Source of the DNA: a virus
Length of the DNA stretch: 47,284 nt
Virus record (IMG/VR): IMGVR_UViG_3300045988_065468
Coordinates: 1 to 47,284 of that record
Reading direction: 5' to 3' (one strand)
Each line of letters starts with the position of its first letter. Positions within the stretch are counted from its first letter, which is position 1. The notes under the pieces were generated by a model. It was not told the DNA's origin. It made no database searches and was given only the letters and a program-made list of their open reading frames with translations. A program made the translations under genes and the position numbers. This document shows, one piece after another, positions 1 to 47,284 of this stretch.

Positions 1-99
1 ATGTGAGGAAACAAGAACATATTTTGCTTCTGGAAGGAGATTACAAGATGATACAGGAAAAGGGATATTATTTAGCTTAGGTGGTGAAACAAAAAAAAC
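1..99. repeat. Terminal direct repeat copy 1 (identical to 47186..47284); circular-assembly overlap
   Basis: Base-by-base comparison: atgtgaggaaacaagaac...gtggtgaaacaaaaaaaac occurs at both window ends (99 nt). Confidence 0.9.
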
Positions 100-100
100 A

Positions 101-436
101 ATGGAACAGTATATACCAGAATATGAATATTCACACAAAGTGGATGAGTTAAGACAGAACAGAGTACAGACATCATTTTATAAATATGTAAGTATAAAAC
201 ATAATTTTGGAAGAGGATATGTGAATGCACTCAGAAGCCATGAAAAGTGCATTGAAGCGTACAATAGAACAGGAAACAAAGAGTATTTGCTCGATGCTAT
301 GAATTATCTTATGTTTGAGTTCATGTACCCACAAAAAGATGGTGCATATTTTAAACCTACAGACAGTAAGGAGTCAGCAGGAACTGAAGGTATTAGTATT
401 AGAGAAATGGAGAGGATAAAAGAAAATGGCTACTAA
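101..436 (+). CDS. Hypothetical protein (111 aa)
   Basis: ATG ORF in the track. It is preceded by ggtggtgaaac and its end overlaps the next start. Confidence 0.6.
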   Translation: MEQYIPEYEYSHKVDELRQNRVQTSFYKYVSIKHNFGRGYVNALRSHEKCIEAYNRTGNKEYLLDAMNYLMFEFMYPQKDGAYFKPTDSKESAGTEGISIREMERIKENGY

Positions 437-1361
437 AACAAAAGGAATGAACAAAGAAGCAATTATGAAATTATGCTCAGAGATTTCAAAGAAAGAAGGC
501 GAAGGGATTGTTTACAGTCTGGGAAATAAAAATGGAGTGTTAAACATTCCTCGTTGGAGCACAGGACTCCCAGACCTTGATGCAATCATAGGTGGAGGAA
601 TCCCAAAAGGAAGAACAATAGAAATATTCGGGGCAGAATCAGCAGGAAAAACAACGCTTGCATATCAGTTCTGCGCTCAACATGAAATGTGCCTTGATAT
701 ACCGATTGAGGGTACGTTTGATGCAGAACGTGCAAAGCTATTCGGAAACAGACCAAAACAAATGTTGGTGTATAGAGCGAGATATGGAGAAAAGGCTTTT
801 AACAGAGCAATCCGTTTTGCAGAAGAAGGTATACCAATGATTGTGATAGACAGTGTTCCTTCTATGCAACCGAAAGATGATATTGACAAAATCAGAAAAG
901 CAGTGAACACAGATAGTGAACAGGAAATGCGAATAGGTGGTGTTGCAAGGCTTATGGATAAATATTTACCAACTCTGGAAGATGTGATAGAACAGACAGG
1001 AACAACTGTTGTGTTTATAAACCAGATTAGGGACAAAATGAATGCATTGCCATTCGGAGACAACATACAGACACCAGGAGGTCATAAGCTGAAACATAGT
1101 GCTAGTTTGAGAATACAGGTTGCACGAAAAGGGTATATTGACATACCAAACCATAACCCTTATAATAGTGCAAGCAAAGAAACAATCGGAATGATAATGA
1201 AGTGCAAAGTCGTAAAATCAAAGGTATGCAATCCAAAAGGCGAGTGTGAGATACCATTGTTTTATGACAGAGGGTTTGTAGATTTTGCAGACCTTGAAGA
1301 TGTAAGAAAAGAAATCATGGCAGAACATAAACAGAAATACAAGGAAATGCTACAGGGTTAA
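426..1361 (+). CDS. RecA-family recombinase
   Basis: 311 aa. Walker A is FGAESAGKTTLAYQ and Walker B-like is MIVIDSV. FINQIRDKM..FGDNIQTPGGHKLKHSASLRIQV parallels bacterial RecA NQIR..GG.ALKFYASVR. Confidence 0.85.
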   Translation: MATKTKGMNKEAIMKLCSEISKKEGEGIVYSLGNKNGVLNIPRWSTGLPDLDAIIGGGIPKGRTIEIFGAESAGKTTLAYQFCAQHEMCLDIPIEGTFDAERAKLFGNRPKQMLVYRARYGEKAFNRAIRFAEEGIPMIVIDSVPSMQPKDDIDKIRKAVNTDSEQEMRIGGVARLMDKYLPTLEDVIEQTGTTVVFINQIRDKMNALPFGDNIQTPGGHKLKHSASLRIQVARKGYIDIPNHNPYNSASKETIGMIMKCKVVKSKVCNPKGECEIPLFYDRGFVDFADLEDVRKEIMAEHKQKYKEMLQG

Positions 1362-1525
1362 TGCGATTCTATTGTATTTGTTTTAGTAGAACATATTTTG
1401 ATGGTGATAGCGCAGAACAAAAGTTTTTCCTGTATGCTAAAACAAGATTGGATGCAGTGAAAACATTCTGCACTACAACAGGCTACAAAAGTGCTTGCAT
1501 TATTTCTGTTCATGTGGTATCATAG
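1361..1525 (+). CDS. Small hypothetical protein (54 aa), translationally coupled to the RecA-like gene
   Basis: Not in the ORF track because it is under 60 aa. TAATG overlaps the recA-like stop. Reads MRFYCICFSRTYFDGDSAEQKFFLYAKTRLDAVKTF... up to TAG at 1523. Confidence 0.35.
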   Translation: MRFYCICFSRTYFDGDSAEQKFFLYAKTRLDAVKTFCTTTGYKSACIISVHVVS

Positions 1526-1546
1526 AGAAGAAGGAGAACAAAATAA

Positions 1547-2371
1547 ATGGGATTGATGGATGAAATAAAACGAGAAGCAGAAGGGAATCGAACAAAGATA
1601 CAGAGCAGTCAAGAAACAGAATTGAAACACAAATTGAATGCGTTGTTTTATCTGGATAAAAACATCAAGAAAGAAACACAGTTTGTAAAATCAGTTATGA
1701 CAAGGGGACAGGAAACAACAGAACGAAAAGGACTCCATGCAAGTGCTGTTATAAAGTCAGACAATAAGTTTTGTTATAGACAGCAAGTGTTAAGTTTATT
1801 TTATAAACAGGCACAGGGAGAACAAGTACCTGTTGGATTGAAGCGGATATTTGAGGAAGGAAATGCAATCCATGAAAAGTGGCAACGTTTGTTTGTTCGT
1901 GGCGGTTATGCAGAACCGTTAGATTGTGATTTCAGCAGATTCAACGAAGAATTTGACCTGTCCTATACGCCAGACATTATCTGTGAAATAGATGGACAAC
2001 AATATGTTGTTGAGATAAAATCAGTAAATTCTTTTTTGTTTAAGAATATGCAGAAAAAAGGAACACATCATACGGATGGAAGAAAACAATGCCAATTATA
2101 TATGTATCTAACAAACATACCTAATGGTATTGTGTTATGTGAGGACAAGAATACACAGGAGTTTAGGGTGTATCTGTATAAAGCAAGCTATAAAGAGGTA
2201 GAACCTTATATAGCAAGATTGGAGAAGATACAATATTACAAGCACAGGTTACAGGACAAAGGGAAACTCGTTACGAGACATGAAAAGTGTACAGGGTATC
2301 AATGTAAGATGGCAGAACAATGTCCTATGCGTGAAGTATGCTATGGAAGGAAAAAGGAAAGATTAAAATGA
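1547..2371 (+). CDS. Cas4/RecB-type PD-(D/E)XK exonuclease with Fe-S Cys cluster
   Basis: 274 aa. Motifs: N-terminal Cys (NKFCYRQQ), GNAIHE, D...EIK (PDIICEIDGQQYVVEIKS), QCQLYMY, and a C-terminal CTGYQCKMAEQCPMREVC. RBS is aaggag. Confidence 0.7.
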   Translation: MGLMDEIKREAEGNRTKIQSSQETELKHKLNALFYLDKNIKKETQFVKSVMTRGQETTERKGLHASAVIKSDNKFCYRQQVLSLFYKQAQGEQVPVGLKRIFEEGNAIHEKWQRLFVRGGYAEPLDCDFSRFNEEFDLSYTPDIICEIDGQQYVVEIKSVNSFLFKNMQKKGTHHTDGRKQCQLYMYLTNIPNGIVLCEDKNTQEFRVYLYKASYKEVEPYIARLEKIQYYKHRLQDKGKLVTRHEKCTGYQCKMAEQCPMREVCYGRKKERLK

Positions 2372-2601
2372 AATTAAAAGAGTTTTTAAAAGAATATGTG
2401 TGTCCAAATACAATGATAAGGTTATGGAAGAATGTAAATGAACATGAAAGATTATGTTTGTTTGATGAATGCAAACCAGTAATGAATTGGGAACTAATGC
2501 TGGATAATAGATATGAAAAACATCGTAATCTGAAAGTAATCGGAGTTACTGATATCTTGTGTGAAACATATTATGAAGCAGTAAATATTGTTGTTGAATA
2601 A
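2368..2601 (+). CDS. Hypothetical protein (77 aa)
   Basis: ATGA overlaps the upstream stop, giving MKLKEFLKEY. The ORF track start at 2338 is less likely. Confidence 0.5.
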   Translation: MKLKEFLKEYVCPNTMIRLWKNVNEHERLCLFDECKPVMNWELMLDNRYEKHRNLKVIGVTDILCETYYEAVNIVVE

Positions 2602-2616
2602 TTTATTTTTTAGGGG

Positions 2617-2645
2617 TTGACTTTGTGCAACCCTTATGTTATTAT
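2617..2645 (+). promoter_or_regulatory. SigA-type promoter (TTGACT-N17-TATTAT, TGn extended); the -35 lies in a GGGTTG/CAACCC hairpin
   Basis: ggggTTGACTttgtgcaacccttatgtTATTATatgg. Hairpin arms are 2614-2619 and 2628-2633. Confidence 0.55.
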
Positions 2646-2669
2646 ATGGGTAGAACAGGAGAAAACAGA

Positions 2670-3176
2670 ATGAGTAAATATTGCAGACCAATGGGGTTGT
2701 ATGTAACCTATATGGATTGCATGGAATGTGAGGACAAAGAATGTATAACAAAACGAGAAGAACAAACAAATGTAAATATGAGAGAACAATCACAGACAAA
2801 GATTGCAAAATCTGCACCATGTATGAAAAGTGCGAACTTACAGAAAGGAGATACGAACATGGCATTAACAAAACGTTATTTGAGCATAGAACCAGAACAA
2901 ACAGTGTTTGTAGTATTCGCAAGTAAACGAGAAGGATATAATGATAACATAGTGATACGGTGTAAGGTAAGGGAATGCATAGTAAGAAGAAACTCGACAT
3001 TGTATTGTTTGAGAAAAGAAAAGGTTGTAACAGGACAGAAGCGAATAGACACATTTATTGATAGCTTTATGTGTGAGAATGCAAACATTGATACGGGTTA
3101 TAGAGGATTACAGATAGATAAATACCCAGTATTTACAACAAAGGAGAAATGCATAGAATGGTTAAAACAAATATAA
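2670..3176 (+). CDS. Hypothetical Cys-rich protein (168 aa)
   Basis: ATG at 2670 follows aggagaa. It is in frame with track ORF 2625..3176. Confidence 0.55.
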   Translation: MSKYCRPMGLYVTYMDCMECEDKECITKREEQTNVNMREQSQTKIAKSAPCMKSANLQKGDTNMALTKRYLSIEPEQTVFVVFASKREGYNDNIVIRCKVRECIVRRNSTLYCLRKEKVVTGQKRIDTFIDSFMCENANIDTGYRGLQIDKYPVFTTKEKCIEWLKQI

Positions 3177-3928
3177 ATAGTGATTACAAGAAAAGGTTTA
3201 TGAACGGTTTTAAAATGTTATGCAACGGTAAATCTCCTTATACAGTATGGAGCGATTGCATGGCTTTATTTGCCATTACATTAGCTAATACAAGCATTTT
3301 ACCATTAGCAAAAGAAGAACACTTTAAAAGCGTATATACAGGGCGAGAAAAGGAATATTTACGGATTATAAACAGCTATGAAAAAAAAGAGCAAAAGTTA
3401 TTTCCGCAAATGTTTGCATTACTTGTGGAAGAACTAGAATTACACCCTAACCAAGATTTATTAGGAAGTTTATTTATGGAATTAAAAATATCTAATAAAC
3501 ACGCAGGGCAATTCTTTACACCGTATAGTGTTTGTGAAGCAATGGCAAATGTTTTGATTGAACGTAAACAATTAGGTAAAACAGTACATAAAAAAGGCTA
3601 TACAAGCATATATGACCCGACTTGTGGTGCAGGAGCAACACTTGTATGTGCAAGTGAGATATGTAAAAGCATGTTTAAAAAATATAACTACCAAAATCAT
3701 ATAATGTTTGTAGGGCAGGACATAGACATAACTTGTGTTCAGATGTGTTATATACAGTTGTCCTTACATGGGTTGTCTGGGTATGTTGTACATGGGAACA
3801 CCTTGACGGAACCAGAAGTAACAGACTTACATAGAATTTGGTTTACACCTATGTATTTTAACAATGTATGGACAATGCGTAGATTGTTTCATGGACAGGA
3901 CATTTTAGGGAGGGAAAAAGTAAAATAA
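3158..3928 (+). CDS. N6-adenine DNA methyltransferase-like protein (HsdM-like) with degenerate catalytic motif IV
   Basis: Motif X-like GQFFTPYSV and motif I IYDPTCGAGATLV are present, followed by FVGQDID. The expected NPPF/Y position reads FTPMYF. The start is 3149 or 3158; SD spacing favours 3158. Confidence 0.6.
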   Translation: MVKTNINSDYKKRFMNGFKMLCNGKSPYTVWSDCMALFAITLANTSILPLAKEEHFKSVYTGREKEYLRIINSYEKKEQKLFPQMFALLVEELELHPNQDLLGSLFMELKISNKHAGQFFTPYSVCEAMANVLIERKQLGKTVHKKGYTSIYDPTCGAGATLVCASEICKSMFKKYNYQNHIMFVGQDIDITCVQMCYIQLSLHGLSGYVVHGNTLTEPEVTDLHRIWFTPMYFNNVWTMRRLFHGQDILGREKVK

Positions 3929-3944
3929 AAAAATAAAAAGAAAG

Positions 3945-5099
3945 TTGGTGTGTAAAGTGAATTTTAAAGAGCAATGGAAGGATATAGAAGGGTATGAGGG
4001 ATTATATGAAATAAGTACATACGGAAATGTAAGGAGTAAAGAAAGAAAAAGTAACAGTGGAAAAATTATAAAAGAAAAGATTTTAAAACAGGAAGTAACA
4101 AAAAATAATAGATGCCTTGTTAAATTGTCAAAAGATGGAAAAACTAAAAAATACCAAGTTCATGTTTTAGTGGCTAAACATTTTATAGACAATCCATATT
4201 TTTACAATGAAGTAAACCATATAGATGAAAACCCATTAAATAATAACGTAAGCAATTTGGAATGGTGTACATGTTGGTATAATAATTGTTGCTCATTTAG
4301 TAAACACGTTTTAAGTGAAAACACATTGGACAAAAATGAAAGAAAGTTCTATGAAAGTGTAAATGCGACAACTTATGATGGATTTAATAAAGGTCATGTT
4401 GGTGCAGTTTGCAGAGGGGAAGAATCACAACATAAAGGGTATGTTTTTAAATATGTAAAAGATGAAAAATACATTATAGGAATTGATGAAAGTTATGCAA
4501 GGTGCGGTATAACATTATTATGTGATAAAGTGATAGTTGAAATGTTTTCCATTAATTATGAAAATTGTTTAAATAACACAGAAAAGAGAAAGGAAATTAA
4601 AAAGGAATTAAACAGAATATGTAAAGAATACAGACTTGATAAAAGAAATTGTGATTGTATAGTAGAAAGAATAAGGTTAAAATCACAAGGAGTATTAAGT
4701 TTAAATTATATACTTGCAACATCGGCATTAGTGTCAACAATAACAGATACATTATACAATTATAAAATAAAAGTATATTCAGTTAATACAAAGAGCTGGA
4801 AGTATGCTATTGTAGGTACAAGCAAACCTTTGGAAAACCCTTATGGAATTAATCCAGAGAAGTATCGTACAATCTTGTATATGCGTGATAAAGGGCTTTT
4901 AAAGCATATAGCTGAGGAATATAAGGGCAGAGGTAAAAAAGGCATTATAAACGTAAAAATGGACGTTATAGAAGGTAATCGAAAAGTAAGGAAGAAAGTG
5001 CCTTGCAAAATTAATGATGATTTAGCTGATAGCTATTGTATTGCAATGTATGGGTACTTACCAAAGTCAAAACAAAAGCTAAAGGAGGAAAAGTTTTGA
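3945..5099 (+). CDS. HNH homing-endonuclease (NUMOD4/HNH_3/IENR-like) fused in frame to a RuvC-like Holliday junction resolvase
   Basis: N-terminal half: WKDIEGYEGLYEISTYGNVRS, HVLVAKHF..VNHIDENPLNNNVSNLEW, YDGFNKGHVGAVCRG..HKGYVF. C-terminal half: IIGIDESYARCGI..CIVERI..INDDLADSYCIAMYG. No in-frame ATG/GTG/TTG lies at the junction. The exact 5' start is uncertain (TTG 3945 or GTG 3957). Confidence 0.65.
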   Translation: MVCKVNFKEQWKDIEGYEGLYEISTYGNVRSKERKSNSGKIIKEKILKQEVTKNNRCLVKLSKDGKTKKYQVHVLVAKHFIDNPYFYNEVNHIDENPLNNNVSNLEWCTCWYNNCCSFSKHVLSENTLDKNERKFYESVNATTYDGFNKGHVGAVCRGEESQHKGYVFKYVKDEKYIIGIDESYARCGITLLCDKVIVEMFSINYENCLNNTEKRKEIKKELNRICKEYRLDKRNCDCIVERIRLKSQGVLSLNYILATSALVSTITDTLYNYKIKVYSVNTKSWKYAIVGTSKPLENPYGINPEKYRTILYMRDKGLLKHIAEEYKGRGKKGIINVKMDVIEGNRKVRKKVPCKINDDLADSYCIAMYGYLPKSKQKLKEEKF

Positions 5100-5873
5100 A
5101 AAAAGTGAAATTAAGAAAAGGTGATTGTATTGAACTTATGAAAGATATTCCCGATGGAAGTATTGATATGATCCTTTGTGATTTACCATATGGAACAACT
5201 GCTTGTAAGTGGGACACTGTTATTTCTTTTGAACCATTATGGGAGCAGTACAACAGAATTATCAAAGACAATGGTGCAATAGTTTTATTTGCTAGTCAAC
5301 CATTCTCATCTGTTTTAGTAAATAGTAATATTAAGAATTTTAGATATGAATGGATATGGGAGAAAGATAAGCCTAGTAACTTTGCATTAGCAAATAAACA
5401 ACCTATGAAATACCATGAAAATGTAATGGTATTTTATAAAAAAACAACCGACTTATAATAAACAAATTACATATGGTCACAAGCCTATGAATGGACAAGC
5501 TAAATATGGAAGAACATATAATGGTTCAGTCCCAAGTTTAGAAGTAGAAGAAAGATATAAAGGTGGTAAAACAACTAGAAATCCTTCTAGTATACAAAAG
5601 TTTAATACACCAAAACACAATTCATCAGATAAAAGTGGTTTACATCCATGTCAGAAACCTTTGGAGGCATGTGAGTATTTTATTAAAACATATACAAATG
5701 AAGGGGAAATTGTTTTGGACAACTGTATGGGGTCTGGTAGCACGGGAGTTGCTTGTTTGAGGACTAATAGAAAATTTATAGGCATTGAATTGGAACAAAA
5801 ATATTATGATATTGCAAAAGAAAGAATAAAAAAAGAAATGGAAATTTTAAAGTTAAAGGAAGAAAAATTTTAG
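5096..5873 (+). pseudogene. Beta-class N4/N6 DNA methyltransferase split by a frame break in an A7 run (5438-5444)
   Basis: Upstream part has motif IV ILCDLPYGTT. Downstream part (track ORF 5487..5873) has HPCQKP and motif I DNCMGSGSTG. Removing one A gives the continuous reading VMVFYKKQPTYNKQITYGHKPMNG. A TTG start at 5096 follows aaggagga. Confidence 0.75.
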
Positions 5874-5923
5874 GGTGTACAAAAGTATGCCCTATTTTTA
5901 TTGCATAAAAACAAAAATAATGT

Positions 5924-5952
5924 TTGACATTTGTTTCATAGTATGTTATTAT
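5924..5952 (+). promoter_or_regulatory. SigA-type promoter (TTGACA-N17-TATTAT, TGn) of the ATATAATCAAG class
   Basis: TTGACAtttgtttcatagtatgtTATTATataatcaag. Confidence 0.55.
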
Positions 5953-6002
5953 ATAATCAAGAAATGAAGAAAACAACCAAACAAAGAAAGGGAGAAAAGA
6001 TT

Positions 6003-6215
6003 ATGAATAACAACGAAATCAAACAGAAATTAATGGAAACAATGAAAAATTATGAAGGGTTTGTTAAAAGAAATTTAATTGATGCAAATGAAGCAATAGC
6101 TTATATCAATGGTAGTACAAAAACATTAAAGATGATAGGTGCTATAACAGAGGAAGAAAGAAAAGAATATATGTCCAACTTCGTTTGTGATGTATGCAAA
6201 ATAGCTAATAGATAA
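6003..6215 (+). CDS. Hypothetical protein (70 aa)
   Basis: ATG at 6003 follows gggagaaaag, giving MNNNEIKQKL. Confidence 0.55.
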   Translation: MNNNEIKQKLMETMKNYEGFVKRNLIDANEAIAYINGSTKTLKMIGAITEEERKEYMSNFVCDVCKIANR

Positions 6216-6220
6216 TATTA

Positions 6221-6248
6221 AGGGATGGCGCAAGTCATCCTTTCTTTT
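6221..6248 (+). terminator. Putative intrinsic terminator
   Basis: Stem is agggatg / catcctt (5 Watson-Crick pairs plus G-U and A-U) with an 8-nt loop, followed by tttctttt. Confidence 0.5.
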
Positions 6249-6261
6249 GCAACAAAAGCGG

Positions 6262-6290
6262 TTGACAATCGAACAAAACAAGTGTATCAT
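6262..6290 (+). promoter_or_regulatory. SigA-type promoter (TTGACA-N17-TATCAT)
   Basis: gTTGACAatcgaacaaaacaagtgTATCATataagc. Confidence 0.5.
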
Positions 6291-6382
6291 ATAAGCATAG
6301 AGTTAGGCAGAAATGGTTAGCAAACACTCAAGGTGCAACAATAACAGAATAAAACAAAAACAAATTATTTTCACAAAACGTA

Positions 6383-6411
6383 TTTACATTTGTTTTATGT
6401 TATGTTATAAT
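6383..6411 (+). promoter_or_regulatory. SigA-type promoter (TTTACA-N17-TATAAT, TGn)
   Basis: taTTTACAtttgttttatgttatgtTATAATatag. Confidence 0.55.
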
Positions 6412-6457
6412 ATAGTCACAAAGGAAATGGAAAACAAAACGAGAAGGAGTTAAGAAT

Positions 6458-7261
6458 ATGAGAAAATATAGAACAAATGAAGGATTTTATGTAACAGATT
6501 TTCAGAACATCACAGAGTTGGTGCATTTCATAGAAACAGAGGAAGTCTACCCTAATTTCAAGAACAAAGTGGGAGGTCAAGACAGTATCAGCGGAGACAA
6601 GAGATTTACAGAGACAGAGAACTTTGAGGAAGCGAAAGACCTGTTATTGCATGGATGGGAACATGGTACAAAGGAAATAAAAGGAAGAGTTGAAGCAAAA
6701 GAAACAGGCGTAAACATGAAACAGAAAACAGTCTATGATGTAGCAGGGTATCAGTGTTCTGTACCAAGATATTTACAAGGGATTCCTACTAACATGATTA
6801 ACAAGAAATCAGTTGCACAGAAAAACAAAGTAATTACCATTAACAAGGCGTGTTGTTATAATGCTATGACATCTGCTGAAACAATCAGAACAGAAAGTGT
6901 AAAAGTATTACAGCTTGTGAATCGTCTGGAAAAGCAAGGCTATCGAGTGAACCTCAATGTAATATTTGGTTCAATGAAACGAAATACAGTTGTAACAAAG
7001 GTTCGCATTAAATCATCTTCACAGAAGTTAAACATCAAACAGACAGCATTTCCGTTAGTACATCCGAGTATGTTACGGAGAATTATATTTGCAGTATGGG
7101 AACGTAGCAAGGAATGTTCCTACGGTGGTTTTGAATGTGGTTATGGCAGAGTATGTGATGATTATGTTTTAAGTAAAACATTAAACAAAGGCGAATATCT
7201 GATACCAAATGTATTATCTGAAACAGAAATAAAAGATATAGAACGATATAAAATAAATTAA
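6458..7261 (+). CDS. Hypothetical protein (267 aa), partner of the downstream AAA+ ATPase; possible degenerate vWA-like region
   Basis: Strong RBS aaggag. KVITINKACCYNAMTSAE..LQLVNRLEKQGYRVNLNVIFGS resembles a vWA strand-helix-strand without the DxSxS MIDAS motif. This similarity is weak. Confidence 0.5.
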   Translation: MRKYRTNEGFYVTDFQNITELVHFIETEEVYPNFKNKVGGQDSISGDKRFTETENFEEAKDLLLHGWEHGTKEIKGRVEAKETGVNMKQKTVYDVAGYQCSVPRYLQGIPTNMINKKSVAQKNKVITINKACCYNAMTSAETIRTESVKVLQLVNRLEKQGYRVNLNVIFGSMKRNTVVTKVRIKSSSQKLNIKQTAFPLVHPSMLRRIIFAVWERSKECSYGGFECGYGRVCDDYVLSKTLNKGEYLIPNVLSETEIKDIERYKIN

Positions 7262-7279
7262 GATATTTATAAAAATATA

Positions 7280-7308
7280 TTGACTTATTTATAATTATAA
7301 TATATAAT
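7280..7308 (+). promoter_or_regulatory. SigA-type promoter (TTGACT-N17-TATAAT)
   Basis: atTTGACTtatttataattataataTATAATat. Confidence 0.55.
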
Positions 7309-7359
7309 ATATATATAAGATAAAGGTAAACAAAAACAATCAGTGAAGGAGAAAAGAAA

Positions 7360-8493
7360 ATGAAAACAAGAAACATTATTTCAGTAAAGAAAGTTGATAA
7401 CAAAGCAGTATGTGAGATTAAAACAGATTTTGGTACAGTTACAGTAAAACGTACATTTAGAAAACATACAAAGGAAATCAGAGAATTACAGAAACAGAGT
7501 ATTTACTGTTTTGAAATACAGGGTATCTTGTATTGGTACAAGTTTAATGAACAGGGAATTGGAACACAGTACAAAGAACCAGAGAATTTCAGAGCAGAGG
7601 ACAGAACAACAGATGAGCTTAGAAGGACAGGAAGGAAAGACAAAGCAGTTGTTGATGGTAGCGTAGAATTAAGAATACCAGAGGTGAAGAAACCAGAACC
7701 AATCAAAAAGGAAGAACCAAAAGAAGATTGGAACAAAGAAGTAAAACACAGCAAGTTTGAAATGATTAAGGCTTGTATCGAGAATGACATTCCAGTATAT
7801 CTTGCAGGACCAGCAGGAAGTGGAAAGAACTACACATTGGAACAAATCAGTTGGGAACTTGGATTAGAGTTCTACTTTACAAACAGTGTTCAGCAGGAAT
7901 ACAAGTTAACAGGATTTATTGATGCAGGTGGAACATACCATGAAACAGAGTTTTACAAGGCATTTAAAAACGGTGGAATTTTCTTCCTTGACGAAATGGA
8001 TGCAAGTATTCCAGAAGTTCTGGTTTTACTCAATGCGGCAATCGCAAACAGATACTTTGAGTTTCCAAATGGTAAAATCAAAGCACACAAAAACTTCCGA
8101 GTTGTTGCGGCAGGAAACACAGTTGGAAGTGGTGCAGATGAAATGTATACAGGACGTCTGGTATTAGACCAAGCAACTCTGGATAGATTCGCAATCATTG
8201 ATTTTGATTACGACAGAAACATTGAAATGCACATTGCAAAAGGAAACAAAGAACTTGTTGATTTTGTGGAAGCAATCAGAACAGAAGCAAATACAAATGG
8301 AATCAGAGCAACATTCTCCTATCGTTGTATTGGAATGGTAACTAAACTTGAAAGAACAGGACTGAATTTGAAAGACATTCTTGAAATTGCAGTATTCAAA
8401 GGAATGGAAAAAGATACAATTAACAATTTCAGATTGTATTCACTGAACAATAAATATAAAACAGCATTGAATGAATTACAGAGGGTAGCCTAA
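7360..8493 (+). CDS. AAA+ ATPase, CobS/MoxR (AAA_5)-like
   Basis: Walker A LAGPAGSGKN and Walker B IFFLDEMD are present. FRVVAAGNTVGSGADEMYTGRLVLDQATLDRF matches the CobS-type sensor region pattern. Confidence 0.75.
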   Translation: MKTRNIISVKKVDNKAVCEIKTDFGTVTVKRTFRKHTKEIRELQKQSIYCFEIQGILYWYKFNEQGIGTQYKEPENFRAEDRTTDELRRTGRKDKAVVDGSVELRIPEVKKPEPIKKEEPKEDWNKEVKHSKFEMIKACIENDIPVYLAGPAGSGKNYTLEQISWELGLEFYFTNSVQQEYKLTGFIDAGGTYHETEFYKAFKNGGIFFLDEMDASIPEVLVLLNAAIANRYFEFPNGKIKAHKNFRVVAAGNTVGSGADEMYTGRLVLDQATLDRFAIIDFDYDRNIEMHIAKGNKELVDFVEAIRTEANTNGIRATFSYRCIGMVTKLERTGLNLKDILEIAVFKGMEKDTINNFRLYSLNNKYKTALNELQRVA

Positions 8494-8512
8494 AATGGCT
8501 ACCTGTTCTGTT
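8483..8512 (+). terminator. Hairpin at the 3' end of the ATPase gene (weak terminator candidate)
   Basis: Stem is ggtagcc/ggctacc (7 bp plus G-U) with the stop codon in the loop. The downstream U-tract is poor. Confidence 0.35.
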
Positions 8513-8553
8513 ATCTGGAACAAAACAAAATTGAAAAAGTTTTACAAAACGTG

Positions 8554-8582
8554 TTGACTGATTCCTATACTTGTGTTACTAT
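8554..8582 (+). promoter_or_regulatory. SigA-type promoter (TTGACT-N17-TACTAT, TGn) of the ATATAATCAAGTTAA class
   Basis: gtgTTGACTgattcctatacttgtgtTACTATataatcaagttaaagg. Confidence 0.55.
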
Positions 8583-8613
8583 ATAATCAAGTTAAAGGAA
8601 GGAGGAAAGCAAG

Positions 8614-8943
8614 GTGTATAAATTTTCTGTCTATTGGACAGACAAAATAAAAATAGATTTCCTACAGAGGGTTATTCTTATACACAGTTATCTGTACTAT
8701 GAAGCGGACAACAGTGTATGGACAGACAAAAAGTATGATGAAGTTGCAAAACAACTTACCAACATACAGAACAAACATACAAAGTCATGGATAAAACAAA
8801 CAACACAATATGGGTATTGTTTTTATGATTTTGATGGAACAACAGGGTTTGACTTATGTGATAGGTTGAAACAGAAAGACAGACAGATGATAAAAGGAAT
8901 TGCAGAAAGGATTGTGAAGGGGTGTGATAGAAAGTGTCCATAA
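8614..8943 (+). CDS. Hypothetical protein (109 aa) with a motif resembling NAD-dependent ligase domain Ia
   Basis: GTG start after aaggaggaaagcaag. LIHSYLYYEADNSVWTDKKYDEVAKQL resembles the LigA N-terminal YY..D.P.isD.eYD.L pattern, recalled from memory. Confidence 0.5.
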   Translation: MYKFSVYWTDKIKIDFLQRVILIHSYLYYEADNSVWTDKKYDEVAKQLTNIQNKHTKSWIKQTTQYGYCFYDFDGTTGFDLCDRLKQKDRQMIKGIAERIVKGCDRKCP

Positions 8944-9131
8944 AAGAATGTATTGACAGTTATTCTTTCCGAGTGAGTGAACAGGAAACAATGTTCCGAG
9001 ATTTGTTTGGAAGAGAAGAATTAAAAGAAGCAAGAAAAAGGTACTATGCAGAACATCATGATGTTATAGATTACCTTACATATCTAAAACGTGAAACAGA
9101 AAGGAAATTAAGGGAACAGGATGGTGATTAA
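8934..9131 (+). CDS. Hypothetical protein (65 aa)
   Basis: Track ORF with a GTG start overlapping the upstream end. Confidence 0.45.
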   Translation: MSIKECIDSYSFRVSEQETMFRDLFGREELKEARKRYYAEHHDVIDYLTYLKRETERKLREQDGD

Positions 9132-9137
9132 AAGAAC

Positions 9138-9704
9138 ATGAATAAGCGTTCTACCAAGTTTTATCGGAAAAATGAAGCAGAGGTTATGAAACGGTTAGGA
9201 TTTAAGCCAACAAAGAACAGTGGAGCCGGATGGATTGAGAAGTGCGATGGACAGAGTGAATTGTTTATCTGTGAGTTAAAATCTACAGATAAAGAAAGTT
9301 ACACACTAAAACAAAAAACATTACAGGAGCTAGAGTATCATGCTTGCGTAGCTCATAAGACACCAATATTCGCTTTACAATTCTTGAATCGTGATGAAGT
9401 CTGGGTAGCAATCACAGAGGAAGAGTTCAAAGAGTTTATCGAGTTTAAAAAACAAAAGCAATTAGAAAAGCATTTATCTCCATTATTAGAACAAGAAGAA
9501 TGTTTTAATATTTCTGTTGACAACGAGGACGATACCTGTTATAATATGATTGTAAGCGATAGGAACGCAGGAAAGTCCTATCTTGCTCGGCAGGCTTACA
9601 TGAAACAAAGGGAGAAGGAAAGAACAGAACAAGAACAGAAGTTCAAACAAAGAATGAAGGAGAAAAACAGAGAAAGGAGAAAACAGGTTGGAAAAGAAGT
9701 TTAA
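9138..9704 (+). CDS. PD-(D/E)XK nuclease, Hjc/resolvase-like, with a Lys/Glu-rich tail
   Basis: RLGFKPTKNSGAGWIEKCDGQSELFICELKST gives a D-x8-E-L-K arrangement like archaeal Hjc-type resolvases. Confidence 0.45.
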   Translation: MNKRSTKFYRKNEAEVMKRLGFKPTKNSGAGWIEKCDGQSELFICELKSTDKESYTLKQKTLQELEYHACVAHKTPIFALQFLNRDEVWVAITEEEFKEFIEFKKQKQLEKHLSPLLEQEECFNISVDNEDDTCYNMIVSDRNAGKSYLARQAYMKQREKERTEQEQKFKQRMKEKNRERRKQVGKEV

Positions 9705-10071
9705 ACAGAAGGGCATTGCAACCTTTGAAGGGTTAAGCATTGGAAAAAACAAAACCGTACAGTTAAAGTTCAAACTCCGTTATGATGAAATTCTAACAAG
9801 TGTAGAATTGTTACAGGGGTTAAACAATGATATTACAGTTCATGCCAAAACAGCAACAGGAAATCCAATGAGTTTAGGAATCTTTACAATTGGTGCAGTG
9901 AACTTTGACAAAGATGGAAATGCAACCATTCCATTCAAGTCCTTAGTCGACAATGTAAATTTAGACAATATTTGTATGTTGGTAGATGAGGATTATATTC
10001 AGTTACGTTTCCAAGCAATCATTGAACTCCCAGATACTAGCGAAGGGGGTGGGGAAGAATGGGAAGATTAA
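9688..10071 (+). CDS. Hypothetical protein (127 aa)
   Basis: Track ORF with a TTG start overlapping the upstream end. Confidence 0.45.
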   Translation: MEKKFKQKGIATFEGLSIGKNKTVQLKFKLRYDEILTSVELLQGLNNDITVHAKTATGNPMSLGIFTIGAVNFDKDGNATIPFKSLVDNVNLDNICMLVDEDYIQLRFQAIIELPDTSEGGGEEWED

Positions 10072-10349
10072 CTTATAAGGAACTGTCAAAACAGAAATTT
10101 AAAGAACAACGTAATGTTGTAATTTCAGAAGCGTTTGACAGGGAAAACAAATCACTCGGTTATTCTATTGCAGAACAGTTAGTGACAGAAGAAGATGGAA
10201 AAGAAATCAAAGTGTTCCTAAAGGGTGGACTTGGCATTGTGGACGCAGAAGGGTTGTTACAGTTGAAGGAAGCGGTTGACAATGCATGTATCAAGTTAGG
10301 TCTAATGATTGAATGTCATTCCTGCGAGTGTTCATGTGAAGAAAAATAA
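10059..10349 (+). CDS. Hypothetical protein (96 aa)
   Basis: Track ORF with an ATG start overlapping the upstream end. Confidence 0.5.
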   Translation: MGRLTYKELSKQKFKEQRNVVISEAFDRENKSLGYSIAEQLVTEEDGKEIKVFLKGGLGIVDAEGLLQLKEAVDNACIKLGLMIECHSCECSCEEK

Positions 10350-10366
10350 AAAGTTACAAAAATGTG

Positions 10367-10395
10367 TTGACACATAGAACAAAGAGTGATATAAT
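10367..10395 (+). promoter_or_regulatory. SigA-type consensus promoter (TTGACA-N17-TATAAT, TGn)
   Basis: gtgTTGACAcatagaacaaagagtgaTATAATaaagg. A purine-rich leader of about 115 nt follows. Confidence 0.65.
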
Positions 10396-10515
10396 AAAGG
10401 CATCGAAGGAAAGGGAATGAACTTTCTGGTGATAGAAACAAAGAACAACAAGAGAAGTAGGAGAAAAACAGAGAAACAGAAAATCAAATTAAAAAAAAGA
10501 AAAGGAGAAAACAAA

Positions 10516-11196
10516 ATGGCAACAAATTGGAGCGCATACGAAGCGGCAAAAGAAATCATGGGAAGCAACAAGGAAAATATTGCAGAGATTGGAAGTAGAT
10601 TTCCACTGTTTACAAGAACCGTATCAATGGCAAACAGCGAGTATGTTCTTGACCTTCTGAAAGCAATTCCGAAGGTAACAGCAAGAGTTATTGAAACAGG
10701 ATTAAAAGACATTAATGATGTGGAAGCAGAAGCAGAGGAAGCTGTAGAAGAAACACAGGAGAAGGAAACAAAAGCGAAGAAAGAAGCAAAGGCGGCAGGA
10801 AAAACAAAAGCGAAGAAAGAAGTAGAAACAGAGGATGATGCAGAGGATGATGATTATGAAAACATGACATCTAAATCACTGTACAAACTCTGCTGTGATA
10901 GAGGTATTTCTTCCCAGTGCAAGAAACGTGACAAAGCAAGCCTTATCGCTGTTCTGAAAGCAAATGATGGTGCGGCAGGAGAAGATGAAGATGGCTGGGG
11001 AGATGAGGACGAGGAAGAAACAGACCCATATGCAGGAAAGACTGCAAAAGAACTGTTTAAGATGTGTTCCGACAGAGGAATCAAAACAAAGCCGAAACAG
11101 TCAGCAGATGCTTATGTGAAACTTCTGAAAAAGGCTGATGAAGCAGAAGCCGAAACAGAGGATGAAGATGACGAGGATGACGACTGGGAGATTTAA
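10516..11196 (+). CDS. Acidic protein with two HeH/SAP (Rho-N-like) motifs and an SSB-like acidic Trp-ending C-tail
   Basis: ATG at 10516 follows aaaggagaaaac. Motifs are SLYKLCCDRGISSQCKKRDKASLIAVLK and AKELFKMCSDRGIKTKPKQSADAYVKLLKK. The protein ends EDEDDEDDDWEI. Confidence 0.6.
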   Translation: MATNWSAYEAAKEIMGSNKENIAEIGSRFPLFTRTVSMANSEYVLDLLKAIPKVTARVIETGLKDINDVEAEAEEAVEETQEKETKAKKEAKAAGKTKAKKEVETEDDAEDDDYENMTSKSLYKLCCDRGISSQCKKRDKASLIAVLKANDGAAGEDEDGWGDEDEEETDPYAGKTAKELFKMCSDRGIKTKPKQSADAYVKLLKKADEAEAETEDEDDEDDDWEI

Positions 11197-11245
11197 TTCA
11201 ATCGGTATGAACAGTATGCATTAGCAGTATAAAGTATAAAACAAA

Positions 11246-11282
11246 GGCAGGTAGGTTGGAAACAGAACTTACTTGCCTTTTT
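11246..11282 (+). terminator. Intrinsic terminator
   Basis: 12-bp stem ggcaggtaggtt/aacttacttgcc (2 G-U pairs), 8-nt loop, then ttttt. Confidence 0.75.
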
Positions 11283-11299
11283 GTTTAGGAGAGCAGAAC

Positions 11300-11689
11300 A
11301 TGAAAACAGAGGACATTTTAAATTTGGATTGTACAAAAGGAAATAACTTAGAACAGATTAACAAATTCTTATGGAAAGTAAAACCTGTCGCAAGGATTCT
11401 GGAAAAGAATCATTACACAAAAACCGAGCAAGCACCATTGGAATTATTGGAACAGGCGTTGCATGGAATCATGTTACGATATGGATACAGAACACAGGGA
11501 ATCAATAGTTATTATGAAGAAAAAGAGGACAAGGGGAACAGATTCGTTTTCTACACAGTAAGTGTCTTGAAAACAAGAGAGACAAGAGAATGGATTGGAA
11601 ATGTATATGGTAAGACTATGTGGGAAACGGTTGCAAAAATCATCATAAAAGTTTACGCAGATTTGAAGAAGGAGAAAGCAGAACAATGA
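11300..11689 (+). CDS. Hypothetical protein (129 aa)
   Basis: ATG at 11300 follows aggagagc, giving MKTEDILNL. The track start at 11273 lies inside the terminator. Confidence 0.55.
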   Translation: MKTEDILNLDCTKGNNLEQINKFLWKVKPVARILEKNHYTKTEQAPLELLEQALHGIMLRYGYRTQGINSYYEEKEDKGNRFVFYTVSVLKTRETREWIGNVYGKTMWETVAKIIIKVYADLKKEKAEQ

Positions 11690-12153
11690 AACAGATAATT
11701 TTTTATACAGATGGTGCTTGTAGTGGAAACCCCGGCGAAGGTGGTTGGGCGTATGTAGAAGTGATACCTTGCGACAGCGGAATCAAAACAAGCGTAGTAT
11801 CTGGAAACAAGAAACAAACAACAAATAATGAAATGGAACTGACAGCAGTTTATATGGCGTTAGTAAAAGCCTTTAAGAACAAAGCAAAACAGGTCACAGT
11901 ATATTGCGATAGTGCTTATGTTGTGAACGCTATAACAAAGGGTTGGTTAAAGAATTGGTACAACAATGGTTGGGTAACAAAGGAAGGAAAACCAATCAAG
12001 AACAAACGCATATGGGAGAAGATGTACTTACTTGTATATGAAAAGAAGTTAAACATAACAATGATGAAAGTAAAAGGACATAAAGGTGACCCCTTGAATG
12101 AATTGGCAGACAAAAGAGCAGTAGAAGCAAAACAGAGAATCATGGAGGGGTAG
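11686..12153 (+). CDS. rnhA: Ribonuclease HI
   Basis: ATGA overlap with the upstream stop. IFYTDGACSGNPGEGGWAY, NNEMELTAV, YCDSAYVVNA, VKGHKGDPLNELADKRA contain the D-E-D-D residues in RNase H order. Confidence 0.85.
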   Translation: MKQIIFYTDGACSGNPGEGGWAYVEVIPCDSGIKTSVVSGNKKQTTNNEMELTAVYMALVKAFKNKAKQVTVYCDSAYVVNAITKGWLKNWYNNGWVTKEGKPIKNKRIWEKMYLLVYEKKLNITMMKVKGHKGDPLNELADKRAVEAKQRIMEG

Positions 12154-12157
12154 AACA

Positions 12158-12526
12158 ATGTTGATAGCAGAGAAAGTATTAGAGAAAGATTTCAAAGGAA
12201 GAACAACAAAAGAAGCATATTTGAATTGTTGTAAGTGGCTATCTACCAATGTGATTGCTATAAATAATTCAAAACACATTACATACAAAATGGAGAAGAT
12301 TGAAACAGATGGCTGGGACAGAACTGTAAGATTAACATTATATGCTACAGCTGATGAAGAAGAAATATGCGAACGGAACTGCGACATATGTAAAGAGGTA
12401 ACAGGCAGTTTCTTCATGAAACAAAACAAATATATGTGTGAGGTATGTAAAGTACCATCGTATAGAAGAAGATTGAAAGATAAATTACATTTAATAAAAG
12501 AAGGGTTGAAAGGAAAGATATTATAA
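12158..12526 (+). CDS. Hypothetical protein with CxxC pairs (122 aa)
   Basis: Track ORF containing CDICKE and CEVCK. Confidence 0.5.
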   Translation: MLIAEKVLEKDFKGRTTKEAYLNCCKWLSTNVIAINNSKHITYKMEKIETDGWDRTVRLTLYATADEEEICERNCDICKEVTGSFFMKQNKYMCEVCKVPSYRRRLKDKLHLIKEGLKGKIL

Positions 12527-12930
12527 TGAGGAAGAGCAAGACAAAAAAGAAAAAAGGGAACAGCATATTTGTTGTGTTGTTACAAACGTTAGGTGAATTG
12601 TTGGCAACCTTTAAATATGGATTGATTGAGGAATTAGACAAGATTGCGGTATTGTTACAGATATTGATACCGATTGTGATTGCTAGGATGGATTTAAGCA
12701 CTCTTAAGATGTTGGTTGTGTCGTGCGTTCTGGTGGCGTGTGTAAAATACATTCGGGAAGTAGGGTACAAACTGAATCATGTAACAGAGAGAGGGCTTCC
12801 GATTCCATTACAGAGATTTACGGACAGAGACGAGAATGGGTTCATCAGCATAAAGGAAGAAGAAACACAAGAAGCAATGCTTTATTTATGTGATGTAGAG
12901 GACTATTTAAAAAGCAAAGGTTGGTTGTAG
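12526..12930 (+). CDS. Hypothetical membrane protein (134 aa)
   Basis: Basic N-terminus followed by hydrophobic segments (IFVVLLQTLGELL, LLQILIPIVIA, MLVVSCVLVACV). Confidence 0.5.
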   Translation: MRKSKTKKKKGNSIFVVLLQTLGELLATFKYGLIEELDKIAVLLQILIPIVIARMDLSTLKMLVVSCVLVACVKYIREVGYKLNHVTERGLPIPLQRFTDRDENGFISIKEEETQEAMLYLCDVEDYLKSKGWL

Positions 12931-12936
12931 TAAAAT

Positions 12937-13098
12937 ATGAAAGTACCATGTAAAAACTGTGCTAAACGGACAGTCGGATGTCACGCAGAGTGCAGAGAAT
13001 ATCGGGAGTTCCAGAGTGAAAATGAAAAGATAAAGAAGAACAGAGAGAATGATATCATCAATCGTTCTACCACATTTTGGGAAAAGTATTACAATTAA
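12937..13098 (+). CDS. Small Cys-rich protein (53 aa)
   Basis: Not in the track. Reads MKVPCKNCAKRTVGCHAECREYREFQSENEKIKKNRENDIINRSTTFWEKYYN, with TAA at 13096. Confidence 0.45.
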   Translation: MKVPCKNCAKRTVGCHAECREYREFQSENEKIKKNRENDIINRSTTFWEKYYN

Positions 13099-13101
13099 GT
13101 G

Positions 13102-13130
13102 TTGACAATCCAAACACAATGTGCTATAAT
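13102..13130 (+). promoter_or_regulatory. Perfect consensus extended -10 promoter, bracketed by a 14-bp inverted repeat
   Basis: TTGACA (13102-07), 17 nt, TGcTATAAT (13122-30). Inverted repeat caatccaaacacaa at 13106-13119 pairs with ttgtgtttggattg at 13148-13161. Confidence 0.7.
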
Positions 13131-13136
13131 TTGTTA

Positions 13137-13419
13137 TAGAAATGGAGTTGTGTTTGGATTGGCACAAGTAAGTGGTAGCCTATAAAGAAAATGCCTACCC
13201 ATAAAATAGAAATCGCAATGCCGCATTGTTGGTAGCCATTTATGAATCATGGTACAAGACACTTTAGATTTTATTTGTCCGTTTGGTGTAATCGTGAAAC
13301 ACTGTTGTAACTCGCGTAACTCGTAAACAATAAAACTGAATAATGTATCTATATGCGGCATTGCGGTTCACATAGATAAACAATAATAGACAAGGGCAAC
13401 CTTGTCTTATTGTGTATTT
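13137..13419 (+). ncRNA. Candidate ~280-nt noncoding transcript (or pac/cos-type packaging locus) upstream of terS
   Basis: There is no credible ORF. Bounded by the consensus promoter and a GNRA-loop terminator. A 13-nt long-range complement links 13214-13226 to 13353-13365. Other repeats: tggtagcc x2 (13173, 13230) and gtaactcg x2 (13307, 13316). Confidence 0.35.
13388..13419 (+). terminator. Intrinsic terminator candidate
   Basis: 8-bp stem agacaagg/ccttgtct with a GCAA tetraloop, then tattgtgtattt. Confidence 0.55.
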
Positions 13420-13469
13420 ATAGAACAAGACATAAAACATAAAACAAAGGCAGGAGGAAAACAAGAAAG

Positions 13470-13976
13470 ATGGGAAGAAGGAAAGGCAGAGAGGTAAAAG
13501 AAGCGAGTGAGAATCTGATACCAATGAATCAAAGAACACCAGAGGAACGGAAACGTATTTCCAGAATGGGTGTTGAAGCAAGGAAAAGGAAGAAAGAGCA
13601 GAACATGGCATTACAAAACTGTATGCGTCAATTGTTGGAGATGAAAACAAACAGCGATAAGAAAAAACAGGTATTACGTTCTTTTGGGTTTACAGATGAT
13701 GAACTTACCAATCGTTCATTATTAATGGTTGCATTGTTCCAAAAAGGATTAACTGGTGATGTTTCAGCAATAAAAGAAATCACAGACATGATGGACAAAT
13801 TAGATATGTTTGAAAACACAGGAAAGATAACAAGTAACGTAACAATCAATCTGGTTGCTAAAGGCGAAACATATCAACCAAATGAAGCAGATGAACAGGA
13901 AATCTGGGATGCAGAGAATGGAACGGACTTGATAGAAGATGATGACGAATGGGGGGATGACGTTTATGATGGATAG
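13470..13976 (+). CDS. terS: Terminase small subunit (putative)
   Basis: 168 aa. NLIPMNQRTPEERKRISRMGVEARKRKKE and ALFQKGLTGDVSAIKEITDMMD resemble Firmicutes-phage TerS patterns, recalled from memory. It has an acidic tail. No search was run. Confidence 0.5.
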   Translation: MGRRKGREVKEASENLIPMNQRTPEERKRISRMGVEARKRKKEQNMALQNCMRQLLEMKTNSDKKKQVLRSFGFTDDELTNRSLLMVALFQKGLTGDVSAIKEITDMMDKLDMFENTGKITSNVTINLVAKGETYQPNEADEQEIWDAENGTDLIEDDDEWGDDVYDG

Positions 13977-14184
13977 TGTCAGAGAAGCGTCAGGCGTTGA
14001 TATAGGGAGAGATTATGGCGTTATACTAATAAGTAATAACCTTAATGTAGAAAGTGGCTTAAAAGGGCAAATAAACGGCTTACAGAGGTTATCTGTTTTG
14101 GAATGGTTAAGGAAGCATACAGAACAAAATGAACTATTTTCCAAGAATATATTGACAAACATATCAGAACATGATATAATTTAA
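13966..14184 (+). CDS. Hypothetical protein (72 aa), doubtful
   Basis: ATG overlaps the terS end, in frame with track ORF 13939..14184. Its 3' end contains the next promoter. Confidence 0.25.
   Translation: MMDSVREASGVDIGRDYGVILISNNLNVESGLKGQINGLQRLSVLEWLRKHTEQNELFSKNILTNISEHDII
14152..14180 (+). promoter_or_regulatory. SigA-type consensus promoter (TTGACA-N17-TATAAT, TGn)
   Basis: atTTGACAaacatatcagaacatgaTATAATttaaa. Confidence 0.65.
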
Positions 14185-14204
14185 AATATAAAAGGAGTTA
14201 GAAC

Positions 14205-14615
14205 ATGAACAGAGCAGAGTTTAGAAGGGAACAGAGGGAGAAGAAGAAAGATAACAAAACATATACTTTAACAGCAAGGGAATTGGAACAGCTAGAACAA
14301 AGAATCCGAAAGGAAGAACAACAGAAAGCTAAACAAATCATTCTGGAACAGACAAAAGGTTTAGCAGAACAGATATTAACAATGATGTTAGTTATCCCAA
14401 CAAATGTATTGGTAGAATACTATTGGCAGAAGTCAGCAAAGAAACGTATACCAAGGTTTGTTGAAGATTGCATGAGCCTATATGAAGCATTTACAAGTGG
14501 TGTAGTAAAAATGTCTGACATGGTAGCACTCACAGAAGAATATGCAGGAATAAAATTAGTACAGAATGAACAGTTTTCTATGTTTGCAGAAAAGGTGGGA
14601 GAACATGAAAAGTAA
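14205..14615 (+). CDS. Hypothetical protein (136 aa)
   Basis: ATG follows aaaggag. The N-terminus is coiled-coil-like. Confidence 0.55.
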   Translation: MNRAEFRREQREKKKDNKTYTLTARELEQLEQRIRKEEQQKAKQIILEQTKGLAEQILTMMLVIPTNVLVEYYWQKSAKKRIPRFVEDCMSLYEAFTSGVVKMSDMVALTEEYAGIKLVQNEQFSMFAEKVGEHEK

Positions 14616-14778
14616 ATTACAGAAGGACATAGACAGTTATGTAAGAAAGTATGCAAAGAAGCATAACATAACAAAGAAACAAGCACTGACACATGAACGA
14701 GTGCAGAATGTGATTGCATGGTTAAAGTTAAGGGAAGGAGAACAGGAGCATGATAAAACAGAAAGTGGAACAATATAA
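14605..14778 (+). CDS. Hypothetical protein (57 aa)
   Basis: ATG at 14605 follows aaaggtggga, giving MKSKLQKDIDSY. Confidence 0.45.
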   Translation: MKSKLQKDIDSYVRKYAKKHNITKKQALTHERVQNVIAWLKLREGEQEHDKTESGTI

Positions 14779-14892
14779 CATTGATGTGGTTGATTTGGAA
14801 AAGGAATCTGCCGAATGAAAGAACAAAAGAATATAAAGACATTATGGAGTATTGTTATTTGAATAACATAACATTGTGTGAGGTGAAAATAG

Positions 14893-15222
14893 ATGGAAAC
14901 TAATACAGAATTAAAACAAATACAAATAAATAAATGTATAAGAGAACAAGCAGAACAGTTTGGATTAGAAAACAGAATGTTACAATGCACAGAAGAAGCA
15001 GGAGAACTTATACAGGCATTAAGCAAGTATCGGAGAATCAAACAGGGAGATAAAACTTGCCGTACAAATATGTGTCATGCAGAATACATGGTAGCAGAAG
15101 AAATGGCAGATTTAGAAATCTGTATAGAACAATTAAAGTGTCTGTTAGGAAACACAGAGCAGATAGAACAAATAAAAGCAGAAAAGGTACATAGAACAGA
15201 ACAACGTCTATATGAAGAATAG
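14893..15222 (+). CDS. MazG-like nucleotide pyrophosphohydrolase
   Basis: 109 aa. CTEEAGELIQAL...VAEEMADLEICIEQL matches the EExxE...ExxD MazG helix pair. Confidence 0.65.
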   Translation: METNTELKQIQINKCIREQAEQFGLENRMLQCTEEAGELIQALSKYRRIKQGDKTCRTNMCHAEYMVAEEMADLEICIEQLKCLLGNTEQIEQIKAEKVHRTEQRLYEE

Positions 15223-15321
15223 AATACATATAGTATATCAGAAGTATATACAGAACAATAGAACATAACATACCAACGAAAACTGAGAGAAAACAAAGAA
15301 CATAGAAAGGAATATAAAACA

Positions 15322-15876
15322 ATGGGAAAAACAACAAATAAAAAGAATGTAGAACTCAATATTGTTTATAGAAATATCAAGGAACTAAAACCATATAAGA
15401 AGAATGCAAAGAAGCATCCAAAAGAACAGGTTGAACGAATAGCAAACAGCATTAAAGAGTTTGGGTTTACACAGCCAGTGATTATTGATACCAATAATTG
15501 TGTTGTTGCAGGACACGGAAGAATCCTTGGAGCAAAGAAAGCAGGATTAAAACAAGTGCCAACTGTTATGTTGGAAGATTTAACAGAAGAACAAATCAAG
15601 GCATATAGGTTGGTAGATAACAAATTGAATGAAAGCGAATGGGATTTTAGTTTGTTGGATGAAGAACTAGGAATACTATCAGACGATATTGATATGGAGT
15701 TGTTTGGTTTTGACGAAGATATGTCAGATGAAAAACTGGAAAAGAAAAAAATCGAATTTGAAATAAAAGAGAAATATGAAGTTCATATAATTTGTAAAGA
15801 TGAAAAACAAATGGAACAAGTTTATAATAAAACGAAAGGACTTGGAATGGAATGCAAGTTAGTTTCAACATTGTAA
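15322..15876 (+). CDS. ParB-like nuclease (ParBc/Srx) domain protein
   Basis: LKPYKKNAKKHPKEQVERIANSIKEFGFTQPVIID..VVAGHGRILGAKKAGLKQVP..YRLVDNKL is the canonical ParB N-terminal domain pattern. Confidence 0.8.
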   Translation: MGKTTNKKNVELNIVYRNIKELKPYKKNAKKHPKEQVERIANSIKEFGFTQPVIIDTNNCVVAGHGRILGAKKAGLKQVPTVMLEDLTEEQIKAYRLVDNKLNESEWDFSLLDEELGILSDDIDMELFGFDEDMSDEKLEKKKIEFEIKEKYEVHIICKDEKQMEQVYNKTKGLGMECKLVSTL

Positions 15877-16532
15877 AGAAAACAAAAATAAATGAAAGCT
15901 TTAGAACAAAAAAAATAAAATCTGATTTTGATTATAAACAAAACGAAACAGAAAATATATTTAGTGGAATAATTGAAACACCGAAGAAATGGAATATAGG
16001 TTGTATTGTAGGAGCAAGTGGTACAGGTAAAAGTACAATAGCTAAAGAAAAATTTGGAAAGTATTATGTTCGTGATTTTGTTTATGATGAAAACTCTGTT
16101 TTAGATAATATGAATGAAAATTGTACTGTAGAAGAAATAACAAAAATGTTTTATAGAGTTGGTTTTAGTTCAGTACCAGATTGGTTAAAACCTTATAATT
16201 TGTTAAGTACAGGACAAAAAATGAGAGTTGATGTTGCAAGGGCATTGCTACAAAATGATAAAGTTGTTTATGACGAATTTACTTCTGTTGTTGATAGAAC
16301 AGTTGCTAAAAACTTATGTATAGCACTTAATAAATATTTAAAACAATCAGATAAACAATTTATAGCAGTTAGCTGTCACAAGGACATAATTGAATATTTA
16401 CAACCAGATTGGATATTTGATACAGATACAATGCAAATGGTTTTTGTAAAAGCCCCAGACCAAAACAAAAATTCACAATTAGAAAATGCGAAAGAACGGA
16501 ATGGGGCAAATTTAGGAACTATCATTATTTGA
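15852..16532 (+). CDS. ABC-type (SMC/ABC-like) ATPase
   Basis: Walker A is VGASGTGKST, ABC signature-like is LSTGQKMRVDVARAL, Walker B is VVYDEFTSVVD. The last ~30 codons overlap the extended GNAT frame. Confidence 0.7.
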   Translation: MQVSFNIVKKTKINESFRTKKIKSDFDYKQNETENIFSGIIETPKKWNIGCIVGASGTGKSTIAKEKFGKYYVRDFVYDENSVLDNMNENCTVEEITKMFYRVGFSSVPDWLKPYNLLSTGQKMRVDVARALLQNDKVVYDEFTSVVDRTVAKNLCIALNKYLKQSDKQFIAVSCHKDIIEYLQPDWIFDTDTMQMVFVKAPDQNKNSQLENAKERNGANLGTIII

Positions 16533-16924
16533 ACACAGAATTATCTAGTTCAGCACAATGTTTTGGTTGTTATAATGAACAAAATGAAATTGTTGGTTTT
16601 TGTGCTGTGTTGCATCAACCACATAACAAAATACTTAATCTAAAAAGAGTGCATAGATTAGTTATATTGCCAGATTATCAAGGCATAGGGTTGGGAACAA
16701 TGTTTTTAAACATTATTGCTGAATACATAACTAAACAAGGAAATGAGTTTTGTATTGTTACGAGTGCTAAAAACATGATAGGTGCATTATATAAAAGTGA
16801 CAAGTGGTTTTGTACAGGATATCACAAAACCAATCCTAACGAAGGTAATATTCAAGATAATGAAACTTGCAGAACTGATAATTTGTGTGGTAGATTTATG
16901 TACAAAACAAAAACATATATGTAA
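16529..16924 (+). CDS. GNAT-family acetyltransferase (N-terminus probably extends upstream to about 16442 via a frame change)
   Basis: Motif A is RLVILPDYQGIGLGTMFLN. The same frame is open from 16421 and reads RPKQKFTIRKCERTEWGKFRNYHYLNTE. The annotated start is only a TTG. Confidence 0.7.
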   Translation: MNTELSSSAQCFGCYNEQNEIVGFCAVLHQPHNKILNLKRVHRLVILPDYQGIGLGTMFLNIIAEYITKQGNEFCIVTSAKNMIGALYKSDKWFCTGYHKTNPNEGNIQDNETCRTDNLCGRFMYKTKTYM

Positions 16925-16952
16925 GGCAGGTTGAAATATACCTGCTATTTTT
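16925..16952 (+). terminator. Intrinsic terminator
   Basis: Stem gcaggt/acctgc, 8-nt loop, then tattttt. Confidence 0.6.
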
Positions 16953-16990
16953 ATGTTCTAAAGCAAATTAAAAAAAGTTTTAAAAAGTTG

Positions 16991-17018
16991 TTGACTTTCT
17001 GCTATGTTGTGTTATAAT
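16991..17018 (+). promoter_or_regulatory. SigA-type promoter (TTGACT-N16-TATAAT, TGn)
   Basis: gtTTGACTttctgctatgttgtgtTATAATataatc. Confidence 0.6.
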
Positions 17019-17066
17019 ATAATCATCAAAGGAAATAAGAAAACAAAAAGAGAAGGAGAGAACAAA

Positions 17067-17219
17067 ATGAAGAAAGAGTTTATCAAAAACAATAATTTAA
17101 CAGGAATGGTTAGAGAACTTGTAGATGGTTTAGGAATGAACAGTGTAGATGCAATTGAATATGTTTATTATATGAAAACAATGAGCAATGAAGAGTTTGC
17201 TGAAAAATATTTAAAATAA
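17067..17219 (+). CDS. Hypothetical protein (50 aa)
   Basis: ATG at 17067 follows gaaggagagaac, giving MKKEFIKNNN. Confidence 0.5.
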   Translation: MKKEFIKNNNLTGMVRELVDGLGMNSVDAIEYVYYMKTMSNEEFAEKYLK

Positions 17220-17252
17220 TTATTGACAGAGCAAGCAAAGGAGATGTAAGAA

Positions 17253-17408
17253 ATGAAGAACAAAGAGAGATATGCAAAGGAGATAATAGAGATTGCGTGT
17301 AGTGGTGGTAGTATTGCAGTAACCAAGGAATGTATGCGCATAGAACCGTGTGGTAGCACTTTTTGCAATAAATGCTTATTTTATGCTAATAATTGTAAAG
17401 AAAAGTAA
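17253..17408 (+). CDS. Small Cys-rich protein (51 aa); likely the 5' part of a gene continued by 17462..17722
   Basis: Reads MKNKERYAKEIIEIACSGGSIAVTKECMRIEPCGSTFCNKCLFYANNCKEK, preceded by RBS aaaggag. The -1 frame is open from 17399 and reads RKVREWAESEYIEQ into the next ORF. Confidence 0.5.
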   Translation: MKNKERYAKEIIEIACSGGSIAVTKECMRIEPCGSTFCNKCLFYANNCKEK

Positions 17409-17461
17409 GAGAATGGGCAGAATCAGAATACATTGAACAAGCAAAAATATCAAAAAGAGAC

Positions 17462-17722
17462 ATGGCGTTTTTGGATTATCTCAGAGAAGAATACAAGTTT
17501 GTTGCAAGAAATGAAGATGGTAAGTTGTTTGCATACAGTTCAAAACCGTATAAGGATAAAAACTTTAAGTGTTGGTGTGTTTATGATTGTATTAATAATC
17601 GATTGATTCTAAATTACAACGTTGATTTTCCAATGATTAAATGGGAAGATTCTGAACCGTGGAAGATTGAGGACTTAAAGAAGTTACAAGTTGTTGAAGA
17701 GTATGAAAAATGTTTAAATTAG
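17462..17722 (+). CDS. Hypothetical protein (86 aa); likely the 3' part of the split gene
   Basis: Track ORF with a weak RBS. The frame is open upstream to 17399. Confidence 0.5.
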   Translation: MAFLDYLREEYKFVARNEDGKLFAYSSKPYKDKNFKCWCVYDCINNRLILNYNVDFPMIKWEDSEPWKIEDLKKLQVVEEYEKCLN

Positions 17723-17725
17723 TTG

Positions 17726-17754
17726 TTGACTAATATAGAACAATATATTATTAT
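17726..17754 (+). promoter_or_regulatory. SigA-type promoter (TTGACT-N17-TATTAT), ...ATATAAGCAAGTTAAG class
   Basis: gtTTGACTaatatagaacaatatatTATTATataagcaagttaagag. Confidence 0.55.
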
Positions 17755-17798
17755 ATAAGCAAGTTAAGAGAGAACAAACATTGAAGGAGGAAACAAAA

Positions 17799-17930
17799 AT
17801 GAGTAATGCAGAACAATTAAATGAATATATTGAAGAATTATTCAATTATTGGAATGGTGAAAATGATGATTTTGAGCCTATTCCGATTTCAGAAGAAGCA
17901 GAAAAAGAAGCTTTAAAAGATAGCTTTTAA
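17799..17930 (+). CDS. Small acidic protein (43 aa)
   Basis: Not in the track. ATG follows gaaggagg. Reads MSNAEQLNEYIEELFNYWNGENDDFEPIPISEEAEKEALKDSF. Confidence 0.5.
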   Translation: MSNAEQLNEYIEELFNYWNGENDDFEPIPISEEAEKEALKDSF

Positions 17931-18092
17931 TTAATTTGACAGGTGTTAAAGTCATTAAAACACAGTGCTATCTCACAACTGGGTATGCAGTCAATTGAAA
18001 TGTGAGTATCGAAATGAAAAACATACAAGGTGTGATAAGTCGAACAATGTCACATGCGAACCACCTAGCGAAAGAAACATTGTTCGCAATAA

Positions 18093-18164
18093 TGCCCTAT
18101 AGTGTAAAGGTTAGCACACAAGAATTTGACTCTTGTAATATTGGTTCGATTCCAATTAGAGTAG
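18093..18164 (+). tRNA. tRNA-Gln (anticodon UUG)
   Basis: Hand-folded cloverleaf. Acceptor tgcccta/tagagta (U1-A72, one C-A mismatch at 4-69), D stem gtgt/gcac, anticodon stem caaga/tcttg with loop atTTGac, T arm attgg-ttcgatt-ccaat, discriminator G. 72 nt, no encoded CCA. Confidence 0.75.
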
Positions 18165-18264
18165 TTCGCACAATGTTCATATTTGTTGTGCGACATGATT
18201 AATTTCCTTATTATCTAAGATTGTGGTGGTGAGTAACACATACAGCCAGTGCGAAATCCACTGA

Positions 18265-18338
18265 GGGTCATTAGTTCAGTTGGTTAGAGCATTCGCCTCA
18301 TAAGCGAATTGTCGTAGGTTCGAACCCTACATGACCCA
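18265..18338 (+). tRNA. tRNA with CAU anticodon (elongator Met or lysidine-modified Ile2)
   Basis: Perfect cloverleaf. Acceptor gggtcat/atgaccc, D arm gttc-agttggtta-gagc, anticodon stem ttcgc/gcgaa with loop ctCATaa, T arm gtagg-ttcgaac-cctac. It lacks initiator hallmarks. Confidence 0.9.
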
Positions 18339-18395
18339 TTAGGAGTAAATCCTAGGAGCAAACAAAACATTTATTTAAGAAAGGGCGTAAAACAA

Positions 18396-18749
18396 ATGGA
18401 AGAAAAGAATATGAGAACAGAGGGAACAAAACATGAAGTAACAAATGAGCAGATTTTGGAACATCTGAAAGAGATTGAAATTGCACAAGGTTGTATTGCA
18501 AATGGAATCAATACATTGTTCAGCGTTATGATTAAAAGGAAGGAACAGTTAAAGTTAAGTAAGAGCGAAGATGAAATGATAGGATATGGAGAGATTGCAC
18601 TTGCTTGTATCACAGACCATATGTCTGATATTTCTGGAATGAATGAGAAATTAAATAGATGTGAGAAAGAGAGACGGGCAGAGGTTCATGTCGTAAGCAA
18701 AGAGAATATGAAAGGCTTCGTTGATTTCTTAAAAGAAATTTTTGAATAA
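18396..18749 (+). CDS. Hypothetical protein (117 aa)
   Basis: Track ORF with an ATG start. Confidence 0.5.
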   Translation: MEEKNMRTEGTKHEVTNEQILEHLKEIEIAQGCIANGINTLFSVMIKRKEQLKLSKSEDEMIGYGEIALACITDHMSDISGMNEKLNRCEKERRAEVHVVSKENMKGFVDFLKEIFE

Positions 18750-18752
18750 ACC

Positions 18753-18782
18753 TTGACGAACAATAATTGAATATGGTATAAT
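18753..18782 (+). promoter_or_regulatory. SigA-type promoter (TTGACG-N18-TATAAT, TGn) upstream of terL
   Basis: ccTTGACGaacaataattgaatatggTATAATatg. Confidence 0.55.
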
Positions 18783-18789
18783 ATGATAA

Positions 18790-18835
18790 ACAAAACAGAT
18801 AGGTTCTGCATATACTTGCGACTTATCTGTTTTGT
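18790..18835 (+). promoter_or_regulatory. 15-bp stem-loop in the terL 5' leader
   Basis: acaaaacagataggt (18790-18804) pairs with acttatctgttttgt (18821-18835), with one G-U pair and a 16-nt loop. Confidence 0.6.
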
Positions 18836-18862
18836 GTATATTAAAACAAAGGAGCAAAGAGC

Positions 18863-19915
18863 ATGGATGTAAACATTGAGGTGTCTAACAGATTTGCTTC
18901 TTTTCTAACCGATTGGGACTATGAACAATATCTGTTGTTGGGTGGATATGGTAGTGGTAAAAGCTATCATGCAGCATTGAAGATTATATTAAAACTTCTG
19001 GAAGAAAAAAGAACAGCACTTGTAGTAAGACAAGTAAGAGAAACAATCAAAGAATCATGTTTCGCACTGTTTAAAGAAATCCTTGAAAAGATGGGGTTGT
19101 TATCAGACGAAGCAGTGAGATTTAACAATAGACCGAAGGGTGGAAAGGTTGTTGCAATTTCTAGCCCACTAGAAATCCGTTTTCCGAATGGTTCAAGAAT
19201 CATATTCCGAGGAATGGATAATACGGAGAAAATCAAGTCCATTCATGGTGTCAGCATTGTTTGGATGGAAGAGTGTAGCGAAATCCGTTATGAAGCATAT
19301 ACCGAGTTGCTAGGGCGTATCAGAGAGCCTAAAGTGACGTTGCATTTTATAATGACAACAAACCCAGTTGGTAAGGAAAACTGGGTATACAATACCTTTT
19401 TTGTGCATACGGATGAAAAGGGGAAAGAAAAAGTAATACAGAACCCAGAGGAATTTTACAGACGTAGAACATTGGTGAACAAAAAGAATGGCGTATATTA
19501 TCATCATAGTTTACCAAATGATAACCCATTTTTGCCAGCGTCATACATTAAGCGTTTGGATAGTTTGAAACAAACAGACAAACAGTTGTGGGTTGTTGCA
19601 AGATGGGGAAGGTTTGGTGCAAATGGAACAAGAGTATTACCAAACTTTATTATTGCAAAGCACAGTAAGGAGTTCAAGAACAAAGTGAACAGCATATCAG
19701 CACAATATCATTTCTTTGGACTTGACTTTGGTTTTGAAGAGAGTTACAATGCACTTATCAGTTGTTGTGTGGATGATGCAAACAAAGTGCTGTACATTTA
19801 TGATGAAGTGTACATGAATCAGATAACAGATGATAGATTCTCACAGAGACAAGATGTTCGTGCAGTAGCAGAACGTGCAGGAAGGTGTGAAAAACCAATC
19901 TGTGCAGACAGTGCT
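18863..19915 (+). CDS. terL: Terminase large subunit, exon 1
   Basis: Walker A is LLLGGYGSGKSYHAA, Walker B-like is VSIVWMEECSE, nuclease motif is FGLDFGFEESYNALI. Homology-like sequence ends at ...PICADSA. The track ORF then runs into unrelated residues (KLLVLNHVKYWEALRALNTVA*). Confidence 0.85.
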
Positions 19916-20754
19916 AAACTTTTGGTACTTAACCATGTTAAATACTGGGAAGCCCTTAGAGCCTTAAATACCGTAGCGTGATAATTTTAAGGATTGGGTA
20001 ATCAGTAGTAGTTTAAAGTAAACGGAGGATTTTGATGTGAAAGTGAAACAAATAAATAAAATAAAAGGGTTTGAACATATAAACGATGGATATTATGTTT
20101 CTTATGATGGAAGAGTATTTTCTCTCAGAACAAACGGAGGAAAGGTTGTAGATGTATCTCATAGAAAAGAGTTAAAGCAGTATGAGAAAACAGGTGGTTA
20201 TTTGAATGTTGCTCTTACAACAAAACATAACAAAGTAAATTATGTTAGAGTAAACAGATTAGTCGCAAAGGCTTTTGTAAAAGGAGAAACATCAAAAAGA
20301 AAATATGTTAATCATGAAGACGAAAATAGAAAAAATAATAATGCAGATAATTTGTGTTGGGTAACTCCAAAGGAAAATAATGATTGGAGTTTATCAAAGA
20401 AAGTTTATATGTATGATAGCAACGGGTATTTTATAAAAAGTTATATCTCTACAAGAGAAGCATCTTATGATGGGTTTAATAAATCACATGTTGCAAATGT
20501 ATGTAGAGGAATTGAAAGACAACATAAAGGATATTTGTTCTCATATCAAAAACTAACGAAAGAACAAGCTATTCAACGACTATCGAAAACACATTATGTT
20601 AGATATCCAAAATGTAATGGAAGTGAGTAGAGTACACACAAGCGTGTGGAAAAGCATGGAGCAGAAATGCTAAGATATAGTCTAAACTTATATGAAAGTA
20701 TAAGCAGTTCATAAGAGAACGTGTATAGAGTAGCGATCTATGCAGAATCTATTG
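19916..20754 (+). mobile_element. Group I self-splicing intron (839 nt) carrying an HNH homing endonuclease ORF
   Basis: The exon ends in U. P1 pairs agtgcU (19910-15) with Ggtact (19924-29), placing a U-G wobble at the splice site. The last intron nt is G (20754). gctaagatatagtct (20678-20692) contains the AAGAUAUAGUC J8/7-P7 core string. Joining the exons restores ADSA-EPKTIQ in frame. Confidence 0.8.
20037..20630 (+). CDS. Intron-encoded HNH homing endonuclease (HNH_3 plus IENR/NUMOD-like)
   Basis: GTG follows ggagg. YYVSYDGRVFS, RVNRLVAKAF..VNHEDENRKNNNADNLCW, YDGFNKSHVANVCRG..HKGYLFSY. Same architecture as the N-terminal half of ORF 3945..5099. Confidence 0.8.
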   Translation: MKVKQINKIKGFEHINDGYYVSYDGRVFSLRTNGGKVVDVSHRKELKQYEKTGGYLNVALTTKHNKVNYVRVNRLVAKAFVKGETSKRKYVNHEDENRKNNNADNLCWVTPKENNDWSLSKKVYMYDSNGYFIKSYISTREASYDGFNKSHVANVCRGIERQHKGYLFSYQKLTKEQAIQRLSKTHYVRYPKCNGSE

Positions 20755-21060
20755 GAACCTAAAACAATTCAGTTTTACAGACAGCAAGGATACAACATGT
20801 ATGGTGCGAAAAAGTACATTGGAAGTCGATTACAAAACACAAAGAAGATGAAACGATTTAACAAGATAGTTTGTTCCCCTAGATGTAAGAACACAATCAG
20901 AGAGTTGAAAGACCTTACATATAAGAAGGATTTGAGAGGCAATGCAATTTATGATGAATTTAACATTGACCCACATACATTCTCTGCGTTATGGTATGCG
21001 TTGGACACATACACAGTAGCAGATGTGAAGGAAATTAAAACAAACAGTAAAGCAGGATAA
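20755..21060 (+). CDS. terL: Terminase large subunit, exon 2
   Basis: [55 protein letters not shown] matches the TerL C-terminal nuclease region pattern (aDsaEP..I..l...G..v..akK ... c.n...E...Y ... DalRYal). Confidence 0.85.
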
Positions 21061-21338
21061 TGTTTCATGTGAAACGTGGGAAGGAGAACAGAGAGAGAAT
21101 GAACACATTGAGAAGTAAAACAAAGGAAGTAAAGAACATCAGAGATTTACAGAAACAGAGTTTGGAGAAATCAACAGATGATTACATGGTGGGGTTATAT
21201 AATGGGTTAGAGATGGCAACAGCGATTCTGGAAGGAAGAGAGCCAGAGTTCCTAACCTGTGTAAAAGAACCACCAGTGATAGAGAATGAAGAAGAACAGG
21301 CAGGACGAACAGTAGCAAATGGGATTCGTAGGAGGTAA
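21060..21338 (+). CDS. Hypothetical protein (92 aa)
   Basis: TAATG overlaps the terL stop. An alternative ATG lies at 21102. Confidence 0.45.
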   Translation: MFHVKRGKENRERMNTLRSKTKEVKNIRDLQKQSLEKSTDDYMVGLYNGLEMATAILEGREPEFLTCVKEPPVIENEEEQAGRTVANGIRRR

Positions 21339-21344
21339 GAAGAT

Positions 21345-21659
21345 GTGCAAGAAATATTGCTAGATACATACACAATAGCATTGCCCATCATACTTGGCTA
21401 TATAGTCTGGTTATTAAAACAAACAAACAGAAAGAGGGATGCAAACACAAGAGGAACAATGTTATTGTTAAGGGTTCAATTAATAGAATACCATGACAAG
21501 TATTGTGCTATGGGAATCATGCCATCGTATGTCTACCAAAATTTTTGTGAAATGTTTGAAGCATACAGAGCGTTGGGTGGGAATGGAATGATTTTAAAGA
21601 TGAAAAAGGAAGTCGACGAATTGGAAATAAGAAAGAAAGGATATGAACACGATGTTTAA
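21345..21659 (+). CDS. Membrane protein next to the holin (possible lysis accessory)
   Basis: GTG start. One N-terminal TM segment (YTIALPIILGYIVWLL) followed by a soluble domain. Confidence 0.45.
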   Translation: MQEILLDTYTIALPIILGYIVWLLKQTNRKRDANTRGTMLLLRVQLIEYHDKYCAMGIMPSYVYQNFCEMFEAYRALGGNGMILKMKKEVDELEIRKKGYEHDV

Positions 21660-21879
21660 AAACAATGTATTTAATGTATCAGTAGATACAAAAAAGTGGT
21701 TGAAGAAAGCGGGAGTAAGAGCAGTTAAAACAATGGCACAGACTTTTGTTGCAACAGTTGGAACGGCTACTGTTATGGGTGCAGTAAATTGGAAGATGGT
21801 ACTTTCTGCTTCTGTTTTGGCTGGTGTTCTTTCTGTTGCAACAAGTATTGCAGGTATTCCAGAAGTAGAAGCAGAGTAA
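21643..21879 (+). CDS. Holin (phi LC3 / Phage_holin_1-like)
   Basis: 78 aa. WLKKAGVRAVKTMAQTFVATVGTATVMGAVNWKMVLSASVLAGVLSVATSIAGIPE gives two TM segments and the r.lrTf.Qt pattern. It lies immediately upstream of the amidase. Confidence 0.65.
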   Translation: MNTMFKNNVFNVSVDTKKWLKKAGVRAVKTMAQTFVATVGTATVMGAVNWKMVLSASVLAGVLSVATSIAGIPEVEAE

Positions 21880-21900
21880 GATAAGAAAGGAGAACAGAGA

Positions 21901-22020
21901 ATGAATCCAAACGAAACAAATAGTATTGCAGGTATTGTACTAGAAGAATGCGAAACAATGAATGAAGAAACAATGAAAGAATTAAGCAATGGAAAGGGAG
22001 AGGGTGAAGATAATGAGTAA
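21901..22020 (+). CDS. Small acidic ORF (39 aa) between holin and endolysin
   Basis: Not in the track. ATG follows aaaggagaac. Reads MNPNETNSIAGIVLEECETMNEETMKELSNGKGEGEDNE and overlaps the endolysin start. Confidence 0.35.
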   Translation: MNPNETNSIAGIVLEECETMNEETMKELSNGKGEGEDNE

Positions 22021-22939
22021 TAGTAAATTAGTAAATCATATTCATATTTCACCGAACAGAACAAGTCCAAGGCGAAACAGAATTGATAGAATCACAATAC
22101 ATCACATGGCAGGAAACCTTACCGTTGAGACTTGTGGTAATGTATTCGCACCTAGAGGACGACAAGCATCATCCAATTATGGTATTGGTTCGGATGGAAG
22201 AGTAGGAATGTATGTGGAAGAAAAAGATAGAGCGTGGACTTCATCGTCTGGTGCGAACGACCACAGAGCAGTTACAATTGAAGTCGCAGACAATGTAATT
22301 GGAAATGGTTGGGGGTGTAGTAATGCCGCAATGAGCAAGTTAATTCTTTTATGTGCTGACATCTGTAGAAGAAATGGTATTAATCGCCTTACATACACAG
22401 GAAACACAAATGGAAATCTTACTTTGCACAAATGGTTTGCGGCTACAGATTGTCCGGGTGCATTCCTCGAAAGGCTGATGCCAACAATTGCAAATGAAGT
22501 TAATCATTTGTTAGTAAGTGGTGCAACAACATATACATGGAAAGGCGCAACAGCAACAATTCCAAGCGGCAGACCAACAAAGCCACAGCCTTCAAAAACA
22601 AATGCAATTGCAGTAGATGGTAGTTGGGGAATTGCAACAACAAGGAAAGCACAACAAGTATTTGGAACAATCCAAGATGGAGTTATCAGTAATCAGCCAA
22701 TATACAATAAGCAGTTTTTACCGAATGCTTACACAGGTAGTTGGCAATTCAAACAGAATGGCATTAAAGCAGGTTCACAGTTGATTAAAGCAATTCAAGT
22801 GCGTATTGGTGTAAGTCACGATGGTTGGTTTGGTAAACAGTCCGTAATGGCGTTACAGCGTTTCTTAGGGGTATCACAAGATGGTAGCATGGGTGGTATC
22901 ACTGTTAGGGCGTTTCAGCGTTGGTTGAACAAACAATAA
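22013..22939 (+). CDS. Endolysin: N-acetylmuramoyl-L-alanine amidase (Amidase_2/PGRP) with C-terminal PG_binding_1-like repeats
   Basis: ITIHHMAG, SSNYGIGSDGRVGMYVEEKDRAWTS, NDHRAVTIEV. The C-terminus has three repeats: VDGSWGIATTRKAQQVFG, HDGWFGKQSVMALQRFLG, QDGSMGGITVRAFQRWL. Confidence 0.85.
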   Translation: MSNSKLVNHIHISPNRTSPRRNRIDRITIHHMAGNLTVETCGNVFAPRGRQASSNYGIGSDGRVGMYVEEKDRAWTSSSGANDHRAVTIEVADNVIGNGWGCSNAAMSKLILLCADICRRNGINRLTYTGNTNGNLTLHKWFAATDCPGAFLERLMPTIANEVNHLLVSGATTYTWKGATATIPSGRPTKPQPSKTNAIAVDGSWGIATTRKAQQVFGTIQDGVISNQPIYNKQFLPNAYTGSWQFKQNGIKAGSQLIKAIQVRIGVSHDGWFGKQSVMALQRFLGVSQDGSMGGITVRAFQRWLNKQ

Positions 22940-22950
22940 ACAAAACAAAT

Positions 22951-23055
22951 GGAAGAAAGCATTACCTTAAAGATGATTGTGTGATTGCTTGTAATGAAAC
23001 AATGACAATCAGTGAAAAAGAATATACATTTGGTGCAAGTGGCGCATTGGTGTAA
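22951..23055 (+). pseudogene. Relic of a cell-wall-binding (CW_binding_1-type) repeat downstream of the endolysin
   Basis: Frame +1 reads NGRKHYLKDDCVIACNETMTISEKEYTFGASGALV*. This resembles the NGKWYYL..dG.m..GW..i.GK.YYF...GA(M/L)v repeat. It has no start or RBS. Confidence 0.35.
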
Positions 23056-23061
23056 GGAATT

Positions 23062-23084
23062 GGCGGCAATAAGCCGCCTTTTTC
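23062..23084 (+). terminator. Intrinsic terminator
   Basis: ggcggc-aataa-gccgcc followed by ttttt. Confidence 0.8.
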
Positions 23085-23087
23085 TTG

Positions 23088-23116
23088 TTGACAGAATAAA
23101 ATTGTTATGTTAGAAT
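23088..23116 (+). promoter_or_regulatory. SigA-type promoter (TTGACA-N17-TAGAAT, TGn)
   Basis: cTTGTTGACAgaataaaattgttatgtTAGAATaaaa. Confidence 0.55.
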
Positions 23117-23141
23117 AAAATAAAAGAAAGGAGGAAAGGCA

Positions 23142-24728
23142 TTGGCAGTAAAGAAACAGTACAATGTTGAGGTAACAAGAGCGTTGGCTAGTTTTCCCTA
23201 TTTTGTTTTAAAGAAAGAAATAACAACAGGGTACAATCTGTATACAAGAGAGTTGCTAGAAATAAAACAAAACTATCTGGATTATAAAAAGGGAGCAGAG
23301 TTTTATACAGAAGGAAGTAGCGGAGATTATCAGCCGTCAAACATTCGTTTTAAGATTGCTAAAACATTGATTGACAAAGAAGCACGTTTCATGTTTTCAC
23401 AGACACCAGATGTTACAATCCAGTCTGTTGATACAAATAAAGAACAGATGAAACAAGTTGAGCAGTACCAGATGCTGATTGATAAAGTATTGAAGAATAA
23501 AAAGAACAATTTTTCAAGAACATTATTACAGAGTGCGAAGGATTGCTTTATAGGAAAACGTGTTGCATGTTTGGTGGATTTTTCCGAAGAAGATGGAATA
23601 CAGACACATTTCTATAACAGTTTACAGTTTTATTATGAAACAGAGTACGGCTCTGACAGGTTGACGAAGTTTATCAGTTTTGAAAATGTTAATCAAACAA
23701 AGTCAACACAAGAAAGACTGTACCTTGTGAATCGGTATGAAGAAAAAGACGGAACAATTTATATGAGTTCTATTCTTTACAATGGAACTGGAAAGGAACA
23801 GGAGATTGTAATACCAGAACAGGAAATAGAGTTAGATTATATTCCTGCTGTTGTGATTATCAATGATGGAACATTAGAGGACAAAAGAGGTGTTTCAGAA
23901 ATTGAGAGCCTTACAGAGTATGAATCTGGTTACAGCAGACTAGGGAATGGAGATATTGACAGTGAGCGTAAGGGAATGAACCCAATCCGTTATACTGTGG
24001 ATATGAACTCGCAGACAACAAAGAACCTTAGTTCTGGTGCTGGTGCTTATTGGGATTTGAAATCAGAACAAAACCAGAACAATGTTTCGCCACAGGTGGG
24101 AACACTAGCACCGAGTATGAATCATACAGAACCAGTGAAGGTTACGCTTGACCGATTGAAAACAACCATGTACAATGAAATTGATATGCCAAACATATCA
24201 GAAGAAACAATGACAGGAACAATCACAAGCGGAAAGGCATTGAAAGCACTATATTATCCGTTACAGGTTCGATGTGATGAAAAACTAAAGGCATGGAAAC
24301 CTGCGATAGAGTTTATTGCAGAAGCAATCATTGACCTTGCTGTGTTAAACAAAGCAGAAGTGATTTCCATGTATGTTCTTACAAGTCTGGATGAAGTACA
24401 GTACAACATTGAAGTGATGGAGAATTATGCACTTGCAGAAGATGAAGAAGAAGAGAAGAACTCAGACCTTGCAGAGATTGCGGCAAATGCACGAAGCAGG
24501 AAGTCTTACATTAAGAAGTGGAGACGGTCAGAGTTCAAAACAGATGCACAGATTGATGAAGAGTTGATGCAGATAGCAATTGAAAACAATATGTTTGATT
24601 CTATGAGTATGAACACACAGATACAGACAGAATTGAGCAGACGTGGAGTATCTGAAAAGGTTGACGATAATCTGGAAGTGATTGACACACAGAAAACATT
24701 GGAAGAAACACAAGCAATTGAAGAATAG
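23142..24728 (+). CDS. Portal protein (SPP1 gp6-like, by size and position)
   Basis: 528 aa. TTG start follows aaaggaggaaagg. It lies directly upstream of the MuF/gp7-like gene and has an acidic C-terminus. Confidence 0.65.
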   Translation: MAVKKQYNVEVTRALASFPYFVLKKEITTGYNLYTRELLEIKQNYLDYKKGAEFYTEGSSGDYQPSNIRFKIAKTLIDKEARFMFSQTPDVTIQSVDTNKEQMKQVEQYQMLIDKVLKNKKNNFSRTLLQSAKDCFIGKRVACLVDFSEEDGIQTHFYNSLQFYYETEYGSDRLTKFISFENVNQTKSTQERLYLVNRYEEKDGTIYMSSILYNGTGKEQEIVIPEQEIELDYIPAVVIINDGTLEDKRGVSEIESLTEYESGYSRLGNGDIDSERKGMNPIRYTVDMNSQTTKNLSSGAGAYWDLKSEQNQNNVSPQVGTLAPSMNHTEPVKVTLDRLKTTMYNEIDMPNISEETMTGTITSGKALKALYYPLQVRCDEKLKAWKPAIEFIAEAIIDLAVLNKAEVISMYVLTSLDEVQYNIEVMENYALAEDEEEEKNSDLAEIAANARSRKSYIKKWRRSEFKTDAQIDEELMQIAIENNMFDSMSMNTQIQTELSRRGVSEKVDDNLEVIDTQKTLEETQAIEE

Positions 24729-24729
24729 T

Positions 24730-24757
24730 TGTTGACATTCTTTGCAAATGTGGTATA
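24730..24757 (+). promoter_or_regulatory. SigA-type promoter (TTGACA-N16-TATAAT, TGn)
   Basis: gtTTGACAttctttgcaaatgtggTATAATtgaag. Confidence 0.55.
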
Positions 24758-24786
24758 ATTGAAGTATAAAAACAAGGCGGTGAAGT

Positions 24787-25755
24787 ATGGCAAAACAAAA
24801 GTTCAGTTTGAAAAATGCAGAACAGGTCAGACAAACAACCACCATGTCACAACAGAAAGAAATCAAAAGGTTATATGAACAGTTATACCAAGATGTGACA
24901 AGGAAGGTTGGACAATTAGGAAACAATAATTTACAGAAACAAAACTTGATATTGTTACAGCGTGACATCAAGAATAGGATTGCACAGTTGAACAATGACA
25001 TACAGAATGGAATCATTAGAGATATGCGGATAGTTTCCAATGAAGTTGTGGAAGATACAAGAACATTTCTAAAACAATGTGGTTTTCGTGATGAAGATAT
25101 ACACAATGCGTTTAGTTATGTTCCAGACCAGATTATCAGAAACATCACAAGCGGAAATGTATATCAAGATGGCTGGACATTGAGCAGTGCTATCTGGGGG
25201 CACAACAAACGAGTGCAGGATGATTTAAGCAAGATTATATCTTTTGGAACAGCGCAAGGTAAATCAGCAGTTGAGATAGCGAAAGAGTTAGAACGGTATG
25301 TTGACCCTAGTGCAAGGAAACAAGCAAAAACAATTCAATCATGGAGATATGACAAAGCAGGAAACAAGATAAAAGACAGTGTATATTTTGGAAAGATTGA
25401 TTACAATGCGTTACGATTGGCTCGAACAATGATAAGTCATGCGTATCAACAGAGTTTTGAAAATGTAAATAGAAATGACCCGTTTGTTATTGGATATAGG
25501 TGGTTAACCTCTAATTTCCATGGAAGAGTGTGCGAGATATGCAGAGCAAGGGCAGAAACAGACCAGTTTGGTTTGGGTGTGGGAGTGTTCCCCAAAGACC
25601 AGTTACCATTAGACCATCCAAATGGTATGTGCACATTTGAAGCGGTGATACCAGACAGCATGACAGATATAGCAAGAAAAATAGGACAGTGGTATCAAGC
25701 ACCGATTGGAACATATCCAGACATAGACAGATATGCGTTGGATTTTGTTGCATAA
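24787..25755 (+). CDS. Head morphogenesis protein (Mu F / SPP1 gp7 family)
   Basis: YRWLTSNFHGRVCEICRARAE...LPLDHPNGMCTFEAV matches the F..w.t....vC..C...dG...HPNC.C signature region. Confidence 0.75.
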   Translation: MAKQKFSLKNAEQVRQTTTMSQQKEIKRLYEQLYQDVTRKVGQLGNNNLQKQNLILLQRDIKNRIAQLNNDIQNGIIRDMRIVSNEVVEDTRTFLKQCGFRDEDIHNAFSYVPDQIIRNITSGNVYQDGWTLSSAIWGHNKRVQDDLSKIISFGTAQGKSAVEIAKELERYVDPSARKQAKTIQSWRYDKAGNKIKDSVYFGKIDYNALRLARTMISHAYQQSFENVNRNDPFVIGYRWLTSNFHGRVCEICRARAETDQFGLGVGVFPKDQLPLDHPNGMCTFEAVIPDSMTDIARKIGQWYQAPIGTYPDIDRYALDFVA

Positions 25756-25795
25756 CAAAGAAAAAGAAAGAAAGAACAGAAAGGAGAACAAACAG

Positions 25796-26209
25796 GTGAA
25801 AGTCCAGAGAGTTTGCAGAAAGTGTGGAGAGGTCAACGAGATTGATTCTAGCAATTTGATTCGTGCAGATGTGTATGACGAAGAAGGAACATACTATAAA
25901 ATCATGTATTGTGATTGCAAGCGTTGTGGAGAGCGTGACGTGGTGCAGATTGACAACACAGAGACATTAGGAATGTTCCGAAAGTTGAAGGATTTGACAA
26001 TCAAGGTTGCGAGAAAGAATGTGAAGGGCGAAACAGTTAGTCCGAAGGATGTTCGCAAAAAAGACAAGTGGATGAAAGAGCTACGAAGAAAAAGAGAAGA
26101 TTTAAATGAACTGTGTAGCGGAAAAAAATTATTTGACGAAAATAAAAAAGTTGTAGTGGAACAGTTGACATTTTCAAAGGTTGGTGATATAATTGAAAGT
26201 AACTTGTGA
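25796..26209 (+). CDS. Zn-ribbon protein (137 aa), paralog of the next ORF
   Basis: GTG follows aaaggagaac. CRKCGE...CKRCGE is followed by a basic coiled coil. Confidence 0.5.
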   Translation: MKVQRVCRKCGEVNEIDSSNLIRADVYDEEGTYYKIMYCDCKRCGERDVVQIDNTETLGMFRKLKDLTIKVARKNVKGETVSPKDVRKKDKWMKELRRKREDLNELCSGKKLFDENKKVVVEQLTFSKVGDIIESNL

Positions 26210-26522
26210 TAGATGTCATAAGGAATTTGACAACATATTGAAGGAGAAGGAAAAACAGATTGATGGGAAATGTATCATACGAACATACATTGAATGTCCG
26301 CATTGTGGAGAACAATACAATGTTTGTTATGATAGCCAGTCTACGTTGGTTTTAAAGAAACAGATTCGCAGACATACAGCAATGTTAGGAACAATCAAAG
26401 ATGAAAACCAGTACAGAAGAAAGTCAAAAGATATTGAGAAGAAACAAAAACGGTTAGAAAGAGAAATGAAAATCTTGCAGACAAAGTATTGCAAATATTT
26501 TGAAGAAGAAAGGAAAGGTTAG
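26193..26522 (+). CDS. Zn-ribbon protein (109 aa), paralog of the previous ORF
   Basis: TTG start. CDRCHKE...CPHCGEQ is followed by a basic coiled coil. Confidence 0.5.
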   Translation: MKVTCDRCHKEFDNILKEKEKQIDGKCIIRTYIECPHCGEQYNVCYDSQSTLVLKKQIRRHTAMLGTIKDENQYRRKSKDIEKKQKRLEREMKILQTKYCKYFEEERKG

Positions 26523-26526
26523 AACA

Positions 26527-27201
26527 ATGGCAGAAGAAGTAAAAGGAACGGAAGGACAGCAGGGAACAGAAGGAACACAGAATCAGCAGACACAGCAGAG
26601 TACACAACAGCAGACAACAGAAACAAAGACAGAACCAAAGGTTGATGTTGAAAAGGTGAAAAGCGAAGCGTTATCTGGATTTCTGAAAGAACTCGGAGTT
26701 GAGGACGCAGAAGCGCTTAGGGGAATCGTAACAAAACACAAAGAGGATGAGAACAAGAACAAAACAGAGTTGGAAAGAAAGAATGATACTCTGACGCAGA
26801 CAACAAAAGAGTTGGCAGAGGAACGTGAAGCAAGAATCATTGCAGAAGCGAAGTTCTCAGCAGTTCAGTTAGGAGCAAAACCAGAGTTGGTAGAAGATTT
26901 GGTTATTATTGCAAAATCAAAGGTTACGAAAGAAAAGGATATCAATGCGGTTATTGCAGAGATTAAGGATAGTGCTTCTGGAAAAGTATATTTCAAGTCT
27001 GATGAGGAAGAAGAAACAGAAGAAAAAGGAAAGAACAAGAACAAAACAGTTACGAGAGCAAGAGTAACAAAACCGTCCGAGAAATCTGGAACAAAGAAAG
27101 AAGAAAAGGACGGTACGGAAACAAAGGAAGAACACAAAGGTTCTATGGCTGAACGTCTGTTAGCAGGACGTAAAACAAACAAAAGCCATTATTTCAAATA
27201 G
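26527..27201 (+). CDS. Scaffolding protein (putative)
   Basis: ATG at 26527. The protein is Q/E/K-rich and helical, and lies upstream of the decoration and capsid genes. Confidence 0.55.
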   Translation: MAEEVKGTEGQQGTEGTQNQQTQQSTQQQTTETKTEPKVDVEKVKSEALSGFLKELGVEDAEALRGIVTKHKEDENKNKTELERKNDTLTQTTKELAEEREARIIAEAKFSAVQLGAKPELVEDLVIIAKSKVTKEKDINAVIAEIKDSASGKVYFKSDEEEETEEKGKNKNKTVTRARVTKPSEKSGTKKEEKDGTETKEEHKGSMAERLLAGRKTNKSHYFK

Positions 27202-27213
27202 GAGGTAGAAACA

Positions 27214-27600
27214 ATGCTGAACAATACAGGTATTAAGAAAGAAACTTATGGTTCTGGGAATCAGATTCTTTTTGCAGTAGAACATCAAGTATCTATGGGA
27301 ATCGTGGTAGACCAGACAGTAGGAGTAGCAGAGGGAACAAAGAAGATTGCAAAGGCAGGAACACCGATTACTGGAAACCTTGATGCAAGGGAGACAGCAT
27401 TCACGGCGGCTACAACCTCAGAAGGTTCAGATGCAGTGGGAATCTTGCTACATGATGTTGATGTAACGGTCGGGGATAATAACGGTGCAATCCTGTTATT
27501 TGGGTTTGTAAACACAAACAGAATTGACGAAACAACAAAAGCAAAGATTACAGCAGACGTAAAAAAGGCACTGCCTATGATTAAGTTTGCGGCTTGCTAA
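27214..27600 (+). CDS. Head decoration protein (lambda gpD-like, putative)
   Basis: 128 aa, directly before the gpE-like capsid gene. AKAGTPITGNL...DAVGILLHDVDVT..NGAILLFGFVN resembles the gpD-family pattern. Confidence 0.45.
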   Translation: MLNNTGIKKETYGSGNQILFAVEHQVSMGIVVDQTVGVAEGTKKIAKAGTPITGNLDARETAFTAATTSEGSDAVGILLHDVDVTVGDNNGAILLFGFVNTNRIDETTKAKITADVKKALPMIKFAAC

Positions 27601-27624
27601 AACAAAGAAGGGAGAAACAAAACA

Positions 27625-28659
27625 ATGAGTATTTACGATTTAATTATCAGCGAAGAGGTTGTTGCGTATTGGGAACTGCTTACACAGGAGAGAGAGCCAT
27701 ACATGGGTGAAGAGTTGTTTCCAGACGACAAGAAGTTAGGGCTTGACCTTAAATGGTTAAAGGGTTCAAATGGACTTCCTGTTGTTCTGAAAGCGTCTGC
27801 GTTTGATGTTGCGGCTATTCCTCGTCCGAGAATTGGATTTGAGAAGTTAAGCGCACAGATGCCGTTTTTTAAGGAATCAAAGTACATTGATGAGGAATTG
27901 AGACAGGAACTCAACAAAGTTATCGAGAGTAACAATCAGGCGTATATTGACGCAGTTGTAAACAGAATCTTTAATGATGAAATGGATTTATTAGAGGGTG
28001 CGGCGGCACAGAGAGAGCGTATGCGTATGATGGCTCTTACAACTGGAACAATTGTCATGGAAGGCAATGGACAGGTTTATGAGTATGATTATCAGATGCC
28101 AGAAGACCACAAAGTAACTGTAACAAAGTCATGGAGTGACCCGACAGCAACAATTATGGAGGACATTAGAAAAGGAATCCAGAAGATACAGGATGATACA
28201 GGAGTAACAGTAGAGAGGGCAACTTGTTCTTCCAAAGTGTTTGGTTATTTCCGCATCAACAATGAGATTAAGGCATCCATCATGGTGCTTACAGATGGCG
28301 CAGGGTTTATCTCTGATGCAAAAATCAAACAGTACATTGCAGATGAACTTGGCTTACAGATTGTTGTAAATGACAAGCGTTACAAGGATGAAAAAGGAAC
28401 AGCACAGAGATATGTTGCAGATGATGTGTTTGTTATGTTCCCAACAGGACAGTTAGGAAATACATGGTTTGGAACAACACCAGAAGAATCAGACCTTATG
28501 ACAGGAAGTGTTGCAAATGTAGCAATCACTGACACAGGTGTTGCGGTAACAACGATTCAGAAAGCAGACCCAGTAACAGTTGAAACAAAGGTAACAATGA
28601 TTTGTCTGCCAGATTTCCCGACAGCAGACCAAGTTTACATCGCTGATGTAATTGCGTAA
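27625..28659 (+). CDS. Major capsid protein (lambda gpE-like family, putative)
   Basis: 344 aa. Strong RBS gggagaaac. The position and size are typical of the gpD/gpE gene pair. Confidence 0.7.
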   Translation: MSIYDLIISEEVVAYWELLTQEREPYMGEELFPDDKKLGLDLKWLKGSNGLPVVLKASAFDVAAIPRPRIGFEKLSAQMPFFKESKYIDEELRQELNKVIESNNQAYIDAVVNRIFNDEMDLLEGAAAQRERMRMMALTTGTIVMEGNGQVYEYDYQMPEDHKVTVTKSWSDPTATIMEDIRKGIQKIQDDTGVTVERATCSSKVFGYFRINNEIKASIMVLTDGAGFISDAKIKQYIADELGLQIVVNDKRYKDEKGTAQRYVADDVFVMFPTGQLGNTWFGTTPEESDLMTGSVANVAITDTGVAVTTIQKADPVTVETKVTMICLPDFPTADQVYIADVIA

Positions 28660-28673
28660 AGGGAGGTAATGAC

Positions 28674-28976
28674 ATGGCAATGGTAACAGCAAGACGAGGA
28701 CAGCACACAGTAAAGGTAAGCAAACGCTCTTATGAAACACTGTTCAGAAACAAGGGTTATAGAATTGTAGAAGATGAAAAAGACATGGATGCAGAACAGA
28801 TTGTTGATTATGGAGAACCAGAGGAACAGGAAATTGGAACAGTTCCAATTTCTGAAATGAACAAAGAACAGTTAGCAGAGTATGCGAAAGAGCATAACAT
28901 TGACACTTCTGGTGCAAGAAATGTTCGGGAAGCAAGACAGATTATCCAGAAAGCAATCAGAGAAGCGAAGATGTAG
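28674..28976 (+). CDS. Small protein with a HeH/Rho-N-like motif (100 aa)
   Basis: MNKEQLAEYAKEHNIDTSGARNVREARQIIQKAI. Confidence 0.5.
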   Translation: MAMVTARRGQHTVKVSKRSYETLFRNKGYRIVEDEKDMDAEQIVDYGEPEEQEIGTVPISEMNKEQLAEYAKEHNIDTSGARNVREARQIIQKAIREAKM

Positions 28977-28987
28977 CAGAAAGGGAG

Positions 28988-29245
28988 GTGAACAGATTGG
29001 ATAAGTTAGAACAGTTAAAATTCAATCTAAGGGAAAAACAAATTCCTTATTTTGAAGAATCAGAGTTACAGGCATTATTGGACAACAATGGTGGGGATGT
29101 GAACAAAGCGAGTTATGAAGGGTTGATTTTAAAAGCCGAAACAACAGGCTTGAATGTCAGCGGATTGACTACGAAGGATAGTTCTAGTTATTTCAAAATG
29201 TTAGCTTCCCGATATGTTTCTACGAACAGTGGGGTGCTGACATAA
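28988..29245 (+). CDS. Head-tail connector protein (putative)
   Basis: 85 aa with a GTG start. Called from its position after the capsid gene. Confidence 0.4.
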   Translation: MNRLDKLEQLKFNLREKQIPYFEESELQALLDNNGGDVNKASYEGLILKAETTGLNVSGLTTKDSSSYFKMLASRYVSTNSGVLT

Positions 29246-29628
29246 TGAATGAAGCAAGGTTGAGGATGGAACTCCACAAGGTTTTGAGAGAAATACAGAT
29301 ACATGGAACAGAGTATACATTCTTACGAAAAAAGGTTGATAAGTATGGAGAGCCAACAAAAGAAGAACCAGAACAAATTGCAAAGGTTCAAGGGTTGTTC
29401 CATATATCAAAAGGATATATAACACAGAACATACAAGATGGAACAAAGACACACAGCAAAGGACAGCCAATGCTGATGGTTGCATATGAGAACACAGGAG
29501 AGATTCAGACGGATGATTTTTTCATCACAAATGGAAACAAATATAAGGTAGTAGAAAAGAACAACACACAGGAGTATAACATAGTAACAGACATTTCATT
29601 GGAGTTGGTGTTAGATGGCAGGAATTAA
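29245..29628 (+). CDS. Head-closure / head-tail adaptor (putative)
   Basis: 127 aa with an overlapping start. Called from position. Confidence 0.4.
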   Translation: MNEARLRMELHKVLREIQIHGTEYTFLRKKVDKYGEPTKEEPEQIAKVQGLFHISKGYITQNIQDGTKTHSKGQPMLMVAYENTGEIQTDDFFITNGNKYKVVEKNNTQEYNIVTDISLELVLDGRN

Positions 29629-29971
29629 GATTGATGCTTCAAAGTTGTTAGCAAATCTGGAAAATGCTGAAACAAAGTCGCAAGTTGCTATTCGTATGTT
29701 TGCGCAAGAGGGTGCAAAGAAGTTTGAGAACTATGCGAAGAGGAATAGACCTTGGACAGACAGAACAGGTCATGCAAGACAACGATTAACAGGATGGGTG
29801 GAAGTGCTAACAAACAAAGTGCGAATCCACATTGGACATGGTGTTGATTATGGTGTATATTTAGAGTTATGCCATGAAAAGCGTTATGCGATTTTACAAC
29901 CAACAGTGAATGCATTGTCCAAAGAAGTGTTGGAAGGGTACAAAGAATTAATGAGGTATATGAAGCCATGA
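29615..29971 (+). CDS. HK97 gp10-like tail-completion protein (putative)
   Basis: AKRNRPWTDRTGHARQRLTG resembles the gp10-family dTG.lr.s motif. Confidence 0.45.
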   Translation: MAGIKIDASKLLANLENAETKSQVAIRMFAQEGAKKFENYAKRNRPWTDRTGHARQRLTGWVEVLTNKVRIHIGHGVDYGVYLELCHEKRYAILQPTVNALSKEVLEGYKELMRYMKP

Positions 29972-30330
29972 GCAGTGTTTTAAAAACAATTCGTGATGTG
30001 TTAGAAAAGGATGGAACAACAGCTGTATTCTTTCCATCACAACACAAAGGGGAATGTCTGAAAGAATACATTGTTATAAAATCAGATGGAACAATAGAAG
30101 AAACAACAGTGTCGAGTGAAAGACCAATCTATACGTTGTTATGCTATGTTCCACAGGATGAATACAGCAGATTAGAAACCCTTGTTGCAGAAACAAAACA
30201 GAAGATGAAAGAAGTATTCCCACTTGTTATGTATATCGGAAATGAAACACCAAGTTTTTATGATGATGATGTAAAAGGTCACATGATAAGTTTCCAGTAT
30301 CAAGGGTGCAGAAAGTTAGAAAATTGGTAA
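29968..30330 (+). CDS. Tail terminator (putative)
   Basis: 120 aa. Called from position, with overlapping start and stop. Confidence 0.35.
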   Translation: MSSVLKTIRDVLEKDGTTAVFFPSQHKGECLKEYIVIKSDGTIEETTVSSERPIYTLLCYVPQDEYSRLETLVAETKQKMKEVFPLVMYIGNETPSFYDDDVKGHMISFQYQGCRKLENW

Positions 30331-30343
30331 GGAGGTAAAACAA

Positions 30344-31045
30344 ATGCCTAGAACAAAGAAAAAAGCAGTCGGTATTCCTACGATTGATGTTTCGCTCGTT
30401 GTTGTAAGGACAGGAACGGAAGATGATGGTTTAGAGATTGCAGTTGATACGGCGAATAAGATTGGAGTAGAACCGCAGACAGAAACAACCGATGCTGTTA
30501 AGTTGGTGAAGTTAGGAAGGCTGTTAGCGCAGAAGCCTGCTGAAACAACAATTACAGGGCATCAGATTACATTAACAGATAATGTGTTTATTCCAGAACT
30601 TGTACAGATTTTCCAAGGTGGAACAATCGATGGTGAAGGAGAAACACTTGTTTATACACCGCCAGTTGCAGGAAGTTCAGAAAAAGGGAAGGTATTTGAA
30701 CTCGATTGTTATTCTGCGGAGTATGATGCAAGTGGACAAATTGTGAAGTATGAGAAGATTACATATCCAAATTGTCAAGGAACACCAATTACAATTAATA
30801 CAGAAGATGGTGTGTTCCGACTTCCAGAGTATGTTATTAACTCAGCACCGAAAACAGGAGAAGCACCTTACAAGATTAGTTATGTGAAAACATTACCGTC
30901 TTTTCCTAGTTCCTCTTCCGTAAATACCGCAAGTGTGATGGCGTTGTCAGACAGTGAAGAGGATAGCGCAACTGCTCTTATGAGTGGAGAAGCAGAAACA
31001 GGTCTGACGGAGAGTGATATTACAACAGAATTAAAAACAAAATAG
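30344..31045 (+). CDS. Major tail protein (putative)
   Basis: 233 aa. RBS is aaggaggt. It lies upstream of the chaperone pair and the tape measure gene. Confidence 0.55.
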   Translation: MPRTKKKAVGIPTIDVSLVVVRTGTEDDGLEIAVDTANKIGVEPQTETTDAVKLVKLGRLLAQKPAETTITGHQITLTDNVFIPELVQIFQGGTIDGEGETLVYTPPVAGSSEKGKVFELDCYSAEYDASGQIVKYEKITYPNCQGTPITINTEDGVFRLPEYVINSAPKTGEAPYKISYVKTLPSFPSSSSVNTASVMALSDSEEDSATALMSGEAETGLTESDITTELKTK

Positions 31046-31072
31046 AACAAAGAGTAAAAGGAGAATAAAAAC

Positions 31073-31495
31073 ATGGCAGGAACGAAAACAAAAAAAGAAA
31101 CAGTAGCAACCGTAACATCAATTGAGGAATTGAAACAGTATTCAAATGGAACAGTGGTAGAACTTCCTTGTTTTGCAGAAGGACAACCTTTTGTTGCGAG
31201 ATTGAAAAGACCATCACTTCTGGGAATGGTTAAACAGGGAAAGATACCAAACACATTGCTTGTTCGTGCAAATGAATTATTTGTACAGGATGGAACGGGG
31301 TTTGACCCAGATGAACAGGATATGATGTCGCAGATGTTTGATGTGTTAGAGTTGATGGCAAAAGAAACATTTATTGAGCCAACATATTCTGAAATCAAAG
31401 AAGCAGGAATTGAGTTGACGGATGAACAGATGATGTTCATTTTCAACTATGCACAGCAGGGGGTAAAGGCATTAGAATCCTTTCGTACAGAGTAG
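31073..31495 (+). CDS. Tail assembly chaperone (gpG-like)
   Basis: 140 aa and acidic, lying between the major tail and tape measure genes. Confidence 0.55.
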   Translation: MAGTKTKKETVATVTSIEELKQYSNGTVVELPCFAEGQPFVARLKRPSLLGMVKQGKIPNTLLVRANELFVQDGTGFDPDEQDMMSQMFDVLELMAKETFIEPTYSEIKEAGIELTDEQMMFIFNYAQQGVKALESFRTE

Positions 31496-31517
31496 GAAAA
31501 TAGAGAGCGTCCTCGCT

Positions 31518-31724
31518 ATGTCAAAGCAGTATGGCTGTCTGCCTAGTGTTATTCTAGGGATAGAGGATAGTTATACTGCTTTTTGTTTTAATGAAGCATG
31601 TTGTGAGATTCTAGCGAGGTTGCAGAATGATGAAAAACCTTATTACATAGAACAGAGAGAACAAGCGGAAGAACCAAAACATTACAGTAATTTCAAAGAT
31701 TTTTACAAAGCGTATGGAGGGTAA
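31518..31724 (+). CDS. Tail assembly chaperone, gpT-like part (possibly made by frameshift from the previous ORF)
   Basis: There is no SD before ATG 31518. The frame is open from 31476 and overlaps the last 20 nt of the gpG-like ORF. Confidence 0.45.
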   Translation: MSKQYGCLPSVILGIEDSYTAFCFNEACCEILARLQNDEKPYYIEQREQAEEPKHYSNFKDFYKAYGG

Positions 31725-31726
31725 AC

Positions 31727-34700
31727 ATGGCGGTTAATATGGGAACTGCTATTGCATACCTTGAACTCGATACCTCAAAGTTTTCAAAGGGGTTTGTTTC
31801 CGCTTATAATGATTTAAAGGTATTCGGGGACAAGTCAGCAACAGCAGAACAAAAGTTGAACGGTTTGTCGAGTGCCTTTAAGACAACAGGTGGTTTGTTA
31901 TCAAGGAACGTAACATTACCGATTGTTGGAGTTGGTGCGGCGGCAGTAAAAACAGCAACAGACTTTGAAGCAGGAATGTCAGAGGTCAAAGCGATTTCTG
32001 GTGCTACTGGTTCAGAGTTTGACTCTTTAAGAGAAAAAGCAATTGAAATGGGTGCTAAAACAAAGTTCTCTGCAAGCGATTCAGCGGATGCATTTAAGTA
32101 CATGGCAATGGCAGGATGGGATGCTTCCGCTATGATGGATGGTATAGCAGGAGTCATGGATTTAGCGGCGGCTTCTGGGGAAGATTTAGCAACCACTTCC
32201 GATATCGTTACAGATGCATTAACAGCGTTTGGATTACAGGCAAGTGACTCAGCGCATTTTGCTGATGTTCTGGCACAGGCAAGTTCCAAATCAAACACAA
32301 ATGTTGGTTTGATGGGGGAGACATTCAAATATGTTGCACCAGTAGCTGGTGCGTTAGGATATAGCGTAGAAGATACGGCAGTTGCAATCGGATTGATGGC
32401 AAACAGCGGTATCAAAGGAAGTCAAGCAGGAACAGCGTTGCGCTCTACAATAACAAGGTTAGCAAAACCTGTTGGAGAAGCAAAAGATGCTGTTGAAGAG
32501 TTAGGAATCAGTATAACAAATGCTGATGGAACAATGAAACCGTTGAGCCAAACAATGGTGGAGTTGAGAGAGAAGTTTGCAGGATTGACGGAAGAACAAA
32601 AAGCACAGTATGCGGCTATGTTGGCAGGACAAGAGGGTATGTCTGGATTGTTGGCTATTGTTAATGCTTCTGATGAAGATTTTCAGAAATTGACAGATGA
32701 GATAAACAATTCCAATGGTGCGGCACAAGACATGGCTGACATTATGATGGACAACACAGCAGGGGCAATAGAACAGTTAAAAGGTGCGTTAGAATCAGCA
32801 GGGATTTTAATAGGCGAGAAACTCACACCATACATTAGACAGTTAGCAGAGTGGATAACAGGACTTGTGGAAAAGTTTAATAATCTATCCGAGGGAGAAC
32901 AAGAACAGATTGTGAAACTTGGGTTGATACTTGCGGCAATCGGTCCAGTGTTGTTAATCTTTGCAAAGGTTATTTCGGTTGTTACAACAGTGATGAGAGT
33001 ATTTAGGTTGTTGGGGACAACAATGATAGCAGTCAAAACTAGTATTGACCTTGTGAGAGCAGGTTATGCAGGATTGGCAATACAGATGGGAGGTATTCCA
33101 AAACTTGTAGCAGGCATTTCTACAGGATTTGGTGGAATGTTAGTCCCTATTATGGCGATTGTTGCAGTTGTGGCTGTTCTGATAGGTGCATTTGTTACGC
33201 TATGGAAAACAAACGAAGATTTCCGTAACAAAATGACAGAAATCTGGAATGGCATTAAAACATCAATAGACAATTTCTTCGATGGAGTTGTGGAACGTAT
33301 CAACGCATTAGGGTTTGATTTTGAAAACATAACAGAGGTAATTAAAACAGTATGGTTTGCATTGTGTGATATTCTTGCACCAGTGTTTGAAGGAGTTTTT
33401 AATACAATAGCGATTGTATTGGATGGGGTGCTTAATCAGATACTTTCTGTCATGGACATTTTTATTGGATTATTTACAGGAAACTGGGAACAGCTTGGTG
33501 AAGGTGTAAAAGGGGTTGTTTCTGGAATTGTTGAATTGTTTGCAAACCTTGGAAGCAACATACTTAGTATGATTGGTGACATTGGTTCAGAGATATTAAA
33601 CAAACTTGGACTTGAGAAAGCGGCAGAAGGATTCCAAAACTTTTTTGACACATTGTCTGATTTGTTTGGACAGATACCAGAGTTGTTATCTGGTGCGATT
33701 GATGTTATTGTTTCATTCTTTACCGAAACAATACCAAATGCGTTTAGTAGTGCAATCGAAGCAATACAAGGGTTTGTTGACAATGTTATAGAGTTCTTCA
33801 CAGTAACAGTCCCAGAAGCATTTAACACTTTTGTGAATGAAACAATACCAAATGCAATTAACAGCATTGTGCAATGGTTTGAACAGTTACCATACATGAT
33901 AGGGTATGCAATCGGTGAATTGATTGGCTACTTCTATCTGTTCGCAGAAAATTTGTGGACATGGATAACAACAGAATTACCTTTGATAGTGGAAGGTATT
34001 ATACAGTGGTTTGCACAGTTACCTAGCAGTATTTGGGGGTGGCTGACAGGAGTTGTAAAAAATGTTATCAACTGGGGAGTTGAAATGTATAACAATGCTG
34101 TGTTGGCGGCTTCAAACTTTGTAAACGGAGCAATAGAATGGATTTCACAGCTACCTAGTAAAATCTGGGCGTGGCTCACGACAACAGTATCTAATGTGAT
34201 TTCATGGGGTGCAAACATGGTTTCACAAGCAAGGTCAACAGCAACAAATTTTGTGAATAGTTTTATAAGTTTTATTACAAGTCTGCCTAGCAAGGTATGG
34301 GGAATCATACAACAAATACCTAGCAAGGTTTCCGCAGTAGGTTCAAGGTTATACAGTGCAGGAAGGAGTATATTCCAGAGTTTATGGAATGGAATTAAGA
34401 GCATTGGAAATGGAATACTCAACTGGGTATCAGACTTTGCAGGAAAGATTGGAGGTTTTGTATCTGGAATCATTAACGGTTTCAAGAACGTTGTATCTGG
34501 TGCAAATGACGCAAAGTCAGCCGCAAAGTCTGTGAATGGAAAACATGCAAATGGTCTAGATTATGTTCCGTTCAATGGATATGTTGCAGAGTTGCATGAA
34601 GGAGAAAGGGTATTGACAAAACAACAGAACAGAGAATATAATGAAGGTAGGACAGGGCAGAGTGGAGATGTATTTAATTTCTACAACACAAAGCCTACGC

Positions 34701-34759
34701 CTTATGAATATGCAAGACAAATGAAGAAAGCAAAACGAGATTTAGCACTTGGTTATTAG
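31727..34759 (+). CDS. Tail tape measure protein
   Basis: 1010 aa. The TP901-type core is AGMSEVKAISGATGSEFDSLREKAIEMGAKTKFSASDSADAFKYMAMAGWDA. It also has a hydrophobic central region and C-terminal repeats. Confidence 0.9.
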   Translation: MAVNMGTAIAYLELDTSKFSKGFVSAYNDLKVFGDKSATAEQKLNGLSSAFKTTGGLLSRNVTLPIVGVGAAAVKTATDFEAGMSEVKAISGATGSEFDSLREKAIEMGAKTKFSASDSADAFKYMAMAGWDASAMMDGIAGVMDLAAASGEDLATTSDIVTDALTAFGLQASDSAHFADVLAQASSKSNTNVGLMGETFKYVAPVAGALGYSVEDTAVAIGLMANSGIKGSQAGTALRSTITRLAKPVGEAKDAVEELGISITNADGTMKPLSQTMVELREKFAGLTEEQKAQYAAMLAGQEGMSGLLAIVNASDEDFQKLTDEINNSNGAAQDMADIMMDNTAGAIEQLKGALESAGILIGEKLTPYIRQLAEWITGLVEKFNNLSEGEQEQIVKLGLILAAIGPVLLIFAKVISVVTTVMRVFRLLGTTMIAVKTSIDLVRAGYAGLAIQMGGIPKLVAGISTGFGGMLVPIMAIVAVVAVLIGAFVTLWKTNEDFRNKMTEIWNGIKTSIDNFFDGVVERINALGFDFENITEVIKTVWFALCDILAPVFEGVFNTIAIVLDGVLNQILSVMDIFIGLFTGNWEQLGEGVKGVVSGIVELFANLGSNILSMIGDIGSEILNKLGLEKAAEGFQNFFDTLSDLFGQIPELLSGAIDVIVSFFTETIPNAFSSAIEAIQGFVDNVIEFFTVTVPEAFNTFVNETIPNAINSIVQWFEQLPYMIGYAIGELIGYFYLFAENLWTWITTELPLIVEGIIQWFAQLPSSIWGWLTGVVKNVINWGVEMYNNAVLAASNFVNGAIEWISQLPSKIWAWLTTTVSNVISWGANMVSQARSTATNFVNSFISFITSLPSKVWGIIQQIPSKVSAVGSRLYSAGRSIFQSLWNGIKSIGNGILNWVSDFAGKIGGFVSGIINGFKNVVSGANDAKSAAKSVNGKHANGLDYVPFNGYVAELHEGERVLTKQQNREYNEGRTGQSGDVFNFYNTKPTPYEYARQMKKAKRDLALGY
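33872..34400 (+). repeat. Four tandem 132-nt (44-aa) coding repeats inside the tape measure gene
   Basis: QWFEQLPYMIG, QWFAQLPSSIWGW, EWISQLPSKIWAW and SFITSLPSKVWGI. The LP(S/Y) codons fall at 33887, 34019, 34151 and 34283. Confidence 0.6.
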
Positions 34760-34772
34760 AAGGGGGAAAAAC

Positions 34773-35735
34773 ATGATACAGGAATTGCAGATAATAAACA
34801 AGATAAATGGACGGCAGCTAAGTCTTGCAAGGGATGGTTATACCCAGTATGTTTTAGATGAGGTTGATTGGGATGTTCCATCGGTAAGTTTCAGCACATA
34901 TAGAGTTCCGTTCCAGATAGGGGTTTCCTTGTCTGGGGCGGAGATTGGAACAAGGAAGCCATCAATTACAGGATATGTTGTCTCTAGAGTACATGGAAGG
35001 GAGTTCCTTGGAAAAGGTTGGAATGAATTTTTAGAAGCACAGTTGCAAGACATAGAACAAAAGAAGTATGAACTAAACAGAGTAATTAATCCACTACAGG
35101 ATATACGCATTGTTGTGGGTGAATATTTCATAGATGGAAGACCATCCAATGCAGTAAAGTTCAGCAGTAAGGAGAAAGAGAACAACGAAGTGTTGTGTAT
35201 GTTCACAATAGATATTGATTGCTTTTCTCCAATGTTTCGATTGGATAAAGGTAAACAAACAGTGCTTGCAAAAATTCAGAAGAAGTTCCGATTTCCTTGG
35301 GTTTTGAAAGAAAAAGGGAACATTATGGGTGTTTTGACAAACCAAAAGATTGTCAATGTTGTCAATAATGGAGATTGCGACATAGGTGGTATTATTAAAC
35401 TTGAAGCGGTTGATGGAACGGTGAAAAATCCAACTATATTTAATGTTGACACACAAGAACAATTTATGATAAGATTAACATTGTCAGAAGGAGATTATTT
35501 AACAATAAACACAAGAGTGGGAGAAGAAAGTGTAATACACCATTATGCAGATTATTTTGGAACAGGAAAACCAAAAGATGAAAATGCAATCGGTTATGTG
35601 TTGGAGGGGAGTTCATTTTTACAATTTAAACAGGGCAGTAATTTATATGGTTATTCAGTGGAAGAGGGTAGCGAAGTATTTGTAAATTTAACAATAGAAA
35701 TGGATGAACAATTCTTTAATTTGAAAGGAATGTAA
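34773..35735 (+). CDS. Distal tail protein (Dit, putative)
   Basis: ATG at 34773 follows aagggggaaaaac. It lies immediately after the tape measure gene. Confidence 0.55.
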   Translation: MIQELQIINKINGRQLSLARDGYTQYVLDEVDWDVPSVSFSTYRVPFQIGVSLSGAEIGTRKPSITGYVVSRVHGREFLGKGWNEFLEAQLQDIEQKKYELNRVINPLQDIRIVVGEYFIDGRPSNAVKFSSKEKENNEVLCMFTIDIDCFSPMFRLDKGKQTVLAKIQKKFRFPWVLKEKGNIMGVLTNQKIVNVVNNGDCDIGGIIKLEAVDGTVKNPTIFNVDTQEQFMIRLTLSEGDYLTINTRVGEESVIHHYADYFGTGKPKDENAIGYVLEGSSFLQFKQGSNLYGYSVEEGSEVFVNLTIEMDEQFFNLKGM

Positions 35736-35738
35736 CAC

Positions 35739-36929
35739 ATGGAGGTAATTACGGTATTTAACAAATATTTTGAAAGAATCGATGTTTTGAGAAAGTACAC
35801 GTTTATGCAGTATGTGGACAAATTTAATGGAGTCGGAGAGTTTAAGATAAATGCTATCTTGTGTGATGAAAACTTATATTTTTTTGATGAAAATGAAGTG
35901 TTTTTCGTTGCTTTTGATGGAATGGCAATGGGAAGAATTGACAAGGTAGTTAAGGATAGCGATAGCGAGTTTGAAAGGACAATCGAGATTACGGGACGTA
36001 TGATAAAGTACAAACTCCAAACAAGTGTTGTATATAAACAGCAGATATACACTGGAAGAACAGCAGAAGTAGTAAAACAACTTGTGGAAAACAATATGTG
36101 TGTTGGTTCCGTTGGAAGTAAAAGGTACATCAACTTTGAGTTTAACATACCCGGTGACAGGTTGAGTGAAATGACACAAATAAACAATGGACAATGGACA
36201 GGTGGAAGTGTGTATGATGCAGTACAGCCATTGTTACAACAGGACAATATGGGGTTTGAGATTGTACCAGTGATAACAGATGCCCATGAGATTGGAGCGC
36301 AAGCACCTATTACAAACATAATGCAGTGGCATTTTAACATTTTGTTGGGAGAGGATAGAACAAGAAATAATGTAAAGGGGAATAAACCTGTTGTATTTTC
36401 TCACTCATTGAGCAATTTAACAAGGTCTACGTATGAAAAGGACATAAAAGATTATTGCAATGTTGCTTATGTTGCAGGAGAGGGAGAAGGAAACGACAGA
36501 ACATGGATTGAAGCTTACCAAGATGGAATAAAAGGAACAGACAATGAATGGGACGCAGTTGGTTGGTTACGAGATGAGTTATTTGTTGACGCAAGAGATT
36601 TGCAGAAAACAATTGATAACAAAACGTATACAGACACAGAGTATAAAGAGATGCTCATACAGAGAGGAAAGGAAAACCTAAAAGACCATATTGTGTTTGT
36701 TTCATATGATTCTACAGTAACAAATGAAAACAAAAAATATAAGTATGGCGTTGATTTTAAGAATGGGGATTTTGTTACGATTGTAGATAATGAGTTAGGA
36801 ATGGAAGTGGATGCACAGATAACAGAGATAACAAAATCAAGAGAAGGCTCAAGAGAAATTCTTGACATTACATTTGGGTACAGAAGGGTACAGATGAATG
36901 AAAGATTGAGAAGAAAAGGAGTGATATAA
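35739..36929 (+). CDS. Tail-associated/baseplate hub protein (Tal-like, putative)
   Basis: 396 aa. Called from its position after Dit. Confidence 0.5.
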   Translation: MEVITVFNKYFERIDVLRKYTFMQYVDKFNGVGEFKINAILCDENLYFFDENEVFFVAFDGMAMGRIDKVVKDSDSEFERTIEITGRMIKYKLQTSVVYKQQIYTGRTAEVVKQLVENNMCVGSVGSKRYINFEFNIPGDRLSEMTQINNGQWTGGSVYDAVQPLLQQDNMGFEIVPVITDAHEIGAQAPITNIMQWHFNILLGEDRTRNNVKGNKPVVFSHSLSNLTRSTYEKDIKDYCNVAYVAGEGEGNDRTWIEAYQDGIKGTDNEWDAVGWLRDELFVDARDLQKTIDNKTYTDTEYKEMLIQRGKENLKDHIVFVSYDSTVTNENKKYKYGVDFKNGDFVTIVDNELGMEVDAQITEITKSREGSREILDITFGYRRVQMNERLRRKGVI

Positions 36930-36931
36930 AT

Positions 36932-38002
36932 ATGGCAGAGAAAAGCGGATTTTTTAATGCGAGAGAAACAGAGGAAGGAACATATGACAGAGAGTATGAC
37001 GCTGAACAGTTCGCAGAGTATTTTGCAAACTTTATCTCCAATGGAGTGTATGCGAACCCAGCAAACCAATTGAAAGTTGTGTTTGATGATTCGTCTAGCA
37101 AACCTTTTGTTGTGATTGTCAGAAAAGGAAAGGCATATATAGATGGGTATTGGTATGAACTCACAGAAGATATGGAGATTACAATTCCTGCAAACACAAA
37201 GTCTTATGTAATTAAAGATGTTGTTTGTTGCACGTTGGACAAAACAGAACGAAAGGTTAGCATTATTTTGAAAGAGGATGTAATAAGTGACTATCCTACA
37301 AACAATAACACACAACATGATTTGGTTTTATCAACACTTTTGGTACAGTCAAATGCGTCAAAGTTGAATGCAGAGGATATTACAGACAAACGACCAGACA
37401 AAACATATTGTGGTTTTGTTACTGGTGTAATAGACCAGATAGATACAACAGAGTTGTTTCAGCAGTATGATGATGCATTCCAGACATGGTTTAATGAAAT
37501 GAAAAACCAGTTGTCTACGGATGCGGCAGGAAATTTACAGATACAGATAGGAAATTTACAGAAGCAGACAGGGTTGCTGAGTAATTTAAAAACAAAGGTA
37601 AAAGATTCTATTGTAAATGCAATTAATAGCTTGTATGATAGCACAATAGGAAAAACATTAAAAACGTTAGAAGAGGTAAGTTCAAATACCGAACAAGGAT
37701 TCTACGTTGATGCACTTGTGATTGATGAATTACATAGAAATATTATAGATATCATAAGAGTTGAAAATATATCTATAAATATGACAGCAAAAGCTAATAC
37801 AATTACAACGGTAGCTCACACGCCTACTCCCCCAGATGGATTCAAACTTATGCTTGCAGTGCCTAATAATACCGCAGATGGGTCATGCACTTTTATTACT
37901 GTTAATGCAGAAGATGGAATTGTAAGTGTAGTGATAAAAAACTGGGCTACCACTGCAAAAACAATACATCCAGTATACACAGCTGTTTATGTTAGAGAAT
38001 AA
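36932..38002 (+). CDS. Tail fibre / receptor-binding protein (BppU-N-like start)
   Basis: MAEKSGFFNA..YDREYDAEQFAEYFANFISNGVY..LKV resembles the N-termini of Firmicutes-phage baseplate/fibre proteins. Confidence 0.55.
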   Translation: MAEKSGFFNARETEEGTYDREYDAEQFAEYFANFISNGVYANPANQLKVVFDDSSSKPFVVIVRKGKAYIDGYWYELTEDMEITIPANTKSYVIKDVVCCTLDKTERKVSIILKEDVISDYPTNNNTQHDLVLSTLLVQSNASKLNAEDITDKRPDKTYCGFVTGVIDQIDTTELFQQYDDAFQTWFNEMKNQLSTDAAGNLQIQIGNLQKQTGLLSNLKTKVKDSIVNAINSLYDSTIGKTLKTLEEVSSNTEQGFYVDALVIDELHRNIIDIIRVENISINMTAKANTITTVAHTPTPPDGFKLMLAVPNNTADGSCTFITVNAEDGIVSVVIKNWATTAKTIHPVYTAVYVRE

Positions 38003-38060
38003 CACGATATTGCTATTTAATTAAGAAAAGTTTATGTAGATAGGGGAGAATGAAGAACAT

Positions 38061-38345
38061 ATGCAAAGCGAGTTTGAAAGTCTCCTGTTAGATACGCAGA
38101 AAGAATACAGCCGCTCTAATAGGATGAAGGACAAGATTATAGTTGTGTTGATTGTACTGATGTTCATTGAAGCAGTAATTGGTTATTGTGGTTTTGTCTG
38201 GTATGAGAGCCAGTTTGATTATGTTACGACAGAACAAACAACACAAGATGTTGATTTAAGTACGGAAGAAGATAATGCAAATGCAGAATATAACGATGTG
38301 AATGGAAACCGATATAATGATAGTGCAACACACAATGAGCAATAG
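38061..38345 (+). CDS. Membrane protein (94 aa)
   Basis: One TM segment, IIVVLIVLMFIEAVIGYCGFVWY. Confidence 0.45.
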   Translation: MQSEFESLLLDTQKEYSRSNRMKDKIIVVLIVLMFIEAVIGYCGFVWYESQFDYVTTEQTTQDVDLSTEEDNANAEYNDVNGNRYNDSATHNEQ

Positions 38346-38362
38346 AAAGGAGGTAAAGAAAA

Positions 38363-38512
38363 ATGCCTTCTAAAGCAAGAGTAAAAGTTACAAAGATTAG
38401 GACAACGAAAACAGCAAAAGTTGGAAAGTCCAGAAATAAATCTGGTGGAAATCCAAATAAATGTCCTGTTTGTGGTAAGTTTATGGGAAGTGGTTCACAT
38501 GGACAAACATAA
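38363..38512 (+). CDS. Small basic protein with a CPVCG knuckle (49 aa)
   Basis: Not in the track. ATG follows aaaggaggtaaag. Reads MPSKARVKVTKIRTTKTAKVGKSRNKSGGNPNKCPVCGKFMGSGSHGQT. Confidence 0.45.
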   Translation: MPSKARVKVTKIRTTKTAKVGKSRNKSGGNPNKCPVCGKFMGSGSHGQT

Positions 38513-38732
38513 TGCGAAAACAAGAAAGAAGTTAAAACAGATTAGTTCTGTTAAGGATTTTGAAAGCCTAATGGAACAAACGATGTTATCAGAGGAAGAA
38601 AAGAAGATATTATGGTTGCATTATAAGAAACAGAAAACAATGGCATTTATCGCAGATGAGTTGGGAATGTCGGAAATAATAGTTAAAAAGAAACATAGAA
38701 AAATGCTTATGAAAATTGGCAAGATGTTATAA
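38499..38732 (+). CDS. Sigma-70 region-4-like HTH regulator (77 aa; candidate late-gene activator)
   Basis: LSEEEKKILWLHYKKQKTMAFIADELGMSEIIVKKKHRKMLMKI fits the region 4.2 HTH pattern. ATG at 38499 overlaps the previous ORF. Confidence 0.55.
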   Translation: MDKHNAKTRKKLKQISSVKDFESLMEQTMLSEEEKKILWLHYKKQKTMAFIADELGMSEIIVKKKHRKMLMKIGKML

Positions 38733-38736
38733 GAAT

Positions 38737-38761
38737 AGGAGAGCGAAAGCTCTCCTTTTTG
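38737..38761 (+). terminator. Intrinsic terminator
   Basis: ggagagc-gaaa-gctctcc followed by ttttt. Confidence 0.85.
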
Positions 38762-38881
38762 TTGCAATTCTTTTCAGATACTTAATATATACTTTTCTTA
38801 TATTTCAAGAATTTTACCCATTATATAATAGAATCATAACAAAGATGAGAAGTGACAGAGAGAAAGAAGGAGGATAAAAAC

Positions 38882-39262
38882 ATGGCTTGTAGTTTATATA
38901 ATAACAATGGTTTTGGGTGTGGAGGTTGCGAACATTTTGTCAGAACAAATAGTGTAACGGTTGTGGATTCTGTTTTGGTTCTGAACATTCCGCAGAAAAC
39001 ATACAGCAATAAAGAAAAGGTTTGTATTTGTATTGCACAGGCTTTGCCAGATGTAACATCTGCGCAGACTGTTGCAGTTACGATTGGAACAGGAACAACA
39101 CAGTACCCACTTAGAACAAAGTGCGGAAACAATGTCCATGCAGACCAGATTCGTAGCAGAAGAGTATATCATACCAATGTGGCAACAGATATTGGTTTGT
39201 TTGTTGTATCTGCTTGTGAATTGTGTAAGACGGGGTTTAATTTCTCTACAATCCCTGCGTAG
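38882..39262 (+). CDS. Cys-rich hypothetical protein (126 aa)
   Basis: ATG follows aaggaggataaaaac, giving MACSLYNNNGFGCGGCEHF...VCICIAQAL...ACELCK. Confidence 0.55.
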   Translation: MACSLYNNNGFGCGGCEHFVRTNSVTVVDSVLVLNIPQKTYSNKEKVCICIAQALPDVTSAQTVAVTIGTGTTQYPLRTKCGNNVHADQIRSRRVYHTNVATDIGLFVVSACELCKTGFNFSTIPA

Positions 39263-39279
39263 ACAGTGTAGGTGTTTAT

Positions 39280-39501
39280 ATGGGAAATGACGATGGATGG
39301 TTTAATCAACGGACTTTAGATGCGATGGCTTTTATAGGGTTTCTGATAGGTGTTGCAAACTATCAAGAAAACTTAACACAGAATGATGTACAGGACATTA
39401 TAAAAGGTGCGTTGGGAGATGTACACGAACATCTGGAAGAACAGGACAATAAGATAGACCATATTATAGAATTGTTGGAAGGAGGGAAAGGAAATGCTTG
39501 A
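39280..39501 (+). CDS. Small membrane/coiled-coil protein (73 aa; BhlA/XhlA-like topology)
   Basis: TM-like AFIGFLIGVANY is followed by HEHLEEQDNKIDHIIELLE. Only the topology is similar. Confidence 0.4.
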   Translation: MGNDDGWFNQRTLDAMAFIGFLIGVANYQENLTQNDVQDIIKGALGDVHEHLEEQDNKIDHIIELLEGGKGNA

Positions 39502-40087
39502 CAAAGAACAGTTGAAAGATTTATCATGTATAGAGATATATGCAGAGGTAGATAAGCACATGACAACGGCACTTATGTTTCATTCTGGAATGTCTGATTA
39601 CTTTAACTTTATCGGGTTGCATGGATTTGAAAGAATACATGAATTACAGTATTATGAGGAATCAATAGGAAGACGAAAGTTGCACAAAAAGGTGTTAGAC
39701 ATTCACAACAAATTGATACCAATGAAAGGGCATGAAAAACCAGAGGTGATTCCAAAAGAATGGTACAATCATACCAGAATGGATATTGACGACAGTGTTT
39801 TGACAAAGTTTGTTCGTTCTGCAATGAAACAATACAAGGAATGGGAAGAAGAAACAAAGAAGTTATATGAAGCAGTTTGTTGTGTGTTGTGGGAAAAAGG
39901 CTTAGTTGTAGATTACAATTTAATGATGTGTTATCTTGAGGACGTGCAACATGAACTAAAAAAGATATACAGATTATGTGAGGAACTCAACGGAACAGGG
40001 TATGATTTGTTGTACATTGTTGAGATACAGAAACAAATTCATGATGAGTACAAAGAAAAAATGCGGAAGTTGAAAGTACAGGAGTAA
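39494..40087 (+). CDS. Hypothetical protein with a ferritin-like helix pattern (197 aa)
   Basis: MSDYFNFIGLHGFERIHELQYYEES..KLHKKVLD and MMCYLEDVQHELKKIYRLCEEL resemble ferritin helices B and D. The canonical ExxH ligands are not obvious. Confidence 0.4.
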   Translation: MLDKEQLKDLSCIEIYAEVDKHMTTALMFHSGMSDYFNFIGLHGFERIHELQYYEESIGRRKLHKKVLDIHNKLIPMKGHEKPEVIPKEWYNHTRMDIDDSVLTKFVRSAMKQYKEWEEETKKLYEAVCCVLWEKGLVVDYNLMMCYLEDVQHELKKIYRLCEELNGTGYDLLYIVEIQKQIHDEYKEKMRKLKVQE

Positions 40088-40192
40088 AACAGGAATGTGA
40101 GAACATGGAAGAAACAAAACATAGAACATAAATAAGCTTGCTTGTATGTTTACAGGTGGGCTTATTTTTTTTGAAATTTTTATAAAAATGTA

Positions 40193-40221
40193 TTGACGAA
40201 CATAGAAAAGTATGTTATCAT
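40193..40221 (+). promoter_or_regulatory. SigA-type promoter (TTGACG-N17-TATCAT, TGn), ATATAATCAAGTTAAGGG class
   Basis: taTTGACGaacatagaaaagtatgtTATCATataatcaagttaaggg. Confidence 0.55.
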
Positions 40222-40284
40222 ATAATCAAGTTAAGGGAAGGAGATTCCCAAGATAGAAAACAAACAAGTGAAGGAGAAAAAACA

Positions 40285-40560
40285 ATGATGAAAAGATTTA
40301 CAAGAACAAAACATGTGGAGTTAGACGTTTACAGTGAGTGCAAATACACAGCAAGCGAAGAAGTATTTGAGAATCAGAAAGTTGTGGAGTATGATAATGT
40401 GATTGGTTTTGAAGTAGTAACAGGAGAACAGGCAAAGGAAATCGAAGCACATACAGATGGAAGTTGCATAGATGATATGCACGAATATCTTGTGTTATAT
40501 TTTGAGAATGGAGAAACATCAACATTCAGAAACAGTTATGTAGATATGTTTGCATGGTAG
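40285..40560 (+). CDS. Small acidic hypothetical protein (91 aa)
   Basis: Track ORF. ATG follows gaaggagaaaaaac. Confidence 0.55.
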   Translation: MMKRFTRTKHVELDVYSECKYTASEEVFENQKVVEYDNVIGFEVVTGEQAKEIEAHTDGSCIDDMHEYLVLYFENGETSTFRNSYVDMFAW

Positions 40561-40572
40561 AACATAACAAAA

Positions 40573-40606
40573 GGGTGTTGACAAAAACAACACCCTATAA
40601 TACAAT
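40573..40606 (+). promoter_or_regulatory. Hairpin-embedded promoter (TTGACA-N17-TACAAT)
   Basis: gggtgttg (40573-80) pairs with caacaccc (40588-95), enclosing the -35 at 40578-83. The -10 is TACAAT at 40601-06. Confidence 0.45.
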
Positions 40607-40630
40607 AGAATCAAAGAAGGAGGTAGTACA

Positions 40631-40789
40631 GTGACACCATTACAGAAAAGGAAATTGAAAAGGAAGCTGAGGAAGTTCTGGAAAGAATGGGGCATAACAT
40701 TAGAAGAATTTGAAATGTTACTAGGTGCAATGTCTACAATCATGTTCCCATTTTTATTAAGAATATTCCTTGCATTTTTTGGAATTTGA
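40631..40789 (+). CDS. Small basic membrane-anchored protein (52 aa)
   Basis: Not in the track. GTG follows gaaggaggtag. Reads MTPLQKRKLKRKLRKFWKEWGITLEEFEMLLGAMSTIMFPFLLRIFLAFFGI. Confidence 0.45.
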   Translation: MTPLQKRKLKRKLRKFWKEWGITLEEFEMLLGAMSTIMFPFLLRIFLAFFGI

Positions 40790-40792
40790 TGA

Positions 40793-40821
40793 TTGACATT
40801 ATTGAATGTTGATAGTATAAT
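40793..40821 (+). promoter_or_regulatory. SigA-type consensus promoter (TTGACA-N17-TATAAT)
   Basis: gaTTGACAttattgaatgttgatagTATAATaaaag. Confidence 0.65.
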
Positions 40822-40872
40822 AAAAGTATAAAATAAATAAATTCAATTCAAACAGAAAAGGAGAACAAAACA

Positions 40873-41565
40873 ATGAACAAAACATTTGAAGAAATGACAG
40901 TGAAGGAGTTAAAAGAGGAAAGCAGAAAGCGTGGACTTACATTGGAGAGTAAAGGACATAAGTTCACTAAACCAGAGCTAATCGAGAGACTTACAAAGTG
41001 GGACGCAGAACAAGCTGATATTGATGCAGACATTCAGAAAGCAATTGAAGAAGCAGGACAGCCAGACGACAATGAAACATGGGGTGAAACAGAGTGTACA
41101 AAAGAAGTTGAAACTTGTGCAGATTGTGAAGAAGCACCATGCGAGAATACACCAGAGATTAAAACAAGCAGAGACAAAGATGACTACATTGTGTATGCAA
41201 AAACATTAGAAGAAATTGAGCAGAAGTATGGAAACAGGAAGAAACAGGAAATCTATGACAACGAGTTAAAGGTTGGCAGTTATGTTGTGTTTGTGCATTA
41301 TGTAGAAGCAAAAAATGGACAGATTTACAAGAAATTAAGAACAGCAAAGGTTGTTGGAATCAACAGAAAAAAAGAACTTGTTAGAGTTGTTACTCTGTTA
41401 GGAACGGAAAAAGAATTATGTTTTGATGAATTGCTTTACATCAAGGGAAGTGCAAAGAATTGTTCTTACCCGAAGGACATTACAATGTATCTGAAAGAAC
41501 AGAGAACAGAGAAAGGCAAGGTGCTTATCAATGAAAGATTCACAGAGAACAATGTTGCAGATTAA
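40873..41565 (+). CDS. Protein with an N-terminal SAP/HeH motif (230 aa)
   Basis: MTVKELKEESRKRGLTLESKGHKFTKPELIERLTK is followed by an acidic Cys-containing linker. Confidence 0.55.
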   Translation: MNKTFEEMTVKELKEESRKRGLTLESKGHKFTKPELIERLTKWDAEQADIDADIQKAIEEAGQPDDNETWGETECTKEVETCADCEEAPCENTPEIKTSRDKDDYIVYAKTLEEIEQKYGNRKKQEIYDNELKVGSYVVFVHYVEAKNGQIYKKLRTAKVVGINRKKELVRVVTLLGTEKELCFDELLYIKGSAKNCSYPKDITMYLKEQRTEKGKVLINERFTENNVAD

Positions 41566-42073
41566 GGACAGCGTAAGAAAGTTGTATGATGCACAGCAGG
41601 AAAAGAAACAGTTTGACAAGTATTATGAGGAAGTAAGAAAGAAAGAACAACTTTCTATTTCCAATTTCATGTTTACAAATTTACCGAAAGACCAGAACAG
41701 TTTTGAAATTGAATTGGACGAAGGTGTAGGGTACTATACAAACCATATGAAATTAAATGTAACAAGAATCAGAACAAAGAGAGTTACATGGTTATTAGAT
41801 AAATTAAAACAGAAGTTGGGAAAAGACATATACAAAGATGTGGTTGACAAAACATACACAATCAATGATATACAGGGGTTGATTAAGTACCTAAAAAGTT
41901 GTGGAGTTGACGCAAAGAAGTTTAAAAAGTTTATTGATGTTGACGAAACATTAAATGAAACAAAACTGAACACCTACTATGAAACAGGGGCGTTGAAAAA
42001 ATCAGACATAGAAGGGTGCTACGATGTGAAAATGGGAGAGCCTTACATCAGATTAACCGAATTGAAAAGGTGA
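41531..42073 (+). CDS. Hypothetical protein (180 aa)
   Basis: Track ORF upstream of the primase. The start is uncertain (41531 or 41552). Confidence 0.5.
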   Translation: MKDSQRTMLQIKDSVRKLYDAQQEKKQFDKYYEEVRKKEQLSISNFMFTNLPKDQNSFEIELDEGVGYYTNHMKLNVTRIRTKRVTWLLDKLKQKLGKDIYKDVVDKTYTINDIQGLIKYLKSCGVDAKKFKKFIDVDETLNETKLNTYYETGALKKSDIEGCYDVKMGEPYIRLTELKR

Positions 42074-42079
42074 TGCAAT

Positions 42080-43042
42080 ATGGTTCGGTCATATGGTGGG
42101 AAAGAGTTAGCAAAAGTGCTTATCTATCATGGTTTAATTGCAGATGTTGTGAGTTCTGATTTCAACATTATTTGTCCATTCCATGAAGATATAAACCCAT
42201 CCATGCGGATATGCTTAACAGATGGCTCGTTCTTCTGTTTTGGATGTGAAGCAAAAGGAAATGCCCTAGATTTTGTCAAAAAAGTACATCCAGAATTAAA
42301 TGAGCTACAAGCGTGTGTTTTGTTGGAACAGATACTGAACAGCAAAGAAGTAAAAACATTAAATGTGAAGTACCGAAAGAAAAGAAGGCTACAGAACAAA
42401 CAAGCATTGAATGAAGCACATGACTACTACTATGGATTGCGTAGTATTGATTGGAATGACATACATACAAAAGAAGAACATGAAGTTTTACAGTATATGA
42501 AACAAAGGGGATTTAATGAAAGAGCCTTGAACATAGCACAGTGTAGAACAAATTATAACATAGCATATCCATTTATATTCCCTATATTAGACAACGGTGA
42601 GTTTAAAGGATGGGTTGGAAGAACTATGAACAAGTATGTTGAGAAGAAAAGGAAATACCTTTACAATGATGGTTTTAGAAAGCGAGATACATTGTGCGGA
42701 AACTATGAACAGAACAAAGTTGTGTTTATATGCGAAGGGTTCATGGATTACCTTAGTTTACGAACTCGCGGACATCTGAAAAATGTCGTTGCAATTCTGG
42801 GCTGGCATATATCAGATGAACAGATACAGAAGTTGAAGGATAAAGGCGTAACAACAGTTGTGTCTGCTCTGGACAATGATAATGCAGGGAATAAGGGTAC
42901 AGAGTATTTGAAGCAGTTTTTCCATGTGATAAGGTTTGCATATCCAGATGGAATTAAAGATGCAGGGGAAATGTCAGAACAACAATTAAAAACAGCAATT
43001 AGACGGACAAAGAGGGCTTATAAACGTGAAGATAAGTTTTAA
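42080..43042 (+). CDS. dnaG: DNA primase (CHC2 zinc finger plus TOPRIM)
   Basis: Zinc finger is CPFHEDINPSMRI..FFCFGCEAKGNALDF. TOPRIM is VVFICEGFMDYLS...SALDNDNAGNKG. Confidence 0.85.
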   Translation: MVRSYGGKELAKVLIYHGLIADVVSSDFNIICPFHEDINPSMRICLTDGSFFCFGCEAKGNALDFVKKVHPELNELQACVLLEQILNSKEVKTLNVKYRKKRRLQNKQALNEAHDYYYGLRSIDWNDIHTKEEHEVLQYMKQRGFNERALNIAQCRTNYNIAYPFIFPILDNGEFKGWVGRTMNKYVEKKRKYLYNDGFRKRDTLCGNYEQNKVVFICEGFMDYLSLRTRGHLKNVVAILGWHISDEQIQKLKDKGVTTVVSALDNDNAGNKGTEYLKQFFHVIRFAYPDGIKDAGEMSEQQLKTAIRRTKRAYKREDKF

Positions 43043-43409
43043 ATTAATAATGTCAATGACACTGTATCATGCAAATACCATGAAAGAATTATGTATTGAC
43101 AAAGAGATAGAACAGAGTTATAATGAAGATAGTCAAGAGTATAAGAAACTTTGCGAGGAATATAAGGAAATAGTAGGTTTTGCAAGGGAACTTGACAAAG
43201 ATGGGTTTGACAAGGAATTGTTGAATGAGTTAGCAAAACAGGCTGAACAGTTGGAAATGGAAACAGTAAAGCAGATTGCAAACACAGTGAAACAATGTTA
43301 CCTACAGGGAACGACAGCATATATTATGTTTGGTGGTTATATGATTAACCCAAAAGAGTTTTGTGCAATCCGTATTAGTGGTTTCCATGCACAGTTTAGT
43401 AAGAAGTAA
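43026..43409 (+). CDS. Hypothetical protein (up to 127 aa)
   Basis: Track ORF. The start is uncertain (GTG 43026 or a later ATG). Confidence 0.45.
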   Translation: MKISFKLIMSMTLYHANTMKELCIDKEIEQSYNEDSQEYKKLCEEYKEIVGFARELDKDGFDKELLNELAKQAEQLEMETVKQIANTVKQCYLQGTTAYIMFGGYMINPKEFCAIRISGFHAQFSKK

Positions 43410-43433
43410 AACAAAGAAAGGAAGAACAAAATA

Positions 43434-44264
43434 ATGGGAAAGATTAAGTTAGCAAACATTAAGAATGAGATTAAGAAAAGCGGAACAAGCAAAGGAAAGT
43501 TCTTGTTTTTCAAAGAGGACAGCAAAGTGCGTGTAAGATTCCTTACCGATATGGAGGATGGTCTGGAAGTATCATTCCATGACAGTTTCCAGCTAGGTAT
43601 CAATGTTCCATGCCAAGAAGTTTTTGGAAGAGAATGTGAGTATTGCGAGAATGAGGATTTAAGAACACGCAATATGTATGTATGGAGTGTATACGATTAC
43701 GAAAGCAAGGAAGTAAAATTGATTATGGCGGCAGTCAACAACTGTTCTCCTGTTCCTGCTCTTGCATCTTTATACGAAAGCTATGGAACGTTGTGCGATA
43801 GGGATTATGAGATTAAGAGAATCGGAAAAGCACAGAACACAACATACAGCGTGATTCCATTAGAAAAGATGAAGTTCAGAAACACAAAAGTGAAACCAAT
43901 GTCAGAACAGGCAATGCTGAAATGTATTGATAAAGCCTATCCTGCGGACAATTCCGAAGATTTTGAGGATGATGAAGAAACACCAAAGAAGAACAAGAAA
44001 AAAGGTGCAAAGTCAAACAACAAGCCATTAAAGGGCAAAATGAATGAGCCAGAGGATGATTGGGGCGAGGATGATGAAACGGATGAAGAAGAACAGGACT
44101 ATGAAAGTATGAGTGCAAAAGAGTTATTCCAGTTGTGCAAAGAACGTGATATTGATTGTAAACCAAAGAAAACAAAAGAATATTACATTGACCTGTTGAA
44201 AGAAGCGGACGAGGAAGATTCTGATGACTGGGGCGAAGATGATGAGGAAGACTGGGAAGATTAA
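43434..44264 (+). CDS. ssDNA-binding protein (putative; Zn-containing OB-like N-domain, HeH motif, acidic tail)
   Basis: PCQEVFGRECEYCENED Cys cluster. The C-terminus is QDYESMSAKELFQLCKERDIDCKPKKTKEYYIDLLKEADEEDSDDWGEDDEEDWED. It lies between the primase and polymerase genes. Confidence 0.5.
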   Translation: MGKIKLANIKNEIKKSGTSKGKFLFFKEDSKVRVRFLTDMEDGLEVSFHDSFQLGINVPCQEVFGRECEYCENEDLRTRNMYVWSVYDYESKEVKLIMAAVNNCSPVPALASLYESYGTLCDRDYEIKRIGKAQNTTYSVIPLEKMKFRNTKVKPMSEQAMLKCIDKAYPADNSEDFEDDEETPKKNKKKGAKSNNKPLKGKMNEPEDDWGEDDETDEEEQDYESMSAKELFQLCKERDIDCKPKKTKEYYIDLLKEADEEDSDDWGEDDEEDWED

Positions 44265-44285
44265 AACATACAGAACAAAATTAAG

Positions 44286-44317
44286 GGGTTGACAAATGTC
44301 AGCCCTTTTGCTATAAT
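44286..44317 (+). promoter_or_regulatory. Overlapping terminator hairpin and consensus promoter upstream of the polymerase gene
   Basis: gggttgac (44286-93) pairs with gtcagccc (44298-305), followed by tttt. TTGACA is at 44289-94, then N17, then TGcTATAAT ending at 44317. Confidence 0.65.
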
Positions 44318-44346
44318 AGGAGTATAAGGAAGGAGAACAGCAGAAC

Positions 44347-47073
44347 ATGGGTAATTTTTTTGATTTACACAGACATGATGAAACTTCTTTTTTTGATGGA
44401 TTCGGTAAACCAATAGAACTTGCAAAACGAGCAAAAGAATTGGGATATACAGCACTAGGGTTGAGTAATCATGGAAATATAACAGGATTGGTACAACATT
44501 GGTTAGCCTGTAAAGAAATGGGGATTAAACCAATATTAGGCTGTGAAGTGTATTTCCAGCCAAAGTTTAACAAGAAGAATCCGCAGAGAAAGTCCTATCA
44601 TTTGTGTTTGTTTGCACAGAACAAAACAGGATATGAAAACCTGTGTCACATTATGTCAGAAGCAAATATAAAACAGTTCTATTATAAACCGATTGTAGAT
44701 TTTGAACTGTTGGAGAAGTATGCAGATGGGTTAATCTGTACAACAGCGTGTATTGCTTCTGCAACAAGCCAAGCGATTATAAATGGAAACACAGGAACAG
44801 CAGGAAGGTTGCTCGACAAGTTTAAGAGCATATTTGGCAAGAATCTATATGTTGAGATTCAGCCATACAAGATTGATAAAAAAGGAACACAACAGAAAAC
44901 AGACTATGTTTTGATGGGATTGGCAAGGGAACGGAAAATCAAGTGTATATTAACATCTGACAGCCATTTTGGGAGTAAGGAAGATTTTGACACTTATTGC
45001 AAAATGCACGAAATTGGAAAAACAACACTTGACGTTAAGAATACATATTCTGAAAGATATATGCCTAGCGAATATGAGATAGAAGAACGATTTGCAACAA
45101 TTTACAAGAACAAGTTTAAGGATGCCTTTAAGGTTGCAGAAATGTTCGTTGACAACTTAAGGAAGTTACAGGACAGCGTGGAAGAAGATATACTTTCACA
45201 ATGCGAGTTGGTTCTGCCTAAAATTGAAACAAATGGAGAATCAAGCGAAACAGTGTTGCGTAAGATGGTGCAACGAGGATTAAAAAAACGAGGAAAGAAT
45301 AAACGAGAATACATTGAAAGATGTAAACATGAATTAGATGTAATACATTATCATGGTTTTGATGATTATTTCCTCATGGTACAGGACTATGTGAGCTGGG
45401 CGAGAGAACATAACATAGCGGTTGGACCGGGTAGAGGTTCAGCGTGTAATTGTCTGGTTGCGTATGCAATCGGGATAACAGATGTTGACAGTATTAAGTA
45501 CAAACTTGATTTTAGCCGATTTATGCGTAAGGAAAAGAAGAAGTTACCAGACATAGACGTTGATTTTGAAACAGATAGACGACAAGATGTGATTGACTAT
45601 GTTGTGAACAAGTATAAAGGGAAAGCAGTACAGATATGTTCCTATGGGGAATATAAGATTGACAACCTTGTGAATGACCTTGCAGGGGTATGTGGGTTGC
45701 CTACAAGCGGAAAGGAATTAGACGAGTACGACAAGGAACAAAACAAAAAGGTAGTTGCAGAAATCAAACGATTTATACGAGAGTATGAAGAAGATGGCAG
45801 ATTGAATATGCAATTACTTATGGAAGATGAAAGAACAGAAGAATATAACAGCCAGTATGATAACATTATGAAACACTTTTCCAAGTTGTTTGGGAAGATT
45901 CGGTATTTAGGAAAACATGCCGCAGGGGTTGCAGTGGTGGGTTCTGATATATCAAATTATACAGCAGTAATCAGAAAAGGGGATATGTTCAGCAGTAGTT
46001 ATGACCTTAATGACCTAGAGCATATTAATTGTACAAAGTTTGATATGTTGGGACTAAAAACAATGTCAGAGTTAAGAGAGTTGGAAGAACATACAAACCA
46101 TATTGTAACAGATGAGGATAGAGAAGAACAAGAAATCTATGAACGATTCAAAGAAGGAAAAACGGATGGCATTTTTCAGATGGAGAAATCAGCACCAAAG
46201 AAGATTCTGGACATGATACAGTGCGATTGCATTGAAGATGTGATTGCGGTTAATGCGTTGAATAGACCAGCACCGTTACAATTAAAGATGCACGAAACAT
46301 ACGCATATAACAAACTGTCTGGAAATGTAGACAGAAGTACACCGTACTATAAGTATACGAAAGAAACATACGGAACGATGTTGTACCAAGAACAGACAGT
46401 TGAGGTTGCACAGAAATTAGGACATTTGACTCCGCAACAGAGTTTTGATTTGTTAAAGATTATGAAGAAAGCAGAGAATCAGAACAAACCAGAGTACATA
46501 CCAATCATCGAACAGATGAAAAAGGACTTTTTCAGAGGGTGCAGAATTGAAGGACTTACGAAAGAACAAACAACAGAAATATGGGCGAGTATGCTTATTT
46601 ATGGTTTTAACAAAGGGCACAGTACAGGGTATACAATTATCAGCGTAGACCAGATGTGGTATAAGATACACCATCCTGCCGAGTTCTGGTATGTCAAGAT
46701 GAAGTATGCAGGGAATGATGCAGACTTACATAAGTATTCACAGTTTGCGGTGAAGGACAATGCGGTTGTGATGCTACCTCATGTGAATTACACAGCGGAG
46801 ACATCTATGCGTATGATGGACGGAGAAAATGTAATACAACAAGGTCTTAATATCATAAAAGGGGTAGGAGAAAAAGCGGCACAAGCAATCGAAGCTGAAC
46901 GGCGTGAGCATGGAGTGTTCCGAGACTATGATGACTTTTATGACAGGTGTAAAGGGAGAACAGTTACAACTAGAGTAATTAATATTTTAAAGGAGCAGGG
47001 AGCATTAGAGTTCAACAAACGTAGGTATCTTTCCAGAGTGGTAAAATACAACAGTAGTTTGTTTGGGAGATAA
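44347..47073 (+). CDS. dnaE: DNA polymerase III alpha subunit (PHP plus Pol IIIa core)
   Basis: 908 aa. PHP domain: FDLHRHDETSFFDG..GLSNHGN. Core motifs: GPGRGSACNCLVAYAIGIT, LPDIDVDFETDRRQDVIDYV, GKHAAGVAV, FDMLGLKT, GIFQME, ALNRPAP, LYQEQ, YGFNKGHS. HhH motif: IKGVGEKAAQAI. Confidence 0.9.
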   Translation: MGNFFDLHRHDETSFFDGFGKPIELAKRAKELGYTALGLSNHGNITGLVQHWLACKEMGIKPILGCEVYFQPKFNKKNPQRKSYHLCLFAQNKTGYENLCHIMSEANIKQFYYKPIVDFELLEKYADGLICTTACIASATSQAIINGNTGTAGRLLDKFKSIFGKNLYVEIQPYKIDKKGTQQKTDYVLMGLARERKIKCILTSDSHFGSKEDFDTYCKMHEIGKTTLDVKNTYSERYMPSEYEIEERFATIYKNKFKDAFKVAEMFVDNLRKLQDSVEEDILSQCELVLPKIETNGESSETVLRKMVQRGLKKRGKNKREYIERCKHELDVIHYHGFDDYFLMVQDYVSWAREHNIAVGPGRGSACNCLVAYAIGITDVDSIKYKLDFSRFMRKEKKKLPDIDVDFETDRRQDVIDYVVNKYKGKAVQICSYGEYKIDNLVNDLAGVCGLPTSGKELDEYDKEQNKKVVAEIKRFIREYEEDGRLNMQLLMEDERTEEYNSQYDNIMKHFSKLFGKIRYLGKHAAGVAVVGSDISNYTAVIRKGDMFSSSYDLNDLEHINCTKFDMLGLKTMSELRELEEHTNHIVTDEDREEQEIYERFKEGKTDGIFQMEKSAPKKILDMIQCDCIEDVIAVNALNRPAPLQLKMHETYAYNKLSGNVDRSTPYYKYTKETYGTMLYQEQTVEVAQKLGHLTPQQSFDLLKIMKKAENQNKPEYIPIIEQMKKDFFRGCRIEGLTKEQTTEIWASMLIYGFNKGHSTGYTIISVDQMWYKIHHPAEFWYVKMKYAGNDADLHKYSQFAVKDNAVVMLPHVNYTAETSMRMMDGENVIQQGLNIIKGVGEKAAQAIEAERREHGVFRDYDDFYDRCKGRTVTTRVINILKEQGALEFNKRRYLSRVVKYNSSLFGR

Positions 47074-47079
47074 CAGAAT

Positions 47080-47265
47080 ATGAATTTATTGGAACATTAT
47101 GTAACAAACATCACAAGGGAACATGAAACAGATTATCAAGGGGTAAAGATGTATGAGTTGATATGTGACATTAACTGCTATGGGAATGTGAGGAAACAAG
47201 AACATATTTTGCTTCTGGAAGGAGATTACAAGATGATACAGGAAAAGGGATATTATTTAGCTTAG
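47080..47265 (+). CDS. Hypothetical protein (61 aa)
   Basis: Track ORF. Its 3' end lies in the terminal repeat and is duplicated at 1..80. Confidence 0.5.
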   Translation: MNLLEHYVTNITREHETDYQGVKMYELICDINCYGNVRKQEHILLLEGDYKMIQEKGYYLA

Positions 47266-47284
47266 GTGGTGAAACAAAAAAAAC
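47186..47284. repeat. Terminal direct repeat copy 2 (identical to 1..99)
   Basis: Base-by-base identity with the window start. Confidence 0.9.

What the first reader, a model, noticed from the sequence alone, without database searches (positions are those of the whole stretch)
13099..13469. 370-bp ORF-free, repeat-rich locus between a perfect consensus promoter and terS: candidate ncRNA and/or packaging site
This is the longest noncoding stretch without an RNA gene. It opens with the best promoter in the genome (TTGACA-N17-TGcTATAAT). A perfect 14-bp inverted repeat brackets that promoter (13106-13119 and 13148-13161), with one arm in the spacer and the other downstream of the start, which is an operator-like layout.

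The predicted transcript of about 280 nt carries several elements:
- A 13-nt perfect long-range complement (cgcaatgccgcat at 13214-26 with atgcggcattgcg at 13353-65). The first copy is itself a 13-bp palindrome, caatgc-c-gcattg.
- Direct repeats tggtagcc x2.
- A tandem gtaactcg(c/t) x2.
- An 8-bp GNRA-loop hairpin followed by a U-rich tract, just before the terS RBS.

The locus could be a regulated structured RNA (attenuator or sRNA) controlling packaging-gene expression. It could also be a DNA-level pac/cos region with terminase-binding repeats, or both. I could not match it to any RNA family I know.
Basis: seen in the sequence. Interest (0 to 1): 0.65.

Follow-up and report, generated by a model that had tools for sequence, protein, structure and literature searches.

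The report
Conserved structured leader RNA before terS-like gene
The 370-bp gap encodes a structured RNA, absent from Rfam 15 and conserved across a lineage of human-gut Clostridia phages, that starts at a strong promoter, ends at a terminator hairpin just before a probable small-terminase gene, and probably controls read-through into that gene.

Summary

- **Promoter.** It is perfect (13102-13130), but it is one of 11 perfect sigma-70 promoters in this 47-kb circular phage genome.
- **Promoter-bracketing repeat.** The 14-bp inverted repeat is not conserved and not compensated in relatives. Its downstream arm is simply one side of an RNA hairpin.
- **Conserved RNA.** About 100 related phage loci from IMG/VR, gut metagenomes and Clostridium phages CS266P1-4 share a + strand RNA.
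  - It begins with a 5' module at about +8 to +63 of the predicted transcript: GGAG, hairpin P1 with an almost invariant GGAU loop, AAGUG, and a 4-bp hairpin P2 with a GCC loop start.
  - This module has strong covariation.
- A long-range helix P3 follows. It keeps its position while its sequence is completely replaced between clades.
  - A GC-rich terminator-like hairpin sits 35-120 nt before the gene.
- **No Rfam family matches.**
- **Downstream gene.** It belongs to phrog_2412. Distant members of that family sit directly upstream of TerL, so "terS" is plausible but unproven.
- **Best reading.** This is a cis-acting attenuation/antitermination leader with an unknown factor.
- **No support** was found for a pac/cos site or an operator.

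The parts
12937..13098 (+). Small Cys-rich ORF (53 aa; invariant P-C-x2-C-x2-R-x3-C-H-x2-C-x2-Y followed by a long helix). It is the conserved upstream neighbour of the promoter and RNA. Function unknown.
   Evidence: Present immediately upstream in most loci whose upstream DNA is held; several with enough upstream DNA gave no match. Alignment A6. No Pfam, NCBIfam or PHROG hit. AF2 pLDDT 86.6, with no PDB match and only uncharacterised viral matches. Distant homologues occur without the RNA.
13102..13130 (+). Sigma-70-type promoter: TTGACA, N17, TGcTATAAT. The start is predicted, not mapped, at about 13137.
   Evidence: A TTGAC(A/G) -35 and a -10-like hexamer are kept in every clade, 5-16 nt upstream of the module.
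13144..13147 (+). GGAG (A-N-GGA-G) at the extreme 5' end of the predicted RNA. Its first G may pair with C13199 (tentative helix P0).
   Evidence: At least 75% conserved columns. Word counts. The one unambiguous departure (L095: AGAG with a ..GCU tail) is compensatory; L119 also carries a GCU tail but its 5' alignment is ambiguous (G.U as aligned).
13148..13167 (+). Hairpin P1: stem 13148-54 with 13161-67, loop TGGATT 13155-60. GGAU is almost invariant across the family.
   Evidence: Six of 7 pairs change on both sides; pair types include UA, AU, GC and CG. More than 12 different stem sequences.
13168..13199 (+). Linker with conserved AAGUG (13170-74). Hairpin P2: GGTA 13174-77 with TGCC 13192-95. 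Loop begins with invariant GCC (13178-80) and ends AAA(A). Tail is TACC (13196-99).
   Evidence: P2 in this register is 98.9% paired and all 4 pairs covary. The alternative GGTAG/CTACC register is only 77% paired.
13211..13368 (+). Domain closed by long-range helix P3 (13211-26 with 13353-68; 16 bp, one U.G). The inside holds P4 (13232-39 with 13249-55, containing the second GGTAGCC), P5 (13284-89 with 13299-13304) and a window-only 9-bp duplication (13307-23).
   Evidence: P3 begins 23-34 nt after AGCC in 15 of the 18 clade representatives that have one, each with an unrelated sequence. P5 has three compensatory haplotypes.
13377..13421 (+). Intrinsic-terminator-like hairpin: AGACAAGG-GCAA-CCTTGTCT 13388-13407, A/U-rich lower stem 13377-86 with 13408-18, and U-rich tail.
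   Evidence: A GC-rich hairpin at the same relative place in nearly every clade; in the P3-less L027 clade the register-B P2 hairpin plus U tract is the only terminator-like element. It passes a strict terminator test in 58 of 89 distinct leaders.
13452..13457 (+). Ribosome-binding site AGGAGG, 12 nt before the ATG.
13470..13976 (+). Downstream gene (168 aa, basic N-terminus, acidic W..Y C-terminus). Member of phrog_2412 and a candidate small terminase subunit.
   Evidence: hhalign to the TerL-adjacent L031 protein gives 95% probability, E 1.9e-8. L030 and L031 members overlap TerL. The AF2 model is uninformative.

Best explanation
The region is the 5' leader of the terS-like gene and is made as a structured + strand RNA.

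Host RNA polymerase starts at the constitutive promoter, at about 13137. The first ~60 nt fold into a conserved module: GGAG, P1 with a GGAU loop, AAGUG, and P2 with a GCC loop start. A clade-specific domain closed by the long helix P3 follows. Transcription then meets an intrinsic terminator at 13388-13421, about 50 nt before the ribosome-binding site.

I infer that most transcripts stop there, giving an RNA of about 280 nt. I also infer that the conserved 5' module decides how many polymerases read through into the gene. It could do this by recruiting a protein, by acting on the polymerase as put, nut, conAn2 and canT RNAs do, or by switching fold.

Shown: the RNA structure, its strand, its conservation, and its fixed position between promoter and gene. 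Inferred: termination, read-through control, and the (unknown) factor.
For: 1. The covariance model of the module finds one significant hit in the window (13137-13211, 89.7 bits). It also finds a + strand hit 240-470 nt upstream of nearly every homologue of the downstream gene, across 74 metagenome loci and the IMG/VR loci.
2. Covariation over 47 distinct sequences: 89.9% of cells are paired against 68.5% in shuffles. Ten of 11 pairs change on both sides. Controls with the partner slid by 1-3 columns fall to 22-41% paired.
3. G.U cells number 54 and A.C cells 13. Together with promoter and terminator orientation, this favours + strand RNA over the opposite strand or duplex DNA.
4. P3 keeps its position while its sequence is fully replaced in about 15 clades. 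Between the window and CS266P3 it changes by several compensatory substitutions.
5. A GC-rich hairpin with a U-rich tail precedes the gene in nearly every clade.
6. In the clades without P3 (L025, L027) the module's 3' tail runs straight into UUUUUAU or UUUUAUUUU. In L027 the predicted lowest-energy fold is a terminator hairpin that uses the same bases as conserved P2, so the two folds exclude each other.
7. The module starts within a few nt of the predicted 5' end in every clade.
8. The other strong promoters of this phage have short leaders (those listed); apart from a single hairpin in the TerL leader, this is the only one seen with a long structured leader and a terminator-like hairpin.
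9. Cis-acting RNA antiterminators of mobile elements in Gram-positive bacteria have a comparable layout. An example is conAn2, a roughly 380-nt region after a small protein gene with 20-bp inverted repeats flanking 238 bp (PMC8191782). Another is canT (PMC11658703).
Against: - There is no transcript, termination or read-through data.
- The U tract in the window is interrupted (UAUUGUGUAUUUAU). The hairpin also scores as a terminator on the minus strand.
- I found no conserved alternative pairing between the module and the distant terminator in the clades that have P3.
- A further perfect promoter at 14152 and others downstream mean that processive antitermination is not needed for most downstream genes.
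- No factor was identified. The upstream Cys-rich protein has distant homologues in phages that lack the RNA.
- The covariance-model alignment is fitted to the structure, which inflates the paired percentage somewhat.
Confidence: 0.5

Rival explanations
1. It is a stand-alone abundant small RNA of about 280 nt here and 80-400 nt in relatives. The RNA is made from the strong promoter and ended by the terminator, and it acts in trans by base pairing or by sequestering a host protein. Expression of the downstream gene would be only a by-product of leaky read-through.
For: - A perfect promoter plus a terminator define a discrete gene-like unit.
- The conserved 5' module sits at the RNA's 5' end.
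- The A-N-GGA word and the GGAU hairpin loop 12-13 nt later resemble CsrA/RsmA binding sites. That resemblance rests on my own knowledge and was not tested.
Against: - The RNA is always directly upstream of, and co-oriented with, the phrog_2412 gene, and no promoter lies between terminator and gene.
- Only two GGA motifs occur in the whole RNA. Known protein sponges carry many.
- The body of the RNA (the P3 domain) is not conserved between clades, so there is no conserved seed for base pairing.
Confidence: 0.2
2. It is an mRNA stability and processing leader. The 5' module (SD-like GGAG plus hairpins) protects the transcript's 5' end from RNase J/Y. The long perfect helix P3 is an RNase III site, as in the T7, SP82 and lambda N leaders. 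The hairpin before the gene is a 3' or 5' stabiliser rather than a regulated terminator.
For: - The module lies at the extreme 5' end with a purine-rich GGAG.
- P3 is a 12-24-bp near-perfect duplex whose sequence is free to vary, which is what RNase III needs.
- The parallels to the lambda N leader and to STAB-SD elements come from my own knowledge.
Against: - The near-invariant GGAU loop, AAGUG, and the GCC and AAAU of P2 point to specific recognition, not generic protection.
- Two clades dispense with P3 altogether.
- This does not explain the U tract placed right after the module in those clades.
Confidence: 0.15
3. It is a metabolite- or ion-sensing riboswitch. The roughly 60-nt module (P0/P1/P2 junction with invariant loop bases) is an aptamer, and its folding competes with terminator formation.
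For: - Compact junction-like fold with invariant unpaired bases and covarying stems.
- In the L027 clade the conserved P2 and a terminator fold are mutually exclusive.
Against: - No Rfam riboswitch class matches.
- In most clades 100-300 nt of unrelated structure separate the module from the terminator, which is unusual for riboswitch expression platforms.
- P0 rests on a single unambiguous compensatory sequence (L095).
- No ligand is suggested by the gene context.
Confidence: 0.07
4. It is a DNA-level element: a pac/cos site with terminase-binding repeats, or an operator formed by the promoter-bracketing inverted repeat.
For: - It lies next to a terS-like gene, and pac sites often lie in or near terS (own knowledge).
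- Repeats are present.
Against: - The inverted repeat is not conserved and not compensated.
- The direct repeats are clade-specific or unique to the window.
- Stems covary and accept G.U, which points to RNA.
- The window is a circularly closed assembly with a 99-nt overlap, and related contigs are permuted, so nothing places termini here.
Confidence: 0.05

Closest known systems
Lambda PR'-qut-6S RNA-tR' late switch with Q antiterminator
   Same: A small regulator-sized gene is followed by a strong constitutive promoter, a leader of about 200-300 nt, an intrinsic terminator, and then late or packaging genes. The short terminated RNA is the default product.
   Different: Q is loaded through a DNA site and a sigma-dependent pause. 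Here the conserved elements are RNA hairpins that covary. The upstream 53-aa Cys-rich protein has no Pfam match to any family, including Q families, and its homologues occur without the RNA.
HK022 put RNA (PMC9378689) and lambda N/nut
   Same: Two adjacent hairpins are transcribed immediately downstream of a promoter. The element acts, or is proposed here to act, in cis on the transcribing polymerase, independently of distance to the terminator. The downstream protein has an arginine/lysine-rich N-terminus, as N does.
   Different: There is no boxA-like sequence and no sequence relation. Here the terminator precedes the first gene. No evidence exists of action on RNA polymerase.
conAn (pLS20) and canT (Tn916) RNA antiterminators of Gram-positive conjugative elements (PMC8191782, PMC11658703)
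   Same: Both are large, poorly conserved, cis-acting leader RNAs in Firmicutes mobile elements. conAn2 follows a small protein gene and has 20-bp inverted repeats flanking a 238-bp core plus essential stem-loops. Terminators lie downstream.
   Different: ConAn1 is Pfam PF17362, and neither flanking protein here matches it. Here a promoter lies between the small gene and the RNA. This is a phage, not a conjugative element. Function is untested.
Terminator/antiterminator attenuators and riboswitches
   Same: A conserved folded 5' domain is followed by an intrinsic terminator before the regulated gene. In the minimal L027 clade the two folds share bases.
   Different: No known class matches. In most clades a variable 100-300-nt domain separates the module from the terminator.

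Membership tests
Any Rfam 15 RNA family (riboswitches, EAR, phage ncRNAs, sRNAs) | Covariance-model score at or above the family's gathering threshold | tested here: not met
   Window at gathering threshold: only two tRNAs. Region 12900-13600 at E up to 10: only chance-level hits of 12-24 bits against thresholds of 40-98. Ten diverse relatives at E up to 1: only tRNAs.
Lambda N/nut antitermination | boxA sequence followed by a boxB hairpin in the nascent RNA | tested here: not met
   No YGCTCTT(T)A, GCTCTT or Bacillus-type boxA in 13137-13420. The hairpins present have different conserved loops.
Lambda N/nut antitermination | Small arginine-rich protein that binds the hairpin | not testable with these tools
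   The downstream protein has a conserved basic N-terminal helix. Binding cannot be assessed here.
HK022 put-type RNA antiterminator | Two stem-loops just downstream of the promoter that make polymerase termination-resistant without phage proteins | tested here: inconclusive
   Two covarying hairpins at about +12 to +59 are present. The effect on polymerase is untestable here, and no put model was available for a sequence comparison.
conAn bipartite antitermination (pLS20) | ConAn1 processivity protein, Pfam PF17362 (pXO2-34) | tested here: not met
   No Pfam hit for the 53-aa or the 168-aa protein, or for 20 homologues of the former. The family definition comes from PMC8191782.
conAn bipartite antitermination (pLS20) | Large leader RNA after a small gene, with essential GC-rich region and stem-loop, giving read-through of downstream terminators | tested here: inconclusive
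   The layout is similar: small gene, roughly 330-nt structured RNA, long inverted repeat flanking a core. Activity was not tested.
Lambda Q-type late antitermination | Q-family protein encoded upstream of the late promoter | tested here: not met
   The upstream ORF has no Pfam, PHROG or NCBIfam match and no PDB fold match.
Small terminase subunit (for the downstream gene) | Membership of an annotated terS family, or a solved terS fold | tested here: not met
   The only hit is phrog_2412, 'unknown function'. No Pfam, NCBIfam or PDB-sequence hit. The AF2 model has pLDDT 51 and is unusable.
Small terminase subunit (for the downstream gene) | Gene immediately upstream of, and translationally coupled to, TerL | tested here: inconclusive
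   Not met in the window, where TerL is at 18863, 4.9 kb away. Met for distant phrog_2412 members in L030 and L031, which overlap a 487-aa TerL.
pac/cos packaging site | Genome termini or the pac cleavage series map to the site | not testable with these tools
   Only circularly closed or permuted assemblies are available. The repeats are not conserved.
Operator (repressor-bound inverted repeat at the promoter) | Both half-sites conserved, or changing together, in relatives | tested here: not met
   Matches are 14/14 only in the window, 10-12/14 in close clades and 3-7/14 elsewhere. Changes in L002 and L015 are uncompensated.

The most novel reading that the evidence does not exclude
The roughly 60-nt 5' module (GGAG, P1 with a GGAU loop, AAGUG, P2 with a GCC loop) is a previously undescribed class of nascent-RNA control element. 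It would be either a put/nut/conAn2-like antiterminator or a ligand- or protein-sensing aptamer. It would gate expression of the small-terminase-like gene, and so the onset of DNA packaging, in a widespread lineage of 45-52-kb phages of human-gut Clostridia.
Probability: 0.35. Interest if true: 0.75.

Novelty: new variant of a known kind. Interest (0 to 1): 0.6.

Why it matters
RNA-based control of transcription read-through is textbook biology in lambdoid phages. [quoted passage not shown] Almost nothing is known for phages of gut Firmicutes, where most genes are unannotated.

This locus offers a compact RNA motif with clear covariation, many natural variants, and cultured representatives with a known host (CS266P1-4 on Clostridium_AP DA266). 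That makes it directly testable.

If the motif gates a small-terminase gene, it would show how these phages time packaging while otherwise relying on constitutive host-type promoters. It would also add a new family to the RNA catalogues. If it turns out to be only a stabilising leader, it is still a useful annotation landmark for this phage lineage.

Tried and rejected
- **Rfam** at gathering and permissive thresholds, on the window and on 10 relatives: nothing.
- **Downstream protein.** The AF2 model had pLDDT 51, so no fold search was attempted. A profile search of PDB sequences gave nothing.
- **Cys-rich protein.** The AF2 model was confident, but there was no PDB match and only uncharacterised viral matches. 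The homologue search returned no names.
- **GTDB genome scan** for the downstream protein. One hit, itself a phage-sized contig binned as a MAG, so there is no prophage or host information.
- **Leader peptide.** I considered a small ORF starting after GGAG. The reading frame relative to the conserved AAGUGGUAGCC differs between clades and some clades have no start codon, so I rejected it (sequences).
- **P2 register.** I first modelled P2 as GGTAG/CTACC. Covariation favours the 4-bp GGTA/TGCC register instead.
- **Second copy.** I searched the window for a second copy of the module, for example after the perfect promoter at 14152, and found none.
- **Antiterminator pairing.** By eye (no call) I compared the module's 3' tail with the terminator's 5' arm. 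L025 has 8 bp and L099 has 6 bp, but the window and L019 have none, so this is not a general feature.
- **Pyrimidine motif.** A pyrimidine-rich CCUC-like motif lies inside P3 in 13 of 17 clades. I could not assign it a consistent partner.
- **Literature searches** for the CS266P phages and for terS leader RNAs found nothing specific.

Full report
**What is in the window.**
- TTGACA-N17-TGcTATAAT at 13102-13130.
- A perfect 14-bp inverted repeat, 13106-19 with 13148-61.
- A long-range complement that extends to 16 bp with one U.G (13211-26 with 13353-68).
- Two TGGTAGCC words and a GTAACTCG tandem.
- An 8-bp GCAA-loop hairpin (13388-13407) followed by a U-rich tail.
- AGGAGG 12 nt before the ATG at 13470.

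The predicted transcript folds better than shuffles (z = -3.3). The opposite strand does equally well (z = -3.33), so the single sequence is not decisive. The promoter is perfect but not special. The genome has 11 perfect 12/12 sites, all on the + strand. The window is a closed circular assembly, with nt 1-99 equal to 47186-47284.

**Context.**
- Upstream lies a replication and recombination module: Holliday-junction resolvase, endonuclease VII-like, RNase H. Three small ORFs follow. The last (12937-13098) is a 53-aa Cys-rich protein.
- Downstream lies a 168-aa protein whose only family match is phrog_2412, 'unknown function'.
- After that come a MazG-like protein, a ParB-like nuclease, an ABC-ATPase-like protein, a GNAT, and two tRNAs.
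- TerL appears only at 18863, followed by an HNH endonuclease, an endolysin and the portal gene.
- 'terS' is therefore not established. However, distant phrog_2412 members in two other phages sit immediately upstream of, and overlap, a 487-aa TerL. They align to the N-terminal 100 residues with hhalign probability 95%. A small-terminase role is plausible.

**Relatives.**
- The region is 77% identical to Clostridium phages CS266P1-4, whose host is Clostridium_AP sp000509125 DA266.
- Protein-anchored scans gave 30 IMG/VR loci and 74 gut-metagenome loci. Protein identity ranges from 99% down to 38%.
- The GTDB genome scan gave only one phage-sized MAG contig.
- Upstream of the gene, most of these loci have the same layout: Cys-rich ORF, TTGACA promoter, a noncoding stretch of 120-560 nt, then the gene.

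**The conserved 5' module.**
- A covariance model built from 13 leaders finds one significant hit in the window (13137-13211). It also finds a + strand hit upstream of almost every homologue.
- P1 (13148-54 with 13161-67) appears with more than a dozen unrelated stem sequences. Examples are UUGUG/CACAA, UUAUAA/UUAUAA, CGGUG/CACCG, CUACCUC/GAGGUAG, AUAUUC/GAAUAU and UGGC/GCCA. Its loop always carries GGAU.
- P2 is a 4-bp helix (13174-77 with 13192-95) in which all four pairs covary (GC/AU; AU/GC/UA; CG/UG/UA; AU/GC). It is paired in 98.9% of cells.
- The GGTAG/CTACC register I first assumed is paired in only 77% of cells.
- Over both helices, 89.9% of cells pair against 68.5% in shuffles, and against 22-41% when the partners are slid.
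- Unpaired GGAG, GGAU, AAGUG, AGCC and AAAU are at least 75-95% conserved.
- A 2-bp closing helix between GGAG and the tail CC is hinted at by one unambiguous compensatory sequence (L095); L119 is ambiguous.
- G.U cells outnumber A.C cells 54 to 13. This favours + strand RNA.
- The module begins 5-16 nt after the -10, at the very 5' end of the predicted RNA.

**The rest of the leader.**
Between the window and CS266P3 it changes at several positions on both strands and stays complementary: AUCGCAAUGCCGCAU/AUGCGGCAUUGCG(G) against AUCACGUUGCCGCU/AGCGGCAACGUGAU.
- In about 15 further clades, a 12-24-bp helix of unrelated sequence starts 23-34 nt after the module. It encloses 46-190 nt of unrelated sequence.
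- Inside the window clade, hairpin P5 has three compensatory haplotypes: GGUGU/ACACU, GAUGU/ACAUC and GACGU/ACGUC. P4 contains the second GGTAGCC word.
- Two clades (L025, L027) lack P3.
- Nearly every clade has a GC-rich hairpin with a more or less U-rich tail, 35-120 nt before the gene; in the L027 clade the register-B P2 hairpin fills that role.

**What is not conserved.**
- The promoter-bracketing repeat matches 14/14 only here, 10-12/14 in the nearest clades and 3-7/14 elsewhere. Changes are not compensated. Its downstream arm is conserved because it forms P1.
- The GTAACTCG tandem is a duplication unique to this window.
- Nothing supports an operator or terminase-binding repeats.

**Mechanism.**
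- The shown facts are a constitutive promoter, a conserved folded RNA at the 5' end, a terminator-like hairpin and then the gene. They fit a leader that controls read-through.
- In the P3-less clades the module's tail runs directly into a U tract. In L027 the lowest-energy fold is a terminator that uses the P2 bases in another register, so the conserved fold and the terminator exclude each other.
- In the other clades the terminator lies 100-300 nt away. I found no conserved alternative pairing there. That points to action through a bound factor or on the polymerase itself.
- Precedents are nut, put, conAn2 and canT (PMC9378689, PMC8191782, PMC11658703).
- The factor is unknown. The Cys-rich neighbour is a Zn-knuckle plus helix with no annotated relatives, and its distant homologues occur without the RNA.
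- Rival readings cannot be excluded without experiments. They are a free-standing small RNA, a stabilising or RNase III-processed leader, and a riboswitch.

**Novelty.**
- No Rfam 15 family matches the window or ten diverse relatives.
- No flanking protein belongs to the ConAn1 or Q families.
- The kind of element is known. This motif and its association with a terS-like gene in gut Clostridia phages appear to be undescribed, within the limits of the libraries searched.

Noticed in passing
window 1-99 and 47186-47284: The first 99 nt are identical to the last 99 nt. The window is a circularly closed assembly of a phage genome of about 47.2 kb and carries no information on physical ends.
   Followed up: yes
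window, whole (e.g. 1138, 9517, 10367, 13102, 14152, 24732, 26165, 34613, 40793, 43096, 44289): There are eleven perfect 12/12 sigma-70 promoters, all on the + strand. Of 21 sites scoring at least 11/12, 20 are on the + strand. The phage seems to rely on host sigma-A promoters throughout.
   Followed up: partly
window 18863-20630: The TerL ORF is only 372 aa and is followed at once by an HNH (I-HmuI-like) endonuclease. CS266P3 annotates TerL plus two such endonucleases. TerL may be split by a homing-endonuclease or intron insertion.
   Followed up: no
window 18753-18862: TerL has its own near-consensus promoter and a 46-nt leader hairpin at 18790-18835 (z = -4.3). The hairpin tail TTGTGTATAT resembles the tail of the terminator at 13410. 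This may be a second attenuator on a packaging gene.
   Followed up: partly
window 8483-8504: The terminator-like hairpin GGGTAGCC-taaaat-GGCTACCT shares the GGTAGCC word with the module's P2 and with P4.
   Followed up: no
window 12937-13098; L125-L128 3001-3207: The Cys-rich small protein family (PCxxCxxRxxxCHxxCxxY plus a long helix, AF2 pLDDT 87) is widespread in gut-virome phages and is unannotated. Distant members sit after a RusA-like gene in ERF/SSB replication modules.
   Followed up: partly
P3 interiors, e.g. window 13274-13282; L018, L067, L099, L119 leaders: A pyrimidine-rich CCUC/UCC (anti-SD-like) motif lies inside the P3 domain in 13 of 17 clade representatives. It could pair with the module's GGAG or GGAU, or with the gene's RBS. 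No consistent partner was found.
   Followed up: partly
L008, L009 (leaders about 2675-3000): These leaders are mosaics, with a CS266P-type 5' start joined to a window-type P3 domain. This indicates recombination inside the leader.
   Followed up: no
L067 and L068 (contig NFZD01003831.1, 99.7 kb): One contig carries the locus twice, about 49 kb apart. It is probably a two-unit concatemer assembly of a roughly 49-kb phage.
   Followed up: no
window 13144-13160: A-N-GGA at the 5' end, and GGAU in a hairpin loop 12-13 nt later, resemble a pair of CsrA/RsmA binding sites. This is my own knowledge and was not tested. Only these two GGA motifs occur in the RNA.
   Followed up: no

What the first reader, a model, noticed from the sequence alone, without database searches (positions are those of the whole stretch)
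15322..16924. ParB-like nuclease domain plus ABC-type ATPase plus GNAT acetyltransferase: candidate nucleic-acid modification or anti-defence module, with ATPase and GNAT joined by a -1 frame change
Three overlapping genes form a tight unit:
- A stand-alone ParBc domain, a domain that phages usually fuse to DNA methylases.
- An ATPase with Walker A, an LSTGQ signature and Walker B.
- A GNAT with motif A QGIGLG.

The GNAT reading frame is open 108 nt upstream of its nominal TTG start. There it encodes protein-like sequence (RPKQKFTIRKCERTEWGKFRNYHYL) that overlaps the ATPase tail, which reads less convincingly (NAKERNGANLGTIII*). One extra T in the T5 run at 16441-45, or a -1 slip of tRNA-Phe on that run, fuses the two as ...DTMQMVFCKSPRPKQKF..., giving an ATPase-GNAT polypeptide of about 325 aa.

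GNAT-fold enzymes can modify DNA bases (Mu Mom) or tRNAs (TmcA, which is ATPase-coupled). ParB-like domains recur in DNA-modification clusters. I do not know a characterised system with this trio, so it is a reasonable candidate for an undescribed modification or counter-defence function.
Basis: partly seen in the sequence, partly recalled or inferred. Interest (0 to 1): 0.65.

Follow-up and report, generated by a model that had tools for sequence, protein, structure and literature searches.

The report
Frameshift-joined phage ATPase–acetyltransferase with ParB partner
A widespread but uncharacterised phage gene pair (a ParB-like protein plus an ATPase fused to an acetyltransferase) is here expressed through a conserved, apparently unreported programmed -1 ribosomal frameshift, and its genomic company suggests that it modifies DNA.

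Summary
ParB_N (15322-15876), an ABC-type ATPase (15852-16532) and a GNAT frame (open from 16421, ending 16924) form one overlapping unit.

The ATPase and GNAT are two halves of a single gene family (PHROG 11143, function unknown). Most homologs are single ORFs of about 355 aa. The virtual fusion in the window is 357 aa, not about 325.

The -1 break is not an error. All 42 distinct relatives found by DNA pattern share it at the same codon.
- The codon is always slippery: U_UUU, U_UUU_UUU or C_CCC.
- A G+C-rich hairpin starts 5-7 nt downstream. It covaries and is absent from 145 fused homologs.
- The GNAT frame has no start codon upstream of residues that are invariant in fused homologs.
- More distant lineages break at the same junction on A_AAA_AAG or T9 runs.

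This is a programmed -1 frameshift. It should yield a 226-aa ATPase and a 357-aa ATPase-GNAT.

Function is inferred, not shown.
- ParB sits directly upstream in 175 of 198 loci and is fused to the enzyme in some homologs.
- Terminase usually follows.
- A sister phage carries ParB plus a DNA-base glycosyltransferase-like gene at the same locus.

The most likely role is ParB-partnered, ATP-gated acyl transfer onto DNA or a DNA-bound target.

The parts
15322..15876 (+). Stand-alone ParB/Srx N-terminal-domain protein of 184 aa. It has a GHGR motif and a small C-terminal beta-alpha-beta tail, and it is the predicted partner or targeting subunit.
   Evidence: - Pfam ParB_N scores 36.9 bits, above its cut-off.
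- phrog_620 matches at E = 2e-52 and phrog_498 (DNA methyltransferase, N-terminal part) at 7e-43.
- PADLOC MTase_II positions 14-152 match at E = 2e-26.
- A homolog lies directly upstream of the ATPase gene in 175 of 198 loci.
- It is fused to the enzyme in P0153 and P0149.
15852..15876 (+). A 25-nt overlap between the end of the ParB ORF and the start of the ATPase ORF, suggesting translational coupling.
   Evidence: -
- The same overlapping arrangement is typical of the family: the median ParB start is -515 relative to the ATPase start, and the median ParB length is 175 aa.
- Coupling itself is inferred.
15852..16532 (+). The 0-frame ORF. It encodes an ABC-type nucleotide-binding domain (residues 1-198) plus a non-conserved 28-aa tail, ending at UGA 16530-32. 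This is the 226-aa product of ribosomes that do not shift.
   Evidence: - Pfam ABC_tran and phrog_11143 positions 2-194 both match.
- The AlphaFold2 model has pLDDT 86, and Foldseek matches ABC nucleotide-binding domains at E about 1e-8 to 1e-9.
- K60, S119, G121, D141, E142 and H176 are invariant across 97 sequences.
- Close relatives are all 226 aa.
16439..16446 (+). The shift site G_GUU_UUU_G. The slippery tetramer is U_UUU (16442-16445) and the slip codon is UUU, Phe198 (16443-45).
   Evidence: - The junction is mapped by the PHROG profile and by alignment to fused homologs.
- In 42 distinct relatives the same codon is UUU or CCC preceded by the same base, in runs from T4 to T7 or C4.
- The motifs match the E. 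coli tetramer hierarchy A_AAG > U_UUY > C_CCY (PMC4066793).
16452..16507 (+). Predicted frameshift-stimulating hairpin.
- 5' arm: GCCCCA, 16452-57.
- 3' arm: UGGGGC, 16502-07.
- Inner pair: CC 16460-61 with GG 16498-99.
- Spacer: 6 nt, 16446-51.
   Evidence: - The window fold has z = -2.56.
- In the frameshifted group the mean z is -2.34 and P(paired) is 0.98. In 145 fused controls z is 0.02 and P(paired) is 0.37, with Mann-Whitney p = 1e-18.
- There are 11 distinct arm pairs, and the 5' arm starts 5-7 nt after the slip codon in 40 of 42 sequences. In the other two the helix extends to 1 nt from it.
- The covariation score is 0.159 against 0.074 in shuffles (0 of 500 reach it), with compensatory GC/CG changes at two pairs.
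16445..16924 (+). The -1 frame read after the shift. It encodes 159 aa: a linker and a complete GNAT domain (beta1 at fusion residues 209-212, motif A QGIGLG at 16679-16696), with its stop at 16922-24. Joined to residues 1-198 it gives the 357-aa ATPase-GNAT.
   Evidence: - Pfam GNAT families match above their cut-offs, as do phrog_11143 positions 196-331.
- The GNAT-only model has pLDDT 85.8, with Foldseek TM 0.6-0.68 to GNAT structures.
- F221, H225, Y226 and L227 are invariant and W218 is nearly invariant (at least 90%) across 97 sequences. All five are encoded upstream of any start codon in this frame.
- In the overlap, variation peaks at third positions of the GNAT frame.
16529..16531 (+). 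The nominal TTG start of the GNAT ORF. It is probably not used as a start; it is the Leu codon of the invariant HYL motif.
   Evidence: - In relatives this codon is TTA, TTG, CTA or CTG, so it is not a conserved start.
- Starting here would remove beta1 and alpha1 of the GNAT fold.

Best explanation
**The unit.** The locus encodes a two-gene phage module.
- Gene 1 is a short ParB/Srx-fold protein.
- Gene 2 is a single ATPase-acetyltransferase gene whose two halves lie in different frames.

**How gene 2 is expressed.**
- Ribosomes translating the ABC-type ATPase domain reach the Phe codon UUU at 16443-45, which is preceded by a U (the slippery tetramer U_UUU).
- A G+C-rich hairpin begins 6 nt downstream (16452-57 paired with 16502-07).
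- A fraction of ribosomes slips back one base and continues in the -1 frame. This makes a 357-aa ATPase-GNAT enzyme (...MQMVF-CKSPRPK...).
- The remaining ribosomes stop at UGA 16530 and release a 226-aa ATPase-only protein.

**Shown by comparative evidence.**
- The two halves are one gene.
- The break is conserved.
- The break site is always slippery.
- The downstream structure is specific to frameshifted members and covaries.

**Inferred.**
- The shift is ribosomal.
- Both products are made.
- As in other ABC ATPases, two nucleotide-binding domains close around ATP. ATPase-only and ATPase-GNAT chains could therefore build a dimer with two ATPase domains and one GNAT, which is the architecture seen in long single-chain homologs.

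**Function (inferred, about 0.35-0.4).** Together with its ParB partner, the enzyme carries out ATP-gated acetyl or acyl transfer onto phage DNA, or onto a DNA-bound target, late in infection just before packaging. That would be a DNA-modification (anti-restriction) cassette. It would be analogous to ParB-methyltransferase fusions and to ParB-dependent thymine dioxygenases.
For: **One gene**
- phrog_11143 spans both frames.
- 156 of 168 loci, and 78 of the 111 classifiable 50%-identity representatives, are single fused ORFs.
- The virtual fusion aligns colinearly with fused homologs, with R203 and P204 nearly invariant immediately after the junction.

**Conserved break**
- Every pattern-matched relative with enough flanking sequence shows the -1 architecture and a 0-frame ORF of 225-226 aa.
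- Twenty-five clusters at 69-97% identity, 24 of them 226 aa long and one truncated at 205 aa, include two with 120 and 172 member sequences.
- Streptococcus prophages 315.4 and phiNIH1.1 and phage MismyG share the break.

**Slippery site**
- The motif is U_UUU, U_UUU_UUU or C_CCC, always at the same codon.
- More distant lineages use A_AAA_AAG (Enterococcus phage 9184, L251) or T9 runs, one of them in a contig with 66% G+C.
- The motif hierarchy and the 5-8 nt spacing match PMC4066793.

**Hairpin**
- The hairpin is absent from the nearest fused relative, P0009.

**No independent start, and purifying selection in the -1 frame**

**Folds**

**ParB partnership**
- ParB is directly upstream in 175 of 198 loci.
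- P0153 is a ParB-ATPase-GNAT single chain, and P0149 is a ParB-ATPase chain.

**Link to DNA modification**
- This ParB is most similar to the ParB domains of ParB-methyltransferases.
- Clostridium phage CS266P2 has, at the same locus, a ParB 63% identical over residues 12-140, followed by a TAGT / glucosyl-HMC-glucosyltransferase-like gene in place of the ATPase-GNAT.
- In L252 a ParB-N6_N4 methyltransferase gene lies next to the pair.
- Phage ParB proteins activate DNA thymine dioxygenases (PMC13229309).

**Two ATPase domains per GNAT**
- P0154 and P0216 each carry two P-loop ATPase regions and one GNAT domain. P0184 also has repeated ATPase matches but no GNAT hit.
Against: - No protein, ribosome-profiling or reporter data exist for either product, so frameshift efficiency is unknown.
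- G_GUU_UUU is not a canonical heptamer. The P-site tRNA-Val would re-pair poorly, so only the tetramer is slippery and the yield may be low.
- Parts of the hairpin are constrained by Pro and Trp codons, and its register shifts between subclades. This weakens column-wise covariation statistics, and only 45.6% of cells in the inner helix pair in a fixed register.
- The 42 sequences are phylogenetically related, so the p-values are inflated.
- In lineages with T7-T9 runs, transcriptional slippage could do the same job.
- In Thomasclavelia phage TR-TP1 a TTG preceded by GAGGA could start the GNAT independently. Separate polypeptides may therefore work.
- On function, the structural neighbours of the GNAT are generic (SpeG, RimI, PaiA) and do not point to nucleic acid.
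- Genes of different function often share this position in phage genomes.
- No modified base is known for any phage that carries this module.
Confidence: 0.78

Rival explanations
1. The break is a sequencing or assembly error in the T5 homopolymer, or a recent inactivating mutation (a pseudogene). On this view the real gene is a plain fusion or is dead.
For: - The break lies in a homopolymer.
- Most homologs are fused.
Against: - The same -1 break at the same codon occurs in 42 distinct sequences from independent assemblies and GenBank genomes, down to about 55% amino-acid identity. Both halves stay intact and under purifying selection.
- The site sequence varies (T4, T5, T7, C4) but is always slippery.
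- A lineage-specific hairpin accompanies the break.
Confidence: 0.02
2. There are two independent proteins. The ATPase terminates at 16532, and the GNAT is initiated separately at TTG 16529 or by termination-reinitiation. The upstream open frame is then untranslated.
For: - TTG 16529 overlaps the UGA stop, as TTTGA.
- GenBank annotations list two genes.
- TR-TP1 may have its own TTG start with a GAGGA upstream.
Against: - The codon at 16529 is TTA, CTA or CTG in most relatives, so it is not a start.
- F221, H225, Y226 and L227 (invariant) and W218, R203 and P204 (nearly invariant) are encoded upstream of it, with no ATG, GTG or TTG in that frame.
- Substitutions in the overlap follow the codon phase of the GNAT frame.
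- Beta1 and alpha1 of the GNAT fold would be lost.
- Annotated starts in Streptococcus phages leave only 87-89 aa.
Confidence: 0.08
3. The recoding is transcriptional. RNA polymerase slips on the T run and adds one U to a fraction of the mRNAs, which are then translated normally into the fusion.
For: - Some lineages carry T7 or T9 runs, or long A runs, which are long enough for polymerase slippage.
- Those lineages lack a significant downstream structure.
Against: - The window has only T5, and relatives work with T4 or C4. These runs are shorter than known slippage-prone runs, a point that rests on established knowledge reviewed in PMC5009743.
- A hairpin 5-7 nt downstream is the hallmark of ribosomal, not transcriptional, frameshifting (PMC4066793).
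- A_AAA_AAG in Enterococcus phage 9184 and L251 is the classic ribosomal heptamer.
Confidence: 0.1
4. The functional rival. The module is not a DNA modifier. The ATPase-GNAT acetylates a protein (for example a host nucleoid or defence protein, or a packaging protein), an aminoacyl-tRNA or tRNA, or a small molecule, and ParB serves only as a regulator or scaffold.
For: - The structural neighbours of the GNAT are polyamine, ribosomal-protein and small-molecule acetyltransferases.
- The gene lies next to the terminase small- and large-subunit genes in more than 100 loci.
- An ASCH-domain gene follows in the Streptococcus subclade. ASCH is an RNA- or modified-base-binding fold, and from my own recollection some members hydrolyse N4-acetylcytidine.
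Against: - The ParB is of the type found in DNA methyltransferases.
- A DNA glycosyltransferase-like gene replaces the enzyme at the same locus in CS266P2.
- The module is adjacent to a ParB-methyltransferase, and to DNA polymerase genes in Enterococcus phage 9184 and TR-TP1.
- No membrane partner is present, so the 'ABC transporter' annotation is not supported.
Confidence: 0.45

Closest known systems
E. coli dnaX (tau/gamma) and IS3-family orfAB programmed -1 frameshifts
   Same: - A slippery motif is combined with a downstream stem-loop 5-8 nt away.
- One gene yields two products that share an N-terminal part.
- Some lineages of this family use the same heptamer, A_AAA_AAG.
   Different: - In dnaX the shift truncates the protein, whereas here it adds a whole catalytic domain, as in IS3 OrfAB.
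- The window clade uses only a tetramer (U_UUU or C_CCC).
- No upstream Shine-Dalgarno-like stimulator was seen.
- Nothing has been tested experimentally.
Phage tail assembly chaperone G/GT -1 frameshift
   Same: It is a conserved phage recoding event in which the position is kept while the sequence diverges, and it sets a fixed ratio of a short and a long product.
   Different: - This is a different gene class: enzymatic, located upstream of the terminase genes, and not structural.
- Most members of this family are plain fusions, so the frameshift is specific to certain clades.
ParB-methyltransferase fusions and ParB-dependent phage thymine dioxygenases (5mYOX; PMC13229309)
   Same: - A short ParB-fold protein or domain without the canonical HTH is paired with a DNA-base-modifying enzyme in phages.
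- The window ParB is most similar to the ParB domains of these methyltransferases.
- The partner enzyme is swapped for a glycosyltransferase-like gene in a sister phage.
   Different: - The partner here is an ABC-ATPase-GNAT with no characterised member.
- Dependence on ParB, and the substrate, are untested.
TmcA / NAT10 (ATP-dependent RNA cytidine N4-acetyltransferase)
   Same: An ATPase domain is fused N-terminally to a GNAT domain, and acetyl transfer is coupled to ATP.
   Different: - The ATPase here is of the ABC type, not a RecD-like helicase.
- No DUF1726 or tRNA-binding domains were hit.
- The protein is 357 aa rather than about 670.
- There is an obligate ParB neighbour.
Dnd DNA phosphorothioation system (DndB ParB-family protein plus DndD ABC ATPase)
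   Same: It combines a ParB-superfamily protein and an ABC ATPase in a DNA-modification machine (PMC10853773).
   Different: - The ATPase here has no coiled-coil insert.
- There are no DndA, DndC or DndE homologs.
- The chemistry would be acyl transfer.
- The system is encoded by phages rather than by the host.

Membership tests
Bacterial-type programmed -1 ribosomal frameshift signal | A slippery Z_ZZN tetramer or X_XXZ_ZZN heptamer in the 0 frame at the point where the frames join. | tested here: met
   - U_UUU lies at 16442-45.
- All 42 relatives have U_UUU, U_UUU_UUU or C_CCC at the same codon.
- Other lineages have A_AAA_AAG or T9 runs.
Bacterial-type programmed -1 ribosomal frameshift signal | A stimulatory RNA structure that starts 5-8 nt downstream of the motif. 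| tested here: met
   - The predicted stem starts 5-7 nt downstream in 40 of 42 sequences; in the other two the helix extends to 1 nt from the slip codon.
- z is -2.34 in the frameshifted group against 0.02 in fused controls.
- Covariation exceeds all shuffles and all slid controls.
- This is a prediction only.
Bacterial-type programmed -1 ribosomal frameshift signal | The -1 ORF lacks its own start and encodes conserved sequence contiguous with the 0-frame product. | tested here: met
   - No ATG, GTG or TTG occurs between 16421 and 16528.
- R203, P204 and W218 (nearly invariant) and F221, H225, Y226 and L227 (invariant) are encoded there.
- Variation follows the codon phase of the GNAT frame.
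Bacterial-type programmed -1 ribosomal frameshift signal | The trans-frame protein is detected experimentally. | not testable with these tools
   No proteomic or reporter data are available, and no paper on it was found.
ABC ATPase (nucleotide-binding domain) | Walker A, the LSGGQ-type signature, Walker B with a catalytic Glu, the H-loop, and the NBD fold. | tested here: met
   - GASGTGKS, LSTGQ, VVYDE and CH are present and invariant.
- Foldseek matches ABC nucleotide-binding domains at E about 1e-8 to 1e-9.
ABC transporter (the current GenBank annotation) | Association with transmembrane permease domains or genes. | tested here: not met
   - Neighbours in 198 loci are ParB, terminase small-subunit-like genes and terminase large subunit, with no permease cluster.
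- All NCBIfam transporter models score far below their cut-offs.
GNAT acyltransferase | Motif A, Q/RxxGxG/A, and the GNAT fold. | tested here: met
   - QGIGLG is invariant.
- Pfam matches are above their cut-offs.
- TM scores to GNAT structures are 0.6-0.68.
- Catalytic activity and substrate are not testable.
Canonical chromosome- or plasmid-partition ParB | A ParB_N domain together with an HTH DNA-binding domain, a C-terminal dimerisation domain, and a ParA/parS partner. | tested here: not met
   - Only ParB_N was hit in a protein of 184 aa.
- TIGR00180 scores 39.4 against a cut-off of 58.45.
- No ParA gene is among the conserved neighbours.
TmcA/NAT10 RNA acetyltransferase | A RecD-like helicase ATPase with DUF1726 and tRNA-binding domains flanking the GNAT. 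| tested here: not met
   The ATPase is of the ABC type, and no such Pfam or NCBIfam hits were found.
ParB-partnered phage DNA-modification cassette (ParB-MTase, ParB plus 5mYOX) | A ParB-fold partner genetically coupled to the enzyme, with the enzyme acting on DNA bases. | tested here: inconclusive
   - Coupling is met: adjacency in 175 of 198 loci, fusions, and a cassette swap with a TAGT-like gene.
- Action on DNA could not be tested.

The most novel reading that the evidence does not exclude
The ParB / ABC-ATPase / GNAT machine writes a so far undescribed acyl mark on phage DNA, for example an N4-acyl-cytosine or an N6-acyl-adenine. It would do so in an ATP-gated, ParB-targeted manner just before packaging. 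In a large Firmicutes-phage clade, a programmed -1 frameshift would set a stoichiometry of two ATPase domains to one GNAT for the enzyme. This would make it both a new DNA hypermodification pathway and a new class of recoded phage gene.
Probability: 0.2. Interest if true: 0.88.

Novelty: new variant of a known kind. Interest (0 to 1): 0.68.

Why it matters
- **Annotation.** The family is very large: 6,588 proteins at E <= 1e-5, in phages and prophages of many bacterial phyla and of archaea. It is currently annotated as 'ABC transporter' plus 'hypothetical protein'. Treating it as one recoded gene corrects the annotation of well-known genomes, including S. pyogenes prophages 315.4 and phiNIH1.1, Lactococcus phage P335 and Oenococcus phages.
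- **Recoding biology.** It adds a conserved non-structural example to the short list of phage programmed frameshifts. The family contains natural variants of the signal: a tetramer plus hairpin, a heptamer, and long runs.
- **A testable function.** The strict pairing with ParB, the ParB-enzyme fusions and the swap with a DNA glycosyltransferase-like gene make a concrete hypothesis: a ParB-guided, ATP-dependent acyltransferase acting on DNA. This can be tested with a few knock-outs and nucleoside mass spectrometry.

Tried and rejected
- **Sequencing error or pseudogene.** Rejected because of conservation.
- **Independent TTG start.** Rejected as the main route.
- **ABC transporter annotation.** Rejected. 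There is no permease, and every transporter model scores far below its cut-off.
- **TmcA-like architecture.** Not met.
- **Known defence or anti-defence family.** PADLOC gave only a weak ABC hit (mad3) and the ParB-methyltransferase match.
- **Rfam.** No family was found at the site.
- **Sequence search of solved structures with the family profile.** It returned only generic ABC nucleotide-binding domains.
- **Foldseek on the whole protein and on the GNAT alone.** Both gave only generic matches that say nothing about the substrate.
- **The search for related loci with an alignment of frameshifted members.** It returned mostly fused homologs, because split matches score lower.
- **RNAalifold on all frameshifted sequences.** It found only 3 consensus pairs, because the helix register shifts between subclades. 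Per-sequence folds and a fixed-register pair count were used instead.
- **ASCH as a core partner.** Rejected. It occurs almost only in the Streptococcus subclade.
- **Literature.** No description of this frameshift or of the ABC-GNAT enzyme was found. The ABC-ATPase classification paper by Krishnan et al. 2020, which might mention the family, is not held.
Full report
**1. The observation**

- ParB-like, 15322-15876.
- ATPase, 15852-16532, overlapping the ParB ORF by 25 nt.
- GNAT, with a nominal TTG at 16529 and a stop at 16924.

Further points check out as follows.
- The GNAT frame is open from 16421 and reads GFCKSPRPKQKFTIRKCERTEWGKFRNYHYL before the TTG.
- The T5 run is at 16441-45, and the 0-frame codons are GTT(16440-42) TTT(16443-45) GTA.
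- Pfam confirms ParB_N, ABC_tran and three GNAT families, all above their gathering scores.
- The fusion made by a -1 slip on the Phe codon is 357 aa (198 + 159), not about 325 aa.

**2. ATPase and GNAT are one gene**

- A single PHROG (phrog_11143, 357 positions, function unknown) matches the ATPase ORF on positions 2-194. It matches the upstream-extended GNAT frame on positions 196-331. The junction therefore falls exactly on the T run.
- A search with the virtual fusion found 6,588 proteins at E <= 1e-5.
  - The closest hits (69-97% identity) are all ATPase-only: 24 are 226 aa and one is truncated at 205 aa.
  - More distant hits (44-52% identity) are single chains of 349-366 aa carrying both domains.
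- The fusion aligns colinearly with these single chains. R203 and P204 follow the junction closely, and W218, F221, H225, Y226 and L227 are encoded in the stretch that has no start codon. F221, H225, Y226 and L227 are invariant across 97 sequences; R203, P204 and W218 are nearly invariant.
- Of the first 168 loci fetched from viral and genome collections, 156 have both halves in one frame and 11 show a -1 break.
- An AlphaFold2 model of the fusion is confident (pLDDT 86, pTM 0.77). It shows an ABC nucleotide-binding domain followed directly by a complete GNAT, whose first strand and helix are residues 209-220. That is upstream of the nominal TTG.

**3. The break is conserved and the site is always slippery**

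- Streptococcus phage MismyG and prophages 315.4 and phiNIH1.1 are about 55% identical in protein and 67% in DNA. They have the same -1 break at the same codon (CAG GTT TTT CAA/CGA) and the same 0-frame ending ...III*.
- A DNA pattern taken from the conserved W..F..YHYL codons retrieved 33 viral and 24 metagenomic stretches.
  - Every one with enough flanking sequence has the -1 architecture.
  - They give 42 distinct sequences.
- The 0-frame codon at the junction is always UUU or CCC preceded by the same base. The observed forms are GGTTTTT, ACTTTTT, (A/G)TCTTTT, T7 (U_UUU_UUU) and GGTCCCC.
- These are the second- and third-ranked -1 tetramers in E. coli (A_AAG > U_UUY > C_CCY; PMC4066793).
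- In the overlap, variation is highest at third positions of the GNAT frame (entropy 0.93 against 0.69 and 0.66). Mean pairwise amino-acid identity is 0.60 in the GNAT frame against 0.46 in the 0 frame.
- The codon at the nominal start is TTA, TTG, CTA or CTG, so it is the Leu of HYL and not a conserved start.

**4. A hairpin specific to the frameshifted clade**

- In all 42 sequences the minimum-energy fold has a G+C-rich helix of at least 6 bp.
  - Its 5' arm begins 5-7 nt after the slip codon in 40 of them.
  - In the other two the helix extends to 1 nt from the slip codon.
- There are 11 different arm pairs, for example GCCCCA/UGGGGC, CCCCAC/GUGGGG, GCCCAC/GUGGGC, GCCCAAG/CUUGGGC and GCCGCG/CGCGGC. 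The 3' partner can move when the usual one is lost.
- Against dinucleotide shuffles the mean z is -2.34 and the 5' arm is paired with probability 0.98. The equivalent region of 145 fused homologs gives z = 0.02 and 0.37 (Mann-Whitney p = 1e-18). The sequences are related, so this p-value is inflated.
- A fixed-register pair count gives a covariation score of 0.159 against 0.074 in shuffles (0 of 500 reach it) and at most 0.062 in slid controls. Swaps occur at two pairs, GC:16/CG:12 and CG:17/GC:12.
- The inner helix also changes by compensatory pairs: GCAA/UUGC, GAGA/UCUC, GCGA/UCGC, CCAA/UUGG, CUAA/UUAG, CCGC/GCGG and CUCC/GGAG.
- In the window:
  - the stem is 16452-57 with 16502-07;
  - the spacer is 6 nt;
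  - z = -2.56.
- The nearest fused relative, P0009, has no such structure.
- Rfam has no family here.

**5. The same junction is recoded in other lineages**

- Enterococcus phage 9184 is about 30% identical and has GCA_AAA_AAG at the junction, with the -1 frame open.
- Three representatives of other 50%-identity clusters were traced to DNA.
  - One has A_AAA_AAG.
  - Two have T9 runs, one of them in a contig with 66% G+C.
- These lineages lack a significant downstream structure. That fits stronger slippery motifs, or polymerase slippage.
- Among the best 150 representatives, 78 are fused and 33 end in ..[IT][IT]I. That ending is the 0-frame reading of YHYL, the signature of the frameshifted form.
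- Thomasclavelia phage TR-TP1 is ambiguous: it has either a G_GGG slip or its own TTG start.

**6. Context and function**

*Position in the window*
- The module follows a MazG-like pyrophosphohydrolase (14893-15222) and precedes the terminase (from 18863) and the portal gene. The order is the same in Streptococcus phages.

*Neighbours across 198 distinct loci*
- A ParB-like gene lies directly upstream in 175.
- A terminase large subunit lies downstream in 103, usually after a small terminase-like gene.

*Fusions and domain counts*
- P0153 is a single ParB-ATPase-GNAT chain.
- P0149 is a ParB-ATPase chain with the frameshift-type tail.
- P0154 and P0216 carry two ATPase regions and one GNAT.

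*Links to DNA modification*
- The window ParB is most similar to the ParB domains of phage ParB-methyltransferases.
- In Clostridium phage CS266P2 the flanks are about 77% identical in DNA. At the same locus it carries a ParB 63% identical over residues 12-140, followed by a TET-associated / glucosyl-HMC glucosyltransferase-like gene instead of the ATPase-GNAT.
- In L252 a ParB-N6_N4 methyltransferase gene lies next to the pair.
- Phage ParB-like proteins have been shown to activate DNA thymine dioxygenases (PMC13229309).
- Dnd systems combine a ParB-family protein with an ABC ATPase (PMC10853773).

*Limits of the inference*
- These points favour a DNA-directed modification role, but they do not show it.
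- The structural neighbours of the GNAT are generic.
- No curated family, defence model or transporter model fits.

**7. Verdict**

- The best explanation is a programmed -1 ribosomal frameshift, made of the U_UUU tetramer and a hairpin. It yields an ATPase-only chain and an ATPase-GNAT chain from one gene of a ParB-coupled module.
- The biochemical target is unknown. DNA modification is the leading hypothesis, at about 0.35-0.4.
- I found no paper describing this recoding event or this enzyme. The held library is incomplete, so this is absence of evidence only.

Noticed in passing
window 18863-21060: The terminase large-subunit gene appears to be split. The N-terminal part is at 18863-19981, an HNH (I-HmuI-like) endonuclease ORF is at 20037-20630, and a short ORF matching the C-terminal end of the terminase large subunit is at 20740-21060. 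This suggests an intron or a homing-endonuclease insertion. The same layout is annotated in Clostridium phages CS266P2 and CS266P3.
   Followed up: partly
window 21989-22939: An endolysin- or amidase-like ORF (phrog_7698, E = 7e-52) lies between the terminase region and the portal gene (23142-24728). This is an unusual position for a lysis gene.
   Followed up: no
window 3945-5099: A second HNH endonuclease ORF of 384 aa. Its C-terminal half matches a RuvC-like Holliday-junction resolvase family (phrog_159).
   Followed up: no
L001 5584-5952; L002 5035-5412: An ASCH-domain gene directly follows the GNAT in Streptococcus phages. It is absent from the window and from most of the family: 15 loci in all, nearly all of them Streptococcus-type. 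It could be a reader or eraser of the presumed mark in that subclade.
   Followed up: partly
L248 (Enterococcus phage 9184) 468-3984; L247 (Thomasclavelia phage TR-TP1) 2447-5525: In these phages the ATPase/GNAT pair has no ParB upstream and sits among DNA polymerase genes. The GNAT ORF of Enterococcus phage 9184 carries a C-terminal extension that matches the end of a DNA polymerase family (phrog_1252 positions 607-662 of 663). This looks as if the pair had been inserted into a polymerase gene.
   Followed up: no
L252 821-3567: A ParB_N-N6_N4 methyltransferase fusion gene lies immediately upstream of the stand-alone ParB and the frameshifted ATPase-GNAT. Two ParB-associated enzymes therefore sit side by side before the terminase.
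   Followed up: no
P0154 (798 aa), P0184 (1063 aa), P0216 (1295 aa): These are long homologs with repeated ATPase regions. P0154 and P0216 also carry a single GNAT, while no GNAT hit was found in P0184. phrog_293 ('ABC transporter', 1058 positions) probably represents this form.
   Followed up: partly
L246 about 5590-5640 (P0009 gene): The nearest fused relative has A11 and A8 runs exactly where the frameshifted clade has its slip site and hairpin. The Lys-rich linker (consensus QKKNRP) may be an indel-prone spot that repeatedly seeds frame breaks.
   Followed up: no
window 14893-15222: A MazG-like NTP pyrophosphohydrolase lies just upstream of ParB. A MazG-like gene is also found a few genes upstream in Streptococcus phage MismyG and directly upstream in the Clostridium CS266 phages.
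   Followed up: no

Follow-up and report, generated by a model that had tools for sequence, protein, structure and literature searches.

The stretch of DNA analysed here (the window, 47,284 nt) is a complete, closed genome, one of the phages of about 47 kb of gut Clostridia-like hosts, with a TerL of the Terminase_3/PBSX type. The promoter, terL and intron features described below lie on the + strand. The terL gene is found in two parts, both colinear with uninterrupted TerLs. Exon 1 (18863..19915) comprises codons 1-351, ends in C-A-D-S-A with U as the last base and matches Pfam Terminase_3 (E = 6e-59); exon 2 (20755..21060) comprises codons 352-452 and the stop codon and starts with E-P-K-T-I. 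As open reading frames, 18863-19981 holds Terminase_3 and just the first 43 positions of Terminase_3C, while 20740-21060, which contains exon 2, holds Terminase_3C positions 56-154. A candidate sigma-70-like promoter (18753..18782) with TTGACG, an 18-nt spacer and a TG-extended TATAAT lies ahead of terL; the predicted function comes from the consensus match alone (11 of 12 positions).

A preliminary description of this DNA held that terL is interrupted and that an in-frame join of 19915 to 20755 recreates the conserved ADSAEP motif. The joined protein bears this out. The in-silico join produces a 452-aa TerL in which Terminase_3C is matched without a break (positions 1-154 of 155; 126 bits, where the two pieces taken singly score 33.8 and 86.8 bits) and Terminase_3 is matched at E = 1e-58. 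Only after the join are the ATPase (N-terminal) and RNase-H-like nuclease (C-terminal) domains found in one polypeptide. The predicted spliced-exon junction is ...GACAGUGCU followed by GAACCUAAA, with GCU joined to GAA. When the joined TerL is aligned to the uninterrupted TerLs of phages A403 and phiCp-D, the junction is gap-free and D-S-A-E-P-K-T-I is invariant.

Shifted junctions were tested as well: ADSAEP is recreated by offsets 0 and -1 only, and U at position -1 together with a terminal G is obtained by offset 0 only. The insertion separates codon 351 from codon 352 and falls within the RNase-H-like nuclease domain, two codons 3' of the Asp of ADSAEP. The TerL nuclease domain aligns to SPP1 G2P chain 2WBN, with this Asp opposite residue 111, which we take to be the catalytic D321 of SPP1 G2P.

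The segment between the exons (19916..20754, 839 nt) has the features of a group I intron of class IA-like organization (P7.1 and P7.2 present, P2 lacking), an annotation that draws on polymorphism, covariation, a partial Rfam match and homology. An insertion of 835-846 nt was detected at the identical terL codon in 18 loci (13 distinct sequences). Exon 1 ends in GCU in every interrupted allele, and the terminal base of the insertion is G in 11 of the 13 distinct copies (A in L110 and L111). In the window the upstream exon ends in U (U19915) and the 839-nt insertion ends in a guanosine read from the sequence (omega-G, 20754..20754) that precedes the 3' splice site, both as described before.

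P1 (19910..19929) is formed by exon bases AGUGCU (19910-15) and the guide GGUACU (19924-29) around a loop at 19916-23, with a U19915·G19924 wobble at the 5' splice site. MAFFT puts the guide region of lineage 2 out of register (as it does P5a of L002), so a short alignment of seven sequences was made separately to test P1. All cells pair, the U·G is invariant in 7/7 sequences and 3 of the 6 pairs are changed on both sides, the second lineage having GCGGCU/GGUCGC. The guide covaries with the exon: a change of AGU to GCG in the exon is answered by ACU to CGC in the guide. Covariation and the minimum free energy (MFE) fold thus confirm the P1 with U-G wobble that had been proposed. P10 has 3 bp at best.

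The remaining helices could be placed by covariation among the copies. P3 (CCAUGU, 19933..19938 / GCAUGG, 20654..20659) pairs in all cells, with 5 of 6 pairs changed on both sides. The preliminary description had read gcat..atgc as a possible P8; covariation assigns this ‘gcat’ to the 3' strand of P3, and P8 (20660..20671) is AGCA-GAAA-UGCU, with 2 of 4 pairs changed on both sides and a GNRA loop retained. The P4-P5-P5a domain (19943..20007) consists of P4 (19943-48/20002-07), which is nearly invariant, P5 (19952-55/19996-99), with both-side changes in 2 of 4 pairs, and P5a (19962-68/19986-92), with both-side changes in 6 of 7; the few ‘unpaired’ P5a cells are alignment artefacts. P6 (GUAGUUU, 20008..20014 / AAGCUAU, 20566..20572) has the endonuclease ORF within its loop; all its cells pair, and it shows one compensatory change of G-C to A-U and one of U·G to C-G.

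P7 (GACUAU, 20578..20583 / AUAGUC, 20677..20682) makes a pseudoknot with P3. It is invariant across all copies and agrees with the Rfam consensus GUUCAaAGACUA as seen in homolog L124, a Staphylococcus phage intron discussed below. The R-element-like sequence CAACGACUA is located at 20574-82, and the same R element is aligned to RF00028 in L124. J8/7 with the P7 3' strand (20672..20682) contains the S element AAGAUAUAGUC, which corresponds to RF00028 positions 221-231 and whose exact match within the window is at 20672-82 only. The J8/7-P7 core motif pointed out earlier, gcTAAGATATAGTCt, is present, but at 20669-20683 rather than at 20678-92. Two hairpins follow the P7 5' strand. P7.1 (20593..20618; AUUAUGU/AUGUAAU) pairs in all cells, with 4 of 7 pairs varying on one side only in a wobble-compatible manner; P7.2 (20635..20648; CACAC-AAGC-GUGUG) also pairs in all cells, with 3 of 5 pairs changed on both sides (GGAAC/GUUCC in lineage 2). 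At the 3' end (20687..20743) are P9 (20687-93/20698-704, GAAA loop), P9.1 (20707-10/20717-20) and P9.2 (20723-29/20737-43), with four both-side changed pairs in P9 and four in P9.2.

Michel and Westhof are said to have defined subgroup IA in 1990 by the extra helices P7.1/P7.2 that separate the 5' strand of P7 from the 3' strand of P3. This arrangement is found here, and we describe the intron as IA-like. P7.1/P7.2 are listed among the classifying features of group I introns (PMC3984707).

Three other pairings were considered and discarded. A P2 hairpin UUAAC-CAU-GUUAA was rejected by covariation, its ‘loop’ being the P3 5' strand; a UCCA/UGGA hairpin at 20609-24 is broken in lineage 2; and P7 drawn as AGUUUA/UAAACU is broken in L002.

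In total, the covariation sample of 13 distinct copies (about five lineages) covered 12 helices with 70 pairs, the P3/P7 pseudoknot among them, and 98% of cells pair. Both sides are changed in 27 pairs, compared with 14.9±2.2 in shuffles (0/500 reach this number) and 1-6 with slid partners; as the 13 sequences are related and amount effectively to about five lineages, the shuffle statistics overstate independence. Covariation is uninformative for P7, P9.1 and the greater part of P4, which do not vary. MFE folding recovers P1, P4-P5-P5a, P7.1, P7.2 and P9-P9.2. The MFE and centroid folds both give exactly the P4-P5-P5a structure, and for 20687..20743 the MFE fold consists of exactly the P9, P9.1 and P9.2 hairpins (z = -3.6). 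The thermodynamic z-scores of P4-P6 and P7.1, about -1.1 to -1.4, lend modest support; the core is AT-rich and its helices are short.

Rfam searched over the whole window at the gathering threshold reported two tRNAs and no intron match. A covariance-model match had been asked for as a check of the group I assignment, and the outcome is mixed: in a search of 971 nt the best RF00028 match is partial (model positions 221-251 at 20672-20702, 21.4 bits, E = 0.0055), below the gathering score of 50 bits. The aligned sequence, AAGATATAGTC, occurs exactly once on the + strand of the window. The 5' half searched alone (19900-20036) gave no RF00028 match, and the relatives' loci (35-kb search) gave no intron matches in Rfam. 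The partial, sub-threshold score is likely due to the ∼550 nt of ORF that separate the two halves of the core.

The lysin-gene intron of Staphylococcus phage IME1367_01 (L124) is matched by RF00028 over its full length with 97.9 bits, and the window intron with its ORF deleted is 64.8% identical to it over 281 columns. L124, which has relatives in Twort-like, r1t and Tuc2009 phages, is the closest ribozyme relative found with a full RF00028 score. Long identical blocks run through J6/7-P7-P7.1-P7.2 and P9.1-P9.2, and L124 apparently sits between the same flanks as the window intron (AGTGCT and GAAC). In contrast to the window intron, its host gene is an amidase and its ORF is placed upstream of the core instead of inside the loop of P6; the two introns also differ in P5a and P6. 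A blastn search with the 3' core matched 300 phage records, among them r1t, Tuc2009, Twort-like phages, the terL of AR9 and a record annotated ‘Group I catalytic intron’. A 16-mer core search of viral contigs gave 54 matches, with the intron present only in terL relatives; the remaining matches look like chance.

The intron contains an ORF for 197 aa (20037..20630; GTG start) preceded by a ribosome-binding site, GGAGG, read from the sequence at 20024..20028. Most relatives have ATG as start codon. GGAGG is kept in 12 of the 13 copies (GAAGG in L092), and the ORF is intact in 13/13. Pfam HNH_3 is matched with 29.2 bits (cut-off 24.8), and NUMOD4 and I-HmuI_NUMOD-like are matched under their cut-offs; PDB 1U3E (I-HmuI) is matched in two stretches (E = 9e-10) and phrog_59 at E = 1.5e-26. 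The motif VNHEDENRKNNNADNL is present. The predicted product, from these Pfam, PDB and PHROG matches, is an I-HmuI-like HNH endonuclease, so that the homing endonuclease first noticed in the intron is upheld. It had further been placed in a peripheral loop; this holds for the P6 loop, but the last 21 codons (20566-20630) run through the ribozyme core and overlap P6', J6/7, the P7 5' strand and P7.1. With part of the core inside the ORF, some core conservation could reflect coding constraint. The core bases overlapping the ORF are also conserved in L124, which has no coding sequence annotated at that place.

Uninterrupted terL alleles are common among relatives. We found ∼45 of them in viral contigs, the closest (L059) with 99% amino acid identity; the intron-less alleles in related phages that had been suggested as a check do exist. 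Presence and absence of the intron are polymorphic at exactly the 19915/20755 site among close alleles. Where intron-bearing alleles have AGT GCT, close intron-less ones have TCA GCA (TCG GCA in L066); in every close intron-less allele sampled (92-99% aa) the six bases beside the insertion site hold four synonymous differences, and in L066 five. With its downstream flank the site is TCAGCA|GAACC in the intron-less L059 type and AGTGCT|GAACC in the L085 type, which also lacks the intron. Differences from the closest intron-less allele are concentrated in the ±50 nt around the junction (10/100 vs 42/1259 positions, p = 0.003). In nucleotide comparisons L051 is 66.5% identical to the window in exon 1 and 97.9% in the intron; for L092, L093 and L099 the values are 88-91% and 97-98%. 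Such discordance between intron and exon divergence (98% vs 66%) points to horizontal mobility and, along with the presence/absence polymorphism, substantiates the earlier view of a mobile intron. A second insertion site was observed in terL of relatives, at another nuclease motif; Rfam on this second insertion (L001 3600-4640, L092 4590-4900) gave no intron matches.

Taken together, terL very probably carries, at 19916-20754, a mobile group I intron of the IA type that is typical of phages; the group I interpretation is backed by covariation and by homology to the Rfam-validated intron L124. It is reasonable to infer that no virions would be produced without splicing.

A variant of this reading accepts a true group I intron and adds that splicing needs a host or phage protein cofactor, or depends on the stage of infection; the intron would in that case be a delay or switch on TerL production and no neutral passenger. 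We regard this variant as rather unlikely, though none of the present observations speaks against it. For other phages, splicing both in vitro and in vivo is documented for group I introns of terL that carry homing endonucleases; certain phage terL introns showed no self-splicing in vitro and spliced in vivo only (PMC11878797). Such introns are known among Bastillevirinae, where removal of the phiAGATE TerL intron takes place late in the cycle and in vivo only (PMC11878797). The AT-rich core, the short helices and the modest z-scores of P4-P6 and P7.1 would fit a need for assistance, and with the ORF overlapping the core, translation and folding could compete (PMC3984707).

It is very improbable that the element is a decayed, splicing-dead group I intron, with terL broken in a defective phage or in the assembly of a non-viable variant. 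Defective-looking variants do occur in the population, as L110 and L111 have A for the terminal G. In the window, however, every core helix is intact, as are the ORF, the U·G and the omega-G, and the genome is complete and closed. Pairing is kept by compensatory substitutions across lineages, which requires ongoing selection on the RNA.

It is likewise very improbable in our judgement that a free-standing HNH gene split terL into genes for two polypeptides that assemble with no RNA splicing involved. Some phage genes split by homing endonucleases are reported to work as separate polypeptides. In GenBank relatives (Clostridium phages CS266P1-4 and Dulem virus 36) the terL locus is annotated as three separate CDSs (truncated terminase, endonuclease, and hypothetical protein or second terminase fragment); in the window, an ATG at 20740 opens an ORF spanning exon 2, and a second I-HmuI-like gene resides outside an intron. 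Against this, the ATG at 20740 is not accompanied by a Shine-Dalgarno sequence, and the break falls within the nuclease fold, two codons past the motif Asp. Around the ORF, ∼290 nt of non-coding sequence make a group I fold that is conserved and shows many compensatory changes, guide and exon covary, and the core is homologous to an Rfam-validated intron. The many close alleles with an uninterrupted terL contradict the idea that relatives naturally encode TerL as two polypeptides. Stop codons and the separate ORF rule out an intein, and a group II intron is unsupported, as the core fits the group I model and no reverse-transcriptase domain was found in the ORF.

For the mobile group I intron, the following course of events can be proposed from analogy with known introns. 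The terL gene would be transcribed from the promoter near 18753; the intron RNA would fold, and P1 would form between the guide GGUACU and AGUGCU, the six bases at the end of the exon. An external guanosine, occupying P7, would attack after U19915, and the freed exon 1 would then attack after G20754, joining GCU to GAA and restoring the 452-aa TerL. The I-HmuI-like endonuclease, translated from its own ribosome-binding site, presumably nicks or cuts the intron-less terL of co-infecting relatives; repair would copy the intron and some flanking exon sequence (homing with co-conversion).

Group I introns in terL are already known in LL-H, Moonbeam and Bastillevirinae. Mikkonen and Alatossava reportedly described in 1995 a group I intron within the gene for the terminase of Lactobacillus phage LL-H. 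LL-H and Moonbeam are further cases of terL group I introns (PMC4299906), and in certain phages terL contains two or even three introns (PMC4299906, PMC11878797). The window intron resembles those of LL-H, Bacillus phage Moonbeam and the Bastillevirinae SIOphi/phiAGATE, often with an HNH endonuclease, in being a terL group I intron; like the multi-intron terL genes, the window's relatives have a second terL insertion site. These phages belong to another lineage than the ∼47-kb phages of gut Clostridia-like hosts studied here. The SPO1 DNA-polymerase intron (I-HmuI) has the same kind of ORF, HNH with NUMOD-type modules, and also interrupts an essential DNA-metabolism gene; its protein has low similarity to the window ORF, in two stretches only, and its target gene is different. 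The classical phage IA2 introns of T4 (td, nrdB and sunY) are said, after Michel and Westhof 1990, to share the IA layout, with P7.1/P7.2 between P7 and P3'. They also have an endonuclease ORF looped from a peripheral helix; theirs are GIY-YIG or other endonucleases, as opposed to HNH in the window.

Knowledge of the group I intron mechanism is unchanged by the terL intron. The correct product at the terL locus of the window phage and its GenBank relatives would be one 452-aa TerL. ORF-bearing introns of this type are missed by gene callers and by Rfam at the default threshold. A well-sampled natural population is added, with intron-less alleles, two intron lineages with exon-covarying guides and a second terL site; the homing of introns in gut phages could be studied in it, together with co-conversion and the recoding of target sites. 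The recoded target site (TCA GCA vs AGT GCT) and the second terL intron could reflect a continuing arms race in which the endonuclease cleaves the terL of rivals and the target site is recoded. That intron and endonuclease serve as a weapon and marker in competition among co-circulating gut phages, and are not a neutral parasite, is a speculative and unlikely proposal; if it were true, the result of a mixed infection would depend on which terL genes carry the intron.

The second I-HmuI-like gene of the window was also considered as the ORF of an intron in a methylase gene. This candidate was rejected: the ORF upstream of the HNH gene matches phrog_5696 end to end.

The large terminase gene terL is divided between two ORFs. 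The ORF at 18863-19981 (+) contains Terminase_3 (E = 6e-59) and only the first 43 positions of Terminase_3C, while Terminase_3C positions 56-154 were found in the ORF at 20740-21060. Joining 19915 to 20755 in frame, as proposed in the preliminary description, excises 839 nt (19916-20754) and produces a 452-aa protein with a single unbroken Terminase_3C match (positions 1-154 of 155, 126 bits). The joined protein aligns without gaps at the junction to uninterrupted TerL proteins of Anoxybacillus phage A403 and Clostridium phage phiCp-D, with D-S-A-E-P-K-T-I invariant across the join. Two junctions only, with shifts 0 and −1, restore the ADSAEP motif; of these, shift 0 alone has a U closing exon 1 and a G closing the insert, as had been noted beforehand. 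Since ADSAEP, U and G occur together at this junction only, the split of terL and its in-frame join are real and the join is essentially unique.

The TerL nuclease domain was aligned to the SPP1 G2P nuclease structure 2WBN, with motif matches GLDFGF/GLDFGY, CADSAEP/IADSSEP and IDPHTFS/DNHTID. The Asp of ADSAEP pairs with residue 111 of the 2WBN chain, i.e. D321 by the offset placing the first motif Asp at 266; in the SPP1 structure paper, D321 is reported as a metal-binding catalytic residue. The intron is located two codons downstream of the ADSAEP Asp. Targets of homing endonucleases typically adjoin catalytic motifs of conserved genes (PMC3984707).

Viral contigs searched with the joined TerL gave 63 loci, onto which the joined protein was then mapped. 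Intron-less alleles, which the preliminary description had suggested looking for, are abundant: residues 1-452 lie in one stretch at ∼45 loci, among them L059 (99% amino acid identity; 52 of 1359 nt differ from the window) and 14 further uninterrupted loci at 92-96% amino acid identity. An insertion of 835-846 nt after the same codon as in the window is present at 18 loci (13 distinct sequences, about five lineages) and likewise in GenBank phages CS266P1-4 and Dulem virus 36; other relatives have a different insertion, after codon 427. Exon 1 ends in GCU in every interrupted allele. The D-S-A codons are GAY TCA GCA in close intron-less alleles (TCG in L066) and GAY AGT GCT in the window and its intron-bearing relatives. 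An optional mobile insertion would leave such a pattern; a gene split since ancestral times would not. In the records of CS266P1-4 and Dulem virus 36 (OP172775-OP172778 and PP511521; our loci L001 and L002) the exons and the intron ORF are entered as three CDSs unrelated to one another (‘terminase large subunit’, ‘DNA endonuclease I-HmuI’ and ‘hypothetical protein’ or a second ‘terminase’), with no intron annotated.

Exons and introns have diverged to different extents. Compared with the window, locus L051 has 66.5% nucleotide identity in exon 1 and 97.9% in the intron; the values are 88-91% and 97-98% for L092, L093 and L099, and 87% and 80% for L001. Otherwise, the window terL is closest to intron-less L059, and the differences between the two are concentrated around the junction (10 of the 100 positions lying within ±50 nt versus 42 of 1259 elsewhere, Fisher p = 0.003), as would be expected if flanking exon sequence was co-converted during homing. 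The divergence mismatch and the junction clustering can be read as signatures of past transfer.

The group I fold was traced on the three most divergent copies and then tested on all 13. In P1, exon AGUGCU (19910-15) pairs with guide GGUACU (19924-29), with U·G at the cleavage site. A second intron lineage has exon GCGGCU and guide GGUCGC, so that both partners differ in three of the six pairs; all P1 cells pair in the seven sequences compared, and the U·G is the same in each. This covariation confirms the P1 helix with its wobble, put forward earlier. P2 is absent (UAA alone separates P1 from P3), and P10 has at most 3 bp (UUU with GAA). The core consists of P3 (19933-38/20654-59), P4 (19943-48/20002-07), P5 (19952-55/19996-99), P5a (19962-68/19986-92), P6 (20008-14/20566-72, with the ORF in its loop), P7 (20578-83/20677-82, in a pseudoknot with P3), P7.1 (20593-99/20612-18), P7.2 (20635-39/20644-48), P8 (20660-63/20668-71) and P9 (20687-93/20698-704), the last two with GAAA loops, followed by P9.1 (20707-10/20717-20) and P9.2 (20723-29/20737-43). 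By the Michel-Westhof criteria, two helices between P7 and P3′ define class IA, to which phage introns usually belong; the position of P7.1 and P7.2 thus places the intron in class IA.

In the full-length alignment of the 13 copies, the 70 pairs of P3-P9.2 show standard pairing in 98% of cells. Changes on both sides were observed in 27 pairs versus 14.9±2.2 in column shuffles (none of 500 shuffles reached 27), statistics that overstate independence since the copies represent about five lineages. More reliable are the number of distinct compensatory pair types and the slide control, in which 3′ partners were moved by 1-3 columns and only 1-6 pairs changed on both sides. Both-side changes are carried by P3 (5/6), P5a (6/7), P7.2 (3/5), P8 (2/4), P9 (4/7) and P9.2 (4/7); no covariation signal can come from P7, P9.1 and most of P4, which do not vary. 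In the MAFFT alignment, one sequence is out of register in P5a, and so is the guide region of the second lineage; P1 was handled on a separate alignment. P1, P4-P5-P5a, P7.1, P7.2 and P9-P9.1-P9.2 also emerge from thermodynamic folding of the single window sequence. Two details of the preliminary description had to be corrected. The J8/7-P7 motif is present, at 20669-20683 and not at 20678-92, and the hairpin gcat..atgc is not P8: covariation makes GCAUGG the 3′ strand of P3, and P8 is AGCA-GAAA-UGCU.

Searches with the Rfam group I model Intron_gpI, another check suggested earlier, gave no match at the gathering threshold; a permissive scan of the region detected a partial match (20672-20702 to model positions 221-251, 21.4 bits, E = 0.0055) spanning J8/7, the P7 3′ strand and P9. 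The intron 5′ half searched alone against Rfam gave nothing. The obvious reason for the match being only partial is that ∼550 nt of ORF divide the two core halves. By blastn, the 189-nt 3′ core matched 300 phage records, including Lactococcus r1t and Tuc2009, Twort-like staphylococcal phages, Bacillus AR9 terL, Brochothrix A9 ribonucleotide reductase and a Clostridium phage D-1873 feature annotated ‘Group I catalytic intron’. Among them is the intron in the IME1367_01 lysin gene (Staphylococcus phage; L124), the closest relative of the ribozyme that Rfam validates, with a full-length match to RF00028 (97.9 bits, E = 6e-25); the ORF-deleted window intron has 64.8% identity to it over 281 columns, with identical blocks that include CAACGACUAUCGAAAACAC, GGAAGUGAGUAGAGUAC and AGCAGUUCAUAAGAGAACGU. 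Although lysin is unrelated to terL, both introns appear to be flanked by the same bases (ACAGTGCT before the insert in both; GAACAAAA after it in L124, with boundaries at ∼744 and ∼1688, and GAACCTAA in the window), which hints that related introns may reuse the same guide-sequence target.

The intron ORF (20037-20630, 197 aa) has a GTG start in the window, most relatives having ATG instead; GGAGG lies 8 nt upstream, and no separate promoter stands out. It was called an HNH homing endonuclease at the outset, an identity borne out by HNH_3 above the Pfam threshold, similarity in two stretches to the crystal structure of I-HmuI (1U3E, E = 9e-10) and a match to phrog_59 ‘HNH endonuclease’ (E = 1.5e-26); NUMOD4 and I-HmuI NUMOD-like matches are weak. 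The ORF is intact in all 13 copies (195-197 aa). Its placement in a peripheral loop, that of P6, holds, but the stop does not merely adjoin the core: the similarity to I-HmuI ends near residue 171, and the final 21 codons (20566-20630) continue across P6′, J6/7, the 5′ strand of P7 and P7.1 to the first stop, so the 3′ part of the ORF is shared with the core. Such overlap has been described for other introns (PMC3984707).

We consider it very probable that the element is a spliced group I intron. Transcription of terL would start from a strong promoter-like site at 18753-82; the intron RNA would fold, an external guanosine would attack after U19915, and exon 1 would then attack after G20754, giving mRNA for the 452-aa TerL. 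In co-infection, the HNH enzyme would cut or nick intron-less terL alleles, and repair would copy the intron in. Beyond the anatomy, conservation and population pattern observed here, we infer catalysis, endonuclease activity and a need of splicing for packaging. Our confidence in unaided self-splicing is somewhat lower, because some Bastillevirinae introns, including that of phiAGATE terL, are spliced in vivo only (PMC11878797). Group I introns with homing endonucleases are already known in terminase genes, which are among the typical phage intron targets (PMC3984707): they were described in Lactobacillus phage LL-H in 1995, Bacillus phage Moonbeam has two (PMC4299906), and 5 of 52 Bastillevirinae terL genes have introns, for which experiments demonstrated splicing (PMC11878797). 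The present case adds a new host lineage (gut phages akin to Clostridium phages CS266P1-4, where the intron is unannotated), a detailed structure backed by covariation and a well-sampled collection of alleles with and without the intron.

L110 and L111, two independent contigs from the second intron lineage, have A in place of the terminal G (L110 4394, …AUAAAUA/GAACC). The second step of splicing would be expected to suffer from this change, and no other junction that keeps the frame is apparent there. The other terL insertion, ∼950 nt after codon 427 (HTF/SAL) beside another nuclease motif, holds its own I-HmuI-like ORF and occurs in many relatives (L001, ∼3641-4575; L073, L090, L091, L094-L096, L101, L103, L106, L107, L110, L111 and L118). 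L092 and L025 carry an ORF-less version of ∼235 nt (L092 ∼4623-4856) with R-like CAGAGACUA and S-like AAUAGAUAGUCC. The insertion has no Rfam match; P7 apparently covaries between the ORF-bearing and ORF-less forms, and the insertion is probably a second group I intron. This site (20982/20983) is empty in the window.

Window positions 1-99 are repeated exactly at 47186-47284, so the window is a complete phage genome, circular or terminally redundant, with ∼47,185 unique bases and 36% G+C. A 384-aa ORF at 3945-5099 (+) combines, in a single reading frame, an I-HmuI-like HNH endonuclease (NUMOD4 and HNH_3; 41% identical in amino acids to the intron endonuclease) with a RuvC-like Holliday-junction resolvase (phrog_159); an intron in the upstream ORF was ruled out here, that ORF being complete. 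An N6/N4 DNA methyltransferase (5036-5873, +) is split between ORFs 5036-5458 (profile positions 1-108) and 5487-5873 (136-221) by a frameshift beside a run of seven A near 5440, which could be a sequencing error, a pseudogene or programmed frameshifting. Directly after terL, A403 and phiCp-D have a portal gene, whereas the window has none there; the downstream region (21060-22939, +) contains small ORFs of unknown function, an r1t-type holin (21643-21879) and an Amidase_2 endolysin (21989-22939). Just upstream of terL are two tRNA genes (18093-18164 and 18265-18338, +) with anticodon loops UUG and CAU by reading of alignments; tRNAs at this location are also present in L073, L106 and L110.
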